A stretch of DNA of 64,000 nucleotides from Kiritimatiellia bacterium (GTDB lineage Bacteria; Verrucomicrobiota; Kiritimatiellia; JAAZAB01), in contig JAXGPF010000006.1 in NCBI GenBank assembly GCA_040767085.1, positions 32,001-96,000 on the forward strand. The letters are read 5' to 3'. Within the stretch, counting starts at the first letter, position 1. Every line of letters starts with the position of its first letter. A program made the position numbers and the translations under genes. Of the stretch, positions 1-64,000 are shown piece by piece. The notes beneath the pieces were generated by a model that ran no database searches, was not told the DNA's origin, and saw only the letters and a list, made by a program, of their open reading frames with translations.

Positions 1-785
1 CCGACCTGCTCCGCCAGGGAAACGGAGCCATCGCCGAAAACCGCCGCGCCCAGGCATTGGCGCGCTTCCCGCACGGTCCGGTCCAGCGCCGCGCGGGCCG
101 CCGCGGCATCCGGGAAGTCGGCGCGCACGCGCACGCTGACAATGCCGTTTCCCACCGTCGTGCCCACCAGGGGATTGCGGTCGCGGCGCATCAGGCCGCC
201 GAGCATCTCCGCCACCAGCGACTCTCCCACGCCGAAGGTATCCAGTTGCGCGGTCAAAATCACCCGGCCGGCCTGCGCGCGCAGGCGCGGCGCAAGGTGT
301 AAGTGGAACATCGCCCGCATCTCGGACGGCACGCCGGGGACCACGTAAATTTCGGCCTGGCCCAGCCGCGCATGGATACCGGGCGCCGTGCCGGCGGGAT
401 TCTCCAGGGACTCCGCGCCGCGCGGGAGCATGGCTTGCGCGAGATTGCCCGCCGGCATATCCCAGCCGCGGGCGCGGAAGAATTGTTCAAGTTTTGCCAG
501 GGCGGGCGGATGGATTTCCAAAGGCGCGCCCAGTACATCCGCGAGCGCGTCCCGGGTCAGGTCGTCGGGCGTCGGCCCCAGCCCGCCGGTGGCGATGATC
601 AATTCCGCCGCGTCCGCCGCGCCCCGCAGGGCGGCGGCAATGGCGGCGCGGTCATCCGGCACGGTCTGGCGCCAGGCCGTCATGACGCCGCATTCCGCGA
701 GGCGGGCGCCCAGCCACCCGGCGTTGGTATCGGCCACCTGGCCGAGGATCAATTCATCGCCGATGGAAAGAATAATCGTACGCAT
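1..785 (-). CDS. cinA: Competence/damage-inducible protein CinA (3' end runs off the window)
   Basis: Not in the ORF track. Manual translation from ATG at 785 gives MRTIILSIGDELILGQVADTNAGWL...TGGLGPTPDDLTRDA...NPAGTAPG...PGVPSEM, typical MoCF-like CinA motifs. Start overlaps the upstream stop (TAATG). Confidence 0.93.
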   Translation of the reverse strand, partial: MRTIILSIGDELILGQVADTNAGWLGARLAECGVMTAWRQTVPDDRAAIAAALRGAADAAELIIATGGLGPTPDDLTRDALADVLGAPLEIHPPALAKLEQFFRARGWDMPAGNLAQAMLPRGAESLENPAGTAPGIHARLGQAEIYVVPGVPSEMRAMFHLHLAPRLRAQAGRVILTAQLDTFGVGESLVAEMLGGLMRRDRNPLVGTTVGNGIVSVRVRADFPDAAAARAALDRTVREARQCLGAAVFGDGSVSLAEQV

Positions 786-2209
786 TACCGGAGCTCCAAC
801 ACGCGCCAGGCCGTCCAGTCCATCGGCAAATCGTCCACGAAGGTGCGGGCGCATACCAGCGCCCGTTCGGGATGGCCGGCCGCCGCCAGCGGGATGGACA
901 CGATCAGCCGGGGCGGGCGGCGCTCCACGGTCACGGTCCCGCGCGCCACCGGCTGAGCGCCATCCAGGCATTCCCAACGGGTGGCGCCGATGCGCACATG
1001 CAGTTTCGGCATGCGCGCGAAGGGAGTATCGGCGCGGTACCCGCAGCAGAACACCGCGGCCTGGGAGACGCCGGCCAGCGGCCGGCGGCAATCCACCGTC
1101 AACTGCAAAACTCCGTTGGTCACCGCGGCGGAACATTTTTCGATGCCCACAAATTCATCGCTCCCGCCGCCGGCCAGCGGGAGGGGCGCTTCATCCGCCT
1201 CCGCATCGGCGTCCAGGATGGCCGGGGCGGATGCCGCCAGGCGCACCGGCGGCAAGTCGCCGAACAACTCGGTGCTGCGCGCGAACGTATCGAGGAATTT
1301 CGCGCTGTAGGCATACTGGGAAGCATGCGCCTGGAGGGCGCGCCGCTTGCCGTCCGCCAGGCCGGCCGGCAGGTAAAAGGCAGTCCAGGCCGCGGCGGGG
1401 AGCAAATCCGGCGGCGGCAGCATGGGCGCGTCCGGATGGTAACCGCGTGGCAGCGGCCATTTTTTGAAATGCACCAGGTAGGGCAGCAGCCGGGGCTGGA
1501 CTTCTTCCCGCAGGTTCCACAGCGCCACGCGGGTGAAGGCATAGAGTGCGCGATGGTCGGGGTTGAAATCCGCGGGATGGGCCGTGAGCAGCAGCGTCGG
1601 CCGGAATTCGCGCACCAGCGTTTCCAGGTCCCGCAGGATTTCATCGCCGCGGTACGCGGCGCCGGGACGGAAAGCGTCGGCATAACTTACCGCCCGCACG
1701 CGGGTCAGCATGCTGCGGAAAGGCAGGGCGTCGCCCCAGTGGCGTTCCCAGATATCCAGCGTGCCGAAATCGGGATACCCCAGGAACACCAGGTGCTCCG
1801 GCGTCAATCCCAGCGCCGCGGCGGCATGCTGGGCCTCGCCGTGGCGCACTTCGCCCATGCGCCGCACGTCCGAGGGCGCCACCACCGGCCGTTTGCGGTA
1901 CAGCATGAACGACAATTCGTTGTTGTCGCCGTAAGTCAAAAAAACCACCCGGACCGGCAGCTTGCGCGCCAGCGCCTCCTGCAGCAGGCCGCCCGCGGAC
2001 AAGGCTTCATCGTCCGGGTGCGGCGCCAGCACCATGATGCGGTCGGCATCCTGCAAGGCCAGGGGCGCCGGCGCGAAGGCGTCGGGCGGCTCCGCCGCGG
2101 CCGGCGCCGGACCGGACGGCAGCCGGCAACCGGCGAGGGCCAGGCAGCAAACGGCCAGCCCGACCCAGGCGTGGCGCAGGCCGGCAAACGACTTTTGATT
2201 TAATTGCAT
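785..2209 (-). CDS. PIG-L/LmbE-family deacetylase, probable lipoprotein
   Basis: APHPDDE and HPADFNPDH zinc motifs; N-terminal hydrophobic stretch with lipobox-like LAGC; C-terminal extension of unknown function. Confidence 0.85.
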   Translation of the reverse strand: MQLNQKSFAGLRHAWVGLAVCCLALAGCRLPSGPAPAAAEPPDAFAPAPLALQDADRIMVLAPHPDDEALSAGGLLQEALARKLPVRVVFLTYGDNNELSFMLYRKRPVVAPSDVRRMGEVRHGEAQHAAAALGLTPEHLVFLGYPDFGTLDIWERHWGDALPFRSMLTRVRAVSYADAFRPGAAYRGDEILRDLETLVREFRPTLLLTAHPADFNPDHRALYAFTRVALWNLREEVQPRLLPYLVHFKKWPLPRGYHPDAPMLPPPDLLPAAAWTAFYLPAGLADGKRRALQAHASQYAYSAKFLDTFARSTELFGDLPPVRLAASAPAILDADAEADEAPLPLAGGGSDEFVGIEKCSAAVTNGVLQLTVDCRRPLAGVSQAAVFCCGYRADTPFARMPKLHVRIGATRWECLDGAQPVARGTVTVERRPPRLIVSIPLAAAGHPERALVCARTFVDDLPMDWTAWRVLELR

Positions 2210-2287
2210 GATCTTCCTGTATGAAAGTTACAAGGCGGCCTGCGGCCACAGTCCGGCAGCCGCCGGACTGCCGTCGCAAAGACCGAG

Positions 2288-2352
2288 CCAATACCAACCT
2301 CAAACAACCGTTGAACCTGATTCAACCTCTGGCAACCCTGAATCCCAAACAC
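2288..2352. repeat. Partial copy of dispersed modular element (CAACCGTTGAACCTGATTCAACCTC core)
   Basis: Near-identical to 56336-56390 and 10062-10120. Confidence 0.75.
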
Positions 2353-2355
2353 TTG

Positions 2356-2994
2356 TCATAACCAGCGCGCCATTCCGACGGAATACAGCAAGGTCCGCTC
2401 ATCGCGCCACAGCCATGGGCAACGGCCGAGTTCCCGAAAGCCCGCCCGCGCAAAAAATGCCAGGGCGCCGGCGTTGTCCGCCCGCACCCAGGCGTGCAGA
2501 CCGGGCGCGCCGGCGGCGCGCGCCTGTTCCATAAACGCCGTCAGCAAGCGGCCTCCCACCCCGCAACCGCGCGCTGCGGCGTCGAGATTGATATGCAACT
2601 GGGCCGGGTAAGCCCGCAAATCCACCACGGCTGCCCGCCGCGGGCCGGCCAGCAACCGCCGGTTATGCCATGCCAGCCGCCACAGCGGCCGGCGCCACAA
2701 CAGGCCGGCAGCCACAGCCCGGCCGAAGACCGCCGGCCAAATCCGGCGCGCCATGACCTGCTGCGCCCGGCGAGTGTCCAGCATGCCGGCCAGGTAACCG
2801 GCCGCCCGGCCGTCCCGCTCCGCTATCCACAAGCTCTGCGGTTCGCAATCGGTATGGTAGCGGATCAGCAGGTCGGCCAGCAATTCCCGCGCGCCGTCGA
2901 ATAATGCCAGCGGCCGGCCGGCATCCGCCGTTTCGCAGCTAATCCGGCGCACCGCCGCGCGGTCAGCCGGTTCATAATGACGGATTGCAATCAT
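2356..2994 (-). CDS. GNAT-family N-acetyltransferase
   Basis: QLHINLDAAARGCGVGGRLL acetyl-CoA motif and NAGALAFFARAGF; start taken at MIAIRHYE (ORF extends to 3033). Confidence 0.85.
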   Translation of the reverse strand: MIAIRHYEPADRAAVRRISCETADAGRPLALFDGARELLADLLIRYHTDCEPQSLWIAERDGRAAGYLAGMLDTRRAQQVMARRIWPAVFGRAVAAGLLWRRPLWRLAWHNRRLLAGPRRAAVVDLRAYPAQLHINLDAAARGCGVGGRLLTAFMEQARAAGAPGLHAWVRADNAGALAFFARAGFRELGRCPWLWRDERTLLYSVGMARWL

Positions 2995-3162
2995 GCGGCG
3001 GCGGCAGCGGCAAATCATGCCGCCTTGCAGCATGCTGACCGCCGATTCCTAGCATGATTCTAACAATCCGGCCCGACGTGTCAACGAATTTACATTTACA
3101 ATAAAACGCGGCGGGCGGCGTTATATTGATTGAAGTGTTTTATACTGGGGGGGTATCGGAAC

Positions 3163-3669
3163 ATGCAAAACTCATGCGGCAAGCGGCAAATCCTGACGGG
3201 CCTACTGGCCGGCGCGTTGGCAGCAACGCTGTGGGCGGGGGGCAACGGCGGGACCGCGGCCCGCCAGGCCGACCGGACGCGGCTCGAACATCTGGCGCAG
3301 GAACTGGAACTGACTCCGGCCCAGACTGGCGCCCTGCAGCGGCATTTGCAGGACAAGTGCGCCAAGTTCACCGAACTCTACAAAGCGCGGGCCAGCCTGA
3401 AAGCCGAACTGGACAACCTCTTCGCCGCGGCCGAGCCGGATGCGCAGGCCATTGCGGCAGCCGGGGACCGGCTGGCCGGCATTAACGCAGAAATCACCCG
3501 GCAGCAGGTCCAGGCCCGCCTGGCTGTACGCGGCATGCTGACGCCGGATCAACAGGCGCGCTGGCGGCGCATGCGCCAGCGGATGCTGCAACGCCAGGCC
3601 GGGAAAAACCGGCCAGGGCGCCAGGCGCCAAACTCCGGCGGCGGCCATCATGAGACGCCGGCGGAATGA
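3163..3669 (+). CDS. Spy/CpxP-like periplasmic protein
   Basis: Signal peptide, LELTPAQ and MLTPDQQARW (LTxxQ) motifs, helical. Confidence 0.8.
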   Translation: MQNSCGKRQILTGLLAGALAATLWAGGNGGTAARQADRTRLEHLAQELELTPAQTGALQRHLQDKCAKFTELYKARASLKAELDNLFAAAEPDAQAIAAAGDRLAGINAEITRQQVQARLAVRGMLTPDQQARWRRMRQRMLQRQAGKNRPGRQAPNSGGGHHETPAE

Positions 3670-3714
3670 TCCGCTGGCGGGACGCGCCAGGCGCCTTGCC
3701 GCTGCACGCCCGGC

Positions 3715-4782
3715 TCAAGGGGTCCAGAGATACATGATGCGCGGCTGCCGTTGTCCCAAGGCCGCCGGGAGGCGGATGGCCGGCGCCGGATAAGACAGGC
3801 GGGCCAGAAACCGGGCCAGCCCGCGCGGCTGCTCATAGCGCACAACCCGGACCTCCTCGGCGCCCAGCAACTCCCGCGCCTTGGCCAGGGCGTCGCCCCA
3901 ATATCCGACCTGGTCAATCATACCGCCGGCGGCGGCCTGGCGGGCGGAAAAGACCCGGCCGTCGGTCAACTGGTCCAGTGCCGCCGGCGCAACCTGCAAA
4001 CGCTTTTGCACAACGTTGACGAAACGACCATGCATTTCGTCCAGGATATCCTGAAAGATGGCCAGGTGTTCCGGCTGCACCGGCCGGAAAGGGTTCAACA
4101 AATCCTTGTTGTCGCCCGCCGTGATGGTGACGTCGCGAACGCCGATTTTATCGCTCAATTCCTTCCAGTTCAAGGTCTGCATGATCACCCCGATCGAGCC
4201 GACGATGGCGGTCGGCTCGGCGACAATCCAATCCGAAGCCATGGCGATGTAATAACCGCCGGAAGCGGCCAGGTCGCGCACATGCACCACCACCCGGCGG
4301 CCATCATCCGAGGCGCGGAAATCCTGCAAGGCCTGGTAAATTTCGTCCGTAGGCGTCATCACCCCGCCGGGTGAATCCAATTCCAGGAGGATGGCCCGCA
4401 CGGCGCGATCCTGCCGGGCGGCGCGAATTTGCTGCAGCAATTGCTCGACGGGATCCAGTCCGGCGTCCCAGATCCCGCCGTCGGCATCCCGGGAGATGAT
4501 GCCCGTCAGCGCCAGGCGCACCGCTTTCACGTCGCCATCGCCGTAAGACCAGATTTCCTCGAAATCGGGAAATTCATCCGCCGCGCGGCTGGATCCGTCG
4601 GACCGGCCGGCGAACAGCGGGCCCGACGACAGCGCCAGGTTGGCAATCGCGCTGAGAAGCAGCAAAACCGCCAACACCATGGTGACGATCCAGCAACCGG
4701 ACCGCGGCGCCGGGCGCGGGCGTTCGGCTGGCAGCGGTGGCGGCATGGTAGCTGGGGCAGACGTTGGGCTTTCCGTGGACAT
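3715..4782 (-). CDS. sppA: Signal peptide peptidase SppA (S49)
   Basis: N-terminal TM segment, LDSPGG, AASGGYYIA, GSIGV, TDGRVFSARQA; start placed at MSTESP. Confidence 0.92.
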   Translation of the reverse strand: MSTESPTSAPATMPPPLPAERPRPAPRSGCWIVTMVLAVLLLLSAIANLALSSGPLFAGRSDGSSRAADEFPDFEEIWSYGDGDVKAVRLALTGIISRDADGGIWDAGLDPVEQLLQQIRAARQDRAVRAILLELDSPGGVMTPTDEIYQALQDFRASDDGRRVVVHVRDLAASGGYYIAMASDWIVAEPTAIVGSIGVIMQTLNWKELSDKIGVRDVTITAGDNKDLLNPFRPVQPEHLAIFQDILDEMHGRFVNVVQKRLQVAPAALDQLTDGRVFSARQAAAGGMIDQVGYWGDALAKARELLGAEEVRVVRYEQPRGLARFLARLSYPAPAIRLPAALGQRQPRIMYLWTP

Positions 4783-4996
4783 GGCTGACTTATACCCCAT
4801 CGGCCGGGCCGCGCCAAGAACAAAAAACTGGATTTTTTGCTGGCGCGCCGCTATGATGTTCCGCATTCGGCGATTTTCCCACGGCCGCGCCCGGGGCGCC
4901 GTATCGTATGGATTTTGCGCGGCGACAGGCTTCGCCTGAATTTTGACCAAAACCGCCCACCGTGCAAAATCGGACATAATCGAAAGAACGCCGCAA

Positions 4997-6319
4997 ATGC
5001 AAAAGTGTTCCCGCGAGGATCAATTCCACCCCGCCAGCGCGCTCGATTTCCTGTCGATCCCGCAATTGCGCAACCTCCAATTACACCGGCTGCGCGCGAT
5101 CGTGGAGCGGGCATACGCCAACGTGCCGCTGTTCCGGCAGCGCATGCTGGAACGCAAACTGCCGCCCGACGACCTGCGTTCGCTGACGGACATCGCGCAT
5201 TTGCCGTTCACGGTCAAAGCCGATTTGCGGGATAACTATCCCTTCGGGCTGTTTGCCAGCCCGATGGAGGAAATTGTCCGGCTGCACGCCTCCAGCGGCA
5301 CTACGGGCAAGCCGATCGTCGTGGCCTACACGCGCGCGGACCTGGAAGTCTGGAGCAGCGTCATGCTGCGCTCCTTCGCGGCCTGCGGCCTGCATGCCGG
5401 CGACGTGATTCAAAACGCCTACGGCTACGGTCTGTTCACCGGCGGGCTGGGCGCGCATTACGGCGCCGAGGCCCTGGGCGCCACCGTCATTCCCATCTCC
5501 GGCGGCAACACCGACCGCCAGATCATGGTGCTGAAGGACTTCGGCGTCACGGCCATCTGCTGCACACCGAGCTATTTCCTGCACCTGGCGGAACGCGCGG
5601 AGGAACAGGGCGTCAACCTGCGCGACTTGCCGCTCCGGGCGGGCGTCTTCGGGGCCGAGCCCTGGACCGAGGCCATGCGCAACCGCATCGAGGCCATGAC
5701 CGGCATCCGCGCCTACGATATCTACGGCCTCTCGGAAATCATCGGCCCCGGCATAGGCATCGAATGCAAGGAACATAACGGCCTGCACATTTTCGAGGAC
5801 CATTTTTACCCCGAGATTGTGGATCCGGAGAACGGCATGGCGCTGCCCGACGGCCAGGAAGGCGAACTGGTGTTGACCACCCTGAGCAAGCAGGCCATGC
5901 CCATGATCCGCTACCGCACGCGCGACATCACCACCCTCGTCACCGAATCCTGCCCCTGCGGCCGCACCATTCGCCGCATCCGCCGCATCTCGCGCCGCAG
6001 CGACGACATGTTCATCATCCGCGGCGTCAACGTTTTCCCATCGCAGGTGGAGACCGCGCTGCTGACGCTGGAGGGCACCCTGCCGCATTACCAGATCGTC
6101 CTGACGCGGGAAAAAGGGCTGGACCGGATGGAGGTCCAGGTGGAGGTCACGCCGGAAATTTTCAGCGACCGCATCGGCGCGATGGAGAACCTGCGCCGCA
6201 AGCTGGTCAAGGCGCTGGAGCAGGTCTTGAACATCCGGGTGGAAGTGCGCCTGGCGGAACCGCACACCATCCCCCGCAGCGAGGGCAAGGCCCGGCGCGT
6301 GCTGGACCGCCGCGAATAA
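4997..6319 (+). CDS. paaK: Phenylacetate-CoA ligase (PaaK/PaaF family), copy 1
   Basis: HASSGTTGKP, YGYGLFTGGLG, YGLSEIIGPG, RYRTRD, RSDDMFIIRGVNVFPSQ. Confidence 0.92.
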   Translation: MQKCSREDQFHPASALDFLSIPQLRNLQLHRLRAIVERAYANVPLFRQRMLERKLPPDDLRSLTDIAHLPFTVKADLRDNYPFGLFASPMEEIVRLHASSGTTGKPIVVAYTRADLEVWSSVMLRSFAACGLHAGDVIQNAYGYGLFTGGLGAHYGAEALGATVIPISGGNTDRQIMVLKDFGVTAICCTPSYFLHLAERAEEQGVNLRDLPLRAGVFGAEPWTEAMRNRIEAMTGIRAYDIYGLSEIIGPGIGIECKEHNGLHIFEDHFYPEIVDPENGMALPDGQEGELVLTTLSKQAMPMIRYRTRDITTLVTESCPCGRTIRRIRRISRRSDDMFIIRGVNVFPSQVETALLTLEGTLPHYQIVLTREKGLDRMEVQVEVTPEIFSDRIGAMENLRRKLVKALEQVLNIRVEVRLAEPHTIPRSEGKARRVLDRRE

Positions 6320-6394
6320 AGCCAGCCGGGGCGGTCCGCGGCGGCGCGGGCCGGCGCCGGAAGGGAACAGGTCAAACCAACGCAGGGAGGCAAC

Positions 6395-6835
6395 ATGAAA
6401 ATCAAGCAACTATCGGTCTTTCTGGAAAACAAGCCCGGCCAGCTTTCCATTCCGTGCCAGGCGCTGGCCGCCGCCGGGGTCAACATCATCACCATGTCGC
6501 TGGCCGACACCCAGCAATTCGGCATCCTGCGCCTGGTGGTTGGCGAGTGGGAACGCGCGCGCGACCTGCTGGAGCAGGCCGGGTGCGTGGTGAAAGTGAC
6601 CGAAGTGATGGCGTTGGAAGTGCCGGACCGGCCGGGCGGGCTGGCGGAGGTGGTGGCGGTGCTCGACCGCGCCCGCATCAATATTGAATACATGTACGCC
6701 TTCGCCTTCGGACGGGGCAACAAGGCGGTGATCGTGTTCCGCTTTGAAGATGTGGATGCCGCCCTGGAAGCCTTGCGGAAGGAGGGGGTGGGCATCCTGG
6801 ATTCCGCCGCCCTAGCCCAGCTGTCCGCCCACTGA
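6395..6835 (+). CDS. Tandem ACT-domain protein
   Basis: KQLSVFLENKPGQL...DRPGGL...NIEYMYAF, the usual paaK-associated ACT protein; GGAGG RBS upstream. Confidence 0.9.
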   Translation: MKIKQLSVFLENKPGQLSIPCQALAAAGVNIITMSLADTQQFGILRLVVGEWERARDLLEQAGCVVKVTEVMALEVPDRPGGLAEVVAVLDRARINIEYMYAFAFGRGNKAVIVFRFEDVDAALEALRKEGVGILDSAALAQLSAH

Positions 6836-6848
6836 AAAGAACCTTACT

Positions 6849-8189
6849 ATGCCTGCCGCCAAGGATCAGCCGTTTGAAAATCGTCTGTGGTCCATGGACG
6901 AAGCCATGCCCCGCACCCGGCTGCGGGAGCTGCAGTTGCACCGCCTGCGCGAGTGCGTCGCGCGCGCCGCCCAGGTGCCGTTTTACCGCGCTGCCCTGGC
7001 CGCCGCGGGGGTAAGCCCCGGCGACATCCGTTCGCTGGATGATGCGCGCCGCCTGCCCTTCACCACCAAGGAAGACCTGCGCCGCACTTATCCCTTCGGC
7101 CTCCTGGCCGTGCCGCGTTCCAAACTGGCGCGCCTGCACGGTTCGTCCGGCACAACCGGCAAGCCCACCATCGTCGCCTATACCGCCGAGGATCTCGACA
7201 ACTGGTCCAATCTCTGCGCCCGGTTCCTGGTAGCCGGCGGGTTGCGCCCGGAACACCTGGTGCATATTGCCTTCGGCTACGGCTTGTTTACCGGCGGCTT
7301 CGGCCTGCACTACGGCGTGGAAAAAGTCGGCGCCGCCGTGCTGCCCGTCTCGGCCGGCAACACGCAGCGCCAGGTGATGCTGCTGGCGGACTTGCAGGCG
7401 GACGTCCTGATCTGCACGCCCAGTTACGCCTTGAACATCGCCGAAGTCGCCGTCCAGGAAGGGCTGGACCCCCGGGCGCTGCGCCTGAGCTTCGGCCATT
7501 TCGGCGGCGAACCCTGGACGGAAGACATGCGTTGCCGGATCGAACTGGAACTCGGCTTGCTGGCTTTCAACAATTACGGCTTGAGCGAGGTCCTGGGCCC
7601 GGGCGTCAGCGGGGAATGTTACCGGCGCGACGGCATGCACATCCAGGAAGACCATTTCCTGGTGGAATGCCTGGATCCCGAGACCCTGGAGCCGGCGCCC
7701 CGCGGCGCGCCGGGCGAACTGGTCATCACCTCGCTGACCAAGCAGGCCATGCCATTGCTGCGCTACCGCACGCGCGACATCACCATCCTGAACGACGAAC
7801 CCTGCGCCTGCGGCCGCACCGGCGCGCGCATGGGCCGGATCATCGGCCGGTCGGACGACATGCTGATCATCCGGGGCGTCAACGTTTTTCCCTCGCAGAT
7901 CGAAGAAGCCCTGCTGCGGGTGGACGGCACCGCGCCGCATTACCTGATCGAAGTGGACCGGCCGGGCAACCTGGACGAAATCACCGTGCGGGTGGAAATG
8001 CGGCCGGAGAAGTTCACCGACAGTTTCGCGGCCCTGGAAAAGCTGCGCCGGGACATTGTCCATGAAATTTACGCCATCACCAGCATTCACGCCAACGTGG
8101 AACTGGTCAAGCCGCAAACCCTGGAACGTTCGCCCGGCAAGGCCCGCCGGGTGCACGACCGGCGCCGGGAGCCCGGGCGCAGCGGTTAA
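6849..8189 (+). CDS. paaK: Phenylacetate-CoA ligase (PaaK/PaaF family), copy 2
   Basis: HGSSGTTGKP, FGYGLFTGGFG, YGLSEVLGPG, GRSDDMLIIRGVNVFPSQ. Confidence 0.92.
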   Translation: MPAAKDQPFENRLWSMDEAMPRTRLRELQLHRLRECVARAAQVPFYRAALAAAGVSPGDIRSLDDARRLPFTTKEDLRRTYPFGLLAVPRSKLARLHGSSGTTGKPTIVAYTAEDLDNWSNLCARFLVAGGLRPEHLVHIAFGYGLFTGGFGLHYGVEKVGAAVLPVSAGNTQRQVMLLADLQADVLICTPSYALNIAEVAVQEGLDPRALRLSFGHFGGEPWTEDMRCRIELELGLLAFNNYGLSEVLGPGVSGECYRRDGMHIQEDHFLVECLDPETLEPAPRGAPGELVITSLTKQAMPLLRYRTRDITILNDEPCACGRTGARMGRIIGRSDDMLIIRGVNVFPSQIEEALLRVDGTAPHYLIEVDRPGNLDEITVRVEMRPEKFTDSFAALEKLRRDIVHEIYAITSIHANVELVKPQTLERSPGKARRVHDRRREPGRSG

Positions 8190-8264
8190 ATCCGCCGGCG
8201 TCCGGAACGCCGCGGAGCAGCGGGAATCTGAAACACGGGAAACGTACGCCGGGAGCAACCAGCC

Positions 8265-10013
8265 ATGCCGCTCAAACCCACTCAAAACTCCGACGCCTAT
8301 GATTTGCAGCGCAAATCCTCGGCCATCACCCTCTCGGACATGGAAGTGTTCGTCTTCCCCGAGCTGATTTACAGCCTGCTGCTGGCCAATCTCATGTCGC
8401 CCCGCATCTGGCGCTGGCGCGATGACCCGTGGTTTAAAGGCCTGGCGCGCCTGAAACCCGGACGCCGCCTGCAGCGCCTGAAGCAGTTCATCATGGATCA
8501 TTACATCTTCAACCTCGATTTGAACACGTGGGGGCTGACCACCAAGGCCCGCGAAATGGCGCGGTTCAGCGATTTCCTGGATCCCGACGCCCTGCGCCAG
8601 TCCAACGCCCTCTTCGGTTACGAGGGTGACAAGTATTATTTCGACATTGACATCCGCTCCCACTTCGGGCTGGACCAGTATGACGGCGATGTCATCCCCT
8701 ACTGGAAGACGGAAACGGTGGAAGCCATGGACGCCTTCCGCCACCGGCCCGGTTACCAATCCGGCGCCGGCGAGTGCGTTTCCCTGGCCGTGCTGTACGC
8801 CGCCGCCATGTTTATCGTCTGCCGCGTGCCGCTGGAGAATATTTTTCTGATGGCCACCCCGCTGCATTCCCAGAACTTCGTGGACCTGGACGACGGCATC
8901 CTGACCAACAACCGCCGCCTGGTGACCAAGACCATGTGGTGCAACGGCACCGCGCTTTCCGCCCAGGCCCGCCGCGCCCTGGAACACGAGCGGGTGACGG
9001 TCGTGGCCCACGCCACCGGCTATATCCACACCCTGTTCTCCGCCGCCACGATCGACCCCGCCGCTTACACGCGTTTTTCCAACCGCCTGCGCGATTTCCT
9101 GCGCACGGAGCTGAATGTGGAAATCCTCGGCAATTTCCTGCGGCACAGCCGGGAATTCCAGCCTTGCTTCCAGTTGCGCTGGCCGTTGCACGGCCGGGAC
9201 CATTACATCTCCCTCGACCGGGCCTTCGCGTACGAACAGGATTCTCCGGCGCGCTTGACCGACGCCACCCGCAGCCGCCTGCTGGCGGAGGTGGACCTGG
9301 AGGAATTCCAGCCCCAGCCGCTGCCCAACCGTATCGTGCTCAACGATCTAGAGGATTTCGTGCGTTCCCGCCGCTTCGACTTCACCCGCCCGGCCGACCT
9401 GGAAGATTTGCGGCAACGCTTTGCGTCGGATTGCCTGAAAGCCGCCGTCGCCATTGAAAACCTCGTCAAATTCTGCCATGTCACCCCGCGCCTGCCCGAC
9501 CTGGCCGCCAAGCAGTGCGCGCCGACCCTGCCGCCGCTCGCACTGCATCCGGACATGCACCGCGAAGAATTGCTGGCGCGCCTGCAGTCGCTCCGCGCCA
9601 GCCATCCCGCCGTGGACCTGGCCTTCCATGCCTACCGCGATTTGAACGCGGCGGATGACCGCCCGTTTCTGCTGGCGGCGCTGGAACGCAATCCGGTGGT
9701 CCTGGCCGCCACGCAAGACATGACGGACGCGGCGCTGGCCGCGCAGATTGCCGCCCTGCCGGATGAATCAATTTACGACGAACCAGGCCGGCTGGCGCAG
9801 CCGGATGAAGTCTGGAATTTCAGCCGGGGCGACGGGGCGGAAAAGGCCATCCTGCTGGCCAACTGCCTGCGCGCCCGTCATCCCGGCGCGCCGCTGACGC
9901 TGCGGCTGGAGGGCAGCGCCGTCCGGTTGGACTGCGGCGGACAAACCTGGGAGTTTGCCACGTCCAAGCAACTGACACCACGGCAATGGGATCTGGGCAA
10001 TCCCGCGGGGTAA
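8265..10013 (+). CDS. Hypothetical protein with transglutaminase-like Cys motif
   Basis: 582-aa ORF with coding-like composition; GECVSLAVLYAAA...PLHSQNF, and a second degenerate GDGAEKAILLA near the C-terminus. Confidence 0.7.
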   Translation: MPLKPTQNSDAYDLQRKSSAITLSDMEVFVFPELIYSLLLANLMSPRIWRWRDDPWFKGLARLKPGRRLQRLKQFIMDHYIFNLDLNTWGLTTKAREMARFSDFLDPDALRQSNALFGYEGDKYYFDIDIRSHFGLDQYDGDVIPYWKTETVEAMDAFRHRPGYQSGAGECVSLAVLYAAAMFIVCRVPLENIFLMATPLHSQNFVDLDDGILTNNRRLVTKTMWCNGTALSAQARRALEHERVTVVAHATGYIHTLFSAATIDPAAYTRFSNRLRDFLRTELNVEILGNFLRHSREFQPCFQLRWPLHGRDHYISLDRAFAYEQDSPARLTDATRSRLLAEVDLEEFQPQPLPNRIVLNDLEDFVRSRRFDFTRPADLEDLRQRFASDCLKAAVAIENLVKFCHVTPRLPDLAAKQCAPTLPPLALHPDMHREELLARLQSLRASHPAVDLAFHAYRDLNAADDRPFLLAALERNPVVLAATQDMTDAALAAQIAALPDESIYDEPGRLAQPDEVWNFSRGDGAEKAILLANCLRARHPGAPLTLRLEGSAVRLDCGGQTWEFATSKQLTPRQWDLGNPAG

Positions 10014-10020
10014 ATGCGGG

Positions 10021-10122
10021 GGAAAGTTTTAAAGTGTTAAGGTTTTATGACCGAATCGATGCCAACCGCAAACAACCGTTGCACCTCATTCAACCTCTGG
10101 CAACCCTGAACGCTGAACACTC
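10021..10122. repeat. Copy of dispersed modular element (octamer tail plus CAACCGTTG core)
   Basis: aaagttttaaagtgttaaggttttat plus caaacaaccgttgcacctcattcaacctctggcaaccctgaac; matches 56200-56400. Confidence 0.7.
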
Positions 10123-10127
10123 TCCGA

Positions 10128-10937
10128 ATGAAAACCAGCGCCATCATTACCGTTTACAACCGGCCGCGCATGCTCGACGCCTGCCTCAAGGCGCTGGCCG
10201 CCAGCCGGGTTGCGGTGGACGAGGCCGTCGTGTCCGACGACGGTTCCACGCCGGAAAACGCCGCCAGCATGCGGGCCGGCTTTGCCGGTTTGCCTTTCCC
10301 GGTGCGCTACGTCTGGCAGCCCGACCAGGGCTACCGCCTGGCGGCGGCGCGCAACAATGCCATCCGCCATGCCGCCGGCGATTACCTGCTGCTGCTCGAC
10401 TGCGATATCCTGCTGCTGCCGGATACCGTTGAACAGCACTTGCGGGCGGCGCGGCCCGGGCGGTTCCTGGCCGCCAACCGCGCCTGGGTCAGCGAGGCTG
10501 ACACGGAAGCTTACCTGCGGAGCGCCGGCGATGCCGCGGCGCTGGCCGCCCTCTGGGAACGCGCCGACCGCCGGCACCTGGCGCGCTGCCACCGCCAGTT
10601 CCAGCGGAATGCCTGGCTGCGCCGTTGCGGATTGGCCCGGCGCAACAAGCCGAAAATTCTGGGCTGCCACTTTTCGCTTTTCCGGGCCGATGCCGAGCGC
10701 ATCAACGGCTTCGACGAAAATTATGAAGGCTGGGGCCTGGAAGACGACGACTTCGCCGTCCGGCTGCACCTGGCCGGGGTGCGCGGCCGGTCGCTGATCA
10801 TGCGGGCGCGCGCCCTGCACCTCTGGCATCCGGCGGTCGCATCCTGCCCCCCCGCCCTGGCCGACAGTCCGAACTACGCCTACTACCACCGGCAACAGGT
10901 GGAAATGTTCTGCCGCCGGGGCCTGCAGCCGCAATAA
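10128..10937 (+). CDS. Glycosyltransferase family 2
   Basis: IITVYNRP, SDDGS, AAARN, LDCD, NGFDENYEGWGLEDDDF. Confidence 0.92.
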   Translation: MKTSAIITVYNRPRMLDACLKALAASRVAVDEAVVSDDGSTPENAASMRAGFAGLPFPVRYVWQPDQGYRLAAARNNAIRHAAGDYLLLLDCDILLLPDTVEQHLRAARPGRFLAANRAWVSEADTEAYLRSAGDAAALAALWERADRRHLARCHRQFQRNAWLRRCGLARRNKPKILGCHFSLFRADAERINGFDENYEGWGLEDDDFAVRLHLAGVRGRSLIMRARALHLWHPAVASCPPALADSPNYAYYHRQQVEMFCRRGLQPQ

Positions 10938-11044
10938 TCTTCACGTTCACGAGTCCGCTAAGCAAGGCAACGGATTGCGCCACGCCCCCCCCACTTCGTC
11001 GGACTACACAGGGCAAACAGCGGGTGTGCCGCGCCGAAGCCTGG

Positions 11045-11142
11045 GTCCCTTGGCCGCTTCTGATCCGATGGTAGGGCGGCCAGTCCCTTGGCCGCTTCTG
11101 ATCCGATGGTAGGGCGGCCAGTCCCTTGGCCGCTTCTGATCC
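11045..11142. repeat. Tandem repeat, 38-bp unit x2.6, derived from a REP half
   Basis: gtcccttggccgcttctgatccgatggtagggcggcca at 11045 and 11083, partial copy at 11121; no spacers. Confidence 0.95.
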
Positions 11143-11173
11143 GGAACGGCGCGCTCGGAGATCGCGCCCTACC
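11108..11173. repeat. GTAG-type REP doublet (GGTAGGGCG...CGCCCTACC)
   Basis: Terminal inverted GGTAGGGCG/CGCCCTACC with internal hairpins; near-identical to 42900-42996 once that copy's insert is removed. Confidence 0.85.
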
Positions 11174-11292
11174 TCCGGAATCCGGATGCGCCACGCAGTG
11201 GCGCCGCTACATCCAGATTACTGTAGTGGCCGAACTGCTTGCCCGGCGTAGCTGCAGCGAAGCCGGGCGTTCGGCGTCTTTCCGGGAATCGG

Positions 11293-12252
11293 TCAGGCTG
11301 CTGCATGCCGCCCCGGACGCCACCGCATCCAGGCCCGGCACAGCCAGACTGCGGCAGCCGCCAGCAGCAGCCGCGGCCAGACGATCCAGGCGGCCGGCAC
11401 GCCAATTGCCGCGAAAAGCAGGGTGTCTTCCAGCAGCGAATGCGAGATGGCTGCATGGCAGTTAAACAGGCGCAAATCCGCGCGGGAGACATCCCCGGCG
11501 CGCACGTGTTCCAGCATGACGGCCGCGCCGAAGGCCAAACCCATGCAATTTGCCACCAGCCACAGGAAGGCCGTGGAGCGCGGCAAGCCCAGGACGGCCA
11601 AAACCGGACTCAGCCAGCGCGCCAGCCGGTGCAGCCAGCCGAATTCCGCAAGCCAGCGCTGCATAACCATCAACCCGGCTACGATCAGCGTTATTTTCAA
11701 AGCCAGCCAAACCATGCTTTCCCCCCAAACCCGCAGCATGGCGGCCAGGCCGGCTGCGGCCGCCGGCGCGGCCGCGGCGGAAGTCAGGAGCCGCGCATCC
11801 GCCGGCATGACGGCATTCAAAAGCATCCCTCCCGCCAGGGCAGCCAGCAGGCGCAATCCCAGCATCAGCGCGCCGGATGCGCCGGCTCGCTGCTGGACGG
11901 CCGATTCCACCGGCAGGTTATGGGCAATCAGGCAGATCAACGCCAGGATGGCGGCCTCCCGCACGGTCAGGGACAGGGTCTGCATGACGGCGATGGCGGA
12001 ATAAATGTTCAGGCTGGCCGAAGTCAACACCACCAGGGCGGCCTCGCCCGGCAGGCCCGCCAGCCGCATCAGCGGCTGGAGCCAGCCGGCGATGCGCGGC
12101 AGCACGCCGGCATAATCCAGCAGCGTCACCGCCAGCGACAGCGGGACCATCAAGACCAGCAGCCAGCCCGCCGTCCGCATCGCCGGCGGCAGCGCCGCCC
12201 GCGCGCTGGACATCAGCCGCCGCCAGAAAATGGCATCAAAAATGATGGGCAT
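11293..12252 (-). CDS. Nucleoside-recognition (Gate) domain membrane protein
   Basis: Multiple TM helices; duplicated PLMRLAGLP/PVLAVLGLP, HNLPVES and SHSLLEDT motifs. Confidence 0.8.
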   Translation of the reverse strand: MPIIFDAIFWRRLMSSARAALPPAMRTAGWLLVLMVPLSLAVTLLDYAGVLPRIAGWLQPLMRLAGLPGEAALVVLTSASLNIYSAIAVMQTLSLTVREAAILALICLIAHNLPVESAVQQRAGASGALMLGLRLLAALAGGMLLNAVMPADARLLTSAAAAPAAAAGLAAMLRVWGESMVWLALKITLIVAGLMVMQRWLAEFGWLHRLARWLSPVLAVLGLPRSTAFLWLVANCMGLAFGAAVMLEHVRAGDVSRADLRLFNCHAAISHSLLEDTLLFAAIGVPAAWIVWPRLLLAAAAVWLCRAWMRWRPGRHAAA

Positions 12253-12259
12253 AAACCAG

Positions 12260-13429
12260 TCATCCGTATTGATTGCCGTCCGGCGATTGCGCCAGGCGGC
12301 GCCGCAGGCGGGCCGCGCCAGCGGCGTCCCCGCGCCGGTCATGCAGCAGCGCCAGGTGTTCCAGGGCCGCGCGGTTTTGGGGCTCGATGTAAAGCGTCCG
12401 CGCGAACGCTTGTTCAGCTTCCGGCAGGCGGTCTCCGGCCGACAGGATCATCCCTTCCAGCAAATGCGCCGCCGCGCATAACGGCTGCGCCGCCCGCGCT
12501 GCCGCGCAGATAGCCGCCGCGTCGGCCAGGCGGCCGGCATCGGCCAGGCGCCGGGCTTCCGCCAGGTCCGGCGGGGCGGCGGGCGCCGCGGGCGGTGGCG
12601 CGGCCAGCGGCGCGAGCGTGGGCGCCGCGGCCGGCCGGCGCGGCACAGCGCCGGCAGTTTTGGCGGGGCGGATGGCGGGGGCGCCGGCGGCGCGGCGCCA
12701 TTGGTAAGCGAAAGCGCCGCGATATGGCGCCGGCTCGAACCATTGGTCGAACAGCGGCAGCATTTCCGCATGGCCGACGAACAGCAAACCATCCGGCGCC
12801 AGCCGGCGGATCAAATGTTCCGCCACGCGCCGCCGCGCGGCGGGATGCTGATAGATCAGCAAATTCCGGCAGAACACCGCCTGGTACGGCCCAACGGCAT
12901 CCGCGCAGTCATCCAAATCCAGGATATTCGCCCGGAGCAACCGCGCGCAATTTTTAACCCGCGGGACAACCGCCCAGCGGCCGGCGCCGGCTGGCGTGAA
13001 AAAGGCCCGCGCCCCGGCAGGCGTCTCGCGCAGGGCGCGTTCGGGATAAATCCCGGTCCGCGCGGTTTCCAGCAGCCGGGCGCTGAGGTCCACGGCATCC
13101 ACCCGCAAGTCCGCGGCCTGGCAGCCGGCCGCCAGCAAGGCCATCACAATCGAATACGGCTCCTCGCCGCTGGCGCAGGGCGCGCTTAAAATGCGGATGG
13201 GGCGCGGCAGCCAGGCGGCGCAGGCCTGCTGAGCGAGGAACTCGAACGGCGCGGTATCCCGGAAAAACCAGGTTTCCGGCACCACCAACGCCTCGGCCAG
13301 AGACTGCAGGTCCGGCGCGGCGGCGGCGGCCGGCCGATTCCGGATGGCCGACTGCAGGGCTTCCGTTCCCAGGTTGCGCAAATCCCAACCGAAGGTGTCC
13401 GCCAGCAGTTGCTCCACACCACGCATCAT
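12260..13429 (-). CDS. cheR: CheR methyltransferase with C-terminal TPR (WspC-like)
   Basis: VPETWFFRD, SAPCASGEEPYSI, FCRNLLIY, GHAE; TPR tail with LYIEPQNRAALEHLA. Confidence 0.92.
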   Translation of the reverse strand: MMRGVEQLLADTFGWDLRNLGTEALQSAIRNRPAAAAAPDLQSLAEALVVPETWFFRDTAPFEFLAQQACAAWLPRPIRILSAPCASGEEPYSIVMALLAAGCQAADLRVDAVDLSARLLETARTGIYPERALRETPAGARAFFTPAGAGRWAVVPRVKNCARLLRANILDLDDCADAVGPYQAVFCRNLLIYQHPAARRRVAEHLIRRLAPDGLLFVGHAEMLPLFDQWFEPAPYRGAFAYQWRRAAGAPAIRPAKTAGAVPRRPAAAPTLAPLAAPPPAAPAAPPDLAEARRLADAGRLADAAAICAAARAAQPLCAAAHLLEGMILSAGDRLPEAEQAFARTLYIEPQNRAALEHLALLHDRRGDAAGAARLRRRLAQSPDGNQYG

Positions 13430-13866
13430 GCTCCAAACAAGGCCGGCAGGTGTTCCGGCGCAAGTAATTTTTCGGTTTTCACCATCTGCACCATGCCCAG
13501 TTCCCGGCAGACCAGGCCGTCCAGGTAAGGCGCGGCCGCCACCCCGGCCGGTTGCGCCGACTCCGGCGCCAGGCGCAAGGACTCCACCCGTTCCGCCAGC
13601 AGGCCCACCAGCCGGGACGGCGGCGACGGCGGGGGGCAGGCCAGCAGGATGATGCGGGTGCTCAACCGGATGGCGCCGGCCGCCGCGCCGATCAGCCTGG
13701 AGAAATCAATTACCGGCGCCGGGCAGCCGTGATAATTCAGGAGCCCGGCAATCCAGGGAGGCGCGCCGGGACAGGGCCGCAGCGCGGCGCAGGGCACGAT
13801 GGCGCGCGCCCGGCTGGCTTCCAGGGCATAATGGCTGCCGGCGGCTTGAAAGACCAGGCAAAGCAT
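13426..13866 (-). CDS. cheW: CheW coupling protein (WspB-like)
   Basis: MLCLVFQ...PGAPPWIAGLLNYHGCPAPVID...GLLAERV; stop overlaps the CheR start. Confidence 0.88.
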   Translation of the reverse strand: MLCLVFQAAGSHYALEASRARAIVPCAALRPCPGAPPWIAGLLNYHGCPAPVIDFSRLIGAAAGAIRLSTRIILLACPPPSPPSRLVGLLAERVESLRLAPESAQPAGVAAAPYLDGLVCRELGMVQMVKTEKLLAPEHLPALFGA

Positions 13867-13872
13867 GTCACT

Positions 13873-13949
13873 CCTGAATTTTGCACGAATATTGACCGTC
13901 ACCCTTGCCGCCTTGCCCCGCGCCAAACTTGCACGGTGCAAAATTCAGG
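13873..13949. mobile_element. Short MITE-like element (77 bp) with CCTGAATTTTGCA terminal inverted repeats
   Basis: Both ends match the 253-bp element at 35813-36065; fills almost the whole MCP-cheW gap. Confidence 0.65.
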
Positions 13950-15908
13950 TCACACCTTGAATTGCGCCACTTCCGTCTGCAGGTTACGGGCAGCTTCGCG
14001 CAACTGGGCGGTGGCGGCATTGAACTGGCGCAACGATTCCGTGATCCGGCCGGCGCCGCCGCTGAGCTGACTCAAGGCCTGGCTGATCTGGCGCGTGCCC
14101 TGCGATTGGGTCTGCATGCCGTCGTGCACCGTGTCAAACTGGGGCGCCAGTTCCTTGATCCGGGCAATAATGCCGCCCAATTGCCGGCCGATATTCTCCA
14201 CCTGCTGCGCATCCTGGCCGACTTCGCCGGTGAATTTGTCCATTTCCATGACGCCGGCGGAAACCGCCGACTGCATATCGCGGACCATTTGTTCGATGTC
14301 CAGGGCCGCCACGGCGGTTTGATCGGCAAGGCGGTGGATTTCACGGGCCACCACCGCAAACCCCAGACCGTACTCGCCGGCTTTTTCGGCCTCAATCGAA
14401 GCGTTCAACGAAAGCAGGTTGGTCTGGTCGGCCACCTTGGTAATGGCGGTCACCACGCCGCCGATGTTGCCGGTTTTCTCGTTGATGGCGGCCAGCCGGG
14501 CGGAAATTTCCGACGACGCCGCGACCAGCCGGCGCATGGAAGCATCCATTTCCGTCAAGCCGGTGCGGCCGGCGTCGGCGGTTTGCTCGGCGCCATCGGC
14601 CACGTCGCGGACTTTCTGCATGGTGTGCGACAATTCCTGCGCCGCGGCGGAGATTTCCTTGACAGCGCCCACCACCTGGGTGGTGGATGACTCGAACTCC
14701 GCAATCACCGTTTCCTGCTGGCGCGTGGTCGCCGCCATCTCCGTGGCCGTGGAAACCAGCTGGACGCAGGAGCGGTGCACCTGGCCGACCAGCGCAAACA
14801 GGGCGTCGGTCATGCGGCCGACCGCGTCAAACAGGATGCCGGTCTCATCGCGGCGCGGCTTGCCCCGGCCGCGGAATTCCGCCAGCGCACGCCGGGCTTC
14901 GGTGAGGTTGCCCTGGGCGATCAGTTCCGTCACGCGCACGATGCCGATGATCGGCCGGGTAATCGCGCCGGAAAGCATTAACAGCAAAATCGCCGTCAGC
15001 ATCAGCACCGCGGCGCCGACCGCCAGGTTGACGTTGCGCATGCGATGCGTGGCGCGCATGACTTCGTCCGCCAGGGCCCGGACGACCGCCACCCACCCGA
15101 AAGTCCCATCCGTGCGGAACACGGCCACCACCTCGCTGCCCTGGTAAAAATAGCGCATCCGGCCGTTGTCCTGCTCCATGATGGTCTGGCCGAAAGCGTA
15201 CTCCGACAGGTTGGTCTGAAGCACCAGCGCGGCATCGGGATGGGAAAAAATCATGCCGGCCCGGTCGGCCAGGTAGGCATAGCCCGAGTCGCCGATTTTC
15301 ACTGGCGCCACGAATTTCCGGGTCAGGAATTTCAAATCCAGGGCGCCCAGCAGCACGCCGGCCGGCGCGCCGTCCGCCAATACCGGCGCGGCCACCACCA
15401 GCACCGGGTTGCCGGAAACCATGCTTTTGATCACATCCGAAACTACCACCTGGCCCTGCATGGCCAGTTTGAAATAATCGCGGTGGGCAATATTGACATC
15501 GGCATTCCCGGCCGGCGCGCAGCCCAGGGGGTTGCCCTGACTGTCCGCAAGCATCACCAGCTCGTAAAAAGGGGCATCGCGCCGCACGGCGGCCAGGGCT
15601 TCCTCCGCCGGCGCTGCGGCGCCGGCGGATAAATTGGTGGCCGGGGCGCTGGCCGCCGCGGCGGCCGCGGCCGTCAAAGACGGATCACGGCTCCAGTGGG
15701 TAATTTCACGCCGCCGCTCGACCATCCACGATTCCACGCTCTTGATGGTAAAGTCGGCGACCTGGGTCATGTGATCCCAGGCGGCGGTCTCCATCGCCTC
15801 GCGCGAAATGCGGTAGGTCATGGCGGTCGAGACGCCGAGAGCCAGGGCGAAGAGCAGCAGTGTCGGCAAAACGATCTGCAAGCGTAAGCTGCGGCCGTGT
15901 ATTTTCAT
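13950..15908 (-). CDS. Methyl-accepting chemotaxis protein with dCache sensor (WspA-like)
   Basis: Two TM segments, Cache motifs (RDYFK, GYAYL), HAMP, QTNLLSLNASIEAEKAGEYGLGFAVVAREI. Confidence 0.95.
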   Translation of the reverse strand: MKIHGRSLRLQIVLPTLLLFALALGVSTAMTYRISREAMETAAWDHMTQVADFTIKSVESWMVERRREITHWSRDPSLTAAAAAAASAPATNLSAGAAAPAEEALAAVRRDAPFYELVMLADSQGNPLGCAPAGNADVNIAHRDYFKLAMQGQVVVSDVIKSMVSGNPVLVVAAPVLADGAPAGVLLGALDLKFLTRKFVAPVKIGDSGYAYLADRAGMIFSHPDAALVLQTNLSEYAFGQTIMEQDNGRMRYFYQGSEVVAVFRTDGTFGWVAVVRALADEVMRATHRMRNVNLAVGAAVLMLTAILLLMLSGAITRPIIGIVRVTELIAQGNLTEARRALAEFRGRGKPRRDETGILFDAVGRMTDALFALVGQVHRSCVQLVSTATEMAATTRQQETVIAEFESSTTQVVGAVKEISAAAQELSHTMQKVRDVADGAEQTADAGRTGLTEMDASMRRLVAASSEISARLAAINEKTGNIGGVVTAITKVADQTNLLSLNASIEAEKAGEYGLGFAVVAREIHRLADQTAVAALDIEQMVRDMQSAVSAGVMEMDKFTGEVGQDAQQVENIGRQLGGIIARIKELAPQFDTVHDGMQTQSQGTRQISQALSQLSGGAGRITESLRQFNAATAQLREAARNLQTEVAQFKV

Positions 15909-15943
15909 ATAAACAAGCCAATTTCAAAACTGACGTTTTGAAA

Positions 15944-16052
15944 GAATTCAGAATACAGGAGTCAGAATTCAGAACAAACACAAAACGTTGATGACAAATA
16001 TGTTGGTTAATATTTCCGATTCTGACTACTGAATTCTGACTACTGAATTCTG
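15944..16052. repeat. Inverted pair of heptamer arrays (CAGAATT-like / TTCTGAC-TACTGAA)
   Basis: gaattcagaatacaggagtcagaattcagaa opposite attctgactactgaattctgactactgaattctg, in an AT-rich spacer. Confidence 0.7.
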
Positions 16053-16087
16053 CTTTCAAAAGCTGACTTTTGCAAGCGACTAAACCA

Positions 16088-17500
16088 TCAACCCGGCTTG
16101 ATCGCCGGCAGGCTGGCGGCGGCAATCGCCTGGCCCACCCGCCGGCTGGCTTCATCCGGCACGGCCAGGTTGACGGACCCGGCCAGCTCGGGAAATTCCG
16201 TCCGCAGCACGCGCAGCGCCTGTTCCCGGACGATTTCGCCGCCGGGTCCGGAAGTGACGCGGCCCAGCATCAACACATGCTCCAAATCATAAAATTCCGC
16301 GTAGTGCGCCAGGGTATAACCGAGCCAGACGCCGATGGTTTCGTAAATCCGGCGGGCGCGCGGGTCGTCCGCGCGCATCAAGGCCTGGACATCCTGCAAA
16401 CGTTCCGGCAGCGTCCGGCGCTGGTCCAGCGCAATGCTCGCCGGAGCGGCGAGGCGGTCTACGGCCACCTGCGAAAAATACTGCGCGCCCACCCCGCGGT
16501 CGCCCGACCACTCGTCAGCCGGCGCGCGGGGATTGTAATCCACCGGCGCAAATGCCAACTCATCCAGCCAGCCGGGCAGGTTGCCGGCGCCGTCCACATA
16601 ACCGGCCGCCAGGCTGGAGCCCATGGCAATGCCCAGGATGCGATTGACGCCCAGCGACATGGACCCGGCCAGAGCGGTTACTTCGCCGTCGTTGATGACT
16701 TCGAAGGGGATGTTGCCCCAAGCCCGGCGCAGTTCGCCGAACAAGCCCCGGACCCGGCTTTCAAACAAATCCCGGGGCACGCCCCGGAACAAAGAGGCAA
16801 TCCGCACGCTGTTATTGACATAAATCCCGGCGGCGGATCCGCCAATGGCGTCCACGCGCGGCAAATGCCCGGCCGCCTTGCGCAAGGCGGCCATGATTTC
16901 ATCGAAATGATATTGCGGGTCCGCCTGGTTTTTGGGATCCCAGACCACTTCCTCGCTGAAAACCGGACGCCCATCCATGACGGCGGCGACTTTGCGGTCG
17001 CTGGCGCCCAGGTCAAATCCGATGCGGCAGCCTTCCAGATGCCGGCCCAGGGGTTGGCTTTGCAGGCTATCCGGCGGCAGACTGGCATATTCGCATGTTT
17101 CCACGGTAAAAGGACGTTCGTAAACATCCGCCATCAAAGCGGCGTCAAACCGCCGCGGACCGTCCAGCGCGTAGGCGCGCCGCAGGGCTGCGCCGATGGA
17201 GGGCGGACCGGCAATCACCACCCGCCAGCCGCCCCGCTGCCAGAGCAGGAATTTCAAAATCCGCTCGGCCAGAGGCAGATTGGCCGCCGCGCGGGGATGG
17301 TCTTCCGGCAAGATGCGCGTATGGAAACTGGACCGGACGCCATCGGCAGATTCCACGGCAATTGCCAGCGGCGCGCCGCCACCGGCTTCTTCCACCGCCT
17401 GCCGCATGCGCCGATGCGCGAGGCAGGGCGGCCGGAAATGCACATCCAACGGCGGCGTCACCGCCGGTTGATCCAAAAGCCATTGCATTGACTGATCCAT
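16088..17500 (-). CDS. ROK-family protein (sugar kinase-like) with long N-terminal extension
   Basis: GFDLGASDRK, NDGEVTAL, GSSLAAGY, DELAFAPV. Confidence 0.85.
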   Translation of the reverse strand: MDQSMQWLLDQPAVTPPLDVHFRPPCLAHRRMRQAVEEAGGGAPLAIAVESADGVRSSFHTRILPEDHPRAAANLPLAERILKFLLWQRGGWRVVIAGPPSIGAALRRAYALDGPRRFDAALMADVYERPFTVETCEYASLPPDSLQSQPLGRHLEGCRIGFDLGASDRKVAAVMDGRPVFSEEVVWDPKNQADPQYHFDEIMAALRKAAGHLPRVDAIGGSAAGIYVNNSVRIASLFRGVPRDLFESRVRGLFGELRRAWGNIPFEVINDGEVTALAGSMSLGVNRILGIAMGSSLAAGYVDGAGNLPGWLDELAFAPVDYNPRAPADEWSGDRGVGAQYFSQVAVDRLAAPASIALDQRRTLPERLQDVQALMRADDPRARRIYETIGVWLGYTLAHYAEFYDLEHVLMLGRVTSGPGGEIVREQALRVLRTEFPELAGSVNLAVPDEASRRVGQAIAAASLPAIKPG

Positions 17501-17737
17501 GATACCGCAACTCCCGATCGTTTTACAGTCCGTATCACCCGCGCCGGCCGGGCCGGCCATGCTTGGGTATATGCTCCCTGAAACCAGGCTAAAAGTCAAT
17601 CCTGAATATCGCTTGCAAGCCGCCGTTTAAATCCTTACACTTGTTTGTTCACGGTTCAGGTTGAGTATTGTGTCGGGGGGTTGTGTTCGGTGTTCGGTGT
17701 TAGGGTTCAACCGTAACGGTAAAAAGGAGTTTTGGCT

Positions 17738-18157
17738 ATGCAAGCGGATTGTGTATTCTGTAAAATTGTCCAGGGGATCTTGCCCTCCACGCGCATTTTT
17801 GAAGACCGGCTGAGCCTGGTGTTCCTTGATATCGCCCCGATTATCAAGGGGCACGCCCTGGTAATCCCCAAGGAACATTACGATCCCATCACTGCGGTGC
17901 CGGAATCCTTGCTGCAGCACCTGATTATCGTGGCGCGCCGGGTAGCCGCCGCCCAGGTTGCCGGACTGCAGGCCGACGGCGTGAATATCATGCAGGCCAA
18001 TGGCGCGGCGGCCGGGCAAGTGGTGCCGCACATGCATTTCCATATTATTCCGCGCTTCAGCCATGACGGGCATCACTGGAACTGGAAAACGACGCCATAC
18101 GCCAATCCGGAAGAAATGCAAACACTGGCGGCCAGGCTGCGAAAAGGCTTGATTTAA
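17738..18157 (+). CDS. HIT-family hydrolase
   Basis: DCVFCKI, GHALVIPK, AGQVVPHMHFHIIPR; AAGGAG RBS upstream. Confidence 0.95.
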   Translation: MQADCVFCKIVQGILPSTRIFEDRLSLVFLDIAPIIKGHALVIPKEHYDPITAVPESLLQHLIIVARRVAAAQVAGLQADGVNIMQANGAAAGQVVPHMHFHIIPRFSHDGHHWNWKTTPYANPEEMQTLAARLRKGLI

Positions 18158-18184
18158 ACGGCTTTATGGGTAAAATGTTGCGCC

Positions 18185-18595
18185 ATGAAAAAGAACAATG
18201 CGGTTGAAGCGCTCAACCAGATTTTGCAGGAAGACCCACGCTACTCGGCGGAAGCGTATCATTTCCTGCGGGAGTCGCTGGATTTTACGACCAAACTCCT
18301 GAATAAACCCAAGGCGGGAGCATCCCGGCACGTATCCGGAAAAGAGTTGCTGGAAGGCATCCGCCGTTACGCCCTGCAGGAGTACGGCGCCATGTCCAAA
18401 ACAGTGTTAAACACCTGGGGCATATTCCGTTGCGAGGATTTCTGGTACATAACATCCAACTTGATCAAAAAAGGCATCCTGGGCTGCACTCCGGAAGACT
18501 CCATTCACGATTTTGAGAATGGATATGATTTTCAGGAGGCATTCCGCGTCCCGTTCGAGCCGGATAAAGCCGCGCGCCGGCCGTGCAAGAGTTGA
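18185..18595 (+). CDS. Minf_1886-family protein (Planctomycetes/Verrucomicrobia-type conserved protein)
   Basis: DPRYSAEAYHFLRESLDFT...RHVSGKELLEGIR...WGI..CEDF...GYDFQEAF. Confidence 0.8.
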   Translation: MKKNNAVEALNQILQEDPRYSAEAYHFLRESLDFTTKLLNKPKAGASRHVSGKELLEGIRRYALQEYGAMSKTVLNTWGIFRCEDFWYITSNLIKKGILGCTPEDSIHDFENGYDFQEAFRVPFEPDKAARRPCKS

Positions 18596-18796
18596 CCGCG
18601 TATGGCCAAAAGCATAGGACCATCTTCCACTCCGGATGTTACATTGATAGCCTGCCCATCGTCTCCGGCAGCCTTTTACAACATGCAAGCTTGCGCTTGT
18701 AGCTTGCACGGCCACATCGGAGGGCGGCAAGCTTTAGACCTGCCCCTGCCAGGCAACGCGCGGCAGGCAGGCGGCGGCCGGGCGGCCGCCTTGATT

Positions 18797-21451
18797 GTGA
18801 ACGCAAACCGCTTAGTTTGGAGTTTGATCATGTTATGTTCTTCCCTGGCCTTCGCCGCCGCGCCGGATGTCAGCCCCGCCGCTGACGGCGCTTTCCCGCA
18901 TAACCTGCGATCCGGCCTGTCCCGGCTGGTGCTGGATAACGGCATGAAAGTCATTCTGCGGGCGGAACGCACGGCGCCCGTCGTTTCCGTCCAATTCTGG
19001 GTCGGCACCGGTTCAGCGCACGAACAGGAACTACTGGGCGCCGGGCTTTCCCATTTGATTGAGCACATGATCTTCAAGGGCACTCCCACCCGCGGGCCGG
19101 CGGAAATTTCCCGCGCCATCAGCGATGTCGGCGGCCTGATCAACGCCTATACTTCGGTGGATCGGACGGTGTTTTTCGTGGATTTGCCGGCCGCCAACTG
19201 GCAGACGGGATTTGAAATCCTGGCCGACGCCCTGCGCCATGCTGCCTTCCCGGAGGATGAATGGCGGCGGGAAAAGGAAGTCATTCTCCGGGAAATGGCC
19301 ATGTGCCGCGATAACCCCGACAATGAAATCTCGCGCCTGCTGCTCGAAACCGCCTACCGCGTGCATCCCTACCGCGTGCCGATAATCGGATACGAAGACA
19401 TCTTCCGGCGTCTGACCAGGGAAGATTTGCTGAACTTCTTTCAACGCCATTACACCCCGGACAACATGATCCTGGCGATTGCCGGGGATATTGACGTCGC
19501 GGCCGCTGCCGAAACGGTCAAGGCGGCTTTTAAAGATTTTACCCGTCGCCCGCGCGCCCCGCTGGTTTTACCGGCCGAGCCGGCTCAACTCAGTCCGCGC
19601 AGCGAGCGGCGCACCGGCCCGCACCAGGTCGGTCGCCTGGAGCAATCCTGGCACACCGTTTCCCTGGAACACCCGGATGCCCCGGCCCTGGACATGCTGG
19701 CCATCGTTACCAGCGGCGGCCGGAGCGCCCGGCTGGTCAGCCGGGTGGTCGAGCGCGACAAGCTGGCGCATCGCATCGATACCTGGTCGTTTAACCCGGC
19801 GGAACCCGGCCTGTTCGGCATCAGCGCCGTTTTCGACCCGGCGCAGGAAACCGCATTATGCGCGGCCATTGAAGACGAAATCCGCGCCTGGCGCCAGGGC
19901 CCCTTCAGCCGTGAAGAGACGGAAAAGGCCCGGCGCATGGTCCTGAACCGGGTCATGCAGGAATGGCAGACAGCCCATGGCCAGGCGCGCAACCTGGCAT
20001 CCGGCGAATTCTACGCCGGCGATCCGCTTTTCATGGAACATTATTTACAGCGGCTGCATCAGGTGACGCCGGAAGATTTGAGCCGCGTGGCGCAAACCTA
20101 CCTGACTCATGCCGGCCGCACCAGCGCCTTCCTGCTGCCTCAGACCGCCGAAGCCGTTCCCGCGGAAATTCCGCCGGCCACGATCATGCCGGCCGTGCAA
20201 AAAAACGCCTTGAGCAGCGGCATGCCCCTGCTGACCATGGAAAACCGGCGCCTGCCGCTGGTCAACATCTGCGTGGCGCTCCAGGGCGGATTGCGGTATG
20301 AAACGCCGGAAAACAACGGCATTACCTGCATGATGGCCGAATTGCTGACCCGCGGCTCGATCGGCCGTTCCGCCAGCCAGATTGCCGAACTGGTGGACAG
20401 CCGCGGCGGCGCTTTCACGGCCTTCGCCGGGCAGAATAGTTTCGGTTTGCAGGCACAATGCCTGGCGGACGACGCGGAAATTTTCATGGAATTGCTGGCG
20501 GAAGGATTGCTGCGCCCGGTGTTCGAGGGAGCCGAAGTCGAAAAACGCCGCCAGATACAACTGGCGCTGATTGCCCAGCAATTGGAGTCGCCCCTGTTCC
20601 TGGCCCAGCAATCCCTGCGACAGATGCTCTTCCCGGGGCACCCCTACCGTTTCGCGCCGGAAGGCCAGCCGGAAACCGTCGCGCGCATTACGGCCGGCGA
20701 CCTGCGCGCGTATCATGCCCGCCTGGCGGTGTCCGGCAACGCGGTGCTGGCGGTGTTCGGCGATATTGATCCAGACCGCGCGGCGGCGCTGGCGGAGAAA
20801 TACCTGCGGGCCATCCCCCGGGGCCCCGGCCCGGCGGTGGAACGGGAGCCGCCGGCGGCGGAAATCAAGCTGCCGGAGGAGCGGGTGCAACTGGCCCCCA
20901 AGGAGCAAACCATCCTCATGCAGGGGTTCCCCGGCGTGACACTGCTCGATCCGCGGGTGGATGCGTTGAACCTGCTGCAAACCATCCTGAGCGGACTTTC
21001 CTCCGACCTGCTGATCAATATCCGCGACAAGGAAGGGCTGGCCTATTTCGCCGGCGCCATTCACCGGCCGGGCATCGAGCCGGGATTGTTCGCGGTGTAT
21101 GCCGGCATTCATCAAAATGCGCTGGAACGGGTGAAACAATTAATGGCGGAGGAGTTGACGCGTCTGGCCGGCGGCGGCATCCGGCCCGAGGAACTCGACC
21201 GGGCGCGCGCACAAATGCTTTCACGCCATCTGCACAACCTGCAACTTAACGGCGAACTGGCCCAGGAATGCTCCTTGAACGAACTGTACGGGCTGGGCTA
21301 TGATTTCAGTTTCCGTCTCGAGCAGCGTTTGCGGCAGATTACCGCGGCGGACCTGGCTGCGGCCGCGGGCCTCTTCGCGCCTGGGCGCATGGCCACCGCC
21401 GTGGTTGCGCCGGACAGCCAGGCCGGAGTGCCGGCCGCAGTGGGAGAATAA
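18797..21451 (+). CDS. M16 (insulinase/pitrilysin) zinc peptidase, two fused halves
   Basis: GLSHLIEHMIFKGT (HxxEH), INAYTSVDRT, second inactive half; start uncertain (GTG 18797 or ATG 18830). Confidence 0.92.
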   Translation: MNANRLVWSLIMLCSSLAFAAAPDVSPAADGAFPHNLRSGLSRLVLDNGMKVILRAERTAPVVSVQFWVGTGSAHEQELLGAGLSHLIEHMIFKGTPTRGPAEISRAISDVGGLINAYTSVDRTVFFVDLPAANWQTGFEILADALRHAAFPEDEWRREKEVILREMAMCRDNPDNEISRLLLETAYRVHPYRVPIIGYEDIFRRLTREDLLNFFQRHYTPDNMILAIAGDIDVAAAAETVKAAFKDFTRRPRAPLVLPAEPAQLSPRSERRTGPHQVGRLEQSWHTVSLEHPDAPALDMLAIVTSGGRSARLVSRVVERDKLAHRIDTWSFNPAEPGLFGISAVFDPAQETALCAAIEDEIRAWRQGPFSREETEKARRMVLNRVMQEWQTAHGQARNLASGEFYAGDPLFMEHYLQRLHQVTPEDLSRVAQTYLTHAGRTSAFLLPQTAEAVPAEIPPATIMPAVQKNALSSGMPLLTMENRRLPLVNICVALQGGLRYETPENNGITCMMAELLTRGSIGRSASQIAELVDSRGGAFTAFAGQNSFGLQAQCLADDAEIFMELLAEGLLRPVFEGAEVEKRRQIQLALIAQQLESPLFLAQQSLRQMLFPGHPYRFAPEGQPETVARITAGDLRAYHARLAVSGNAVLAVFGDIDPDRAAALAEKYLRAIPRGPGPAVEREPPAAEIKLPEERVQLAPKEQTILMQGFPGVTLLDPRVDALNLLQTILSGLSSDLLINIRDKEGLAYFAGAIHRPGIEPGLFAVYAGIHQNALERVKQLMAEELTRLAGGGIRPEELDRARAQMLSRHLHNLQLNGELAQECSLNELYGLGYDFSFRLEQRLRQITAADLAAAAGLFAPGRMATAVVAPDSQAGVPAAVGE

Positions 21452-21468
21452 CAAAGGAGGGCTTGACC

Positions 21469-21924
21469 ATGACCGACAAAAAGCAGCCGGATCAGAACAA
21501 AATCCTGTTCGTCAACATGGTTTCCATGCTGACCATGTCAGCCATGCACCAGTTGGGCAAGATCATCAATCCGGCCACCGGCAAGGCGGAAACCAGCCTC
21601 GAAGGCGCGCAAGCCACCATTGACATGCTGGATATGCTGAGCGCCAAGACCCGCGGCAATCTCGACGAGGAAGAGGGCAAGATGCTGGCGGACACCCTGA
21701 CCATGTTGAAATTGAATTACGTGGAAACCAGCAAGATGGCGCCGGCGGACGGCCAAAAGACGCGGCAGCCGGATGGAGAAAAATCGTCTGCCGCCGCCAA
21801 ACAACCGGCGGATGCCGGCGCCCCAAAAACCGGCGCCGGCAGCGCGCCCGCCGGCACAGGCCAACCACAGTCCGAACCCAAGCCGCCGTCATCCGACGCC
21901 AAGTTCCACAAAAGTTACGGGTGA
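21469..21924 (+). CDS. DUF1844-like protein
   Basis: QLGKIINP..GK...LEGAQATIDMLDML..KTRGNL..EE...L...LTMLKLNYV; AAAGGAGG RBS. Confidence 0.85.
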   Translation: MTDKKQPDQNKILFVNMVSMLTMSAMHQLGKIINPATGKAETSLEGAQATIDMLDMLSAKTRGNLDEEEGKMLADTLTMLKLNYVETSKMAPADGQKTRQPDGEKSSAAAKQPADAGAPKTGAGSAPAGTGQPQSEPKPPSSDAKFHKSYG

Positions 21925-21943
21925 TTTGAGCGTCCGATCCGAT

Positions 21944-22119
21944 GGTAGGGCGAGACCCCGCTCAAAGCGGGGTAAACCTCCGGCTTGTCCCGCTTGGCGC
22001 GGGAGCGAGCCGTCCGCCCGCGGCTCCGTCGGAGACGTCGCCCTACCCCAGGAAACGTCGCCCTACCCCAGGAAACGTCGCCCTACCCCAGGAGACGTCG
22101 CCCGTCCGGAGACGTCGCC
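21944..22119. repeat. GTAG REP doublet with two 21-bp hairpin inserts, followed by a 20-bp tandem array
   Basis: Matches the reverse complement of 50830-50888 after removing 21956-21976 and 21984-22004; ggaRacgtcgccctacccca x3 at 22031-22090 plus partial copies. Confidence 0.85.
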
Positions 22120-22149
22120 TTTTCATCCAGCACTCCGCACGATTGAATA

Positions 22150-23046
22150 TTAATCCGCCGCGACGGCGTTAATATCGGCCGAGAAACCGCCGGCCTCGAT
22201 GAAGGTAGCCTGCATCCGGCGGTTTACCATCTCGTTTTCTCCCGAATCGAAATCCCCCTGGAGGGTGCCGGCGATGGTGATCGCGTAGCCAGCCGAAGAA
22301 CCGCTGGCCGAAAACTGGGCGAATACCTGGGCGTCTTCCGGGATAACTACGCTGGGGTCAGATGCGTCATAGTTGCCGCCAGTGGTATTCATGTCGCCGA
22401 TATTCCCTTCATAAACCGCGCCATTGCTGTCCACCAGGCGCAGGGTATTGCCCGTATGATAGACGACGAAGGAATAAATCGCCTGGCCATGGTTGCCCTG
22501 GCCGGCGTCCTCCTGGGTGACGAGATACATGTAATTGGCCTTGATCGGCGTGCCCGCGGCGATCGGCGCGGGAAATTTCAGCGTCCAGACCCGGCTGGCG
22601 TAGTTGATGGTGCCGGAACTACCGTCAGCGGGCGAGACCGAGAGATTATAAGTGCCCAAGCCTGTATTCGCCGTGGCGTCAGTGAACCGGTAAGAACCGA
22701 CAATGATCGTCAAGGTGCCGGGAATCGGCACGCCATGAATGGTGCCGGAGAACTCCGTCGTCATGCCGTCGCCGGTCCCGATGACCTCATCGCGCGAACT
22801 GTTGGTAACGGAAATGGTACCCAGCATGTTCGTGCGGCCGAATTCGCGCACCAGCACCCTGCCGTCCGGGGCGCGATAATTGCCGCTGAAATTCGCCCAG
22901 TCATAACCGGTGCTCACCCAGGTATCCACTCCGCCGCCGCTGGTCCATTCGCAGCCGGTCATACCCAGAACCATCAATCCCATCCCCGCCAATCCCGCGA
23001 ACACTAACTTGCTCTTCATTGATTTCCTCATTATTTTCCCCGGCAT
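22150..23046 (-). CDS. Hypothetical lipoprotein
   Basis: Basic N-terminus, hydrophobic stretch and MTGC lipobox-like motif; beta-rich T/G/S/Y composition; start uncertain. Confidence 0.75.
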   Translation of the reverse strand: MPGKIMRKSMKSKLVFAGLAGMGLMVLGMTGCEWTSGGGVDTWVSTGYDWANFSGNYRAPDGRVLVREFGRTNMLGTISVTNSSRDEVIGTGDGMTTEFSGTIHGVPIPGTLTIIVGSYRFTDATANTGLGTYNLSVSPADGSSGTINYASRVWTLKFPAPIAAGTPIKANYMYLVTQEDAGQGNHGQAIYSFVVYHTGNTLRLVDSNGAVYEGNIGDMNTTGGNYDASDPSVVIPEDAQVFAQFSASGSSAGYAITIAGTLQGDFDSGENEMVNRRMQATFIEAGGFSADINAVAAD

Positions 23047-23084
23047 CTCTGCCTCGTTACATGTTGTTTATATTGTCAGGGCGA

Positions 23085-23191
23085 CACGGCGGTCAAGGGA
23101 CCCAGGCTTTGCCAAGGCTACGCCGGGCAAGCTGACCGCCCTACCAAATTTTTCTACAATGCACGGCGGTCAAGGGACTGACCGCCCTACC
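23085..23191. repeat. Two adjacent REP halves, one with and one without a 31-bp hairpin insert
   Basis: cacggcggtcaagggac[31 bp]tgaccgccctacc, then cacggcggtcaagggactgaccgccctacc. Confidence 0.9.
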
Positions 23192-23227
23192 TTTTTCCCG
23201 CAATGCAAGGCGTCGCCTTGCCTGAAC

Positions 23228-26200
23228 TTACCGTCTTCCCAGCACCGGCGTGGCGCCGGCAGGCCCGAACTCGCCGCTCATTTCCCGCCCATTCAACAAG
23301 ACGCTCCAGGCGCCGGTCGGCGGATAGTAATAGGCGGGATCCGTGCGGCCATCGCCATTGTAATCGCCGGGCACTGGGATGACGCCATACCAGCCGAACT
23401 GGCCTTCCACGGCAGGCTGCCCGTTCATGGGATAAACGCGCCACCAGCCGGTATTGGCGTTGAACACCGCCAGGTCGGTCCGGCCGTCCCCGTCGTAATC
23501 GCCCGGCACGGGGATTTCATGCGGTCCGCCCCACTGCAGGTTGGAGTTCTGCCCGAACCAGGTGCGGATGGACCAGACGCCCGAGGCCGGATCGTAAACT
23601 GCCAGGTCGGTCCGGCCGTCCCCGTCATAGTCGCCCGGCACGGGGATATGCGTCGGCCCGCCGTGGCTGACGCTCAGCAGTTGTTGATTGTTGTAAGGAT
23701 AGATATGCCAGGCGCCGGTAACGCGGTCATACAGCGCCAGTTCCGTGAACATGTCGCCGTCGTAGTCGCCCGGCACGGGGATCATGTTGGCCAGGCCGAA
23801 GGGCAGGTTGTAGTAATCCCCGCTCATGGTCCAGACCTGCCACAAACCGGAAGCCGCCTGGTACAGCGCCAGGTCGCTGCAACCGTCGCCATCGAAGTCG
23901 CCCGTCAGCGGCGTCATCGAGGCATCGCCAAACTGCCCCTGGTCAACCAGGCCAGCCATGGTATAGACATGCCAATCTCCGGCGGTTGGATCATACACCA
24001 CGGCGTCGGTGCGACCGTCACCATCAATGTCAGCCGGGCTGGCCGCCGGGCCATAGCAGGGAGGCCGGTAATACGGGAAGTCGGCGCGATCCAGGGGATC
24101 GGTGTTGTAACGCCGCAATTCCGCGCCATCCGAATAGCCGTCGCCATCGCTGTCCCAGACGGTGGGATTCAACACCGGGCCGCGGGCGCGCGGCTGGTAC
24201 CCGTAAACCAATCCGTTATAATGAACCTCGAAAGCGTCCGTCAGGCCGTCGTCGTCGGTGTCCAGCAGGCGCGGATTCAGCACGCCGCTGGAATACTGGT
24301 ATTCCTGGTAGTTGGTTTCGCCATCGCCGTCGAAGTCCGTGTCGCCGGTTTGATTCAGGCTGCCGAAATATTCCATTTCCCAGGCATCGGGCAGCATGTC
24401 GTTGTCCAGGTCATGGTCGCGCAGGACCAGTTTGCGCCCGGTCAACTGCATGGTGTTCACCAGCGCCAGCTGCCCGGGTTTATACATATTGTTGTTGTCC
24501 TGCACAAAGCCCTGGGTTTTCCAGGCGGCCCATTCGCCGGACGGCGTCCCGCCGAACGGCGCGGTGTCAATATAAGCCCGCACATAATACGCGCCCTCAG
24601 GCAAGCCCTTGATGGTGAAGGGAATGATCTTGTTGGGATCGGACGTGCGGGGAATGGCCTCGCGCACGCGCGCCTCCGGCATGCCGCTGAAGCCGATGTT
24701 GTCAAAGGCTTCCACCACGAGGCGGGTGGCAGTCGTCTTGCCGTAATAGTAAACTTTGCCGCTGATGGTGCGGGTGTAACTGCTGTTCAGATTGATCTCA
24801 AAGGTCTGGACGGACCCCAGGTCATCGCCGGACCACGGCCCCTGCCCGGCCGGGTTCCAGCCGGCCACGCGCCAGAAATAGGTCCCATTGCCCCATTCGG
24901 AGGCGTAAGCGTCGGGATAATCGCGGCAGATGCCGTCGCGGTCGCGCCCGGGCGCCGGGTAAAGCCGGTCTTCCACCATCGTCAACCGCCCATCGCTCTC
25001 CTTGCGCGCCACCTGCAGGTGGTACATGGTGGCGTTGGTGCCCATGGTCCACTCGAACTGGTTGCGGGCGGCGTACAGCGTGGCGCCGCGGGGCGCGACC
25101 GCGTAAGCCCGCTCCGGCAGGCTCCAATTGATGAAGAACGTGCCGTTTTGCGCGCCCGCCCACCAGCGGTAGGAGCCGGCCGGCATGCCATAGAAGCCGT
25201 AGCGCTGGCAATCCCATTCGTGGAAGAAATTGCGCGGGGCGCGGATATTAAGGTCGAAGTGGTTCGGCGACCCCGCGATGCTGGTGTGATTGATGATCAC
25301 ATGGGTCAGGAGGTTGGTGTCGGAAATATTGGTGGAGCCGGGCAGACTCCACTTAAAGCGGTGATAGCCCGGCAGATTCTCGTGCAGGTAAATGCGGAGA
25401 TCCCGCAAATCGGAAACACCCAGATGGTAAGGCTGGCCATGCGTCACGCCGAACGGTTCGCCCTCGTCCCATTGGTTATTGCCGTTGACATCCAGGATAC
25501 CCGCCAGGTACACCGGGCCTTCCTTGAAGCCGGAGAAACCGAACATGGGGTTCGCCGGATCAATATACGGATAAGATACGCTGATCTCATTGCCTTCCGC
25601 CGGCACTTCGTCGTTAGCCCAGGTCAGGAAAAATTCGCCGGTATTGTAATCCAGCCGGCCGGCGACGCCTTCGCCTGTGCCTTCGCCTTCATAGGTAAAG
25701 GCCTCAGGACCGGTAAAGGTAAACGTCGCGTAACTGTAATACACCATCTGTCCGTCCCACCAATACATGATGGCCGAGATTCTAACCGCCGTGCCGGCCC
25801 GCAAGGGCGCGTAAGGCAACCGGCCGTTATAGGACCGGGTGCCGTTGGCGTAACCGATCACTTCGGAGATGGTGTTGTCCAGTCCGATCTGGGAGGCTTG
25901 CTCGGGACCGTCCATGGAATCCACCTGGTAGCCCCAGACGCGGTAGGTGCCGGTTTTCTGGCCGGTATAAATGATCCGGCCGGTGACGCGCGGGCTGGGA
26001 CGGCTCCCGGAATTCGAGGGGTCGGTGCCGGCGATGAACTCGGCGTAATTGCTCCAGCCGTCATTGTCCTTGTCCAGATGCGAGTCATCCCGCTTGGGAT
26101 CGAGTCCGTACTCGGTTTCCCAGGTGTCGGGCATGCCGTCGCCATCGTCATACAGTTCGCCCCAGGTCAGGGCGTAGGGGTCGGTGGTGCTGCGGCTGTT

Positions 26201-29200
26201 GTAATCGCTCAAGCCGTCGCCGTCCGTATCCCAGTTCATCGGGTTGGTGCCGGCCATGTACTCGGCCCAGTTGGACAGGCCGTCGGCGTCCGGATCGCCC
26301 CAGCGCCCATTGACGCCGGTGGCGTCAAAAGGATCCAGCCCGTAGAGCAGTTCCCACCGATCCGGCAGTCCGTCACCGTCGGAATCAATCGTATCCGGAT
26401 CCTGGGGATCGATGGAACTCAACCAGGTGTCCGGCGGTTTCTTGCCCTGGGCCTTGCCGACCAGCCACATGCCGCGGCCCATGTCAATGCCATAGCCGCG
26501 ATGGGTGAAATTGTACGGATTCGCGTTATTGCGGAAATCCTCCGGAAGAGTGACCTCGCTGTAATTGGAGACGGAAATGCCGTAGCCATCAGGCTCAACG
26601 CCCGGCTGCGCCAGTGAAACCTGGTCAATAACGCGCGTATCCAGCGGCAGCATGCGCGGGATGCTCCTGACGCGGTCCTGGGCGATAACAATGTAATTGG
26701 GATAAATTTCCGAGAAATTCAGCCGGCCGTAACTCACATCCACCGGCAGCGGGGGCCGCCACGGCAACTCGGAAGGCGCGGTGCCTTCAATGGCCGGATC
26801 GGGCAGGCTGTTAAATGTATAGTAGGAGAACAGACTGTTGGCGCCATGCTGGTATGGATCATTGCCGTAAAGCACCAGGCCGACTTCCTCCTGGGTCAGG
26901 CGCCGCAGGCGCCTTTCCTGGATTTCCGCCGTGTTCAAGACCCGGTCCCAGACCCGCACTTCGTCAATATAGCCGCCGAAAAACTTGCTGCCGGCCATGG
27001 GGAAATGCCAGCCGCCTATAAGCTCCGAGCCGCCGACGGTCATGGTGCAATTGGCATGCCAAAGTCCGTAATCGCCCTCAATGCCCCGCGCCGGGATATC
27101 CGTCGTGCGATGCGTCGCCGCGGCACTGCCGTTGACGTAGAGTGTCAGCATGGTTCCATCGAACACCCCCGCCAGGTGAATCCACTCGTTGGTTTGCATC
27201 TGCCCCGCCAGATTCGCGGCGGACGCCCGCTGTTCGGCCCAGGAGCCCAGGCCGTGGAACAAGACATACGGCACGCCGTTGGACCCGATGCCCAACTGGA
27301 AATTGGCCAGCATGCTCAGCTGCGAGCCGCTCGGTCCCAGGATTTGATATTGCGAGGCTTTTTCGACGATGACCTGGTCATGGGGCGCCGTCAGGCGGGA
27401 AGGACGCACCCAGGCTTCCACGGTAAACTTCGTGAAGTCGCCGTAATGCGACCAGGCATACGAACGGCACCAGGAATTGGTGCCGTCCAGCCACAAAACG
27501 CGGTTGCGCAACGGGCTATTGGCATCCAGGGGGTCGGTACCGGCCACCCAATCGTTGGTGCGGAAACCGGTAACTTCCTGGTAATCCCCGATCAAATCGC
27601 CGTCCGTGTCATAACCTTCCGTCATGGCGGCAAACCGGAACGGGAACCAACTCGGCCCGCTCGAAAAACCGAACGCGCTCCAATTTTCCTTGTAGTTAAA
27701 ATACACAAACACGTATGGGTTCAATGCATTCGCGCTGGAATACGGGTCGGTCCGCCACAGGGGCGACGGACAGGTGTGCAACTGCGCCTGCCGGTAATAA
27801 GAATATTCCTGGAAACTCGACAAGCCGTCGCCATCCGGATCGTTCCCCGGGCACCCATGCCCGTGCGGACCAATTAAATTTCCCACCATCATGAGCTTAA
27901 CGTTCGCGTCGTCCGTCGCATGCATGGTGTTGAAATAATCCACCAATTCCATGAAATTCTGGAATGGCCCGGAGGAGGCGCTGCCGACTTGCTCGCCCGG
28001 GATGCCGGGCGCGCTGTCGGTTGCCCGCGTCAGCCCCAGATCGTAATGCACACCTTCCAGGTTGATATACAGCGGATTCAGGCAATGGAAGACATCCCAG
28101 AAATCATCCATGCCGTTGACATTGGAGTCCATGGGTGTAATAGAAGGTCTGCTGCTGAAGAAATGGCTAGGGCCGGCAAAAGTGGTATTGTAATTTTCGT
28201 AACCGCCCCAACGGCCGCTGTAACCCCAGCAGTTGGTGGCCGGGAACGCGGCGCGCAGCACGGCGACATCCTGGGTGACGCCGCTCAAGGCATTCGCATA
28301 CATGAACGAGGCGCAGGACAGGTAATGCGGCGGCAGGAAAACGTCCATGTTACGCGGACCAATCCCTGTATCCCACGGCATGGTGCGCCGCGAGATGAAT
28401 TTAACGGCCTGGTATGAGGCAAATAAATCCGGCGGCATCCAGCGGGGATTACAGAACTGCCATTCGGTAACGGTGCCCGTCCAGTATTCCTGCCAATTGA
28501 TCAAACCATCGCCGTCGGTGTCGGCGTTGGCGTCGTTGAAGCGCGGGTTGGCGCCGGCGAAAATCTCCCAGCCGTCGGGCAAACCGTCGCCGTCGGTGTC
28601 TGCCAGGGTCGGGCAGGTCAGGTGCGTCTGTTCCACCCCGTCCAGCACGCCATCCCAGTCGGTATCGCGCGGATGCGGGTCATTCGGCGCCGGCGCCAGG
28701 ATGACCCCGGGGTCGCTGGGCAAAAGCTTGGCGTCATACGCGCTGCCCTGCGCCAGCAGGTGGGCCCGATTGGCCCATTCCAGCAGGTTGCTGAGCCCGT
28801 CGCCGTCGGCATCGGCGCCGGCGTCTCCACTGTAATTCGGGTTCAATCCGACATACAATTCCCAGCCATCGGGTATATTATCGCTGTCCGAATCCTGGCG
28901 GGACGGGTCGGTGGCGGAAGGGCGGCCGGGGAACAGCCAATCGTCGTTGACCGCGATGACGCGGCCGGCGGCATCCCAGGAAAGCCGCCCGATATAGTCG
29001 CCGCCCAGGTATTCCTGGAAATTGTTGTAACGCGCGGTGAAATCGGGGCCGGGCCACCGGACAGCGCGGCTGGCGGTGCCGGCGGCGTTGGTCATGTTCA
29101 GCACCAGCTGGCCGGCGCCTTCCATCCAGGCCGTGAAGGGGCTGAACATCGAAACGCCGGGGTGCAGTTCAACCGGCGTGGATTTATATACCAGTTCGTT

Positions 29201-32200
29201 TTTGATGATCGGGTTGACAATCCAGACATCGGCCTCGGTAAAAGTCCCGTCGCCGTCCATATCCACCCAGATCGGATGGCCGGCGGCGTAGGGCGGCAAA
29301 CCGGCGTCCATGCCGTAGTACACATCTTCCGCGATCAAGTCGCCGGTCATGCCGTTGGACAAGGGCTCGGAGGCGAGCAGAACCTGATCGGTGAACAGGG
29401 TGAACACGCCGTCGCCATCCACGTCCATCCATGCGGTTTTGACCTGGGTGGCGATGGGCGTATTGCTCAAAACACCGGTGTAATAAACATCGTAAGGCAT
29501 CAAGGTGCCGGCCACCGGAGCGGTCAGACCGTTGGTCATCTGCAGCACGCCGTACAAATACGTTGTCCGGTTGGTCTCGCCGGTGCCGGGATCAATCGTC
29601 GTCACAGTGAAGTTCCTGCGCACGGCCTGGTAATCATTATCGGGGTTTTCGTAAGCATCGCTGTAATCCAGCGGGTTCAGCCCGAAATACTCTTCCCACC
29701 AGTCATCCATGCTGTCGCCATCCGTATCGGCATGCGTCGGGTCGGTGCCCAGCAGGTATTCCTGGATGTCCGTCAACTCGTCCCCGTCGGTATCCCAATT
29801 ACCGGCGTTGGCGAAGGTGGGCTTAAGCGTCACCCATCCCAGGTTGGCGCTGGCAGTCAAGCCGCGGGCGAACGCCTCCGCCGAACGCCAGTACCAGAAG
29901 TAATACTCCCAGCCATCGGTCATCTCGTCTTCATCGGTGTCTTCCATCCGTGGATCCGTGCCCGGATCGTCATTCGGCGTCCAGTAAGCGTCGAAAGTAG
30001 TCGCGGAAGTCCAATGCCCGCCATTGGTGGAAATAACTCCGTCGAAACCGCGGCATTCCAGCAGGTTATGAAAAGACGGTCCGCCGGCATAACCTGTTTT
30101 GTCGCTCACCCCCAGCGTTTGCGGAGTGAGCATGCGCGTGCGCCGCAACGGGTACCCGGGAATTGCGCCGGCGATACCATCATATGAAATCCAATAAACT
30201 CCACCGGCCATATCACCGTCCGGCGATTGCGAATCATCCCTGACGGAGACCAGTGCCGGCGTATTGGTCGCCGTGGAGGGAATCCAGTCCCCATCCGGGT
30301 TGCCATAAGCTCCATTAGCCGCGGCGCTGTCCTTGGGATTTAATCCCCATGCGACTTCCCATTGATCTGGCAAGCCGTCTCCATCCAGGTCGCCGGCATT
30401 GTCCCACGGATATTTTTCGCGGCTGAATAGAACTGTAACAATCCGGTCGCTGTCCATCGTCAAGGTGATGGGATTGAGTCGGGAAGGCGAACCATAACTG
30501 CCCAACTCGTTGTTCACCCAGGCCGTACCGCTCCAACGCCGGCCAGTCCATTCAAAGAAATAACTCTTATAGGCCACGCCATCTACCACGACATTGGACG
30601 GGATGGCTGCCAGGGTCACTTCCGTGTCGGAAGGATAATAAAACGATTCCGGATCGTTCGGGATAGGAGTGCCTTCCGGTGCCCGTTGGACAAAACCCGC
30701 GCCCACCAGCCAATTGGAATTGGTTTCGCCGGCCAGGATGACATGCACCGTGAGTTTTTTCGCGGTAAAAGCATAAGTGGCAATGAAATCCGTAATGACA
30801 CCCTCCGTTGTAGTGTGCGTCACAGGGTTAGGTGTCGGCGACCCATACAACGGACCTAAGCTGTTGAAGTAAACGCTATATTCGCCAACCGGCGCATTGG
30901 ATATAGTGGTCTCTCCGGTCCCGTTAAAAGGCCCGGTATAGTCCGAGGGATATTCCGTGATGGTCCAAGTGGCATTGGACAAAACATTGCCGTCGCCGTC
31001 CCGCGGCAGAATATGCAAATCGCCGTATTGCCGGGAGTAACCCCCGGTCACCTCCTGCGGACTGGCGCCGGACAGCACCACCGAAGTATTGGCCGGCTTG
31101 GTGTAACCCACCACATTAGAAAACACGATCGTAACCGTGCCCGTGGGCAGCGGATTCACAACAGTGGAAACCGGCGCACCGCTGCCGTCATGCAAGTGAG
31201 TGTACCGGGTCGCATAGGCGCTGGAATTGGTCAGCAGGGCCGACGGAGCAGAGAACGACCAGTAGGCTGTCGCCTCGGATACAATTCCCGTAGTGACTAC
31301 TGATAACGTGTTGGAATATTTATCGAAGTAAAAATTTGTTATAGTATACACCGGGTTTGCCATTAGCGTCTCATATGGCATCCCCCACGGGCCATTGCCC
31401 CAATACACATCTTGCCCGCGATAAATAAAAGTTCTGTTGACCGCGGTGTCGCCAAAATTATAACTGGCGCCAGACTGATACCAGTTAGCACCGTTATTGA
31501 AACTCCAATACCCCGCATTTATTACGTTACTACCGCCATCCTTTAAATAAATGTATGTAAGTTTTTGTCCACTATAGGTGTAATTACCTATGTAGTCGGT
31601 AGTAACACCGTTAGCATTGGATTTCGAGACTGCGCTGGGAGTCGAATATCCAGCGACCGAACCAAATGTCACTGTGTACGTGCCAACCGGGGCATTGACA
31701 ATAGTCCACTCGCCTGTTCCGGATGTCGAATTAGTATAATCAGTCGGATACTGGGTAATAGTCCATGGGGCATTCGTCAACGGATTGGCATATTCATCTT
31801 GCGGCAGTATATGAATGTCGCCATGTTGCCGGGTGTAAATACCGGTCACCGCCTGAGGATCAGCGCCTGTCACTATATAATTTATATTACTAGGCTTATC
31901 GTAGCCTGGCAGATTGGAAAACACGATCGTGACTGCCCCGGTAGGAAGGGGGGTTAAATCCGTCGGGACCGGCGCACCGTCACCGTAATGTATGTGCGTG
32001 TACTTGGCTTGATACGCGCTGGAATTGGTGAGCATCGCCGACGGAGCAGAGAACGACCAGTAGGCTGTCGCCTCGGATACAATTCCTGTGGTGACTACAG
32101 TAAGCGTATTGGAATATTTTTCGAAATAAAAGTTTGTGATCAACATCACGGGGTTGGAGATCATCGTAGAATACGGCATTCCCCAAGGACCCTGGCCCCA

Positions 32201-33295
32201 ATATACATCTTGCCCTTGATAAATAAAAGTTCTGTTGACCGGGGTGTCACCAAAATTATATGTATCGCCGGACAAACGCCAGGAAACACCATTGTCAAAA
32301 CTCCACTGGCCATAGTTGATGTCGTTGGAAGCTCCATCCCTTAAATAAATTTGAGTCAGTTTACTGCCGCTATAGGTGTAATTGCCAATGTAATCAGTAG
32401 TTACGTCTTTGGCATTTAGTTTTGAGACTGCGCTGGCAGTCGAATATCCAGCAATCGACCCAAATGTCACTGTGTACGTGCCAACCGGGGCATCGGGGAT
32501 GTTGGTCACCCCTGTGCCAAATGTGGAGTTAGTGTAATCAGTCGGATACTGGGTAATCTCCCATGTGGCATTCGTCAACGGATTGGCATATTCATCTTGC
32601 GGCAGTATATGAATGTCGCCGTATTGCCGTGTGTAAATACCGGTCACAGCCTGGGGATCAGCGCCGGTCACGTTAGTGGTTACATTACCAGGCTTATCGT
32701 AGCCTGGCAGATTGGAAAACACGATCGTGACCGCCCCGGTAGGCAAGGGATATAAAGGTGTTTCCACCGGCGAGCCATCACCGTAATGTATTTGCGTGTA
32801 CTTGGCTTGATACGCGCTGGAGTTGGTGAGCATCGCCGACGGCGAAAGGAATGACCAATAGGCATTCGTCTCCGTCACGATGCCCGTAGTGACGACTGAC
32901 AGCGTGTTGGAATATTTAAAAAAGTAGAAGTTAGTGGTAGTATCCAGATCGGGATTGACCACCCAAGTCTCATGGGGCATGCCCCACTGGCCGTTGGAAG
33001 CGTTAATGCTCCAGTAAACATCCTTGCCGCGATAAATAAACTCAATGTCGCGGGAAGTTCCGCCCAGGTCAACGAATGAACCGGAATTATGCCAGGTGGA
33101 GCCGTCGGTATTCAGCCATTCCGTCCCGGACAGATGCGTGCCGTCGGTGGCGCGCAAATACAACCGGATGGCCCAGGCGGGATGCGTGATCAGGGCGCCG
33201 GCGGCGAGGCACAGCCCCAACAGGCAGGCGCGCAGTCCGCGCGCCCAGCGATATCGGCCGGAAATCCGGCTTATTTTATTCAATTCGCGTGTCAT
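23228..33295 (-). CDS. Giant (3355 aa) secreted/surface protein: 3 x 266-aa repeats, DxDGDG Ca-binding repeats, LamG domain, C-terminal FG-GAP/VCBS repeats
   Basis: Signal peptide ending HPAWA; many DxDGDGLPDxWE motifs; FTVEAWVRP...WIHLAGVFDG...IDEVRVWD (LamG); repeated PGDYDGDGRTDLAVY at the C-terminus. Confidence 0.9.
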   Translation of the reverse strand: MTRELNKISRISGRYRWARGLRACLLGLCLAAGALITHPAWAIRLYLRATDGTHLSGTEWLNTDGSTWHNSGSFVDLGGTSRDIEFIYRGKDVYWSINASNGQWGMPHETWVVNPDLDTTTNFYFFKYSNTLSVVTTGIVTETNAYWSFLSPSAMLTNSSAYQAKYTQIHYGDGSPVETPLYPLPTGAVTIVFSNLPGYDKPGNVTTNVTGADPQAVTGIYTRQYGDIHILPQDEYANPLTNATWEITQYPTDYTNSTFGTGVTNIPDAPVGTYTVTFGSIAGYSTASAVSKLNAKDVTTDYIGNYTYSGSKLTQIYLRDGASNDINYGQWSFDNGVSWRLSGDTYNFGDTPVNRTFIYQGQDVYWGQGPWGMPYSTMISNPVMLITNFYFEKYSNTLTVVTTGIVSEATAYWSFSAPSAMLTNSSAYQAKYTHIHYGDGAPVPTDLTPLPTGAVTIVFSNLPGYDKPSNINYIVTGADPQAVTGIYTRQHGDIHILPQDEYANPLTNAPWTITQYPTDYTNSTSGTGEWTIVNAPVGTYTVTFGSVAGYSTPSAVSKSNANGVTTDYIGNYTYSGQKLTYIYLKDGGSNVINAGYWSFNNGANWYQSGASYNFGDTAVNRTFIYRGQDVYWGNGPWGMPYETLMANPVYTITNFYFDKYSNTLSVVTTGIVSEATAYWSFSAPSALLTNSSAYATRYTHLHDGSGAPVSTVVNPLPTGTVTIVFSNVVGYTKPANTSVVLSGASPQEVTGGYSRQYGDLHILPRDGDGNVLSNATWTITEYPSDYTGPFNGTGETTISNAPVGEYSVYFNSLGPLYGSPTPNPVTHTTTEGVITDFIATYAFTAKKLTVHVILAGETNSNWLVGAGFVQRAPEGTPIPNDPESFYYPSDTEVTLAAIPSNVVVDGVAYKSYFFEWTGRRWSGTAWVNNELGSYGSPSRLNPITLTMDSDRIVTVLFSREKYPWDNAGDLDGDGLPDQWEVAWGLNPKDSAAANGAYGNPDGDWIPSTATNTPALVSVRDDSQSPDGDMAGGVYWISYDGIAGAIPGYPLRRTRMLTPQTLGVSDKTGYAGGPSFHNLLECRGFDGVISTNGGHWTSATTFDAYWTPNDDPGTDPRMEDTDEDEMTDGWEYYFWYWRSAEAFARGLTASANLGWVTLKPTFANAGNWDTDGDELTDIQEYLLGTDPTHADTDGDSMDDWWEEYFGLNPLDYSDAYENPDNDYQAVRRNFTVTTIDPGTGETNRTTYLYGVLQMTNGLTAPVAGTLMPYDVYYTGVLSNTPIATQVKTAWMDVDGDGVFTLFTDQVLLASEPLSNGMTGDLIAEDVYYGMDAGLPPYAAGHPIWVDMDGDGTFTEADVWIVNPIIKNELVYKSTPVELHPGVSMFSPFTAWMEGAGQLVLNMTNAAGTASRAVRWPGPDFTARYNNFQEYLGGDYIGRLSWDAAGRVIAVNDDWLFPGRPSATDPSRQDSDSDNIPDGWELYVGLNPNYSGDAGADADGDGLSNLLEWANRAHLLAQGSAYDAKLLPSDPGVILAPAPNDPHPRDTDWDGVLDGVEQTHLTCPTLADTDGDGLPDGWEIFAGANPRFNDANADTDGDGLINWQEYWTGTVTEWQFCNPRWMPPDLFASYQAVKFISRRTMPWDTGIGPRNMDVFLPPHYLSCASFMYANALSGVTQDVAVLRAAFPATNCWGYSGRWGGYENYNTTFAGPSHFFSSRPSITPMDSNVNGMDDFWDVFHCLNPLYINLEGVHYDLGLTRATDSAPGIPGEQVGSASSGPFQNFMELVDYFNTMHATDDANVKLMMVGNLIGPHGHGCPGNDPDGDGLSSFQEYSYYRQAQLHTCPSPLWRTDPYSSANALNPYVFVYFNYKENWSAFGFSSGPSWFPFRFAAMTEGYDTDGDLIGDYQEVTGFRTNDWVAGTDPLDANSPLRNRVLWLDGTNSWCRSYAWSHYGDFTKFTVEAWVRPSRLTAPHDQVIVEKASQYQILGPSGSQLSMLANFQLGIGSNGVPYVLFHGLGSWAEQRASAANLAGQMQTNEWIHLAGVFDGTMLTLYVNGSAAATHRTTDIPARGIEGDYGLWHANCTMTVGGSELIGGWHFPMAGSKFFGGYIDEVRVWDRVLNTAEIQERRLRRLTQEEVGLVLYGNDPYQHGANSLFSYYTFNSLPDPAIEGTAPSELPWRPPLPVDVSYGRLNFSEIYPNYIVIAQDRVRSIPRMLPLDTRVIDQVSLAQPGVEPDGYGISVSNYSEVTLPEDFRNNANPYNFTHRGYGIDMGRGMWLVGKAQGKKPPDTWLSSIDPQDPDTIDSDGDGLPDRWELLYGLDPFDATGVNGRWGDPDADGLSNWAEYMAGTNPMNWDTDGDGLSDYNSRSTTDPYALTWGELYDDGDGMPDTWETEYGLDPKRDDSHLDKDNDGWSNYAEFIAGTDPSNSGSRPSPRVTGRIIYTGQKTGTYRVWGYQVDSMDGPEQASQIGLDNTISEVIGYANGTRSYNGRLPYAPLRAGTAVRISAIMYWWDGQMVYYSYATFTFTGPEAFTYEGEGTGEGVAGRLDYNTGEFFLTWANDEVPAEGNEISVSYPYIDPANPMFGFSGFKEGPVYLAGILDVNGNNQWDEGEPFGVTHGQPYHLGVSDLRDLRIYLHENLPGYHRFKWSLPGSTNISDTNLLTHVIINHTSIAGSPNHFDLNIRAPRNFFHEWDCQRYGFYGMPAGSYRWWAGAQNGTFFINWSLPERAYAVAPRGATLYAARNQFEWTMGTNATMYHLQVARKESDGRLTMVEDRLYPAPGRDRDGICRDYPDAYASEWGNGTYFWRVAGWNPAGQGPWSGDDLGSVQTFEINLNSSYTRTISGKVYYYGKTTATRLVVEAFDNIGFSGMPEARVREAIPRTSDPNKIIPFTIKGLPEGAYYVRAYIDTAPFGGTPSGEWAAWKTQGFVQDNNNMYKPGQLALVNTMQLTGRKLVLRDHDLDNDMLPDAWEMEYFGSLNQTGDTDFDGDGETNYQEYQYSSGVLNPRLLDTDDDGLTDAFEVHYNGLVYGYQPRARGPVLNPTVWDSDGDGYSDGAELRRYNTDPLDRADFPYYRPPCYGPAASPADIDGDGRTDAVVYDPTAGDWHVYTMAGLVDQGQFGDASMTPLTGDFDGDGCSDLALYQAASGLWQVWTMSGDYYNLPFGLANMIPVPGDYDGDMFTELALYDRVTGAWHIYPYNNQQLLSVSHGGPTHIPVPGDYDGDGRTDLAVYDPASGVWSIRTWFGQNSNLQWGGPHEIPVPGDYDGDGRTDLAVFNANTGWWRVYPMNGQPAVEGQFGWYGVIPVPGDYNGDGRTDPAYYYPPTGAWSVLLNGREMSGEFGPAGATPVLGRR
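30760..33170. repeat. Three intragenic tandem repeats, 798-bp period
   Basis: ttggaatattt anchor at 31311, 32109 and 32907; long near-identical blocks such as 31741-31822 vs 32539-32620. Confidence 0.92.
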
Positions 33296-33407
33296 GGCGT
33301 TATTCTCGTTTTGATTATTTGAACCAGGCTTTGTTCTGTCTTTACCATTAAATTAAACTACCATATCCTTGGTTGAGACGCAATGTTTTTTTCTCAATTT
33401 TAAAACA

Positions 33408-33545
33408 CGTAGTGCGCCACTACTTGGCGCAATTCGGATGCCGGACGCCGAACGCCGTTCGGCGCTACAGCCGGAATTCGGACGGCCAAATTGCGCGCCG
33501 GTTGAGCCTGATTTACGGCTGTAGTGCGCTACGGCGTGGCACATT
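33408..33545. repeat. GTAG/CTAC-bounded palindromic (REP-like) cluster
   Basis: gtagtgcgccac...gccgaacgccgttcggcgctaca...tgtagtgcgctacggcgtggc; resembles 11190-11275. Confidence 0.5.
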
Positions 33546-33583
33546 CCGCCTCCGTCATTCCGGTCAAAACACTGGACGCGGAC

Positions 33584-35752
33584 TCACGACTGATCATCCA
33601 TCCGAACGACTTCCACCGGGCATTCGGGAATGGCTTGCATAAACACCCGGCCGTAGCGTCTGGTGGAAATGCGGGAATCCAGCACGACGATGATTCCCTC
33701 GTCCGTGGCGGACCGGATCAGGCGCCCCACCCCCTGGCGGAATTTCAAGACGGCTTCCGGCAGGGAATACTCCCAGAAGGCGTCGCCGCCGCGCGCGCGG
33801 ATCAAATCCATGCGGGCCTTGGTCACCGGCTCATCGGGCACGGCAAACGGCAGGCGGGTGATGATGACATTGCTCAAGGCCTCGCCGCGCACGTCCACGC
33901 CCATCCAAAAACTGTCCAGCCCGAACAAAACCGCCCGGCCGGACTCCCGGAAACGGCGTAGCATGGCATGCCGCGACAGGCCCTGCCCCTGCACCAGCAG
34001 CGGCAAATCCAGCTCCTCCAGAAATGGCGCCAGGCGCTGCGCGATCTCCCGCATCAAGACTGCGTTGGTAAACAGGACAAACGCCCGGCCGCCCGTCTTC
34101 CGGAGAAAAAAACGGATGTTGGTTTCGAGGGCCGCGGCAAATCCCTCCGCACGCGGGTCGGGCATGTCTTCCACGACGAACAAGCGCATCTGGCGCATGT
34201 AATCGAAGGGGGAGTTGACGATCAATTCCGCGGCTTCCGCCCCGCCGATGCGCTCTTTGAAATATTTGATGCTGCCATCGACCGAGAGGGTGGCGGAAGT
34301 CAACACCACCGACTCAAACCCTTTAAACAAAGCATCTTGCAACATGGGCCCAACCTCCACCGGCGCGGAGCACAGGCTGTATTTAATATACCCGGCGCGG
34401 TGGCTGCCGCGGGCGAATTCGGTTTCTACCCAGTAAACCTGGTTGGCCAGGGACTGCCGCATGAAAGCCTGCAGGCTTTCGCACATGGCCTGGCCGCGCC
34501 GGGCCAGGGCGGTCAGTTCCGTCTGCATGTCCAGGCTCTCCGTTGCCTCGGCCTGCCGCTTTAAAATCGCGCTGATTTCACGCAGGCGCTCGGGCAACAT
34601 GCCGGCGCAATCGAGCGGTTGCTGCGCTACCCGCCGGGTCTCGCGGCCTTCCAAGCCGGCCCACTGGTGGATGCTCTCGAAAAAAACCTCCGCATCATGC
34701 CAGGCATGTTGCAGCAACTGGACGCCATCGGCATCGCCCAACGCGACCATCAGGCCGCGCCCGGCGGATTTCCGGCGATGGCTTTCATCCTGGGCGGCAT
34801 CGCCATTGTACAACCGGCGCAGCCAGAATTCCAGCCCGCCCTGGGTCAGGCGCAGGCCGAAATGCTCGCTGGCCACCGACTCGATACAATGCGCTTCATC
34901 CAGCACCAGCGTGTCGAATTCCGGCAAAAAGCCGGTTTCCAGGCCGCTGGCGCCGGGCGCCAGTCCCATGGCAAGATTTGAAAAAAAGAGGTGGTGGTTG
35001 AGAATCAACAGGTCGGCGTCAAACGCGGCGGCCCGGGCGCGCATCAGGAAACATCGCCGGTAATACTGGCACTTGCGATTCAAACAGTTGTCATATTCCG
35101 CGCACACCTGCCGCCATAAATCCGGCGGGGGCGGCTCCAAAGCGCCATCGCTGAAGGCCGATATGCTGCCGTCAAACACGGCCGCGGACGTGGCGACGTC
35201 CCCGGACGTGGCGACGTCATCGGCTCCGGATGCTGCGACGCCGGCCAGTGACATTTCCTCGGCCATGCGCACCAGTTCCTCGAGGTCGGCGGCCTGGTTC
35301 TGGTAGAACAAGTCCGGCCCCAACTGCCGGGCGAGGAACAGGCGGCGCAGGCACAGGTAATTGTTGCGGCCCTTACAAATCACCGCCCTTAAATTCAGGC
35401 CCATCCGGCGCAACAGGAACGGGATGTCACGCCGCGCCAATTGCTCCTGCAGATTGATGGTATAAGTCGAAACCGCGACGGGCTTCTCCCCGCCCTCCGC
35501 GGCCAGGCGCAGTAATGGGGCCAGGTAGGCAAAGGTTTTGCCGACCCCCGTGCCGGCTTCCACCGCCAGATGTTCCGGGGTCAGGATGGCGTTGGCCACC
35601 GCCAGGGCCATGGCGCGTTGCTGCGGCCGTTCTTCGTAAACAAAATCATCGGCATCCGCCGACGGGATGCCGTCCGCCGACGGCGGCCGGCCGGCCAGCA
35701 AGCCGGACGGGCCGAACAAGGCGTCCACATCTTCCAGGATGCCGGCTTGCAT
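33584..35752 (-). CDS. dinG: DinG/YoaA-family ATP-dependent helicase
   Basis: EERPQQ Q motif, EAGTGVGKT, Fe-S cysteines, DEAH, SATL, FWMGVDVRG, QGVGRLIR; start may instead be 35788. Confidence 0.93.
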   Translation of the reverse strand: MQAGILEDVDALFGPSGLLAGRPPSADGIPSADADDFVYEERPQQRAMALAVANAILTPEHLAVEAGTGVGKTFAYLAPLLRLAAEGGEKPVAVSTYTINLQEQLARRDIPFLLRRMGLNLRAVICKGRNNYLCLRRLFLARQLGPDLFYQNQAADLEELVRMAEEMSLAGVAASGADDVATSGDVATSAAVFDGSISAFSDGALEPPPPDLWRQVCAEYDNCLNRKCQYYRRCFLMRARAAAFDADLLILNHHLFFSNLAMGLAPGASGLETGFLPEFDTLVLDEAHCIESVASEHFGLRLTQGGLEFWLRRLYNGDAAQDESHRRKSAGRGLMVALGDADGVQLLQHAWHDAEVFFESIHQWAGLEGRETRRVAQQPLDCAGMLPERLREISAILKRQAEATESLDMQTELTALARRGQAMCESLQAFMRQSLANQVYWVETEFARGSHRAGYIKYSLCSAPVEVGPMLQDALFKGFESVVLTSATLSVDGSIKYFKERIGGAEAAELIVNSPFDYMRQMRLFVVEDMPDPRAEGFAAALETNIRFFLRKTGGRAFVLFTNAVLMREIAQRLAPFLEELDLPLLVQGQGLSRHAMLRRFRESGRAVLFGLDSFWMGVDVRGEALSNVIITRLPFAVPDEPVTKARMDLIRARGGDAFWEYSLPEAVLKFRQGVGRLIRSATDEGIIVVLDSRISTRRYGRVFMQAIPECPVEVVRMDDQS

Positions 35753-35812
35753 TTTATCGGTTGAATTATTCTGGATGGAAGCGATCATTGCGCATATCCG
35801 GCCAATAAAATT

Positions 35813-36065
35813 CCTGAATTTTGCATGAATATTGGCGTTGAAATGATTTGAAGCAATCACAGAGCGTGCAAATTAATTTTTGCACGATTAACTACTGTCA
35901 CCCATATGGTTACGCGAGCATATTTTCCAGAAACGCCAATATTCCCCGGCGGCCGGCCGCGCGATTTTGGCGCGGTGCAGCGTTGGCAAGGGTTCCATGT
36001 ATATGAATACACCATCACCCTCGCCGCCTTGCCCCGCGCCAAACTTGCGCGGTGCAAAATTCAGG
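35813..36065. mobile_element. MITE-like element (253 bp) with CCTGAATTTTGCA/TGCAAAATTCAGG termini
   Basis: Left 22 bp and right ~50 bp nearly identical to 13873-13949; internal palindrome near 35865-35886; no transposase. Confidence 0.65.
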
Positions 36066-36080
36066 AAATTAAAAAAAGAC

Positions 36081-36109
36081 TTGCCCTATCGGGCAGCTTA
36101 TGGCACATT
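36081..36109 (+). promoter_or_regulatory. Candidate sigma70 promoter for tRNA-Gly
   Basis: A-tract, then TTGCCC-17 bp-CACATT with upstream TG, about 22 bp before the tRNA. Confidence 0.4.
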
Positions 36110-36131
36110 AACTGCGAATCAAGCAGCAAAA

Positions 36132-36206
36132 GCGAGCGTAGCTCAGTGGTAGAGCTCTACCTTGCCAAGGTAGATGTCGAGGGTTCGAATCCCTTCGCTC
36201 GCTCCA
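36132..36206 (+). tRNA. tRNA-Gly (GCC)
   Basis: Acceptor stem GCGAGCG/CGCTCGC, D-arm AGCTCAGTGGTAGAGC, anticodon arm CTACC-TTGCCAA-GGTAG, GGTTCGAATCC T-arm, encoded CCA. Confidence 0.98.
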
Positions 36207-36257
36207 TCTTCTTCCGTCGTCCCTGCCATCCCGATGGAGGTTGGGAGCGGATTTTTT

Positions 36258-36380
36258 TCTCTCACAAAGCCACAAAGTCACCAAGCAAGCATCATTCCTC
36301 CTTCGTGGCTTAGTGTCTTTGTGAGAGATCATTTTCTCCGTCTCTGCCCCTCTGTGCCTATGTGCCTTTGCCCCTCTCTG
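36258..36380. repeat. CACAAAG/CTTTGTG imperfect palindrome plus CTTTGTGC-like short repeats
   Basis: tctctcacaaag...ctttgtgagaga; same architecture as 54929-55030. Confidence 0.65.
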
Positions 36381-38004
36381 TTTGTCTGAAAAACCGGATC
36401 AGGGCGTTGGTCGAGGAATCGTGCTGCAAGTCCGGTTCCGCTGGGCTCTGCAACTCCGGCAGTATTTTCCCGGCAAGCTCCTTGCCCAATTGCACACCCC
36501 ACTGGTCGAAGGAATAAATCTGCCAGATTACGCCCTGGACGAAAATTTTATGCTCATACAGGGCAATCAACCGCCCCAGCACGGCCGGCGTCAATTCTTC
36601 GGCCATGATGGTGTTGGTGGGGCGGTTGCCTTCAAAAGTCTTGTGAGGAATCAAATCGCCCGGCACGCCGGCCGCCTGCAGTTCCGCCGGCGTGCGCCCG
36701 AAAGCCAGGGCCGCGGTCTGCGCGAAGAAATTCGCCATGAGCTTGGCGTGATGATCGCCGGTGGGATGATGCGAACGGCAGAAACCGATGAAGTCCGCCG
36801 GCACAAGCTTGGTGCCCTGGTGGATCAACTGGTAGAAGGCATGCTGGCCGTTAGTGCCCGGCTCGCCCCAGATGATCGGCCCGGTCTGCCACGCCACCCG
36901 GCGGCCGCGCCGGTCAACATACTTGCCGTTGCTTTCCATGTCCGCCTGTTGCAGGTAGGCCGGGAACCGGCACAGGGACTGGTCATAAGGCAGGATGGCA
37001 TGGGTCTGGGCGTCGCAGAAATTGTTGTGCCAAATCCCCAGCAACGCCAGCAGCACCGGCAGATTCAGTTCCGGCGGCGCATCGCGGAAATGGTTGTCCA
37101 TGGCATGGAACCCGTCCAGCATCTCCGAGAAATGCTCCGGACCAATGGCCAGCATCAGGCCCAGTCCCACCGCCGAGCAGAGGGAATACCGGCCGCCCAC
37201 CCAATCCCAGAACTCGAACATGTTGCCGGCGTCAATCCCGAATGCCCCGACCGCCTCGGCATTGGTGGAGACAGCGACAAAATGCCGGGCCACGGCCGCG
37301 GACTGCTTCAAGGTGTACAGCAGCCAGTCGCGCGCCGTCAGCGCGTTGGTCATGGTTTCCTGCGTGGTGAATGTCTTGGAGGTGACGATGAAGAGCGTCT
37401 CCTCCGGGCACATCTCCCGCAACGCTTCGCACAGGTGCGTAGCATCCACATTGGACACGAACCGCACCTGGAGCTCATGCCGCGCGTAGGGTCGCAGGGC
37501 CGCGCAAGCCATCGCCGGCCCCAGATCGGATCCGCCGATACCGATGTTGACCACATTGCGGATCGGCTTGCCGGTGAATCCGCGCCATTCGCCGTCGCGC
37601 ACCGCCGCGGCAAATTGCCCCATCTTGTCAAGGACGCGGTTGACTTCCGGCATGACATCCCGGCCATCCACCAGGATCGGCGTATTGGAGCGGTTGCGCA
37701 GGGCGATATGGAGCGCCGCGCGATTTTCGGTGCGGTTGATGGCCGCGCCGGCGAACATGGCCGCGCGCGCCGCCGGCAGCCCGCACGCCGCCGCCAGCGC
37801 CTGCAGCAGGCGCATGGTTTCCGCCGTGATCCGGTTTTTAGAGTAATCCAGCAATAACCCCGCCGCTTCCACGGTAAAATGCCGCGCGCGTTCCGGGTCC
37901 GCCGCGAACAATTCGCGCAAATGCGCCGTCCGCATCTGCACGGCATGCGCCGCCAGCGCCCGCCATTCCGGCAGGTCCGTCAAAGGTTTGTCCAAATTAA
38001 GCAT
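36358..38004 (-). CDS. pgi: Glucose-6-phosphate isomerase
   Basis: [54 protein letters not shown]. Confidence 0.99.
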
Positions 38005-38179
38005 GGTGTTTGATCTCCCGTCCGTGGTTCACCCGCCGCCCGCCATGGTCGGCCGATCGCAGCTCACGGATAATGCCGCGCTGTTTGCCAAACCGCTCCA
38101 TACTACCGCGCCGCGGAAAAAATTGCAAATCCCGCATATAAGCTTGCCTATCCGGCGCCGGCCGCTTATATTTTCCGGC

Positions 38180-38914
38180 ATGTCGAATCTTTTGGTCATC
38201 ATCCCAACCTATAACGAGTCCGACAATGTGCGCGGGATCGCCGCCGCCGTTTTCGCCGCGGCGCCCGCCGCCCACCTGCTGCTGGTGGACGATAATTCGC
38301 CGGATGGCACGGGCCGGATTGCCGACACCATGGCCGCCGCCGACCCGCGGGTCCACGTGCTGCACCGCCCCGGCAAAAGCGGCCTGGGCCGGGCCTACAT
38401 CGCCGGGTTTCAATGGGCGCTGGAACGCGAATACCGGTTCATCATGGAGATGGACGCCGATTTCTCACATAACCCCGCCGATATCCCCCGCTTTATCCAG
38501 GCCATGGACCAGGCCGACCTGGTGTTGGGCTCGCGCTACATTAACGGGATCCGCATCATCAACTGGCCGCTCGAACGGCTGATCCTGAGCAAGGCCGCCA
38601 GCATGTATGTGCGCCTGCTCACCCGCATGCCGTTCAGCGATCCCACCGGCGGATTCAAATGCTTCCGCCGCGAGGTGCTCGCCGCGATCAACCTGAATGA
38701 AATCGTCTCCAACGGTTATTCCTTCCAGATCGAGATGACGCACACCGCCTGGCGTAACGGCTTCCGCATTGCCGAGATTCCGATAATTTTCGAGGACCGG
38801 CGCTCCGGCCGTTCCAAGATGCATTCGTCCATCGTTCGGGAAGCTTTGTGGATGGTGCTCAAGCTGAGCTTCCGCCGCCGGCGGCACAAATTGCAGGCCA
38901 ATCCGGCAGCGTAG
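38180..38914 (+). CDS. Polyprenol monophosphomannose synthase-like GT2 glycosyltransferase
   Basis: IIPTYNE, VDDNSPDGTG, GLGRAYIAGF, MDADFSH, GYSFQIEM. Confidence 0.92.
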   Translation: MSNLLVIIPTYNESDNVRGIAAAVFAAAPAAHLLLVDDNSPDGTGRIADTMAAADPRVHVLHRPGKSGLGRAYIAGFQWALEREYRFIMEMDADFSHNPADIPRFIQAMDQADLVLGSRYINGIRIINWPLERLILSKAASMYVRLLTRMPFSDPTGGFKCFRREVLAAINLNEIVSNGYSFQIEMTHTAWRNGFRIAEIPIIFEDRRSGRSKMHSSIVREALWMVLKLSFRRRRHKLQANPAA

Positions 38915-38947
38915 TCCGATGAAGCAGGGCGCAGGCCGGATGTCGCA

Positions 38948-38980
38948 GGTAGGGCGCGATCTCCGAGCGCGCCGCTCCGG
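38948..38980. repeat. GTAG REP half
   Basis: ggtagggcgcgatctccgagcgcgccg is the reverse complement of the right arm of 11108-11173. Confidence 0.8.
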
Positions 38981-39005
38981 GAATGATGCCGAATTGGAAC
39001 CAACC

Positions 39006-39935
39006 ATGCCCCCCAATCCTCCGCCCATGATTGACACCCCGCCGCCCCGCTGGCTGGATTACATCCAGGCGCTGCGGCCCCGGCAGTGGATCAAAAACGG
39101 GGTGGTACTGGCCGCTTATTTTTTCGCACTGGGCGATAAAAACCAGCAGGTGCCGCCCGCCGCCTTTTTTACCGCGTTGGCCGCGGCGGCGTTCTTCACC
39201 ATCGCCGCCGCCGGCATTTATCTCTTTAACGACCTGCGCGACCGGGAACTCGACCGCGCCCACCCGGTAAAATGCCGCCGCCCGATAGCCGCCGGGCGGA
39301 TTCCGCCGCTAGCGGCGGCCGGCATGGGAACTGCCTTGCTGGCCGGCGGCCTGGCGGGGGCCTGGCTGCTGGCGCCGGGTTTCGCCCTGGCGCTGGGCGG
39401 GTACATACTCCTGCAGATTTGCTACACCCTTTTCCTCAAACAACTGCACCTGGTGGACGTTTTTGTGATTGCCATCGGATTTGTGCTGCGCGCCGCGGGC
39501 GGCGGCCTGGCAATTGATGTGCGCATTTCGCCCTGGCTGATCATCTGCACTTTTCTGATGGCGCTGTTTCTGGCGCTCTGCAAGCGCCGGCATGAAATGC
39601 AGTTGGGCGCCGATAACGGCGGCGCGGCCGCCTTGCGCCCCAGCCTGGCCGCCAGCAGCACATTGCTGCTGGACCAATTGATCGCCATTACCGCCGGCGC
39701 CGTGGTGATCGCCTATGCCATTTACACCCAGTGGCCGGAAACCGTCGCCAAATTTCAAACCCACCGGCTTTACCTGACCCTGCCCTTCGTCGTGTTCGGA
39801 GTCTTCCGCTACCTCGACCGGGTGTACATCCATGACCGCGGCGGGGAGCCGGAATCCGTCCTGCTGGCCGACATCCCGCTCCTGGCGGACATCGCCCTGT
39901 TCGCCCTGGCGGTCCTGGCCATCACCTGTTTCTGA
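39006..39935 (+). CDS. UbiA-family decaprenyl-phosphate phosphoribosyltransferase-like protein
   Basis: LRPRQWIKN, YLFNDLRDRELDRAHPVKCRRPIAAG, LALCKRRHE, multiple TM helices; start 39006 or 39027. Confidence 0.9.
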   Translation: MPPNPPPMIDTPPPRWLDYIQALRPRQWIKNGVVLAAYFFALGDKNQQVPPAAFFTALAAAAFFTIAAAGIYLFNDLRDRELDRAHPVKCRRPIAAGRIPPLAAAGMGTALLAGGLAGAWLLAPGFALALGGYILLQICYTLFLKQLHLVDVFVIAIGFVLRAAGGGLAIDVRISPWLIICTFLMALFLALCKRRHEMQLGADNGGAAALRPSLAASSTLLLDQLIAITAGAVVIAYAIYTQWPETVAKFQTHRLYLTLPFVVFGVFRYLDRVYIHDRGGEPESVLLADIPLLADIALFALAVLAITCF

Positions 39936-39991
39936 TTTCCAAAGTCGTCCCCTGCCACCTTGCGTGGCAGGAACGAAAGGTTACAGGTTCA

Positions 39992-40069
39992 CCACAAAAG
40001 AACGCGAAAGAGCACAAAAGTGAAAACCTCTTTTTTGCGTCTCTTGCGTTCTTTTGCGTTCTTTTGTGG
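39992..40069. repeat. Long imperfect palindrome with 10-mer periodicity between convergent genes (possible bidirectional terminator)
   Basis: ccacaaaagaacgcgaaagagcacaaaag ... cttgcgttcttttgcgttcttttgtgg. Confidence 0.65.
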
Positions 40070-40110
40070 ATAATTCAAAATCCCGAACACCGAACACTTT
40101 TTGAACCCCG

Positions 40111-42666
40111 TCATTCGAACAAGGTCAACTGGAACTGGTCCGTGCGGATTTTGCGGGGCCGGCGCACTGCCAGTTTGGGCTGGCCGGCTTCGCCCAGTTC
40201 GCCTTCTTCGAGGTTGAGCAGGATTTCGCCGGCGCGTTCGACCACTTCCGGCGGCAAGCCCGCCAGCCGGCCAACCTGGATGCCGTAACTCTTGTCGGCG
40301 CCGCCAGGCGCGATCTTACGCAGGAAAACCACGCGATCGCCCTGCTCCCGCGCCAGCACGTTGTAGTTTTTGACCCCGGACAGGGTCCGGGCCAGGTCGG
40401 TCAATTCATGGTAATGCGTGGCGAACAGTGCCCGGGCGCCGATCTTGTCGTGCAGGTACTCGGCTACCGCCCAGGCGATGCTGATGCCGTCAAAAGTGCT
40501 GGTGCCGCGTCCGATTTCATCGAGGATCACCAGGCTGCGCGGGCCGGCATTGTTGAGGATGTTGGCGGTTTCCTGCATTTCCACCATGAAAGTGCTCCGG
40601 CCGCGCGCCAGGTCGTCCCCGGCGCCGACGCGGGTGAAGACGCGGTCCACCGCGCCGATTTCCGCCGCCGATGCGGGCACAAACGACCCCATCTGGGCCA
40701 TGATGACAATCAGGGCCGCCTGGCGGATATAGGTTGATTTCCCGGCCATGTTGGGCCCGGTGATGATGTGCAGGCGGTTGGCCCCGCCGTCCAGCAGGAC
40801 GTCGTTGGGCACGAACCGCTCGCCTTCCAGCACCTGCTCCACCACGGGATGCCGGCCGTCGCGGATGACGATGGCATCGTCCTCGGTGATTGTCGGACGC
40901 GTATAGCGCAGCGCCACCGCGCGGTCGGCCAGCGCGGCCAGCGCGTCCAGCGCGGCCAGGGCGGCGGCCGCGCGCTGGATGGCGGCGGTTTCCTGTAGCG
41001 CGGCGGCGCGGATACCGGCGAACAGTTCCTGTTCCAGCAGGATGGCGCGGTCATGCGCGCCGATGATCCTGGCTTCATACTCCCGCAGTTCCGGCGTGAT
41101 GAACCGCTCGGCATTCACCAGGGTCTGCTTGCGGGAGTAATTTTCCGGCACGTTGCCGCACTGGCCCTTGGAGACTTCGATGTAATAGCCGAAAACCCGG
41201 TTATGCCGGATTTTCAAAGTCTTGATGCCCGTGCGCTGCTGTTCCTGCGTCTGGTATTCCGCCAGCCAGTCGCGCCCGGAGGCCGCCGCCGCGCGCAACT
41301 CGTCCAAGGGCGCGTGGTAGCCCGGCCGGATCATGCCGCCTTCCTTCACCGTGGCGGGCGGCTCGTCCACCAGGGCGCGGTCAATCAGCGCCACGAGATC
41401 CGGCTGGGGTTCGATGCCCGCCGCCAATTCCCGCGCCGCCGGCGCGGCGGCGGCGTCCAGCCGGCGCCGGATTTCCGGGAGCATCGAGAGCGACTGCCCG
41501 AGCGCCCTGACATCCCGCGCGTTGCCCCCGCCGCCTTCCAGCCGCGCGATGATCCGCTCCAGGTCGCGCACCTGGCCCAGCAGCTCGCGCAACTCGCGCA
41601 GCAAGGCCCGCTCGCTGGTAAAAAACTCCACCGCATCCAGACGCCGGCGGATGGCGGCGGGCCGGACCAGCGGGCGCATCAGCCAGTCCCGCAGCAGGCG
41701 TCCGCCCATGGCCGTGCAGGTGGCGTCCAGCACATCCAGCAGGCAGGCCGCCGCGGGCCGGCCCGGGCGCGCGCCGGCGGCCGGGAGGCCGGCCGCGCCC
41801 GGCCGGAGCGCCGGCCGCGCCGCCACCAGTTCCAGGTTGACGCGCGACGCCTCGTCCATCAGTAGAAAGTCCTCCTGGCTGCGGATCGCCAGCCGCCGCA
41901 CGTGGGCGACATTGCGGCTTAAGGTGTTTTTAACATAGTACAGCGCCGCGCCGGCCGCGCCGACCAGGGCCGGACAATCCGCGCAGCCGAATCCGTCCAA
42001 CGACTGCACGCCGAAGTGGCGGGTCAGCAGATCGCCGGCAGACGCCGGATCGAAAGTCCAATCGTCCTGCGGGGTCAATATCATTTCCGGCCGCGTTTGG
42101 CGCAGCCATTCCAGCGCCCCGCCCGGCTCGAGCATGTCCGCCGGCGCCACGCACTCCGAGGGCGCCAGCCGGGCCAGGGTTTCCTCCACGCCCGCCCGGT
42201 TCGCGGCTTTCTCGGCGTAAAACTCGCCGGTGGACAAATCCAGCGCCGCCAGGCCGAACACGCCGTCGCGGGCATACACGCCGGCGAGATAGTTGTTGCG
42301 GTTGGCGTCCAGCACCTGGTCGGCCACCACGGCCCCGGGCGTCACGATACCAGTGACTTCCCGGCGGACGATGCCCTTGGCGGTGGCCGGATCCTCCACC
42401 TGGTCGCAGATCGCAACCTTCCGGCCCGCGCGGATCAGGCGGGCAAGATACATCTCCGCGGCATGATGGGGCACGCCGCACATCGGCACCCCCTGGCGCT
42501 TGGTGAGGGTGATATCCAGCAGGCGCGACACCTCCAGGGCATCCTCGAAAAACATCTCGTAAAAATCACCCAGCCGGAAAAACAGGATGGCGTCCGCCGG
42601 CAGCTTGGCCTTGATCTGCCGGTACTGCTGCATCATGGGAGTTATGCTGTCGGACTTGCTCGTCAT
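40111..42666 (-). CDS. mutS: DNA mismatch repair protein MutS
   Basis: TPMMQQY, FFRLGDFYEMF, TGPNMAGKSTY, STFMVEM, DEIGRGTST, FATHYHEL. Confidence 0.99.
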   Translation of the reverse strand: MTSKSDSITPMMQQYRQIKAKLPADAILFFRLGDFYEMFFEDALEVSRLLDITLTKRQGVPMCGVPHHAAEMYLARLIRAGRKVAICDQVEDPATAKGIVRREVTGIVTPGAVVADQVLDANRNNYLAGVYARDGVFGLAALDLSTGEFYAEKAANRAGVEETLARLAPSECVAPADMLEPGGALEWLRQTRPEMILTPQDDWTFDPASAGDLLTRHFGVQSLDGFGCADCPALVGAAGAALYYVKNTLSRNVAHVRRLAIRSQEDFLLMDEASRVNLELVAARPALRPGAAGLPAAGARPGRPAAACLLDVLDATCTAMGGRLLRDWLMRPLVRPAAIRRRLDAVEFFTSERALLRELRELLGQVRDLERIIARLEGGGGNARDVRALGQSLSMLPEIRRRLDAAAAPAARELAAGIEPQPDLVALIDRALVDEPPATVKEGGMIRPGYHAPLDELRAAAASGRDWLAEYQTQEQQRTGIKTLKIRHNRVFGYYIEVSKGQCGNVPENYSRKQTLVNAERFITPELREYEARIIGAHDRAILLEQELFAGIRAAALQETAAIQRAAAALAALDALAALADRAVALRYTRPTITEDDAIVIRDGRHPVVEQVLEGERFVPNDVLLDGGANRLHIITGPNMAGKSTYIRQAALIVIMAQMGSFVPASAAEIGAVDRVFTRVGAGDDLARGRSTFMVEMQETANILNNAGPRSLVILDEIGRGTSTFDGISIAWAVAEYLHDKIGARALFATHYHELTDLARTLSGVKNYNVLAREQGDRVVFLRKIAPGGADKSYGIQVGRLAGLPPEVVERAGEILLNLEEGELGEAGQPKLAVRRPRKIRTDQFQLTLFE

Positions 42667-42899
42667 CGGTTATTTCCCGCTTTACCCGCCATCCGCATGA
42701 AGGAGTAATTTACACCCATTGACCAGAGTTGTAAATAACAGGATTGCCGCATGGCATTTCTAATCAGGGCTGCGTCATTCCCAGAACAGACGGCCATTCG
42801 ACAGGGCTCATGGCAGGCTCGGTGCGGCATGCCCGGCATAGCTTCAGCGTAGCCGGCAGGGATATCTTGACCTGCCTCCGGAATCCGTATGCATGCTTC

Positions 42900-42996
42900 G
42901 GTAGGGCGGCCAGCTTGCCCAGCGTAGCCTTGGCAAAGCCTGGGTCCCTTGGCCGCCTCTGATCCGGAACGGCGCGCTCGGAGATCGCGCCCTACC
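42900..42996. repeat. GTAG REP doublet carrying the 31-bp hairpin insert (42913-42943)
   Basis: Equals 11108-11173 plus gcttgcccagcgtagccttggcaaagcctgg. Confidence 0.88.
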
Positions 42997-43099
42997 TCCG
43001 GAATGGCGTGCAAGGCGCGGGATCGAGCCGCCGAGAATGACGCAGCCGTGTATTTCTGGTTGCCAACACCAACCGTCATATATAGAGTGTCCGGGATTC

Positions 43100-43312
43100 A
43101 CGGTTCAGGGATGCCGGAGGTTCAACGGTGGTTTGATGTTGGAATTGGTTGAAAGTTTTCTGGGACAGTGTCCGGTATTCAGTGTTCCGAGAACCTCTAT
43201 TAACCATGAAACCTTAACACCCTAACACCTTAAAACCTTAAAACCTTAACACCCTAACACCTTAAAACCCTAACACCCTAACACCTTAAAACCTTAAAAC
43301 GTTAAAACGTTA
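43100..43312. repeat. Dispersed modular element with 12-unit octamer tandem array (43212-43307)
   Basis: Reverse complement aligns with 56220-56390; octamer units ccttaaaa/ccttaaca/ccctaaca. Confidence 0.85.
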
Positions 43313-43332
43313 GTTTTGGGCCAGGAGCAAAC

Positions 43333-44349
43333 ATGGCGGAAGTAATTGCGGCGCGGGTAGAGGTCTGCGATGATCGAAATCAGAAATATACCGTGCCATA
43401 TTGGCGGGTGCGTTCGGGCAAAAACGGCCCATGCCTGCTGGTGACAGCGGCGATTCACGGCACGGAACTCCACGGGGTGGAATCCATCCGGCGTTTTCTG
43501 CCGCTGGCGGCGGACGGCCTGGCCCGGGGGGAATGCCTGCTGGTGCCGGTAGCCAACCCCCTGGCGGTGCAAAAACGGCAGCCGCATATGGACTTCGATT
43601 CGCGCCGTTATTTCGGCACCGATACGCGCCACAACGCCAATTGCGTCTGGCCCGGCGCCGCCGGCGGCAACAACGCCGAGCGGTTGGCGCATGCGCTTTT
43701 TCAACAAGTCGTGCCGCGGGCCACGCATCTGATCGATCTGCACGCCTATTCCCGCATCTGGGCGCCGGTTGTCTATGCCCGCACCAATTACGCGCCAAGC
43801 CTGCAACTGGCGCGCGCGGCGGGATTGCGCTTCGGACGCCATAGCGATGCCTACCCGGACGCCGCTCAACGCCCGGTGTTTCCCTGCATCCTCTCGACGC
43901 TCTTCAACGAGACCGACCGCACGGCCATCGCCATCGAGTTGTCCGGCCAATGCGTTATCGCGGAGGCGGAGGCTGCCTGCGGCCTGCGCGCCATTGTCAA
44001 CTGCTGCAAGTCACTGGAGATGCTCCCGGGCGAGCCGGAAATTCTGTCCGGCCCCATGGTCTGGCTGAATGACGCCCGCGAATTGAAAATCGCCGCGCCG
44101 CATGCCGGCTTGTTCATCCCCGCGCCCGTGGCGCTGGGCGGACGCCTGGAAAAAGACGCTCTGTTAGGTTGCGTGCTGGACCTGCAGGATTTGCGCCAAA
44201 CGCCCGTGCGCGCCCCGGCAGCCGGCTGGCTTTACCGGTTTGGCCCGATCCGGGGCGTCAGCAAAAACGACATTGCCGAAGATCCCATGACCGTGATGCA
44301 TCCTTACACCACGGCCGGTGAAATCCTGGCCATCATCCTGGGGGATTGA
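43333..44349 (+). CDS. Succinylglutamate desuccinylase/aspartoacylase-family (M14) hydrolase
   Basis: AAIHGTELHG (HxxE), PVANP, IDLH, IELSG, C-terminal biotinyl-like hairpin; AGGAG RBS. Confidence 0.85.
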   Translation: MAEVIAARVEVCDDRNQKYTVPYWRVRSGKNGPCLLVTAAIHGTELHGVESIRRFLPLAADGLARGECLLVPVANPLAVQKRQPHMDFDSRRYFGTDTRHNANCVWPGAAGGNNAERLAHALFQQVVPRATHLIDLHAYSRIWAPVVYARTNYAPSLQLARAAGLRFGRHSDAYPDAAQRPVFPCILSTLFNETDRTAIAIELSGQCVIAEAEAACGLRAIVNCCKSLEMLPGEPEILSGPMVWLNDARELKIAAPHAGLFIPAPVALGGRLEKDALLGCVLDLQDLRQTPVRAPAAGWLYRFGPIRGVSKNDIAEDPMTVMHPYTTAGEILAIILGD

Positions 44350-44355
44350 GTCTTA

Positions 44356-47241
44356 ATGCAATTGGAACCCGTGCCGGCGCAACCGCCGGAATCTTCGTGG
44401 AAGTTCGTGGAGGAACTCCGGCAGCCCCGGCACCAGCCGCGCCCCTGGCGCCGCCGCCAGCCGCGGCCGGGCGAAATCAGCCTGGCCGCCGGCGTGGAAA
44501 TCATGCCGGGATTCGATGATCCGGACAATTGTCTGGAAACCGCTTACGCCGACTTGCGCGCCTTCCTGCAGGCCGCTGCGATCCCCGCCGGCGGCGGTTA
44601 CCGCATCGCCACCGGCCGCGCGCCGACCCCCTGTTTTGAAGCCTACCGGCTGGAAATCGCGGCGGACGGCTGCCGGATTCTGGCGGCCGACGCCGAGGGC
44701 ATCCGGCGCGGCATTTATTTTCTGGAAGACGAAATCGCGCGCGCCGGCGGCCCGTTCCTCAAGCCCGGCGTGACGGAGCGGCGGCCGGCGGTCAAGACCC
44801 GGGTGTCCCGCTGTTTCTTCGGCCCCATCAAGCGCCCGCCGAAAATGCGCGACGAATTAATGGACGAGGTTGATTACTACCCGGACCATTACCTGGCCCG
44901 CCTGGCCTATGAGGGCGTCAACGGACTCTGGCTGACGGTGGCATTCCAGGACCTGGCGCGCACCGACCTGGCGCCGGAATACGGCGCGGACCGCGAGCGG
45001 CGCCTGGCCAAGCTGCGGCGCACCATCCGGCAATGCCGCCGCTACGGCATCAAAATCTACCTGTTTACCATCGAGCCGCTGGCCTGGTCCCTGGATTCCC
45101 CGGTACTGCGCCGGCATCCGGAACTGGGCGGGATACGTCTGAATGACCGTGTGGCTTTCTGCCCTTTTTCGGATACCGCCCGGCGTTATCTCCACGATTG
45201 CCTGCGCAGCATTTTTGACGACGCCCCGGGCCTCGGAGGACTGATCAACATCAGCCTGGGCGAGCGCGGAACCACCTGCGCGCTGCGCGGCGTCCCATGC
45301 CAGACCCTGTGCCGGCGCGGCATCCAGGCGCAGCCCTGGGAAATCCTCCAGGAAACCATGGCCGCCATGCTCGCCGGCATGCACGCCGCCGATCCGGCGG
45401 CGGAATTGATCTGCTGGCTCTATGTTCCAGGCAACAGCACCGGCAGCGCGCCCGCCAATTTCGAGTGGATTAAAGACATCGCCGGACATATCCCGCCCGG
45501 GGTGATCTTCCAGTATAATTTCGAGTCCAACGGCGAGAAGGAGCAGTTGGGCAAGCCGCGGCATGCCGGCGACTACTGGCTTTCGTACGTCGGGCCCAGC
45601 GGTATTTTCGAGGAATGCGCCGCGCGCGCCCGGGCGGCCGGCGCGCGGGTTGCGGCCAAGCTGCAAGTGGCCTGCTCGCATGAAGTGGCGACCGTGCCCT
45701 ACGTCCCAGTCCCGTCAAGCCTGTATCGCAAATACGCCGGGATGCGCCGGCTGGATGTCAGCGCCGTGATGATGTGCTGGTATTTCGGCAATTTTCCGGG
45801 AATCATGAACAAGGCGGCCGGCGAACTGGCCTTCGAGCCATTCCCGGCCAGCGAGCGCGAATTCCTGCGCCGGCTGGCCGCGATCAACTGGGCCGACCGC
45901 GCGGATGACGCCGCGCGCGCTTACGAGCTGCTCTGGCGCGGGTATGAAAATTATCCGGTCAACTGCATGATGCAGTACTATGGGCCGATGCACGACGGTC
46001 CGGTCTGGCCGCTGTTCCTGGCCCCGGCGGACGCCCCCCTGGCGCCGACCTGGCTCTTGAAAATGGATTACAGCGGCGACCGCATCGGGGAGGCTATTAA
46101 CTATTCCCATGCGCTCGAGGAAGTGCTGGAACTCTGCGGCGCCATGAGCCGGGATTGGAACCGCGGCGTCGCCATCCTGAAGAATCTGCTGCGCGACTTT
46201 GACGGCCGGCCCGACCGCGCCCGCGAAGTCGGCATCGCCGAGGCGCTGGGGATTCATTTCCAGAGCGCCAGCCATATTTTCCGGTTTTACGCCCACCGCG
46301 AAAGGCTGTTCCATGGCGAAGTCCGCGACCCGCGGGCAACCTTGCAGGCCATGCGCGGAATTGTGGAGGCGGAGTTGGCGCTCGATGCGCGGCTGCTGGA
46401 ACTGGCGGAAGCCGACGCCACGCTCGGTTTCCATCCCGAGGCCGAAGGTTATAAATACTTCCCGGCCAAAATCCGCTGGCGGATGCGGCAGTTGCAAAAC
46501 CTCCTGGAGGTTGATTTTCCGCGGTTGGCGGAACAAATCCGCGGCGGCGGGCCTTTATTCCCGGAGTACACCGGCAAAACCATCACCGGCCTGGCCGCCG
46601 CTTGCCCGCGGCGGCCGGCCGCCGGCGGCGATAACTGGGGGAAGCGGCCCTGGGAGACTAACCGCCATCTTACCGCGCAGCATATGCTGACCGCCAGTCC
46701 GGCGGCCGCCGGACCGGGTGAATGGCAAGCCGCCTGGCAGGCGGCGCAGGACGCCGATGCGCTCTACTTCCGGGCGCGCTGCCCCGCCGCCGGCGCGGCG
46801 GAAATCTGGCGGAAAACTTTCCCGGGGCAGGAAATTCCGGCCGTCAACGCGACTGAAACGCTGGCGATCGAAATCGAGCCGCGCCGGCTCTGGCCGACGG
46901 AAACTTTCCTGATTGACCGCGCCGGCCATGTCGCTTACCGGGCCGTCAGCGGCCGGCGCCAGTCCGGCAACTGGAGCCAGTCAGGCGGCTGGAGCATCCT
47001 GGAGCGCGCGGAGGATGAAAATTTCTGGACGTTTACATTCCGCCTGCCCTGGTCTTTCTTCGAGGGCATGGTGGTCCCCGGCCGGCCCATCCGGGTCAAT
47101 GTCATCCACCGCTGGGAGCCGGGCGCCGCGGGCATCGCCGTCTGGTCCAGTTGGGCGCCGCCGGCGCGCCCGCCCTTCGCGCGCCTGGGTTATGGATACG
47201 CCACGCCCGCCGAGTTGGGCTGGCTGGCAGCGTCAGGCTAA
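44356..47241 (+). CDS. Large hypothetical, glycoside-hydrolase-like protein
   Basis: EAYRLEIAADGCRILAADAEGIRRGIYFLED resembles the GH20/GH67 N-terminal domain; then a probable TIM barrel and a CBM9-like tail (DADALYF...WTFTFRLPW). Confidence 0.65.
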   Translation: MQLEPVPAQPPESSWKFVEELRQPRHQPRPWRRRQPRPGEISLAAGVEIMPGFDDPDNCLETAYADLRAFLQAAAIPAGGGYRIATGRAPTPCFEAYRLEIAADGCRILAADAEGIRRGIYFLEDEIARAGGPFLKPGVTERRPAVKTRVSRCFFGPIKRPPKMRDELMDEVDYYPDHYLARLAYEGVNGLWLTVAFQDLARTDLAPEYGADRERRLAKLRRTIRQCRRYGIKIYLFTIEPLAWSLDSPVLRRHPELGGIRLNDRVAFCPFSDTARRYLHDCLRSIFDDAPGLGGLINISLGERGTTCALRGVPCQTLCRRGIQAQPWEILQETMAAMLAGMHAADPAAELICWLYVPGNSTGSAPANFEWIKDIAGHIPPGVIFQYNFESNGEKEQLGKPRHAGDYWLSYVGPSGIFEECAARARAAGARVAAKLQVACSHEVATVPYVPVPSSLYRKYAGMRRLDVSAVMMCWYFGNFPGIMNKAAGELAFEPFPASEREFLRRLAAINWADRADDAARAYELLWRGYENYPVNCMMQYYGPMHDGPVWPLFLAPADAPLAPTWLLKMDYSGDRIGEAINYSHALEEVLELCGAMSRDWNRGVAILKNLLRDFDGRPDRAREVGIAEALGIHFQSASHIFRFYAHRERLFHGEVRDPRATLQAMRGIVEAELALDARLLELAEADATLGFHPEAEGYKYFPAKIRWRMRQLQNLLEVDFPRLAEQIRGGGPLFPEYTGKTITGLAAACPRRPAAGGDNWGKRPWETNRHLTAQHMLTASPAAAGPGEWQAAWQAAQDADALYFRARCPAAGAAEIWRKTFPGQEIPAVNATETLAIEIEPRRLWPTETFLIDRAGHVAYRAVSGRRQSGNWSQSGGWSILERAEDENFWTFTFRLPWSFFEGMVVPGRPIRVNVIHRWEPGAAGIAVWSSWAPPARPPFARLGYGYATPAELGWLAASG

Positions 47242-47401
47242 TCGGCTCGCTAAGGATTATGCCAAAGGCATGACAAGGAGCTTTATCCCGCTCCTGGCGG
47301 GATCGCCCTACCTTCGGGATGGCGTGCGGCCTTCCTACCCGGAGCGGCGCGCAAGGCGCGGGCCGCGCTGGCGGCACTGCGCGCCCTACCCCTGAGTCAG
47401 G

Positions 47402-49528
47402 CTAATAATACAGCCCGGAGTTGATCCCGCTGGCCACGACGCTGTAAAAAGCGTCGCGCACGCGCTGGTAGCCGGCGTCGTTGGGATGGTTGGCGCTTTC
47501 CGCCTCGATCAGCGAGGATTGCCAGCCGGATACGGCGGTGATGGCTTCGTAAACCTGCGCCACGGGGACATCCAAATCCGCGGCGATGTCGTAAATATAG
47601 GGATTGAACTCCAGAATCCGGGCATACTGGGCGCTGCGGTCAATCGTGGCGGTGGAAATCACCGGCGAAATCGTGGCCAGCACCAGGGGCATGCCCCGGT
47701 CCTGCGCCGCGCCGATCATACTGCGCAAATTGCTTGCGATTTGGGAATAGGAACGCGAGCCGCCCAGGTCGTTGATGCCTTCCATTAACAAAACCAGTTG
47801 CGGCACGTAAGTATCCAACATCGTCGCGAAACGGCCAATGCCTTCGCCCGTGTCTTCGCCGTCTTTGCCGACGTTGATGGAGACGAAATAATCGCCGAAA
47901 TGTTCGTTCAGCTTGTTTTCCAGCAGGATCGGATACCCGGTGGCGGGACTTTGCGAACTGCTGCCGTAGCCGTAAGTGATGCTGTCGCCGAAACACAGGA
48001 AATAAAACGACTGGTTGCGGGTTGCGGATACCGGCTGCCACGCGCCGCCGGCCCCGCCCAGGGTGGCCTGCATGCCCGCGTAATGGCTCCCGGAAAACAT
48101 CACCCCCCAGGCCCCGGACGCCACCTGGCGCACCATCGGATCGGCCTTGCCGTCCCCGTCGTAATCCGCCGGTTCCGGCCGGCAGCCGGCGCCGCCCCAG
48201 AGGGCGGATACCATGGCGTATTCCGCGCCGGACATCATCACCACCCACTTGCCCGTGCCGGTATGATACAAGGCCGGATCGGCCTTGCCGTCCCCGTCGT
48301 AATCCGCCGGCGCCGCCCGGTACCATGGCCCGCCGAATACCGTCCGGAGCGGAGCATACTGCGCGGCGGAGGACAAGATCAGCCAGACGCCCTGCCCTTC
48401 GTGCTGCAGCGCCGGATCGGTCAGGCCGTCCCCATCGTAGTCCGCCGGCACCGGCCGCCAGCCGCGGCCGCCGAACTCGATCCATAAATCCTGGTCCGGC
48501 ATGCTGGACGGCCGGACGCGCCAGACGCCCTGCGCCTCATGATACAGCGCCGGATCGGCGATGCCGTCGCCGTCAAAATCGCCGGCCAGCGGCCGGTATT
48601 GATCCCCGCCGAAGTACAGCGTGGCCATGCGGTATTCGTCGCGCGATTGCAGCACCGCCCACATCCCGGAACTTTCGTTATACACCGCCGGATCGGCCCG
48701 GCCATCGCCGTCATAATCGCCGCAGAGCGCGGCAAACTCGCGGCCGCCGAAGTTGAAGATCGTCTCGGCGTAATTCCAGCCGGACAGGTAAGCCCGCCAG
48801 GTCTGGTCAACGGCGTTATACAAAACCAGATCCGCCTTGCCGTCACCGTCATAATCGCGGGCGGCCGCCGCCCGCCGCCAGCCTTCCGCGCCGGCGCTGA
48901 ACTCGCCGACAATATCGCTGGCAGACACACCCCGCACCCGATATACATAGCGCTGCGCCGGCCGGGCGGATTCATCCAGGCAAGCGGTGGACGCCGTATT
49001 GGTCAAAAGGATTGCGGAAGCTTCGTCGTTGGTCGAGAGATGGCGCCAGACCTGGTATTTCACGGCGTAGGCTGCCGGCGCCCATGCCAAAGCCACCGCG
49101 TTGAACAGCGTGCCGGTGCCGGCCGTCAGACCGCGGGGCGCCGCCAACCGGCAATAGCCCATCGCGCCGGCGCTGAACGCGCTGTTGGTCAAGCCGTCGC
49201 TGGACTTGATCCAGTAATAATAGTAAACGCCCGGCGCGGCGCCGGCATCGTCGTAATACAGGTTGGCGGTTTCAGCCGTTAGCGATGCGGCTTCGGCCAC
49301 ATCGCCGGTATGGCGGAAAACAAAATAATTAGATGCGCCGGCCGCGGCTTCCCAGGTCAGATTGACCCGGTTGGTGTAATCGCCGGCGGTGGCCGTCACG
49401 TTGGCGGGCGGTACCAAAGCCAGCGCCGCCCCGGCGCCCGCCAGGCCGTACCAGCCGGCCGCGAGCGCCAGACGGAGGCGGCGCCGCGCGCCGCGCTTAA
49501 CCCGCGCCTTGCCCCGGCAAATTTTCAT
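47402..49528 (-). CDS. Secreted FN3 + FG-GAP repeat + SGNH/GDSL hydrolase
   Basis: Signal peptide; two FN3-like domains; repeated DYDGDGKADPALY; FGDSITYG, EGIND, HPNDAGY; ATGA overlap with the upstream gene. Confidence 0.85.
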   Translation of the reverse strand: MKICRGKARVKRGARRRLRLALAAGWYGLAGAGAALALVPPANVTATAGDYTNRVNLTWEAAAGASNYFVFRHTGDVAEAASLTAETANLYYDDAGAAPGVYYYYWIKSSDGLTNSAFSAGAMGYCRLAAPRGLTAGTGTLFNAVALAWAPAAYAVKYQVWRHLSTNDEASAILLTNTASTACLDESARPAQRYVYRVRGVSASDIVGEFSAGAEGWRRAAAARDYDGDGKADLVLYNAVDQTWRAYLSGWNYAETIFNFGGREFAALCGDYDGDGRADPAVYNESSGMWAVLQSRDEYRMATLYFGGDQYRPLAGDFDGDGIADPALYHEAQGVWRVRPSSMPDQDLWIEFGGRGWRPVPADYDGDGLTDPALQHEGQGVWLILSSAAQYAPLRTVFGGPWYRAAPADYDGDGKADPALYHTGTGKWVVMMSGAEYAMVSALWGGAGCRPEPADYDGDGKADPMVRQVASGAWGVMFSGSHYAGMQATLGGAGGAWQPVSATRNQSFYFLCFGDSITYGYGSSSQSPATGYPILLENKLNEHFGDYFVSINVGKDGEDTGEGIGRFATMLDTYVPQLVLLMEGINDLGGSRSYSQIASNLRSMIGAAQDRGMPLVLATISPVISTATIDRSAQYARILEFNPYIYDIAADLDVPVAQVYEAITAVSGWQSSLIEAESANHPNDAGYQRVRDAFYSVVASGINSGLYY

Positions 49529-50706
49529 GCGGTCCTCCCGGTCAAACTGCAATGGTCCAACCGCACGCCCTCGCAATGCCGGCAGACCAGGGTCTCGGCG
49601 CCGGCGGCATGCAGCGTCATATTGCTGAACGACACGTCCCGAATTACCGTTTCCGGACTACCCTTGATCAGGATGGGCCCGCCGCTTTTGACCCGGAAAT
49701 TGGCGAAACTGAATCCGGCCAGGCATGGCAGCGCGAGCCCGTCATCCACGTCAATCTTGATCGGATGCCGGCCGCAGTCAATGACAAAATTATCGAACAT
49801 GATGTTCCGGATATCCGCCGTGCCGCCGCGCGCCGCATTCAGATAGCGCCGGGGATGGTTGCAGACGACGCCATTGGCGCGGCTGGCGATGACGATATTG
49901 CTGAAGGCGCAGTTGCGGATCACCGCGTCGCTGGGGCAGCCGATCCGGATGCCCTGGCAGGTGCTGTCCAGCACGCAATTGCTCACCGTCACCCGCTCGC
50001 ACACCGCCGGATCGTCGTGCAGCCTTTGCATGGCCCGCAACACCAGGCAATCGTCGTCCGTGCGGATGATGCAATCGCTGACGGTGACATCCCGGCAGGA
50101 GTCCAGGTCAATGCCGTCGTTGTTGATCATGCGCTGGTCGCCGAGAATTCGGATCCGGCGGATGCTGACGCGTTCGCACATCATCAGCAGGAACGTCCAG
50201 CAGGGCGAGTCCGCAAACAAGGCGTCTTCGATGCGCACATCGGCGCATTTATGAAACATAACCAGCCGCGGCCGGCGGGCGGGTTTGCCGGAGGCGAATT
50301 TGCCGCCGGGCGTCAGGCCGGCGGCCTGGTCGTAAAATTGCGGCCCCGAGGCGTTGATCTCGCCCGGCCCGGTAATGGCGATGTTGCGCGCGTGCTGCGC
50401 GCCGATCAGGTAATCGGCCGTGCGTTCCGGCGCATTCTCGTGGTGGAATCCGGGTGAAACCAGCGGCCGGTAATCGGCCGGGTTGGGGCTGCCGATGATC
50501 CGGCAGCCGGGCGCGAGATACAGTTCCACGTTGTCCCGCAAGTCCACCGGGCCGGTCAGGAACGCGCCCGGCCCGCAGAACACCCGGCCGCCGCCGGCCG
50601 CATGGCAGGCATCCACCGCCTGTTGGATGGCCGCGGTGTTCATGGTCCGGCCATCCGGCTTGGCGCCGTATGCCGCAATGTCGAAAATTCCGCTGGATTT
50701 ATTCAT
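49525..50706 (-). CDS. GH28-like (pectin-lyase fold) glycoside hydrolase
   Basis: YGAKPDGRTMNTAAIQQAVD, DSPCWT, NNDGIDLD, TDDDC. Confidence 0.88.
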   Translation of the reverse strand: MNKSSGIFDIAAYGAKPDGRTMNTAAIQQAVDACHAAGGGRVFCGPGAFLTGPVDLRDNVELYLAPGCRIIGSPNPADYRPLVSPGFHHENAPERTADYLIGAQHARNIAITGPGEINASGPQFYDQAAGLTPGGKFASGKPARRPRLVMFHKCADVRIEDALFADSPCWTFLLMMCERVSIRRIRILGDQRMINNDGIDLDSCRDVTVSDCIIRTDDDCLVLRAMQRLHDDPAVCERVTVSNCVLDSTCQGIRIGCPSDAVIRNCAFSNIVIASRANGVVCNHPRRYLNAARGGTADIRNIMFDNFVIDCGRHPIKIDVDDGLALPCLAGFSFANFRVKSGGPILIKGSPETVIRDVSFSNMTLHAAGAETLVCRHCEGVRLDHCSLTGRTA

Positions 50707-50829
50707 GTTTTATTTTCTTTGGGATGCTACCGTTGTTTTTTGGTTTTAGCTCACTTAACGGGAAGGCTATTTCGTTCGTATTACGTGGTTTAAAACAACA
50801 TAAAGATTCATTGATCGCCATCTTACATC

Positions 50830-50888
50830 GGTAGGGCGACGTCTCCGACGGAGCCGTCCCGCGGCTCGCCCGGAGGTCTCGCCCTACC
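50830..50888. repeat. GTAG REP doublet (uninterrupted form)
   Basis: ggtagggcgacgtctccgacggagccg...cggctcgcccggaggtctcgccctacc. Confidence 0.85.
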
Positions 50889-51039
50889 TGACGGCTTGCC
50901 CAGCGTAGCTGCAGTGAAGTCCGTCAAAGCCGGACGTAGCCCGCCCGGAGGTCTCATTCTTCTGCTAATTTTACATAACCTCGAGTTCCGGCGGGGCAAG
51001 TCCACCGGGGGGGGGTAAAATTGGCTCGTATGCTTGATT

Positions 51040-52329
51040 TTACAGCCGCTGTTCTTTCCCCGCCGGACGCAGGATGGTTTCGCCGTCCATATAAGGCGCC
51101 AGCGCCGGCGGCAGCGCCACCGTGCCGTCGGCCTGCTGGCCGTTTTCCAGCAACGCCACCACCAGGCGCGGCAGCGCCACGCCCGAACCGTTGAGGGTAT
51201 GCACGAATTCCAGCTTGCCGGCGGCATTCCGGTAACGGATGTTGGACCGGCGCGCCTGGAACGCCTCGAAATTGCTGCAGGAGGACACTTCCAGCCAGGC
51301 ATTCTGGCCGGGCGCCCACAGCTCGATGTCATAGCACTTGGCGGCGGCGAAACTCAAGTCGCCGGCGCAGAGCGCTAAAACGCGGTAGGGCAATTCCAGC
51401 CGCTGCAACACATCTTCGGCATTGGCGGTCAGGGTTTCCAGCTCCGCATAAGACTGGTCCGGCGCCGCGAATTTCACCATTTCCACCTTGTCGAACTGGT
51501 GGACGCGGATCAAGCCCCGGGTTTCGCGGCCGGCGGCGCCGGCTTCGCGGCGGAAACAGGGCGAATACGCCACCAGGCGGACCGGCAGGGCGCGCTCCAG
51601 GATTTCTTCGCGGTAAATATTGGTCACCGGCACCTCGGCGGTGGGAGCGAGATATAACTCATCCGCCGGCAGGTAATACATATCCTCGGCCATCTTGGGC
51701 AATTGGCCGGTGCCGGTCATGGCGGCAACGTTGCAAAGATACGGCGGGGCGACTTCCAGATAACCATGTTCGCGGGTATGCAAATCCAGCATGAACCGGA
51801 TCAGGGCGCGCTCCAGGCGCGCGCCGGCGCCGACCAGCATGGGGAATCCCGCACCGCTCAGCCGCGTGGCGCGGCCGAAATCCAGCAGGCCCAGGCTTTC
51901 GCCCAGGGCCAGGTGCGGCCGCGGGGTAAAATCGAAAGCGCGCGGCGCGCCCCATTGGCGCACTACGACATTGCCCGCGGCATCCGCTCCCAACGGCACG
52001 CTGGCATGCGGCAGATTGGGGATGGCCAGCAAGGCGGCGCGCAAATCGGTTTCCAGCCGGCGCAATTCGCCGTCGCTTTCGGAAATTTGCCGGCCCAGCG
52101 CCTTCACTTCCTGCTGGCTGGCAGCCGTGTCCTGGCCGGCCTTCTTACGGCGGCCGATTTCCTCGGAAGCCGCATTGCGCTGACGCTTGAGTTCATCCAC
52201 CGCCGTCGTCAGCCGGCGGCGTTCTTCATCCAGGCGGCGCAGCGGCCCGAGAAAATCCGCCGGGCCGCGTTTTTTGAGGGCCGCTTCGACGGCCGCGGTA
52301 TTGTCGCGAATCTGCTTCAGATCCAGCAT
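51040..52329 (-). CDS. serS: Serine--tRNA ligase
   Basis: MLDLKQIR, PTAEVP, FRREAGAAGRETRGLIRVHQFDKVE, EVSSCSNF, HTLNGSG. Confidence 0.99.
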   Translation of the reverse strand: MLDLKQIRDNTAAVEAALKKRGPADFLGPLRRLDEERRRLTTAVDELKRQRNAASEEIGRRKKAGQDTAASQQEVKALGRQISESDGELRRLETDLRAALLAIPNLPHASVPLGADAAGNVVVRQWGAPRAFDFTPRPHLALGESLGLLDFGRATRLSGAGFPMLVGAGARLERALIRFMLDLHTREHGYLEVAPPYLCNVAAMTGTGQLPKMAEDMYYLPADELYLAPTAEVPVTNIYREEILERALPVRLVAYSPCFRREAGAAGRETRGLIRVHQFDKVEMVKFAAPDQSYAELETLTANAEDVLQRLELPYRVLALCAGDLSFAAAKCYDIELWAPGQNAWLEVSSCSNFEAFQARRSNIRYRNAAGKLEFVHTLNGSGVALPRLVVALLENGQQADGTVALPPALAPYMDGETILRPAGKEQRL

Positions 52330-52383
52330 AATTATCCTCCCTGCCGCCGCATAATTTCCTTGAAAACTATCGGGTAATATGGC

Positions 52384-53001
52384 ATGAACCTGCTAAATAT
52401 GCAAGTCCGCAAGCGGCTGATCATGGAACAAACCACCTATGATTTGAATCGGGCGGTGCACCTGGCGCGCTGCGAGGTGTTTTTCGACATGTCCGTGGCG
52501 CGTGTCCAGGAATGCATCGATGAACATGCCGGGCGCCGGCGCAAGGCCCACATGGAGACCGCCATCTATTTCCTCCAGTCGGCGCTGGAGCACGCCACCC
52601 TGGCCTCCAAGTCCTCGCGCGCCAGTCCTCAGGAAAAAGCCTTCGTCCGGTTTCTGCAACTGGTGCTCTGCCACCTGCGCTCGGCCGGCGCTTTGATGGA
52701 AAACGAGGAGGAACTCAAGGACACCGGCAGCCAGTTGTGGCAGTTTTTGAACCGCAAGTCCGGCGCGGCCGAAGCCCGGAAATTTACGCGCAGCAGCGAG
52801 CAGTTGCTGCAGGATGTGTCCCATCTGTTCGCCATGGCCCACGAGCCTTTACGCGACTTGCGCCAGGCGGTCACCGCCCGGATGGACGAAGGCGATACCG
52901 CCCGCCATGGCGCGGCGTTGGCCGGCCTGCGCGAACATTACGCGGACCTGGAACACCACTGCCGGACTCATTCCCGGCCGAATTTCCTGTTCAATTCCTG
53001 A
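52384..53001 (+). CDS. Hypothetical helical protein
   Basis: Fills the serS-mutL gap with protein-like composition; no recognised motif; start uncertain. Confidence 0.65.
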   Translation: MNLLNMQVRKRLIMEQTTYDLNRAVHLARCEVFFDMSVARVQECIDEHAGRRRKAHMETAIYFLQSALEHATLASKSSRASPQEKAFVRFLQLVLCHLRSAGALMENEEELKDTGSQLWQFLNRKSGAAEARKFTRSSEQLLQDVSHLFAMAHEPLRDLRQAVTARMDEGDTARHGAALAGLREHYADLEHHCRTHSRPNFLFNS

Positions 53002-54881
53002 AGCGAAATGTGGATCAAGGTTGGACGCCCGTGCGGACAGGTATAGGGCATGGCCGTCCGAATCAGCTGTTCCAGCAGGGCGTCCACCTGCCTCTGGTCC
53101 AACGGCTGCGAAGCCTTCACCGCTGCATGGCAGGCGGCGCGCATCGCCTGTTCTTCGCGGGTGGCGCGTCTGGCATCCGCGATGGCGCCGGCGGCGGTGC
53201 CGGCGTCATCCAGGCGGGCGGCGATGGCCGCGATGATTTCCGACGGCGCGCCGGTTTCCAGGCAAGCCGGCACGGCGTCCACGACAAAAGCGTCCCCGCC
53301 GAATTCCGCGATACCGAACCCGATCCGCTGCAACAACGGCAGGCAGCGGCGGACGCGCGCCGCATCCGTCGGCGGCAATTCCAGCGTGACCGCGCTCAAC
53401 AGGGGTTGCGCCGCCACATTTTGCGTCTCGTATTCGCGGCGGAACCGCTCATACAACACCCGCTCGTGCGCCGCATGCGGGTCCAGCAGCGCCAGGCCGT
53501 CGGCGGTTTCCAGCACGGCATACCGGTTGCCGACAAATCCCAGCAACCGGTACCACGACCATGGCGCTCCGGCGGCGGCATCTTCCGTTGAACTGCGCAC
53601 AGTCACGGCAGCCGCCGGAATTTCACCGCCCGGCTGGGCCCCATTCGCCGGCGGCACGGCGGTTTTGCCGGGACAGGGCGTAACCCCGCCGATCGCCGTC
53701 AGCGGCAAGGCGATCGGACGGGGCGGCGCCCCGCCCACTCCCGCGCCCGTCCAGGGACGGGCCTGCATGGCTCGCAAAAACCGGTCCATGGCCGGGAGGT
53801 CAACGCCGGGCTGGTCCTGCCCGAGTGCCGGCGCCGGCGCCCCGGCGGACTGCGCCCCGGCGGGCGGCGACGGCAGGTCGGCCGTCTCCGCCCTTAAAGC
53901 TTCGGCCAGCGCGGCGACTATGCCGTTGCGCACCGCGGCGGAATCGCGGAACCGGACCTCTTTCTTGGTGGGATGTACGTTGACATCCACCATGCCGGGC
54001 TCCAGTTCCAGGAACAAGAACAACACCGGATGCCGGTCGGGCGGCAGCACTCCCTGGTAGCCGGCGCGGATGGCTGCATACAAAACCGGCGCGCCGGCGG
54101 GCCGGCCGTTGACGTAAAGGTACTGCTCCCCGCGATCGCCGCGGCCGGCCGCCGGCAATCCCGCATAACCCGCGATGGATAAGCCCGGGTGGCGGTAGCG
54201 CACCGGCCGCAGGTTTTCCAGCGGCAGCGCGGGAAACAGCTCCCGCAGCCGCTCCGCCAATTCCGACTGCGCCGGCAGGGTGTAAATCCGGCGGCGGTCG
54301 GCGGTCAGGGTAAATCCCGTTTCCGGCCTTGCCAGGGCAGCCGTGATGAAAGTGCGGCGCACATGGTCGTTTTCAGTCGGCGCCGACCGCAGAAACTTGC
54401 GGCGGGCAGGCACGTTGAAGAAGAGGTTGCGGACTTCGATCACCGTGCCCGGCGCGCCGCCCGCTTCGCGCACATCCTGGATCTTGCCGGCGGCCATGGT
54501 GATTTCCGTGCCCGCCACGCTGTCGGCCGGCCGGGTATGCAGGCGGAACCGCGCAACGGCGGCAATGGCGGCCAGGGCCTCGCCCCGGAATCCCATGGTC
54601 CGGATACGTTCAATATCGGCCGCATCCTGAATCTTGCTCGTAGCGTGGCGTTCAATGGCCAGGAGGGCGTTGTCCCGGGTCATGCCGACGCCATTATCGG
54701 CCACCCGCACCAGGGTGCGCCCGCCGTCGGCCACTTCCACATCCACCTGGGTGGCGCCGGCATCCAGGGCGTTTTCCAGCAGTTCCTTCAAGACGGAAGC
54801 CGGGCGCTCGACAACTTCGCCGGCGGCGATCTGGTTGATCACATGGTCCGGCAGAACATGAATATTTCCGGCGTCGGTCAT
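52968..54881 (-). CDS. mutL: DNA mismatch repair protein MutL
   Basis: NQIAAGEVVERPASVLKELLEN, GFRGEAL, DVNVHPTK, DPHAAHERVLYE, ACH, CPHGRP. Confidence 0.99.
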   Translation of the reverse strand: MTDAGNIHVLPDHVINQIAAGEVVERPASVLKELLENALDAGATQVDVEVADGGRTLVRVADNGVGMTRDNALLAIERHATSKIQDAADIERIRTMGFRGEALAAIAAVARFRLHTRPADSVAGTEITMAAGKIQDVREAGGAPGTVIEVRNLFFNVPARRKFLRSAPTENDHVRRTFITAALARPETGFTLTADRRRIYTLPAQSELAERLRELFPALPLENLRPVRYRHPGLSIAGYAGLPAAGRGDRGEQYLYVNGRPAGAPVLYAAIRAGYQGVLPPDRHPVLFLFLELEPGMVDVNVHPTKKEVRFRDSAAVRNGIVAALAEALRAETADLPSPPAGAQSAGAPAPALGQDQPGVDLPAMDRFLRAMQARPWTGAGVGGAPPRPIALPLTAIGGVTPCPGKTAVPPANGAQPGGEIPAAAVTVRSSTEDAAAGAPWSWYRLLGFVGNRYAVLETADGLALLDPHAAHERVLYERFRREYETQNVAAQPLLSAVTLELPPTDAARVRRCLPLLQRIGFGIAEFGGDAFVVDAVPACLETGAPSEIIAAIAARLDDAGTAAGAIADARRATREEQAMRAACHAAVKASQPLDQRQVDALLEQLIRTAMPYTCPHGRPTLIHISLQELNRKFGRE

Positions 54882-54887
54882 ATGCGG

Positions 54888-55030
54888 AAAGTGTCCGGTG
54901 TTCAGTGTTCGGTGTTATACGGAAAATTCTCATACGAAGACACCCAGGCGCCAAGGAAGAATCTCTCGGTTTTCGTGGCTTCGCGTGAGATTATCTGCTC
55001 CGGCTTTGTGCCTTTGCCCCTTTGTGCCTT
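54888..55030. repeat. Composite repeat: heptamer array, imperfect palindrome, CTTTGTGC-like repeats
   Basis: aaagtgtccggtgttcagtgttcggtgtt; ctcatacgaagacacc...gtggcttcgcgtgag; ctttgtgcctttgcccctttgtgcc. Confidence 0.6.
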
Positions 55031-55062
55031 CTTTTATGCCACGCAAGGTGGCAGGGTACGAC

Positions 55063-56094
55063 TCATGTGCCGCCGGGCGGCGGTGCGCCGGCATGCAGGC
55101 CCGCCGCCGGCCTTTCCGGCAGCGGCACGGCGCGGATGCCGGTTAAAAAGCAGCGGATGGCGCCCAGGGGCAACCCCAGATCGGTCCGCAGCGGCACCAT
55201 GCTCCAGGGCAGGCTGCTGCGCGCCAGGCTGATCAAATCGGACTGCTCGGACTTCAGGGAAACATCCAGGAAGGAAGCCGCCCACATGTCGAAATTGCGG
55301 CCGCGGCCCCGGGCGTCGCGATGGGGGCGGGCGGCGAAATACATCGCCGGGATTTCCGCGCCCAGCGCCGGCACGGCATCGCGCTCCCGGCTGAAATTGA
55401 GCCGGAAAGGCACCAGATCGCCTTCGGTGTAAATATACACCGGCGTCTCCGGATCGAAGGCGGCCAGTGATTGGTCGTTGTGGTAGTTGGCGTGCAGGAT
55501 TTTCAGGAAACGCGAAACCTCGCGGCCCTGGCGCGCCAGATCTGCCGCGCCGACCAGGTTGGTGCTGACGGTATTAAACAGGTAATCGTGGCAGGCATAA
55601 TCCAGCGCGCCGGTTTCGACATTATAAATTTCGAGGTTATCCAGGAATTTACGCCGGCACAACAGGCTGATCCGCTGCTTCGAGCGTTTGACGAACAACA
55701 CGGCGTTGAGGTCGGGCATGGTCAGCACCGCCGTAATGCGGTTGTAAATCTGCACCATGCCGCGCTGGGCTTCGGCGCCTTCCGCCCCCGTGCTCAATAC
55801 GAATTCCACCAGGCAGGCCGGGCGGGCGGCGCCGTCCGGACCCGGCCAGCGGCCTTCCACGGCGGTGACCTGGGCATCGGCCAGTTGCTTGAGTTCCAGC
55901 CCCAGCAGGCGGTAAGCCACGGAATAATCCATGCGCACGGCCGGCTTTTCCGGCTGGAACCGCCGGTGCACCCCGGCCGTGTACTCATCCTCCGCGCCCC
56001 GCGCGGCGCCGGCCGCCAGCGCGGCCAGGATGACGGCCAGGACGGCGCGGCTACGCCCCGTCCAGGATAGGCGTTTGCAACGACAAGGATTCAT
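55063..56094 (-). CDS. Hypothetical exported protein
   Basis: Signal-peptide-like N-terminus (AVLAVILAALAAGAARG); beta-rich; no recognised family. Confidence 0.7.
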   Translation of the reverse strand: MNPCRCKRLSWTGRSRAVLAVILAALAAGAARGAEDEYTAGVHRRFQPEKPAVRMDYSVAYRLLGLELKQLADAQVTAVEGRWPGPDGAARPACLVEFVLSTGAEGAEAQRGMVQIYNRITAVLTMPDLNAVLFVKRSKQRISLLCRRKFLDNLEIYNVETGALDYACHDYLFNTVSTNLVGAADLARQGREVSRFLKILHANYHNDQSLAAFDPETPVYIYTEGDLVPFRLNFSRERDAVPALGAEIPAMYFAARPHRDARGRGRNFDMWAASFLDVSLKSEQSDLISLARSSLPWSMVPLRTDLGLPLGAIRCFLTGIRAVPLPERPAAGLHAGAPPPGGT

Positions 56095-56145
56095 AAAAAT
56101 CGAGGCATGATAACAAATTTCCGGCGCTTGGCCAGCGTAAATTGC

Positions 56146-56173
56146 TTGCCGGTTCCCCCGGGATGATTATAAT
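56146..56173 (+). promoter_or_regulatory. Candidate sigma70 promoter upstream of tolB
   Basis: TTGCCG-16 bp-TATAAT. Confidence 0.45.
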
Positions 56174-56199
56174 GGGAATATTTGCAAAACACGCGTTTC

Positions 56200-56410
56200 G
56201 AAAGTTTTAAAGTTTTATGGTGTTATGGTGTTAAGGTTTAACTGGTAACAGGTGTTCTCGGAACACTGAATGCCAGACACTGCCCCATAAGACTTTCTAC
56301 CAATCCCAACCTCAAAAAACCGTTGAACCTGAATTAACCTCAAATAACCGTTGAACCTGATTCAACCTCCGACAACCCTGAACACCGAACACTAAACATC
56401 GGACACTTTT
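56200..56410. repeat. Dispersed modular element (octamer tail, core, 28-bp internal duplication, heptamer tail)
   Basis: aacctcaaa.aaccgttgaacctga at 56308 and 56336; reverse complement of 43100-43230. Confidence 0.85.
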
Positions 56411-56430
56411 AAAGAGACGCAGGAGACATT

Positions 56431-57645
56431 GTGAAAAGAACCTTGACCTGGCATGGATTGATCTTGATGCTGCTCCTCGCCGCCACCGCGCCGGCGCAGG
56501 TCCGGGTCACTAAAACCATGACCGCCGCCTCGCTGCTGGACATCTCCGGCCTGAAATATTCCGGCGGCGGCGCCGCGGAATTGTTTTACCGGACGCTGGA
56601 AGCCGACCTGGCGCGCTCCGGCTGGTTTGAAATCATCTCCGCCGGGCGCGCGGAATTCACCGTCACCGGCACGGTGGAGCCGGCGGGCGACAACCTGGTG
56701 GCGCGCTGCGAAGCCTACAACGTCATCTCCCGCGAACGCTACCTCGGCAAGGCCTACCGTATGCCCGCGCGCGACGCGCGCCGCATGGCGCACCAGGTGG
56801 CCGACGACATCATCCAGGCGCTCACCGGCCAGCCCGGCATGTCCGCCACCCGCATCGTCATGGTCGGCAACCGCACCGGCCGCAAGGAGCTTTACATCTG
56901 CGACTCCGACGGCGCCAACCTGCGCCAGCTGACGCGCGATCAAAGCCTGAGCCTGTCGCCCAAGTGGAGCCCGGACGCCAGGCAAATCGTTTACACCTCC
57001 TTCCTGTCATACTTCCCCGACGTGTACCTGGTGACCCTGGAAACCGGCGCGCGCCGGCGCGTGTCCAATTACCCCGGCCTGAACTCTTCCGCGGCCATTG
57101 CGCCCGGCGGCGATGAACTCGCCCTGACCCTTTCCAAGGACGGCAACCCGGACTTGTTCATCAAGGATTTGCGCTCCGCCCGCCTGACGCGCCTGACGCG
57201 CACCAGCCGGGCGGCGGAGGCCAGTCCGGCCTGGTCGCCCGACGGCCGGCGCATCGTTTACGTCTCCGACGCGTCCGGCGCGCCGCAGCTTTACCTGATT
57301 GACCGCAACGGCGGCGACCCGCGGCGCATTACCAGCAGCGGCGCCGAAAACGTCGACCCCGACTGGGGCCGCAACGGTTTCATCGCCTACTCCAGCCGCA
57401 TCGGCCGCGGCTACCAAATCTGCGTGCTCAATCCGGAAACACTGGCTTTCCGCCAGATCAGCGACGGCAACGGCGACTACGAAGATCCCTCCTGGGCGCC
57501 CGACGGCCGACACATCGTCTGCACCCGCACCCGCAACCGTATCTCGCGCCTTTTCGTGCTTGACAGTATGAGCGCTTCTTGTATAAGTTTGCTCCCGGAT
57601 TCTGAAGCCGGGGAGTGGTTTGCGCCGGCCTGGTCGCCCAAGTGA
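56431..57645 (+). CDS. tolB: Tol-Pal beta-propeller protein TolB
   Basis: Signal peptide, AHQVADDIIQALTG, PD40 repeats (SPKWSPD, SPAWSPDG, PSWAPDG); directly upstream of pal. Confidence 0.92.
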   Translation: MKRTLTWHGLILMLLLAATAPAQVRVTKTMTAASLLDISGLKYSGGGAAELFYRTLEADLARSGWFEIISAGRAEFTVTGTVEPAGDNLVARCEAYNVISRERYLGKAYRMPARDARRMAHQVADDIIQALTGQPGMSATRIVMVGNRTGRKELYICDSDGANLRQLTRDQSLSLSPKWSPDARQIVYTSFLSYFPDVYLVTLETGARRRVSNYPGLNSSAAIAPGGDELALTLSKDGNPDLFIKDLRSARLTRLTRTSRAAEASPAWSPDGRRIVYVSDASGAPQLYLIDRNGGDPRRITSSGAENVDPDWGRNGFIAYSSRIGRGYQICVLNPETLAFRQISDGNGDYEDPSWAPDGRHIVCTRTRNRISRLFVLDSMSASCISLLPDSEAGEWFAPAWSPK

Positions 57646-57709
57646 GGCGCGTTGGGCAGCGCGGCAGTTATTTTTCGGAATGGCGGCAACTTTGTTGGAG
57701 GAAGCATTT

Positions 57710-58249
57710 GTGAAGAATCGCTTGTTTACACTGACGGTGCTATTGATGGCGGGAATGCTGTGTTTGAACATGGGCTGCCGGCGCAAAAAAGGCGGCTTGG
57801 CCGGCGGCGACGCCGGTGGCGCCGATAGTATCGCCGGCGTGAGCGGCGCGGGGGATTTGTCCGCCGAAGGCTGGGAAGCCGGCCGGCCGGAGAACATGCA
57901 ACTGATATCCGGACTGAAGTTCGAAAACGTGCAGTTTGAATACGACAGCACCCAGATCAGCGGTAGCGAGCGCGGTAAAATCGAGGCCGTGGCGGAGTAC
58001 CTGCGCGCCAACCCCAAGGTTGGCGTCATCGCGGAAGGCCACTGCGACGAACGCGGCAGCCTGGAATACAACATGGCCCTGGGCGAAAGGCGCGCCCTGG
58101 CCGTGCGGGCTTACCTGATCGGCCTCGGCATTGACGGCGCCATCATCCAGACCAAGAGCTACGGCGAAGAAAAACCGCTGGCGCCCGGCAACGACGAAGC
58201 TTCCTGGGCGCAGAACCGCCGCGTGGAATTCGTGTTCTATAATTATTGA
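57710..58249 (+). CDS. pal: Peptidoglycan-associated lipoprotein Pal
   Basis: GTG start after GGAGGA; lipobox-like NMGC; EGHCDERGSLEYNMALGERRA, SYGEEKP, NRRVEF. Confidence 0.95.
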   Translation: MKNRLFTLTVLLMAGMLCLNMGCRRKKGGLAGGDAGGADSIAGVSGAGDLSAEGWEAGRPENMQLISGLKFENVQFEYDSTQISGSERGKIEAVAEYLRANPKVGVIAEGHCDERGSLEYNMALGERRALAVRAYLIGLGIDGAIIQTKSYGEEKPLAPGNDEASWAQNRRVEFVFYNY

Positions 58250-58255
58250 TGTTTT

Positions 58256-58300
58256 AAAAAGGGAGAAGCTGGCGGATGCGCCGGCTTCTCCCTTTTTTTT
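58256..58300 (+). terminator. Intrinsic terminator after pal (likely bidirectional)
   Basis: A5-GGGAGAAGCTGGCG-loop-CGCCGGCTTCTCCC-T8. Confidence 0.9.
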
Positions 58301-58428
58301 GCCCGGACAGCGCCCAAATTGTTTTCGGCAGGACGGTGCGCAACACCCTGCTTCGTCAGACTGCCCAGGGCACGCAGTGGCGCCGCTGCAACATACATGA
58401 CTGTGCTGGCAAAGAATGCAAAGCCGCC

Positions 58429-58743
58429 ATGATCTCCTGTGTCAATGCCGCGCCGGCCGCTTTCCCGCCCCTCGCCTTCTTCGGCGGCGCCGGCGCGGGC
58501 GAAATCCTGCTGGTCCTGCTGGTGCTCCTGCTGCTCTTCGGCGCGCGGCGCCTGCCGGAACTGGCGCGTTCCCTGGGACGGGCCATCGGCGAACTCCGGC
58601 GCGCCTCCCAGGATTTGACCCGCGAAGTCATGCTTGATGCGCCCCCGCCGGCCCGCCCGCCGCCGGCGCCTGAAGATCAAACCGCGCCCGACGACGAGCT
58701 CCCGCCGCCCCAACCGCCCGCGCCGGCGGCATACCAGGGCTGA
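58429..58743 (+). CDS. tatA: Twin-arginine translocase TatA/TatB subunit
   Basis: GEILLVLLVLLLLFGARRLPELARSLGRAIGELRRA. Confidence 0.88.
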   Translation: MISCVNAAPAAFPPLAFFGGAGAGEILLVLLVLLLLFGARRLPELARSLGRAIGELRRASQDLTREVMLDAPPPARPPPAPEDQTAPDDELPPPQPPAPAAYQG

Positions 58744-58793
58744 ATGCCAAGCCTGGCTTATTGCCAAAAATTGATGTTTGCGTTATTTCAAAA

Positions 58794-58805
58794 TTTGTAT
58801 ACAGT
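58794..58805. promoter_or_regulatory. Candidate GntR/FadR-type operator
   Basis: TTTGTATACAGT with a perfect TGTATACA core, 10 bp before the GntR start, in an AT-rich promoter region. Confidence 0.6.
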
Positions 58806-58814
58806 ATTCAATCA

Positions 58815-59462
58815 ATGAGCGCCATTGACCAGTCGCTGCTGACCGCGCGGGTGTACGAGCACCTCCGGGAACGCATTGTCAACAAGACCTTCCCCGCCGG
58901 CGCGCGGCTGGCGGAGGAAACCATCTCCGCCGAGTTGGAAGTCAGCCGCACCCCCGTGCGCGAAGCCCTGCACCGCCTGACGCAGGAAGGCTTTGTTGTT
59001 TACGCGCCCCGGCGCGGCTGCCGCGTCAAACCGCTCAGCTGCCGGGAAGTCGAGGATATTTTCGAATTGCGCTCCATCCTGGAGCCGCTGGCTTTGCGGG
59101 AAGCCTGGCCCCGCATCACGCCAGCGGATATCGCGCGCCTGGAAACCCGGCTGGCGGAACTGGACCGCATATCCGCCGGCGGCCAGTCCCAGGCGGCCCT
59201 GGCCGCCGACGACGATCTCCACGACCTGTTTTGCCAGCGCTGTTCCAACCGCTACCTGCGCGAATATCTGCGCCACCTGATCCAGTTGAGCCGCCCTTAC
59301 CGCAGTTTCGGCGCCGGCGCCCGCGCGCACCTGCGTCAATTGCACCGGCAGCGCAAGCAAATCCTGGCGGCGCTGCGCGCCGGCCGGAAGGAACTGGCCG
59401 GACAATTGCTGCAACGTCACATCCGCGCGGGACAACAGGAAATTTTATCGCGTTTGGCATGA
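58815..59462 (+). CDS. GntR-family (FCD) transcriptional regulator
   Basis: VYEHLRERIV...LEVSRTPVREAL...LTQEG wHTH plus FCD domain. Confidence 0.93.
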   Translation: MSAIDQSLLTARVYEHLRERIVNKTFPAGARLAEETISAELEVSRTPVREALHRLTQEGFVVYAPRRGCRVKPLSCREVEDIFELRSILEPLALREAWPRITPADIARLETRLAELDRISAGGQSQAALAADDDLHDLFCQRCSNRYLREYLRHLIQLSRPYRSFGAGARAHLRQLHRQRKQILAALRAGRKELAGQLLQRHIRAGQQEILSRLA

Positions 59463-59472
59463 GGCAAAAAAC

Positions 59473-60150
59473 ATGCAGACCAACCGGCATGACTTGGTGG
59501 ATTTGAACGCCCAGGGCCTGGCCATGGCCCTGCACAGCCTGGCGCCGGTCAGCGGCGGCGCCGCGGCCCTGGCGTACATGCGCCGCCTGATCCAGGGCGG
59601 CACGGACCGCCCGTTGCCGGGCATTGTGCGGCGCGGCGAGCCGGAGCTGCCGCCGGATGCCGTCGCCGTGGGGTTCAGCAGTCCCGTGGCGACGCAGGGC
59701 GCGCGCCGGCGGGCGGCCGCCGTGGTCCGCCCGGCCGGGATCGCCCGGCAAACCACGCCCTACACCGTGTTCCAATTGCCGTTCGCGGGCCGTTCGCCCG
59801 CCCTGCGCGCGGCGCTGGCCATCCGGCGGATTTTCGCCGGCCAGTCCAGCATCGGCATCTGGGGGTCAGCCGCCTTGGAAATTTACACCGGCCTGCCTTT
59901 TACGCATGCCGCCTCCGACATAGACCTGGTGCTGCGGGGCGTCCGCGCCGGCGAAATCCGCGCGACCGTGGCAGAGATTGACCGCGCGGCCGGCGCCGCG
60001 GGAGTGCGGGCGGATGTCGAAATTACGCTCCGCTCCGGCATGGGCATCAATGCCCGGGAATACCTGTCGGAGGCGCCGATGCTGCTGGCGAAAAGCCTGC
60101 GCGCCGTGGGATTAATGCCCCGGGCGGCGGCGCTGCGGGCGCTGGCGTGA
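59473..60150 (+). CDS. mdcG: Malonate decarboxylase holo-ACP synthase (phosphoribosyl-dephospho-CoA transferase)
   Basis: RHDLV, GIVRR, WGSAALEIYTG, SDIDL, RADVEI; operon context. Confidence 0.85.
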   Translation: MQTNRHDLVDLNAQGLAMALHSLAPVSGGAAALAYMRRLIQGGTDRPLPGIVRRGEPELPPDAVAVGFSSPVATQGARRRAAAVVRPAGIARQTTPYTVFQLPFAGRSPALRAALAIRRIFAGQSSIGIWGSAALEIYTGLPFTHAASDIDLVLRGVRAGEIRATVAEIDRAAGAAGVRADVEITLRSGMGINAREYLSEAPMLLAKSLRAVGLMPRAAALRALA

Positions 60151-60195
60151 TGCCGGCGCGGGCGGGCAACCAAAATAAAAATTAATGGTTTAACC

Positions 60196-61101
60196 ATGTC
60201 CAAAATAAATCCAATATCTGCAACATTGCCAGCGGACGGGCCCGGCTGGATTGCGGAAATCGCCGTCCGGGCCATGCTGCTGGAAGCCGCCGCCACTCCC
60301 AAGCCGGGATTGGTGGACCTGGAAAACAGCGGCGCGCATGCGGACATGAATTATTTCACGTTCCTGCGCGGCACGGCCGCCCTGGCGCCCTGGATGCAGC
60401 GGCTGGCGCAGCGGGGCTGGGATCATGCCGGCAGCCTGCCAGCGCTGTTCGCCGCGCTGCGCCCGCTCGGCCGGGCCGCGGAAAAGGCCATGCTGCGCGC
60501 CACGGGCAATGTCAACACGCAGCGCGGCCTGGTGTTTTCCGTGGGGCTGGCCTGCGGCATCGCCGGCCGCCTGGCGCGCACGGAGGGCTGCATCACGGCC
60601 GCGCGGCTTTGCCGGCAGATGGCGGCGTCCGCCCGCGGCCTGTGCGCGCGGGAATTGCAGGGGCTGCCCGCTGCGGCGCCGGGCCGGCGTTTAACGCCGG
60701 GCGAACGGGCCTTCCGCCGGCATGGCGCGGCCGGGGTGCGCGGCGAGATCGAAAAAGGACTGCCCCTGGTGCGCCGGCAAGGCCTGCCGGCGCTGCGCCT
60801 GGCGCTGCGCCGGGGCTGCACGATCAACGACGCCGCGCTGCACGCGCTGGTCGGCATCCTGGAGAAGATTGTTGACACCACCATCCTGCACCGGCACAAT
60901 CCGCGCGTCATGCGACAGGCGCAAAGCGCGGCGCGCGCCATCCTCGCGGCGGGCAGCGTTTTTACGGAAGCCGGGCGCCGGCTTTTAAGGAACACCGGCG
61001 CGGAGTTCACTGCGCAAAACATCAGTCCGGGCGGCGCGGCCGATCTGCTGGCGCTGACCCTGGCCTGTCACTACTGGGAAAGCGAGGTCAAGCTGCAATG
61101 A
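60196..61101 (+). CDS. mdcB: Triphosphoribosyl-dephospho-CoA synthase (MdcB/CitG family)
   Basis: PKPGLVD..NSGAHADM, ATGNVNTQRG, GVRGE, DTTILHR, NISPGGAADLL. Confidence 0.93.
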   Translation: MSKINPISATLPADGPGWIAEIAVRAMLLEAAATPKPGLVDLENSGAHADMNYFTFLRGTAALAPWMQRLAQRGWDHAGSLPALFAALRPLGRAAEKAMLRATGNVNTQRGLVFSVGLACGIAGRLARTEGCITAARLCRQMAASARGLCARELQGLPAAAPGRRLTPGERAFRRHGAAGVRGEIEKGLPLVRRQGLPALRLALRRGCTINDAALHALVGILEKIVDTTILHRHNPRVMRQAQSAARAILAAGSVFTEAGRRLLRNTGAEFTAQNISPGGAADLLALTLACHYWESEVKLQ

Positions 61102-61217
61102 CGACATTATTAACCGGTATTTCCGTCACCATCCTGGGCATGACGGTGACCTTCGTCGGCCTGGCGGGATTATGGGGCGCCATTACAATCATCGGGATAA
61201 TCGTCAACCGCCGGTAG
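61098..61217 (+). CDS. 39-aa single-TM protein resembling an OadG/gamma-type decarboxylase subunit
   Basis: Not in the ORF track. ATGA overlap with mdcB; MTTLLTGISVTILGMTVTFVGLAGLWGAITIIGIIVNRR. Confidence 0.75.
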   Translation: MTTLLTGISVTILGMTVTFVGLAGLWGAITIIGIIVNRR

Positions 61218-61244
61218 AGTTGCTTTCAATTGCGGAGCTTATTT

Positions 61245-62384
61245 ATGCATGGATTACTGGAAAGTTTTGCGCGGTTCGGCGCCGGCACGGGATTTGCCGC
61301 TTTCACCTGGGGGCATGGCGTCATGCTGGCCATTGCCGGCTTGTTGCTGTACCTGGCCATCGTCAAAAAATTCGAGCCGCTGCTCCTGCTGCCGATCGGA
61401 TTCGGCATGCTGCTGGCCAACCTGCCCATCGGCGGCCTGATGGACGCGCCGCGCGACGGCGCCCTGGGCGGCCTGCTGTGGTACCTTTACCAGGGAGTGA
61501 AACTGGGGATTTATCCGCCGCTGATTTTCCTCGGTATCGGCGCCATGACGGATTTCGGCCCGCTGCTGGCCAATCCGAAAACGCTGCTGCTGGGCGCGGC
61601 GGCGCAATTCGGCATTTTCGGAACGTTTTTAGGCGCGCTGGCCATGGGGTTCACCCCCAGCGAATCGTCTTCCATCGGCATCATCGGCGGCGCCGACGGC
61701 CCGACCGCGATCTTCCTCACCGCCCGCCTGGCGCCGCACCTGCTGGGCGCGGTGGCGATCGCCGCGTACTCGTACATGGCGCTCGTGCCGATTATCCAGC
61801 CGCCGATCATGAAACTGCTGACCACGGCCCGGGAACGCGCCGCGCCCATGGCGCAGTTGCGCGAGGTTTCCCAGCGTGAAAAAATCATTTTCCCCGTGGC
61901 CGCCACCATCCTGGTGTGCCTGCTCGTGCCGGCGGCCGCGCCGCTGGTAGGCATGCTGATGCTGGGCAATCTGCTCCGCGAGTGCGGCGTAACCGAGCGG
62001 CTGAACCAGACGGCCCAGCATGAACTGATCAATATCGTCACCATTTTCCTGGGCCTCACCGTCGGCGCCACCACCGGCGCGGAATATTTTCTGCGCTGGC
62101 AGACAATCGGCATCATCGTGCTCGGCCTGCTGGCCTTCGCCATGGGCACGGCCGGCGGCGTCCTGCTGGGCAAGGCAATGTATTACCTGACTGGCGGCAA
62201 GGTTAACCCCCTGATCGGCGCCGCCGGCGTTTCCGCCGTGCCGATGGCCGCGCGGGTGGTGCAGAAGGTGGGCCAGCAGGCCAATCGGCAGAATTACCTG
62301 CTGATGCATGCCATGGGGCCGAATGTCGCCGGCGTAATCGGGTCGGCCCTGGCCGCGGGAATGTTGCTGTCGTTGTTCGGATGA
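61245..62384 (+). CDS. madB: Na+-translocating carboxybiotin decarboxylase beta subunit (OadB/MadB family)
   Basis: [65 protein letters not shown]. Confidence 0.93.
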
Positions 62385-62394
62385 AAGGAAAAAC

Positions 62395-62874
62395 ATGACG
62401 CTTAATAAAGATGTGCTCATCGAATTGATGCAAAAAGTCCGCGAGAGCGGCATCCGGGAATTGATCGTCACTCACGACCGCGTGGAAATCCGGACGGGGG
62501 AACCAATCGCGGCCGGGCGCGTTTTGCCGGCAACCTCCGCCCCCGCTCCAGTCCCAGCCGCCGCGGCAGGGCCGCTCGCGGCCGATGCCCCGGCGGCGCC
62601 CGCGGCTGATGCCGCGCCGGGCAAGACCGCGGAGGCCGTGGCGGCGCCCATTCCCGGCATGGTTTTCGTGGCGCCGGGCCAGGACCTCAACCAGCGGCCG
62701 CTGCCCGGCCCCGGGGCCGCCGTGCGGGAAGGCGATGTGGTCGCCCTGGTCGAGGCCATGAAAATGTTCAACGAGATATACGCCCCGGCTGCGGGCGTGA
62801 TTGACCGGATTGCCGCCGGTAACAAGACCATGGTGAAAGTCGGCGATCCCATCCTCTTCATCCGGCCGGACTAG
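62395..62874 (+). CDS. Biotin carboxyl carrier protein
   Basis: Ala/Pro linker, APIPGMV, EAMKM biotinylation motif. Confidence 0.93.
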   Translation: MTLNKDVLIELMQKVRESGIRELIVTHDRVEIRTGEPIAAGRVLPATSAPAPVPAAAAGPLAADAPAAPAADAAPGKTAEAVAAPIPGMVFVAPGQDLNQRPLPGPGAAVREGDVVALVEAMKMFNEIYAPAAGVIDRIAAGNKTMVKVGDPILFIRPD

Positions 62875-62908
62875 CCTGCCGCGCCGGCACCGGGAGGGCC
62901 GGCATGCC

Positions 62909-64000
62909 ATGACGATCAACCAGAGTTTTCTTGAAAGCATTTTCGGCGCGCCAGCCGGCACTCCGGCGGCGACGGCCGCCCGGCCGGCCGCCCCGCGGGA
63001 GGCATCTGCGCCGGCAACCGGCTGGAACAAGCTGCGCCAGAACTACTGCGCGCGGCTGGCGCGGGCCGCCCCCATTGCCGGCGGCGCCAAACTGGTGGAT
63101 TCCGCGCGGATCACGGAACTGCTGCAGGCGGTGATCGAGCCGGGCGACCTGGTGGCGCTGGAAGGCAACAACCAGAAACAGGCCGACTTCCTGGCCCGCG
63201 CGCTGGTCCGGCTGAATCCCGAACGGATACACGACCTGCACATGGTGCAATCCGTGCTGGCCTTGCCGGAACACCTGGACCTCTTCGAAAAAGGTATCGC
63301 GCGCAAGGTGGATTTCTGTTATTCCGGACCGCAAGCCGCCCGCCTGACGGAACTGTTGGAAAACCGCCGGATCGAAATCTGCGCCATCCACACCTACCTG
63401 GAGCAATACGCCCGGTACTTCGTGGATTTGACGCCGCGCGTGGCGCTGGTGGCCGCCGATTATGCCGATCCCCAGGGAAACCTCTATACCGGCTACAACA
63501 CCGAGGATACGCCCGTGCTGTGCGAAGCCGCCCACTTCAAGGCCGGGCTGGTGATCGCCCAGGTCAACGCCATCCGCGACGATCTGCCGCGCGTGGATGT
63601 GCCGGGCGGCTGGGTGGATTTCGTCGTGACGGCGGACCGTCCCTACTATATCGAACCGCTCTTCACCCGCGATCCGCAAGCCATTACCGACACCCAAATC
63701 CTCATCGCCATGCTCTGCCTGAAGGGGATTTACGCCCGTTACGGCGTGCAAACCCTCAACCATGGCGTCGGCTTCAACACGGCGGCCATCGAATTGCTGC
63801 TGCCGACCTACGGCGCGGAACTGGGTTTGCAGGGCAAAACCTGCTCGCATTTCATGCTCAACCCCCATCCCACGCTCATCCCCGCCATCGAATCCGGCTG
63901 GGTGCGGAGCGTTTATTCGCCCGGCGGGGAACTGGGCATGGAAAACTACGTGCGCGCCCGGCCGGACGTTTTCTTCGTCGGCCCCGACGGCTACATGCGC
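62909..64000 (+). CDS. mdcA: Malonate decarboxylase alpha subunit (acetyl-S-ACP:malonate ACP transferase), truncated by the window end
   Basis: Not in the ORF track. Manual translation from ATG 62909 gives ...PGDLVALEGNNQKQADFL...IHTYLEQYARYFVDLTP...NTEDTP...PLFTRDP...LNHGVGFNTAAIELLLPT. Confidence 0.93.
   Translation, partial: MTINQSFLESIFGAPAGTPAATAARPAAPREASAPATGWNKLRQNYCARLARAAPIAGGAKLVDSARITELLQAVIEPGDLVALEGNNQKQADFLARALVRLNPERIHDLHMVQSVLALPEHLDLFEKGIARKVDFCYSGPQAARLTELLENRRIEICAIHTYLEQYARYFVDLTPRVALVAADYADPQGNLYTGYNTEDTPVLCEAAHFKAGLVIAQVNAIRDDLPRVDVPGGWVDFVVTADRPYYIEPLFTRDPQAITDTQILIAMLCLKGIYARYGVQTLNHGVGFNTAAIELLLPTYGAELGLQGKTCSHFMLNPHPTLIPAIESGWVRSVYSPGGELGMENYVRARPDVFFVGPDGYMR

Follow-up and report, generated by a model that had tools for sequence, protein, structure and literature searches.

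A predicted biotin-dependent malonate decarboxylase with a non-orthologous membrane module in a Kiritimatiellia bacterium

The malonate decarboxylase of Malonomonas rubra (Mad; EC 7.2.4.4) is the one studied enzyme of its kind. Its ACP-based cycle, soluble parts, biotin carrier and membrane beta subunit have counterparts in the operon described here, although the pump subunit and the carrier differ in type between the two. The Pseudomonas and Klebsiella enzymes (MdcACDE; PDB 5VIP, 5VIT and 5VJ1) have MdcA, MdcC, MdcB, MdcG and the fold family of MdcD/E in common with this operon, whereas here no MdcH was found and the operon also contains genes for a membrane beta subunit and a biotin carrier. 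The beta subunit belongs with those of the OadGAB, MmdABCDE and GcdABCD Na+ pumps (beta structure 6IVA/6IWW): it keeps their Na+-site residues, and a gamma-like helix that matches PF04277 is encoded next to it. In those pumps the carboxyl donor is a CoA ester or oxaloacetate, whereas here it is predicted to be malonyl-S-ACP. The gamma subunit here is reduced to a membrane helix, and the carrier gene follows the beta gene rather than preceding it, as it does in those relatives where a carrier was detected.

Gene content and conservation of the operon

An earlier note on this DNA had proposed seven tightly spaced genes, from gntR to mdcA, in the window (the whole stretch of 64,000 nucleotides that was analysed). 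Open reading frames and profile matches placed all seven as predicted on the + strand, with intergenic gaps of -4 to 45 nt. The bacterium belongs to an uncultured lineage and its source setting is anaerobic sludge, and its description as a probable PVC bacterium fits, the GTDB class being shared with the MAG Verrucomicrobia bacterium UBA6053. The order in the window is gntR, mdcG, mdcB, a 39-aa OadG-like helix, the beta subunit, the biotin carrier and mdcA, and the features are as follows.

58796..58803, no strand: candidate operator, palindrome TGTATACA, 12 nt upstream of the gntR ATG
58815..59462, + strand: gntR, GntR/FCD-family transcription regulator (PF00392, 69.2 bits; PF07729, 86.4 bits)
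59473..60150, + strand: mdcG/madK, holo-ACP synthase (phosphoribosyl-dephospho-CoA transferase) (TIGR03135, 112.9 bits against a cut-off of 99.7; PF10620, PF20866)
60196..61101, + strand: mdcB/madG, triphosphoribosyl-dephospho-CoA synthase (PF01874, 254.8 bits)
61098..61217, + strand: mini gamma subunit, OadG-like single membrane helix of 39 aa (PF04277 OAD_gamma, 27.9 bits against a cut-off of 27)
61230..62384, + strand: beta subunit, predicted membrane carboxybiotin decarboxylase/ion pump of the generic NaT-DC type (PF03977, 538.9 bits; TIGR01109, 504.6 bits)
62395..62874, + strand: biotin carboxyl carrier protein, AccB-like (PF00364, 51.4 bits; EAMKM motif)
62909..64000, + strand, cut by the window end: mdcA/madA, acetyl-S-ACP:malonate ACP transferase (TIGR01110, full gene, 880.5 bits)
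64696-65022, window-equivalent, past the window: mdcC
65205-66188, window-equivalent, past the window: mdcD
66215-67141, window-equivalent, past the window: mdcE

The earlier note had expected the ACP, carboxyltransferase, ACP-activation and transporter genes beyond the window, and had named the lack of ACP or carboxyltransferase genes downstream as a refuting case. The ACP gene mdcC and the carboxyltransferase genes mdcD and mdcE were found on the same contig, directly past the window end, and a convergent M42 peptidase gene after mdcE marks the end of the operon. The rest of the expectation did not hold, as a MadH-like ligase gene lies on another contig and MadL/MadM were not found.

Of 24 genomes sampled from the family of this bacterium, six had the same layout, as did one metagenome contig (L117). 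Nine operon genes, with gntR left out, gave dN/dS values of 0.10-0.52 between genomes G000 and G003. Because the gene order recurs in six other genomes of the family and the dN/dS values fall in this range, the operon is not a chance arrangement. The gamma-beta-carrier module is under purifying selection and keeps the same place in the six relatives and in L117.

Soluble parts and the carboxyltransferase

The full mdcA gene (L002 4910-6670) runs to window-equivalent position 64669; its product exceeds the TIGR01110 cut-off of 789.15 bits and is 61-62% identical to MadA. MdcC scored 91.1 bits against TIGR03130 (cut-off 84.1) and is about 37-42% identical to MadE, and in the alignment its Ser34 lies opposite the prosthetic-group serine of the Pseudomonas protein, Ser25 (5VIT chain C). 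Compared with the MadB-type clusters, MdcG is 30-36% identical to MadK and MdcB 34-37% identical to MadG. In the case of MdcB, the TIGR03132 score of 254.2 bits is slightly under the cut-off of 282.35, which was counted against a Mad assignment. The MadB-type comparison set consisted of TIGR03136-positive clusters from a Desulfuromonadales-like order (L111-L116) and from metagenomes.

Downstream mdcH or madH had also been suggested as a check. No true MdcH was found: the best TIGR03131 match, on contig C7, reaches 219.8 bits where 297.9 are required, and is presumably FabD-like. A tblastn search of the genome did reveal a MadH homologue at C24:346064-347146, 49% identical over 363 aa, with a weak AMP-binding match like that of the L111 MadH. 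MadH is the ACP-SH:acetate ligase of the Malonomonas system. Unlike in Mad, the gene here is unlinked to the operon, and it adjoins an ISL3 transposase, which was likewise counted against the assignment; in genome G001, madH directly follows mdcE. A further difference from Mad is that the 95%-complete genome yielded neither MadL nor MadM, whether as PF03817/PF03818 matches or by tblastn with L111 queries, and that MadN and the HutP-like MadY gave no tblastn match in the genome. The lack of a malonate transporter among these results also weighed against the assignment. Of 80 metagenome loci, 42 had MadY.

The carboxyltransferase subunits are of the Mad type by sequence. MdcD is 54-57% identical to MadC, and MdcE 53-58% identical to MadD, of clusters with a TIGR03136-positive MadB, compared with 40-45% and 34-39%, respectively, for the second, MdcE-short gene sets in those same genomes. 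MdcE carries DTPGNAPGKLEE (DTPGNAPG), aligned with DTPGAYPG in the AccA of E. coli (2F9Y), whereas Pseudomonas MdcE has DVPSQAYG at the aligned stretch, that is, PSQAYG in place of the AccA-like PGNAPG. In PMC5534430, Gln100 and Tyr102 of Pseudomonas MdcE are described as contacting the malonyl group. Mapped by count along the alignment, with a chain numbering offset of 16 relative to that text, these two residues fall in DVPSQAYG, and their positions are taken by Asn and Pro within DTPGNAPG in MdcE here. All six family MdcE sequences have the DTPGxxPG motif, as do those of L117 and L178/L188 and 82 of the 83 other Mad-type MdcE/MadD sequences; none of the five second-set MdcE has it. MdcE matched the Pseudomonas-type structure 5VIP with 95 bits, and the NCBIfam label of MdcD/E, above cut-off, is 'biotin-independent malonate decarboxylase subunit beta/gamma'. 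MdcC, MdcD, MdcE and MdcG are all above their malonate equivalog cut-offs. With its biotin-side motif kept, MdcD/MdcE is predicted to be a Mad-type carboxyltransferase that passes the carboxyl group to biotin.

Membrane module and biotin carrier

The likely start of the beta subunit is the ATG at 61245. The protein far exceeds the TIGR01109 cut-off (190.6 bits) but fails the MadB equivalog TIGR03136, with 182 bits against 596.9. It is 31-34% identical to MadB, and a MadB orthologue was ruled out as its identity on these values. Identity is 55-74% to the betas of operons in Bacillota, Thermodesulfobacteriota and Bacteroidota, and the 80 closest relatives are all in non-malonate operons, none of them (0/80) adjoining mdcA. 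A phylogeny of the beta subunit had been proposed earlier; in the resulting tree the family and L117 form one clade (97*) and the MadB clade is far removed, separated from this beta by a branch longer than 4 changes per column. The family and L117 are also one clade in the MdcD+MdcE tree (99*), where the family branch is long and separate (length 0.71); the agreement of the two trees speaks for co-inheritance.

The match to Salmonella OadB (6IVA) reached 420 bits, and 10 of the 11 checked OadB residues are kept: Glu40, Asp203, Tyr229, Arg304, Asn373, Gly377, Ser382, Arg389, Asn412 and Ser419, with Asp203, Ser382 and Asn412 belonging to the Na+ site. The remaining one, Asn311, is essential in Salmonella OAD and is replaced by His here, which was counted against the Mad assignment; the residue there varies among 76 generic betas, with N in 61, T in 9, G in 3, K in 2 and H in 1. 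These data indicate that the beta subunit is an ordinary Oad/Mmd/Gcd-type beta, predicted to supply the pump function. No studied precedent for the pairing of a generic beta with a Mad-type carboxyltransferase was found, which, like the low score on the MadB equivalog, was counted against the assignment.

The OadG-like helix, which is a further difference from Mad, barely exceeds its profile cut-off and matches PF04277 at positions 2-34 of 76 only. The protein ends at residue 39, and an OadG-type C-terminal tail is therefore absent. In OAD the gamma tail tethers the soluble alpha subunit, and its absence was counted against the Mad reading. A mini-gamma homologue of 39-47 aa is directly 5' of the beta gene in all six family loci covering the region and in L117.

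The carrier, of 159 aa, has an N-terminal domain, an Ala/Pro linker and a biotinyl domain with EAMKM. It gave a full-length match to TIGR00531 (AccB), at 76.1 bits under the cut-off of 115.2, a shortfall also counted against the assignment. The N-terminal domain and EAMKM, with the carrier lysine, are kept in all eight aligned homologues. In contrast, MadF of the Mad system has 71 aa. No tblastn match to the carrier at E <= 1e-3 was obtained in six MadB-type loci with a 71-aa MadF, and a MadF orthologue was rejected as its identity because of this result and the difference in type and length. Carrier clusters of this kind number only about ten among 5.8 billion proteins. The earlier proposal of a biotin-dependent, Na+-pumping malonate decarboxylase is supported, with soluble parts of the Mad type (53-58% identity for MdcD/E), but the beta is not MadB and the carrier is not MadF.

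That the beta and the carrier might serve another decarboxylase had been named as a second refuting case. The 95%-complete genome contains a single OAD_beta and no OadA (the best match reaches 33.5 bits where 756.5 are required). Only four Carboxyl_trans matches were found: two are MdcD and MdcE, and the other two form a pair on contig C22, which we read as putative AccD/AccA from their length and pairing; no Mmd/Gcd/Pcc-type or other large carboxyltransferase was found. Since the genome has a single beta and lacks both OadA and any further large carboxyltransferase, the beta and carrier cannot serve another decarboxylase.

Predicted cycle and competing explanations

The operon very probably encodes a complete malonate decarboxylase of the Mad kind (EC 7.2.4.4) that depends on biotin and is linked to the membrane, but whose membrane module is not orthologous to the one in Mad. 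In the predicted cycle, MdcB and MdcG would attach 2'-(5''-phosphoribosyl)-3'-dephospho-CoA to Ser34 of the ACP MdcC, the MadH-like ligase encoded on the other contig would acetylate the ACP thiol, and MdcA would swap acetate for malonate to give malonyl-S-ACP. MdcD/MdcE, of the MadC/MadD type, would then move the free carboxyl group to the biotin of the AccB-like carrier, and the beta subunit, held by the 39-aa helix, would decarboxylate carboxybiotin and export Na+. The resulting gradient could feed ATP synthase or Na+-coupled transport, and the bacterium may in this way conserve energy from malonate decarboxylation. The basis in hand is gene content, protein families, motifs and residues, operon conservation and the absence of an alternative partner enzyme; the substrate, the ion, the direction, the role of MadH and the regulation are what we infer from these sequences. 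The system appears to be a rare variant of the known Mad system, with a generic beta and an AccB-like carrier.

The NCBIfam label of MdcD/E, and the fact that none of the closest beta relatives adjoins mdcA, would suit a soluble biotin-independent Mdc like that of Klebsiella/Pseudomonas, with an inserted gamma-beta-carrier module that is unrelated to it and either inert or serving another decarboxylase. This is extremely improbable, however, as the genome has no other carboxyltransferase to feed the carrier and only one beta subunit, MdcE keeps the AccA-type DTPGxxPG without the Gln/Tyr of biotin-independent MdcE, no true MdcH was found, and the module is conserved in place under purifying selection. 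The same machine might also have a different substrate from malonate, for example a substituted malonate or some other short dicarboxylate. The scores of MdcA against a malonate-specific equivalog and of MdcC, MdcD, MdcE and MdcG against theirs, along with the identity of MdcA to MadA, make this very unlikely, even with the long separate branch of the family in the MdcD+MdcE tree and no known malonate transporter found in the genome.

Malonate is an inhibitor of succinate dehydrogenase, and the system could mainly dispose of malonate rather than conserve energy, or its pump could move H+ rather than Na+. The sequence gives no certain ion specificity, the Asn311 equivalent is His, and only six of the 24 family genomes have the operon, which suits an accessory trait. 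We nevertheless regard this explanation as unlikely, since the three Na+ ligands (Asp203, Ser382 and Asn412) are kept and the c subunit of the F-type ATP synthase has a Q...ES..Y pattern, which we take to be a Na+-binding signature.

It is possible, though doubtful, that the type found in the family and L117 is not a late patchwork but a separate, old malonate decarboxylase lineage with acetyl-CoA carboxylase descent, a descent suggested by the AccB-like carrier with its N-terminal domain and the carboxyltransferase with its AccA-like DTPGxxPG. The N-terminal domain of the carrier, not a gamma tail, would then tether the soluble complex to the minimal gamma-beta pump. If true, an ACP-bound substrate would here be coupled to a Na+ pump by a new kind of architecture, and a PVC lineage of anaerobic digesters would have energy conservation driven by decarboxylation among its traits.

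In the Mad-kind reading, control of the operon would fall to the GntR/FCD regulator, another difference from Mad. Its gene is the first of the operon and keeps the head position in genomes G002, G003, G006 and G021. The palindrome TGTATACA, which may be the operator of this regulator, occurs five times in the 4.08-Mb genome, and its core, apparently doubled, also precedes gntR in G006.

Gene content of the malonate operon

The earlier note had described an operon of seven tightly spaced genes, and this gene order proved right; the seven occupy the + strand between 58815 and the end of the window, which corresponds to C25:32001-96000 of the genome under study (G000). The acyl carrier protein (ACP) and carboxyltransferase genes that it had predicted beyond the window are present in the same contig as mdcC, mdcD and mdcE.

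Genes of the operon in order, with profile scores
gntR, from 58815, + strand: GntR/FCD regulator
mdcG, + strand: TIGR03135, 112.9 bits (cut-off 99.7)
mdcB/citG, + strand: PF01874, 254.8 bits
mini gamma, + strand: 39-aa membrane ORF; PF04277 (OAD_gamma), 27.9 bits, a narrow pass against a cut-off of 27, over profile positions 2-34 of 76
beta subunit, + strand: PF03977, 538.9 bits; TIGR01109, 504.6 bits
biotin carrier, + strand: 159 aa, with an EAMKM motif
mdcA, + strand: first 364 codons in the window and the rest beyond; TIGR01110, 880.5 bits (cut-off 789.15)
mdcC (ACP), beyond the window in the same contig: TIGR03130, 91.1 (cut-off 84.1)
mdcD, beyond the window in the same contig: NF005530, 359.2 (cut-off 228)
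mdcE, beyond the window in the same contig: TIGR03134, 246 (cut-off 237.15)

The operon ends at a convergent M42 peptidase gene after mdcE, and dN/dS for nine of its genes lay between 0.10 and 0.52 when the genome under study was compared with a relative of the same genus (G003). A scan for promoters and terminators at the operon ends gave nothing useful. As a reading of the genes the system is solidly supported, and it is rare. Upstream of the operon, at 56431-58743 of the window, open reading frames were seen by eye whose translations resemble tolB, pal (OmpA-type) and tatA.

Inverted repeats of at least 10 nt were not found in the region upstream of gntR by an inverted-repeat scan. The candidate operator TGTATACA occurs at five sites in the whole genome, one of them at C25:239542; at three further sites, those whose neighbourhoods were examined, no transporter gene lies 3' of the operator, and the regulon search therefore leads to no malonate transporter that could be proposed. 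Parts of mdcG, mdcB, the carrier gene, mdcA, mdcD and mdcE have mismatch-free counterparts among contigs of three RNA libraries, all from a single study other than those of the sludge metagenomes below. These matches were rejected as proof of operon transcription because flanking genes match as well and DNA carry-over is possible, and the 21-nt joints seen in the RNA contigs are artefacts.

Assignment of the beta subunit and carrier to the malonate enzyme

A beta subunit and a biotin carrier could in principle serve another decarboxylase. The genome, which is 95% complete, contains a single OAD_beta protein and lacks OadA (best match 33.5 bits vs a cut-off of 756.5). Only four Carboxyl_trans matches are found in it: two are MdcD and MdcE, and the other two, paired on contig C22, we read as AccD/AccA from length and pairing. 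A carboxyltransferase of the Mmd, Gcd, Pcc or Oad kind able to use the pump was not found in this 95%-complete genome. The alternative was rejected since the genome offers no other carboxyltransferase of these kinds, which leaves the malonate enzyme as the partner of the beta subunit and carrier.

The carboxyltransferase itself was compared with enzymes of both kinds. In the alignment, the segment DTPGNAPGKLEE of MdcE stands opposite DTPGAYPG in E. coli AccA and DVPSQAYG in the biotin-independent MdcE of Pseudomonas. According to PMC5534430, Gln100 and Tyr102 of the Pseudomonas protein contact the malonyl group in the crystal structure; we placed both in the DVPSQAYG stretch by counting along the printed alignment, with a chain numbering offset of 16 from that paper. 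The DTPGxxPG motif is present in all six MdcE proteins of the family, in the three metagenome loci L117, L178 and L188 that carry a generic (Oad/Mmd/Gcd-type) beta, and in 82 of 83 other Mad-type proteins. It is found in 0/5 of the short MdcE proteins encoded by second gene sets beside mad clusters, which have DTQGQRLS instead. The motif thus tracks system type, and by this measure the MdcE of the operon looks biotin-dependent. Ser34 of MdcC aligns with the prosthetic-group Ser25.

In the scheme we propose, the five steps from attachment of the prosthetic group to the ACP up to Na+ export would be those of the established Mad cycle as set out in PMC8085960 and PMC5534430. The generic beta subunit and mini gamma would stand in for MadB. 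The genome also encodes an F-type ATP synthase c subunit (G000:C2:210733-210921) with the stretches ...AIGQARAV... and ...FIESLSIYVLV.... Its GQ...ESLSIY pattern presumably fits the Q/E-S/Y signature of Na+ binding. A second, V-type-like proteolipid is encoded on contig C8.

Several expected parts were not located or lie elsewhere. MadL and MadM were not found in the genome, and the MdcH model matches only one protein, below cut-off, which we take to be FabD-like. Scanning of genes flanking the operons of relatives and of L117 revealed no transporter. Contig C24 encodes a homologue of MadH (49% identity across 363 aa), which stands alone there beside an ISL3 transposase gene and a TadE-like gene; the ligase region spans G000:C24:342697-343965 and 345983-347155 (4697-5965 and 7984-9156 of locus L197), with an MscS fragment also nearby. 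Since madH directly follows mdcE in G001, a genome of the same genus, in the order mdcE-madH-Tad-like gene, the setting on C24 suggests that an IS-linked rearrangement parted madH from the operon in the genome under study.

Comparison with Malonomonas-type Mad systems and origin of the beta subunit

Decarboxylation-driven Na+ pumping is among the smallest known ways of making a living, and to our knowledge malonate-driven pumping has been studied in one organism only, Malonomonas rubra. Six MadB-type clusters (L111-L116) stood in for that system; they come from the 6 of 201 genomes of a Desulfuromonadales-like order with a protein above the cut-off of the MadB model TIGR03136, and the gene order of the cluster is madG-madB-madA-madE-madC-madD-madH-madK-madF-madL-madM-madN. 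Among the soluble proteins of the operon, MdcA is 61-62% identical to MadA, MdcD 54-57% to MadC and MdcE 53-58% to MadD, whereas the beta subunit is only 31-34% identical to MadB; on TIGR03136, whose cut-off is 596.9, it reaches just 182 bits. No similarity could be detected between the carrier and the 71-aa MadF. From end to end the carrier resembles AccB (TIGR00531, 76.1 bits, below cut-off), its N-terminal domain is strongly conserved, and its type is rare: only about ten 90%-identity clusters reach at least 102 bits among 5.8 billion proteins, after which scores are at ordinary AccB level.

In L112-L116 (e.g., L113 11304-14914) a second mdcA-mdcC-mdcD-mdcE set directly adjoins the mad cluster, so that two types of malonate decarboxylase stand in tandem; the MdcE of this set is short, about 232 aa, and its DTQGQRLS motif is of the biotin-independent kind. 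In L111, the best MadB-type cluster, a 56-aa single-helix ORF lies just 5' of madB (ending 30 nt before 3514) and may be the counterpart of mini gamma. We know of no named mad gene to which this ORF corresponds.

Residues with a function in Salmonella OadB, taken from PMC7274780, were compared with the beta subunit. Glu40, Asp203, Tyr229, Arg304, Asn373, Gly377, Ser382, Arg389, Asn412 and Ser419 are kept; Asn311, a position where generic betas vary, is replaced by His. In a set of 185,579 species genomes, the 80 closest betas share 55-74% identity with the beta subunit and belong to several phyla, among them Bacillota, Thermodesulfobacteriota and Bacteroidota. Not one of these genes has mdcA as a neighbour; many adjoin a carrier gene or a weakly mdcD-like gene (25-29%), and from these neighbours we read the operons as Mmd/Gcd-like. 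A tree of 96 rows places more than 4 changes per column on the branch between the MadB clade and all generic betas, and in it the family betas form one clade with that of L117 (97*), nested beside betas of Bacillota MAGs by a weak join (SH-aLRT 80). In a Bacteroidales MAG, a very divergent MadB-like beta (L084 12185-13402; end branch 1.41) lies about 1 kb after the generic beta.

When metagenomes were scanned with an alignment of MadD-type proteins, 80 loci came up. MadB is encoded in 36 of them and a generic beta in three, another 36 loci do not extend far enough for a decision, and the other five have at least 3 kb 5' of madA without any beta. L117 shares the layout of the operon, with a beta 75% identical, an AccB-like carrier 42% identical, mini gamma, and madH at the end. 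Mini gamma precedes beta in L117 and in all six family loci that cover the region. In L178 and L188, the generic beta follows a carrier of MmdC-like type, and mini gamma is absent. In the MdcD+MdcE tree, the family and L117 share one long branch (99*) in the unresolved base of the Mad-type clade, and L178/L188 are nested elsewhere; the free beta tree also sets the two groups apart behind starred branches. Because carrier type, gene order, presence of mini gamma and place in the MdcD+MdcE tree all differ, two independent recruitments of generic betas into malonate systems are suggested. They are suggested, not shown, because a clade uniting the two groups is not rejected when the beta alignment is put to an AU test (p = 0.12, lnL difference 38.2), the tested group having been named after the tree was seen.

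Distribution, setting and meaning

MdcA was found in 8 of 40 relatives. An operon of this layout, in which mdcA comes after beta and carrier, is present in 6 of 24 genomes of the family, three of the same genus (G001, G002, G003) and three of other genera (G006, G015, G021); that of G021 has no mdcG or mdcB between gntR and beta. The relative G013 has another mdc type, and G029 a lone mdcA-like gene. The operon flanks are unlike in each relative examined (murD region; DNA methylase/GIY-YIG; nitrilase-like), which argues that the operon has moved within the family. Across a phylum sample, 19 of 401 genomes contain MdcA: three have the beta/carrier arrangement (the genome under study, G001 and G002), six have a different mdcA-mdcC-mdcD set, whose MdcD shares 36-38% identity with that of the operon, and ten have a solitary mdcA-like gene. 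The solitary genes (L206-L214 and L091; G029 and nine other genomes of the class) are 53-59% identical, have no mdcC, mdcD or mdcE within 1.5 kb, and in several cases lie inside open frames of 800-1100 aa; the class may thus employ the MdcA fold for another purpose or in fused form.

The guess in the earlier note of a PVC bacterium fits at class level, the GTDB class being that of the MAG 'Verrucomicrobia bacterium UBA6053'. Sludge metagenomes from two studies contain DNA nearly identical to that of the genome: in runs X1-X4, the only ones with at least half of the sampled words, the share is 0.71-0.97. X1 and X2 may be the genome's own source, and the smaller shares in digester, landfill and biofilm runs are not taken as evidence of habitat.

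Searches of open-access PMC and bioRxiv turned up no account of a Mad system whose beta is not MadB, nor of malonate decarboxylation in this lineage. That soluble Mad machinery can couple to a membrane module of another subfamily speaks for regarding the Na+-decarboxylase family as plug-and-play, and the operon is a natural test of what the beta subunit must recognise in its carrier. An uncultured sludge lineage of Verrucomicrobiota/Kiritimatiellia type is predicted, from its genes, to use malonate as a source of energy, or at the least of a Na+ gradient, and such malonate use could steer its enrichment and isolation. DTPGxxPG vs xxQxxx in MdcE/MadD offers a simple marker of biotin-dependent and biotin-independent systems, both of which current family models name alike.

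The complete MadB-type cluster is very common in metagenome contigs labelled as human gut (L121-L167 and others), where it comprises madB, a HutP-like madY, madA-E-C-D-H-K, one to three madF, madL, madM and madG. Among the 80 gene sets from metagenome and genome loci in the MdcD+MdcE alignment, 35 were more than 95% alike.
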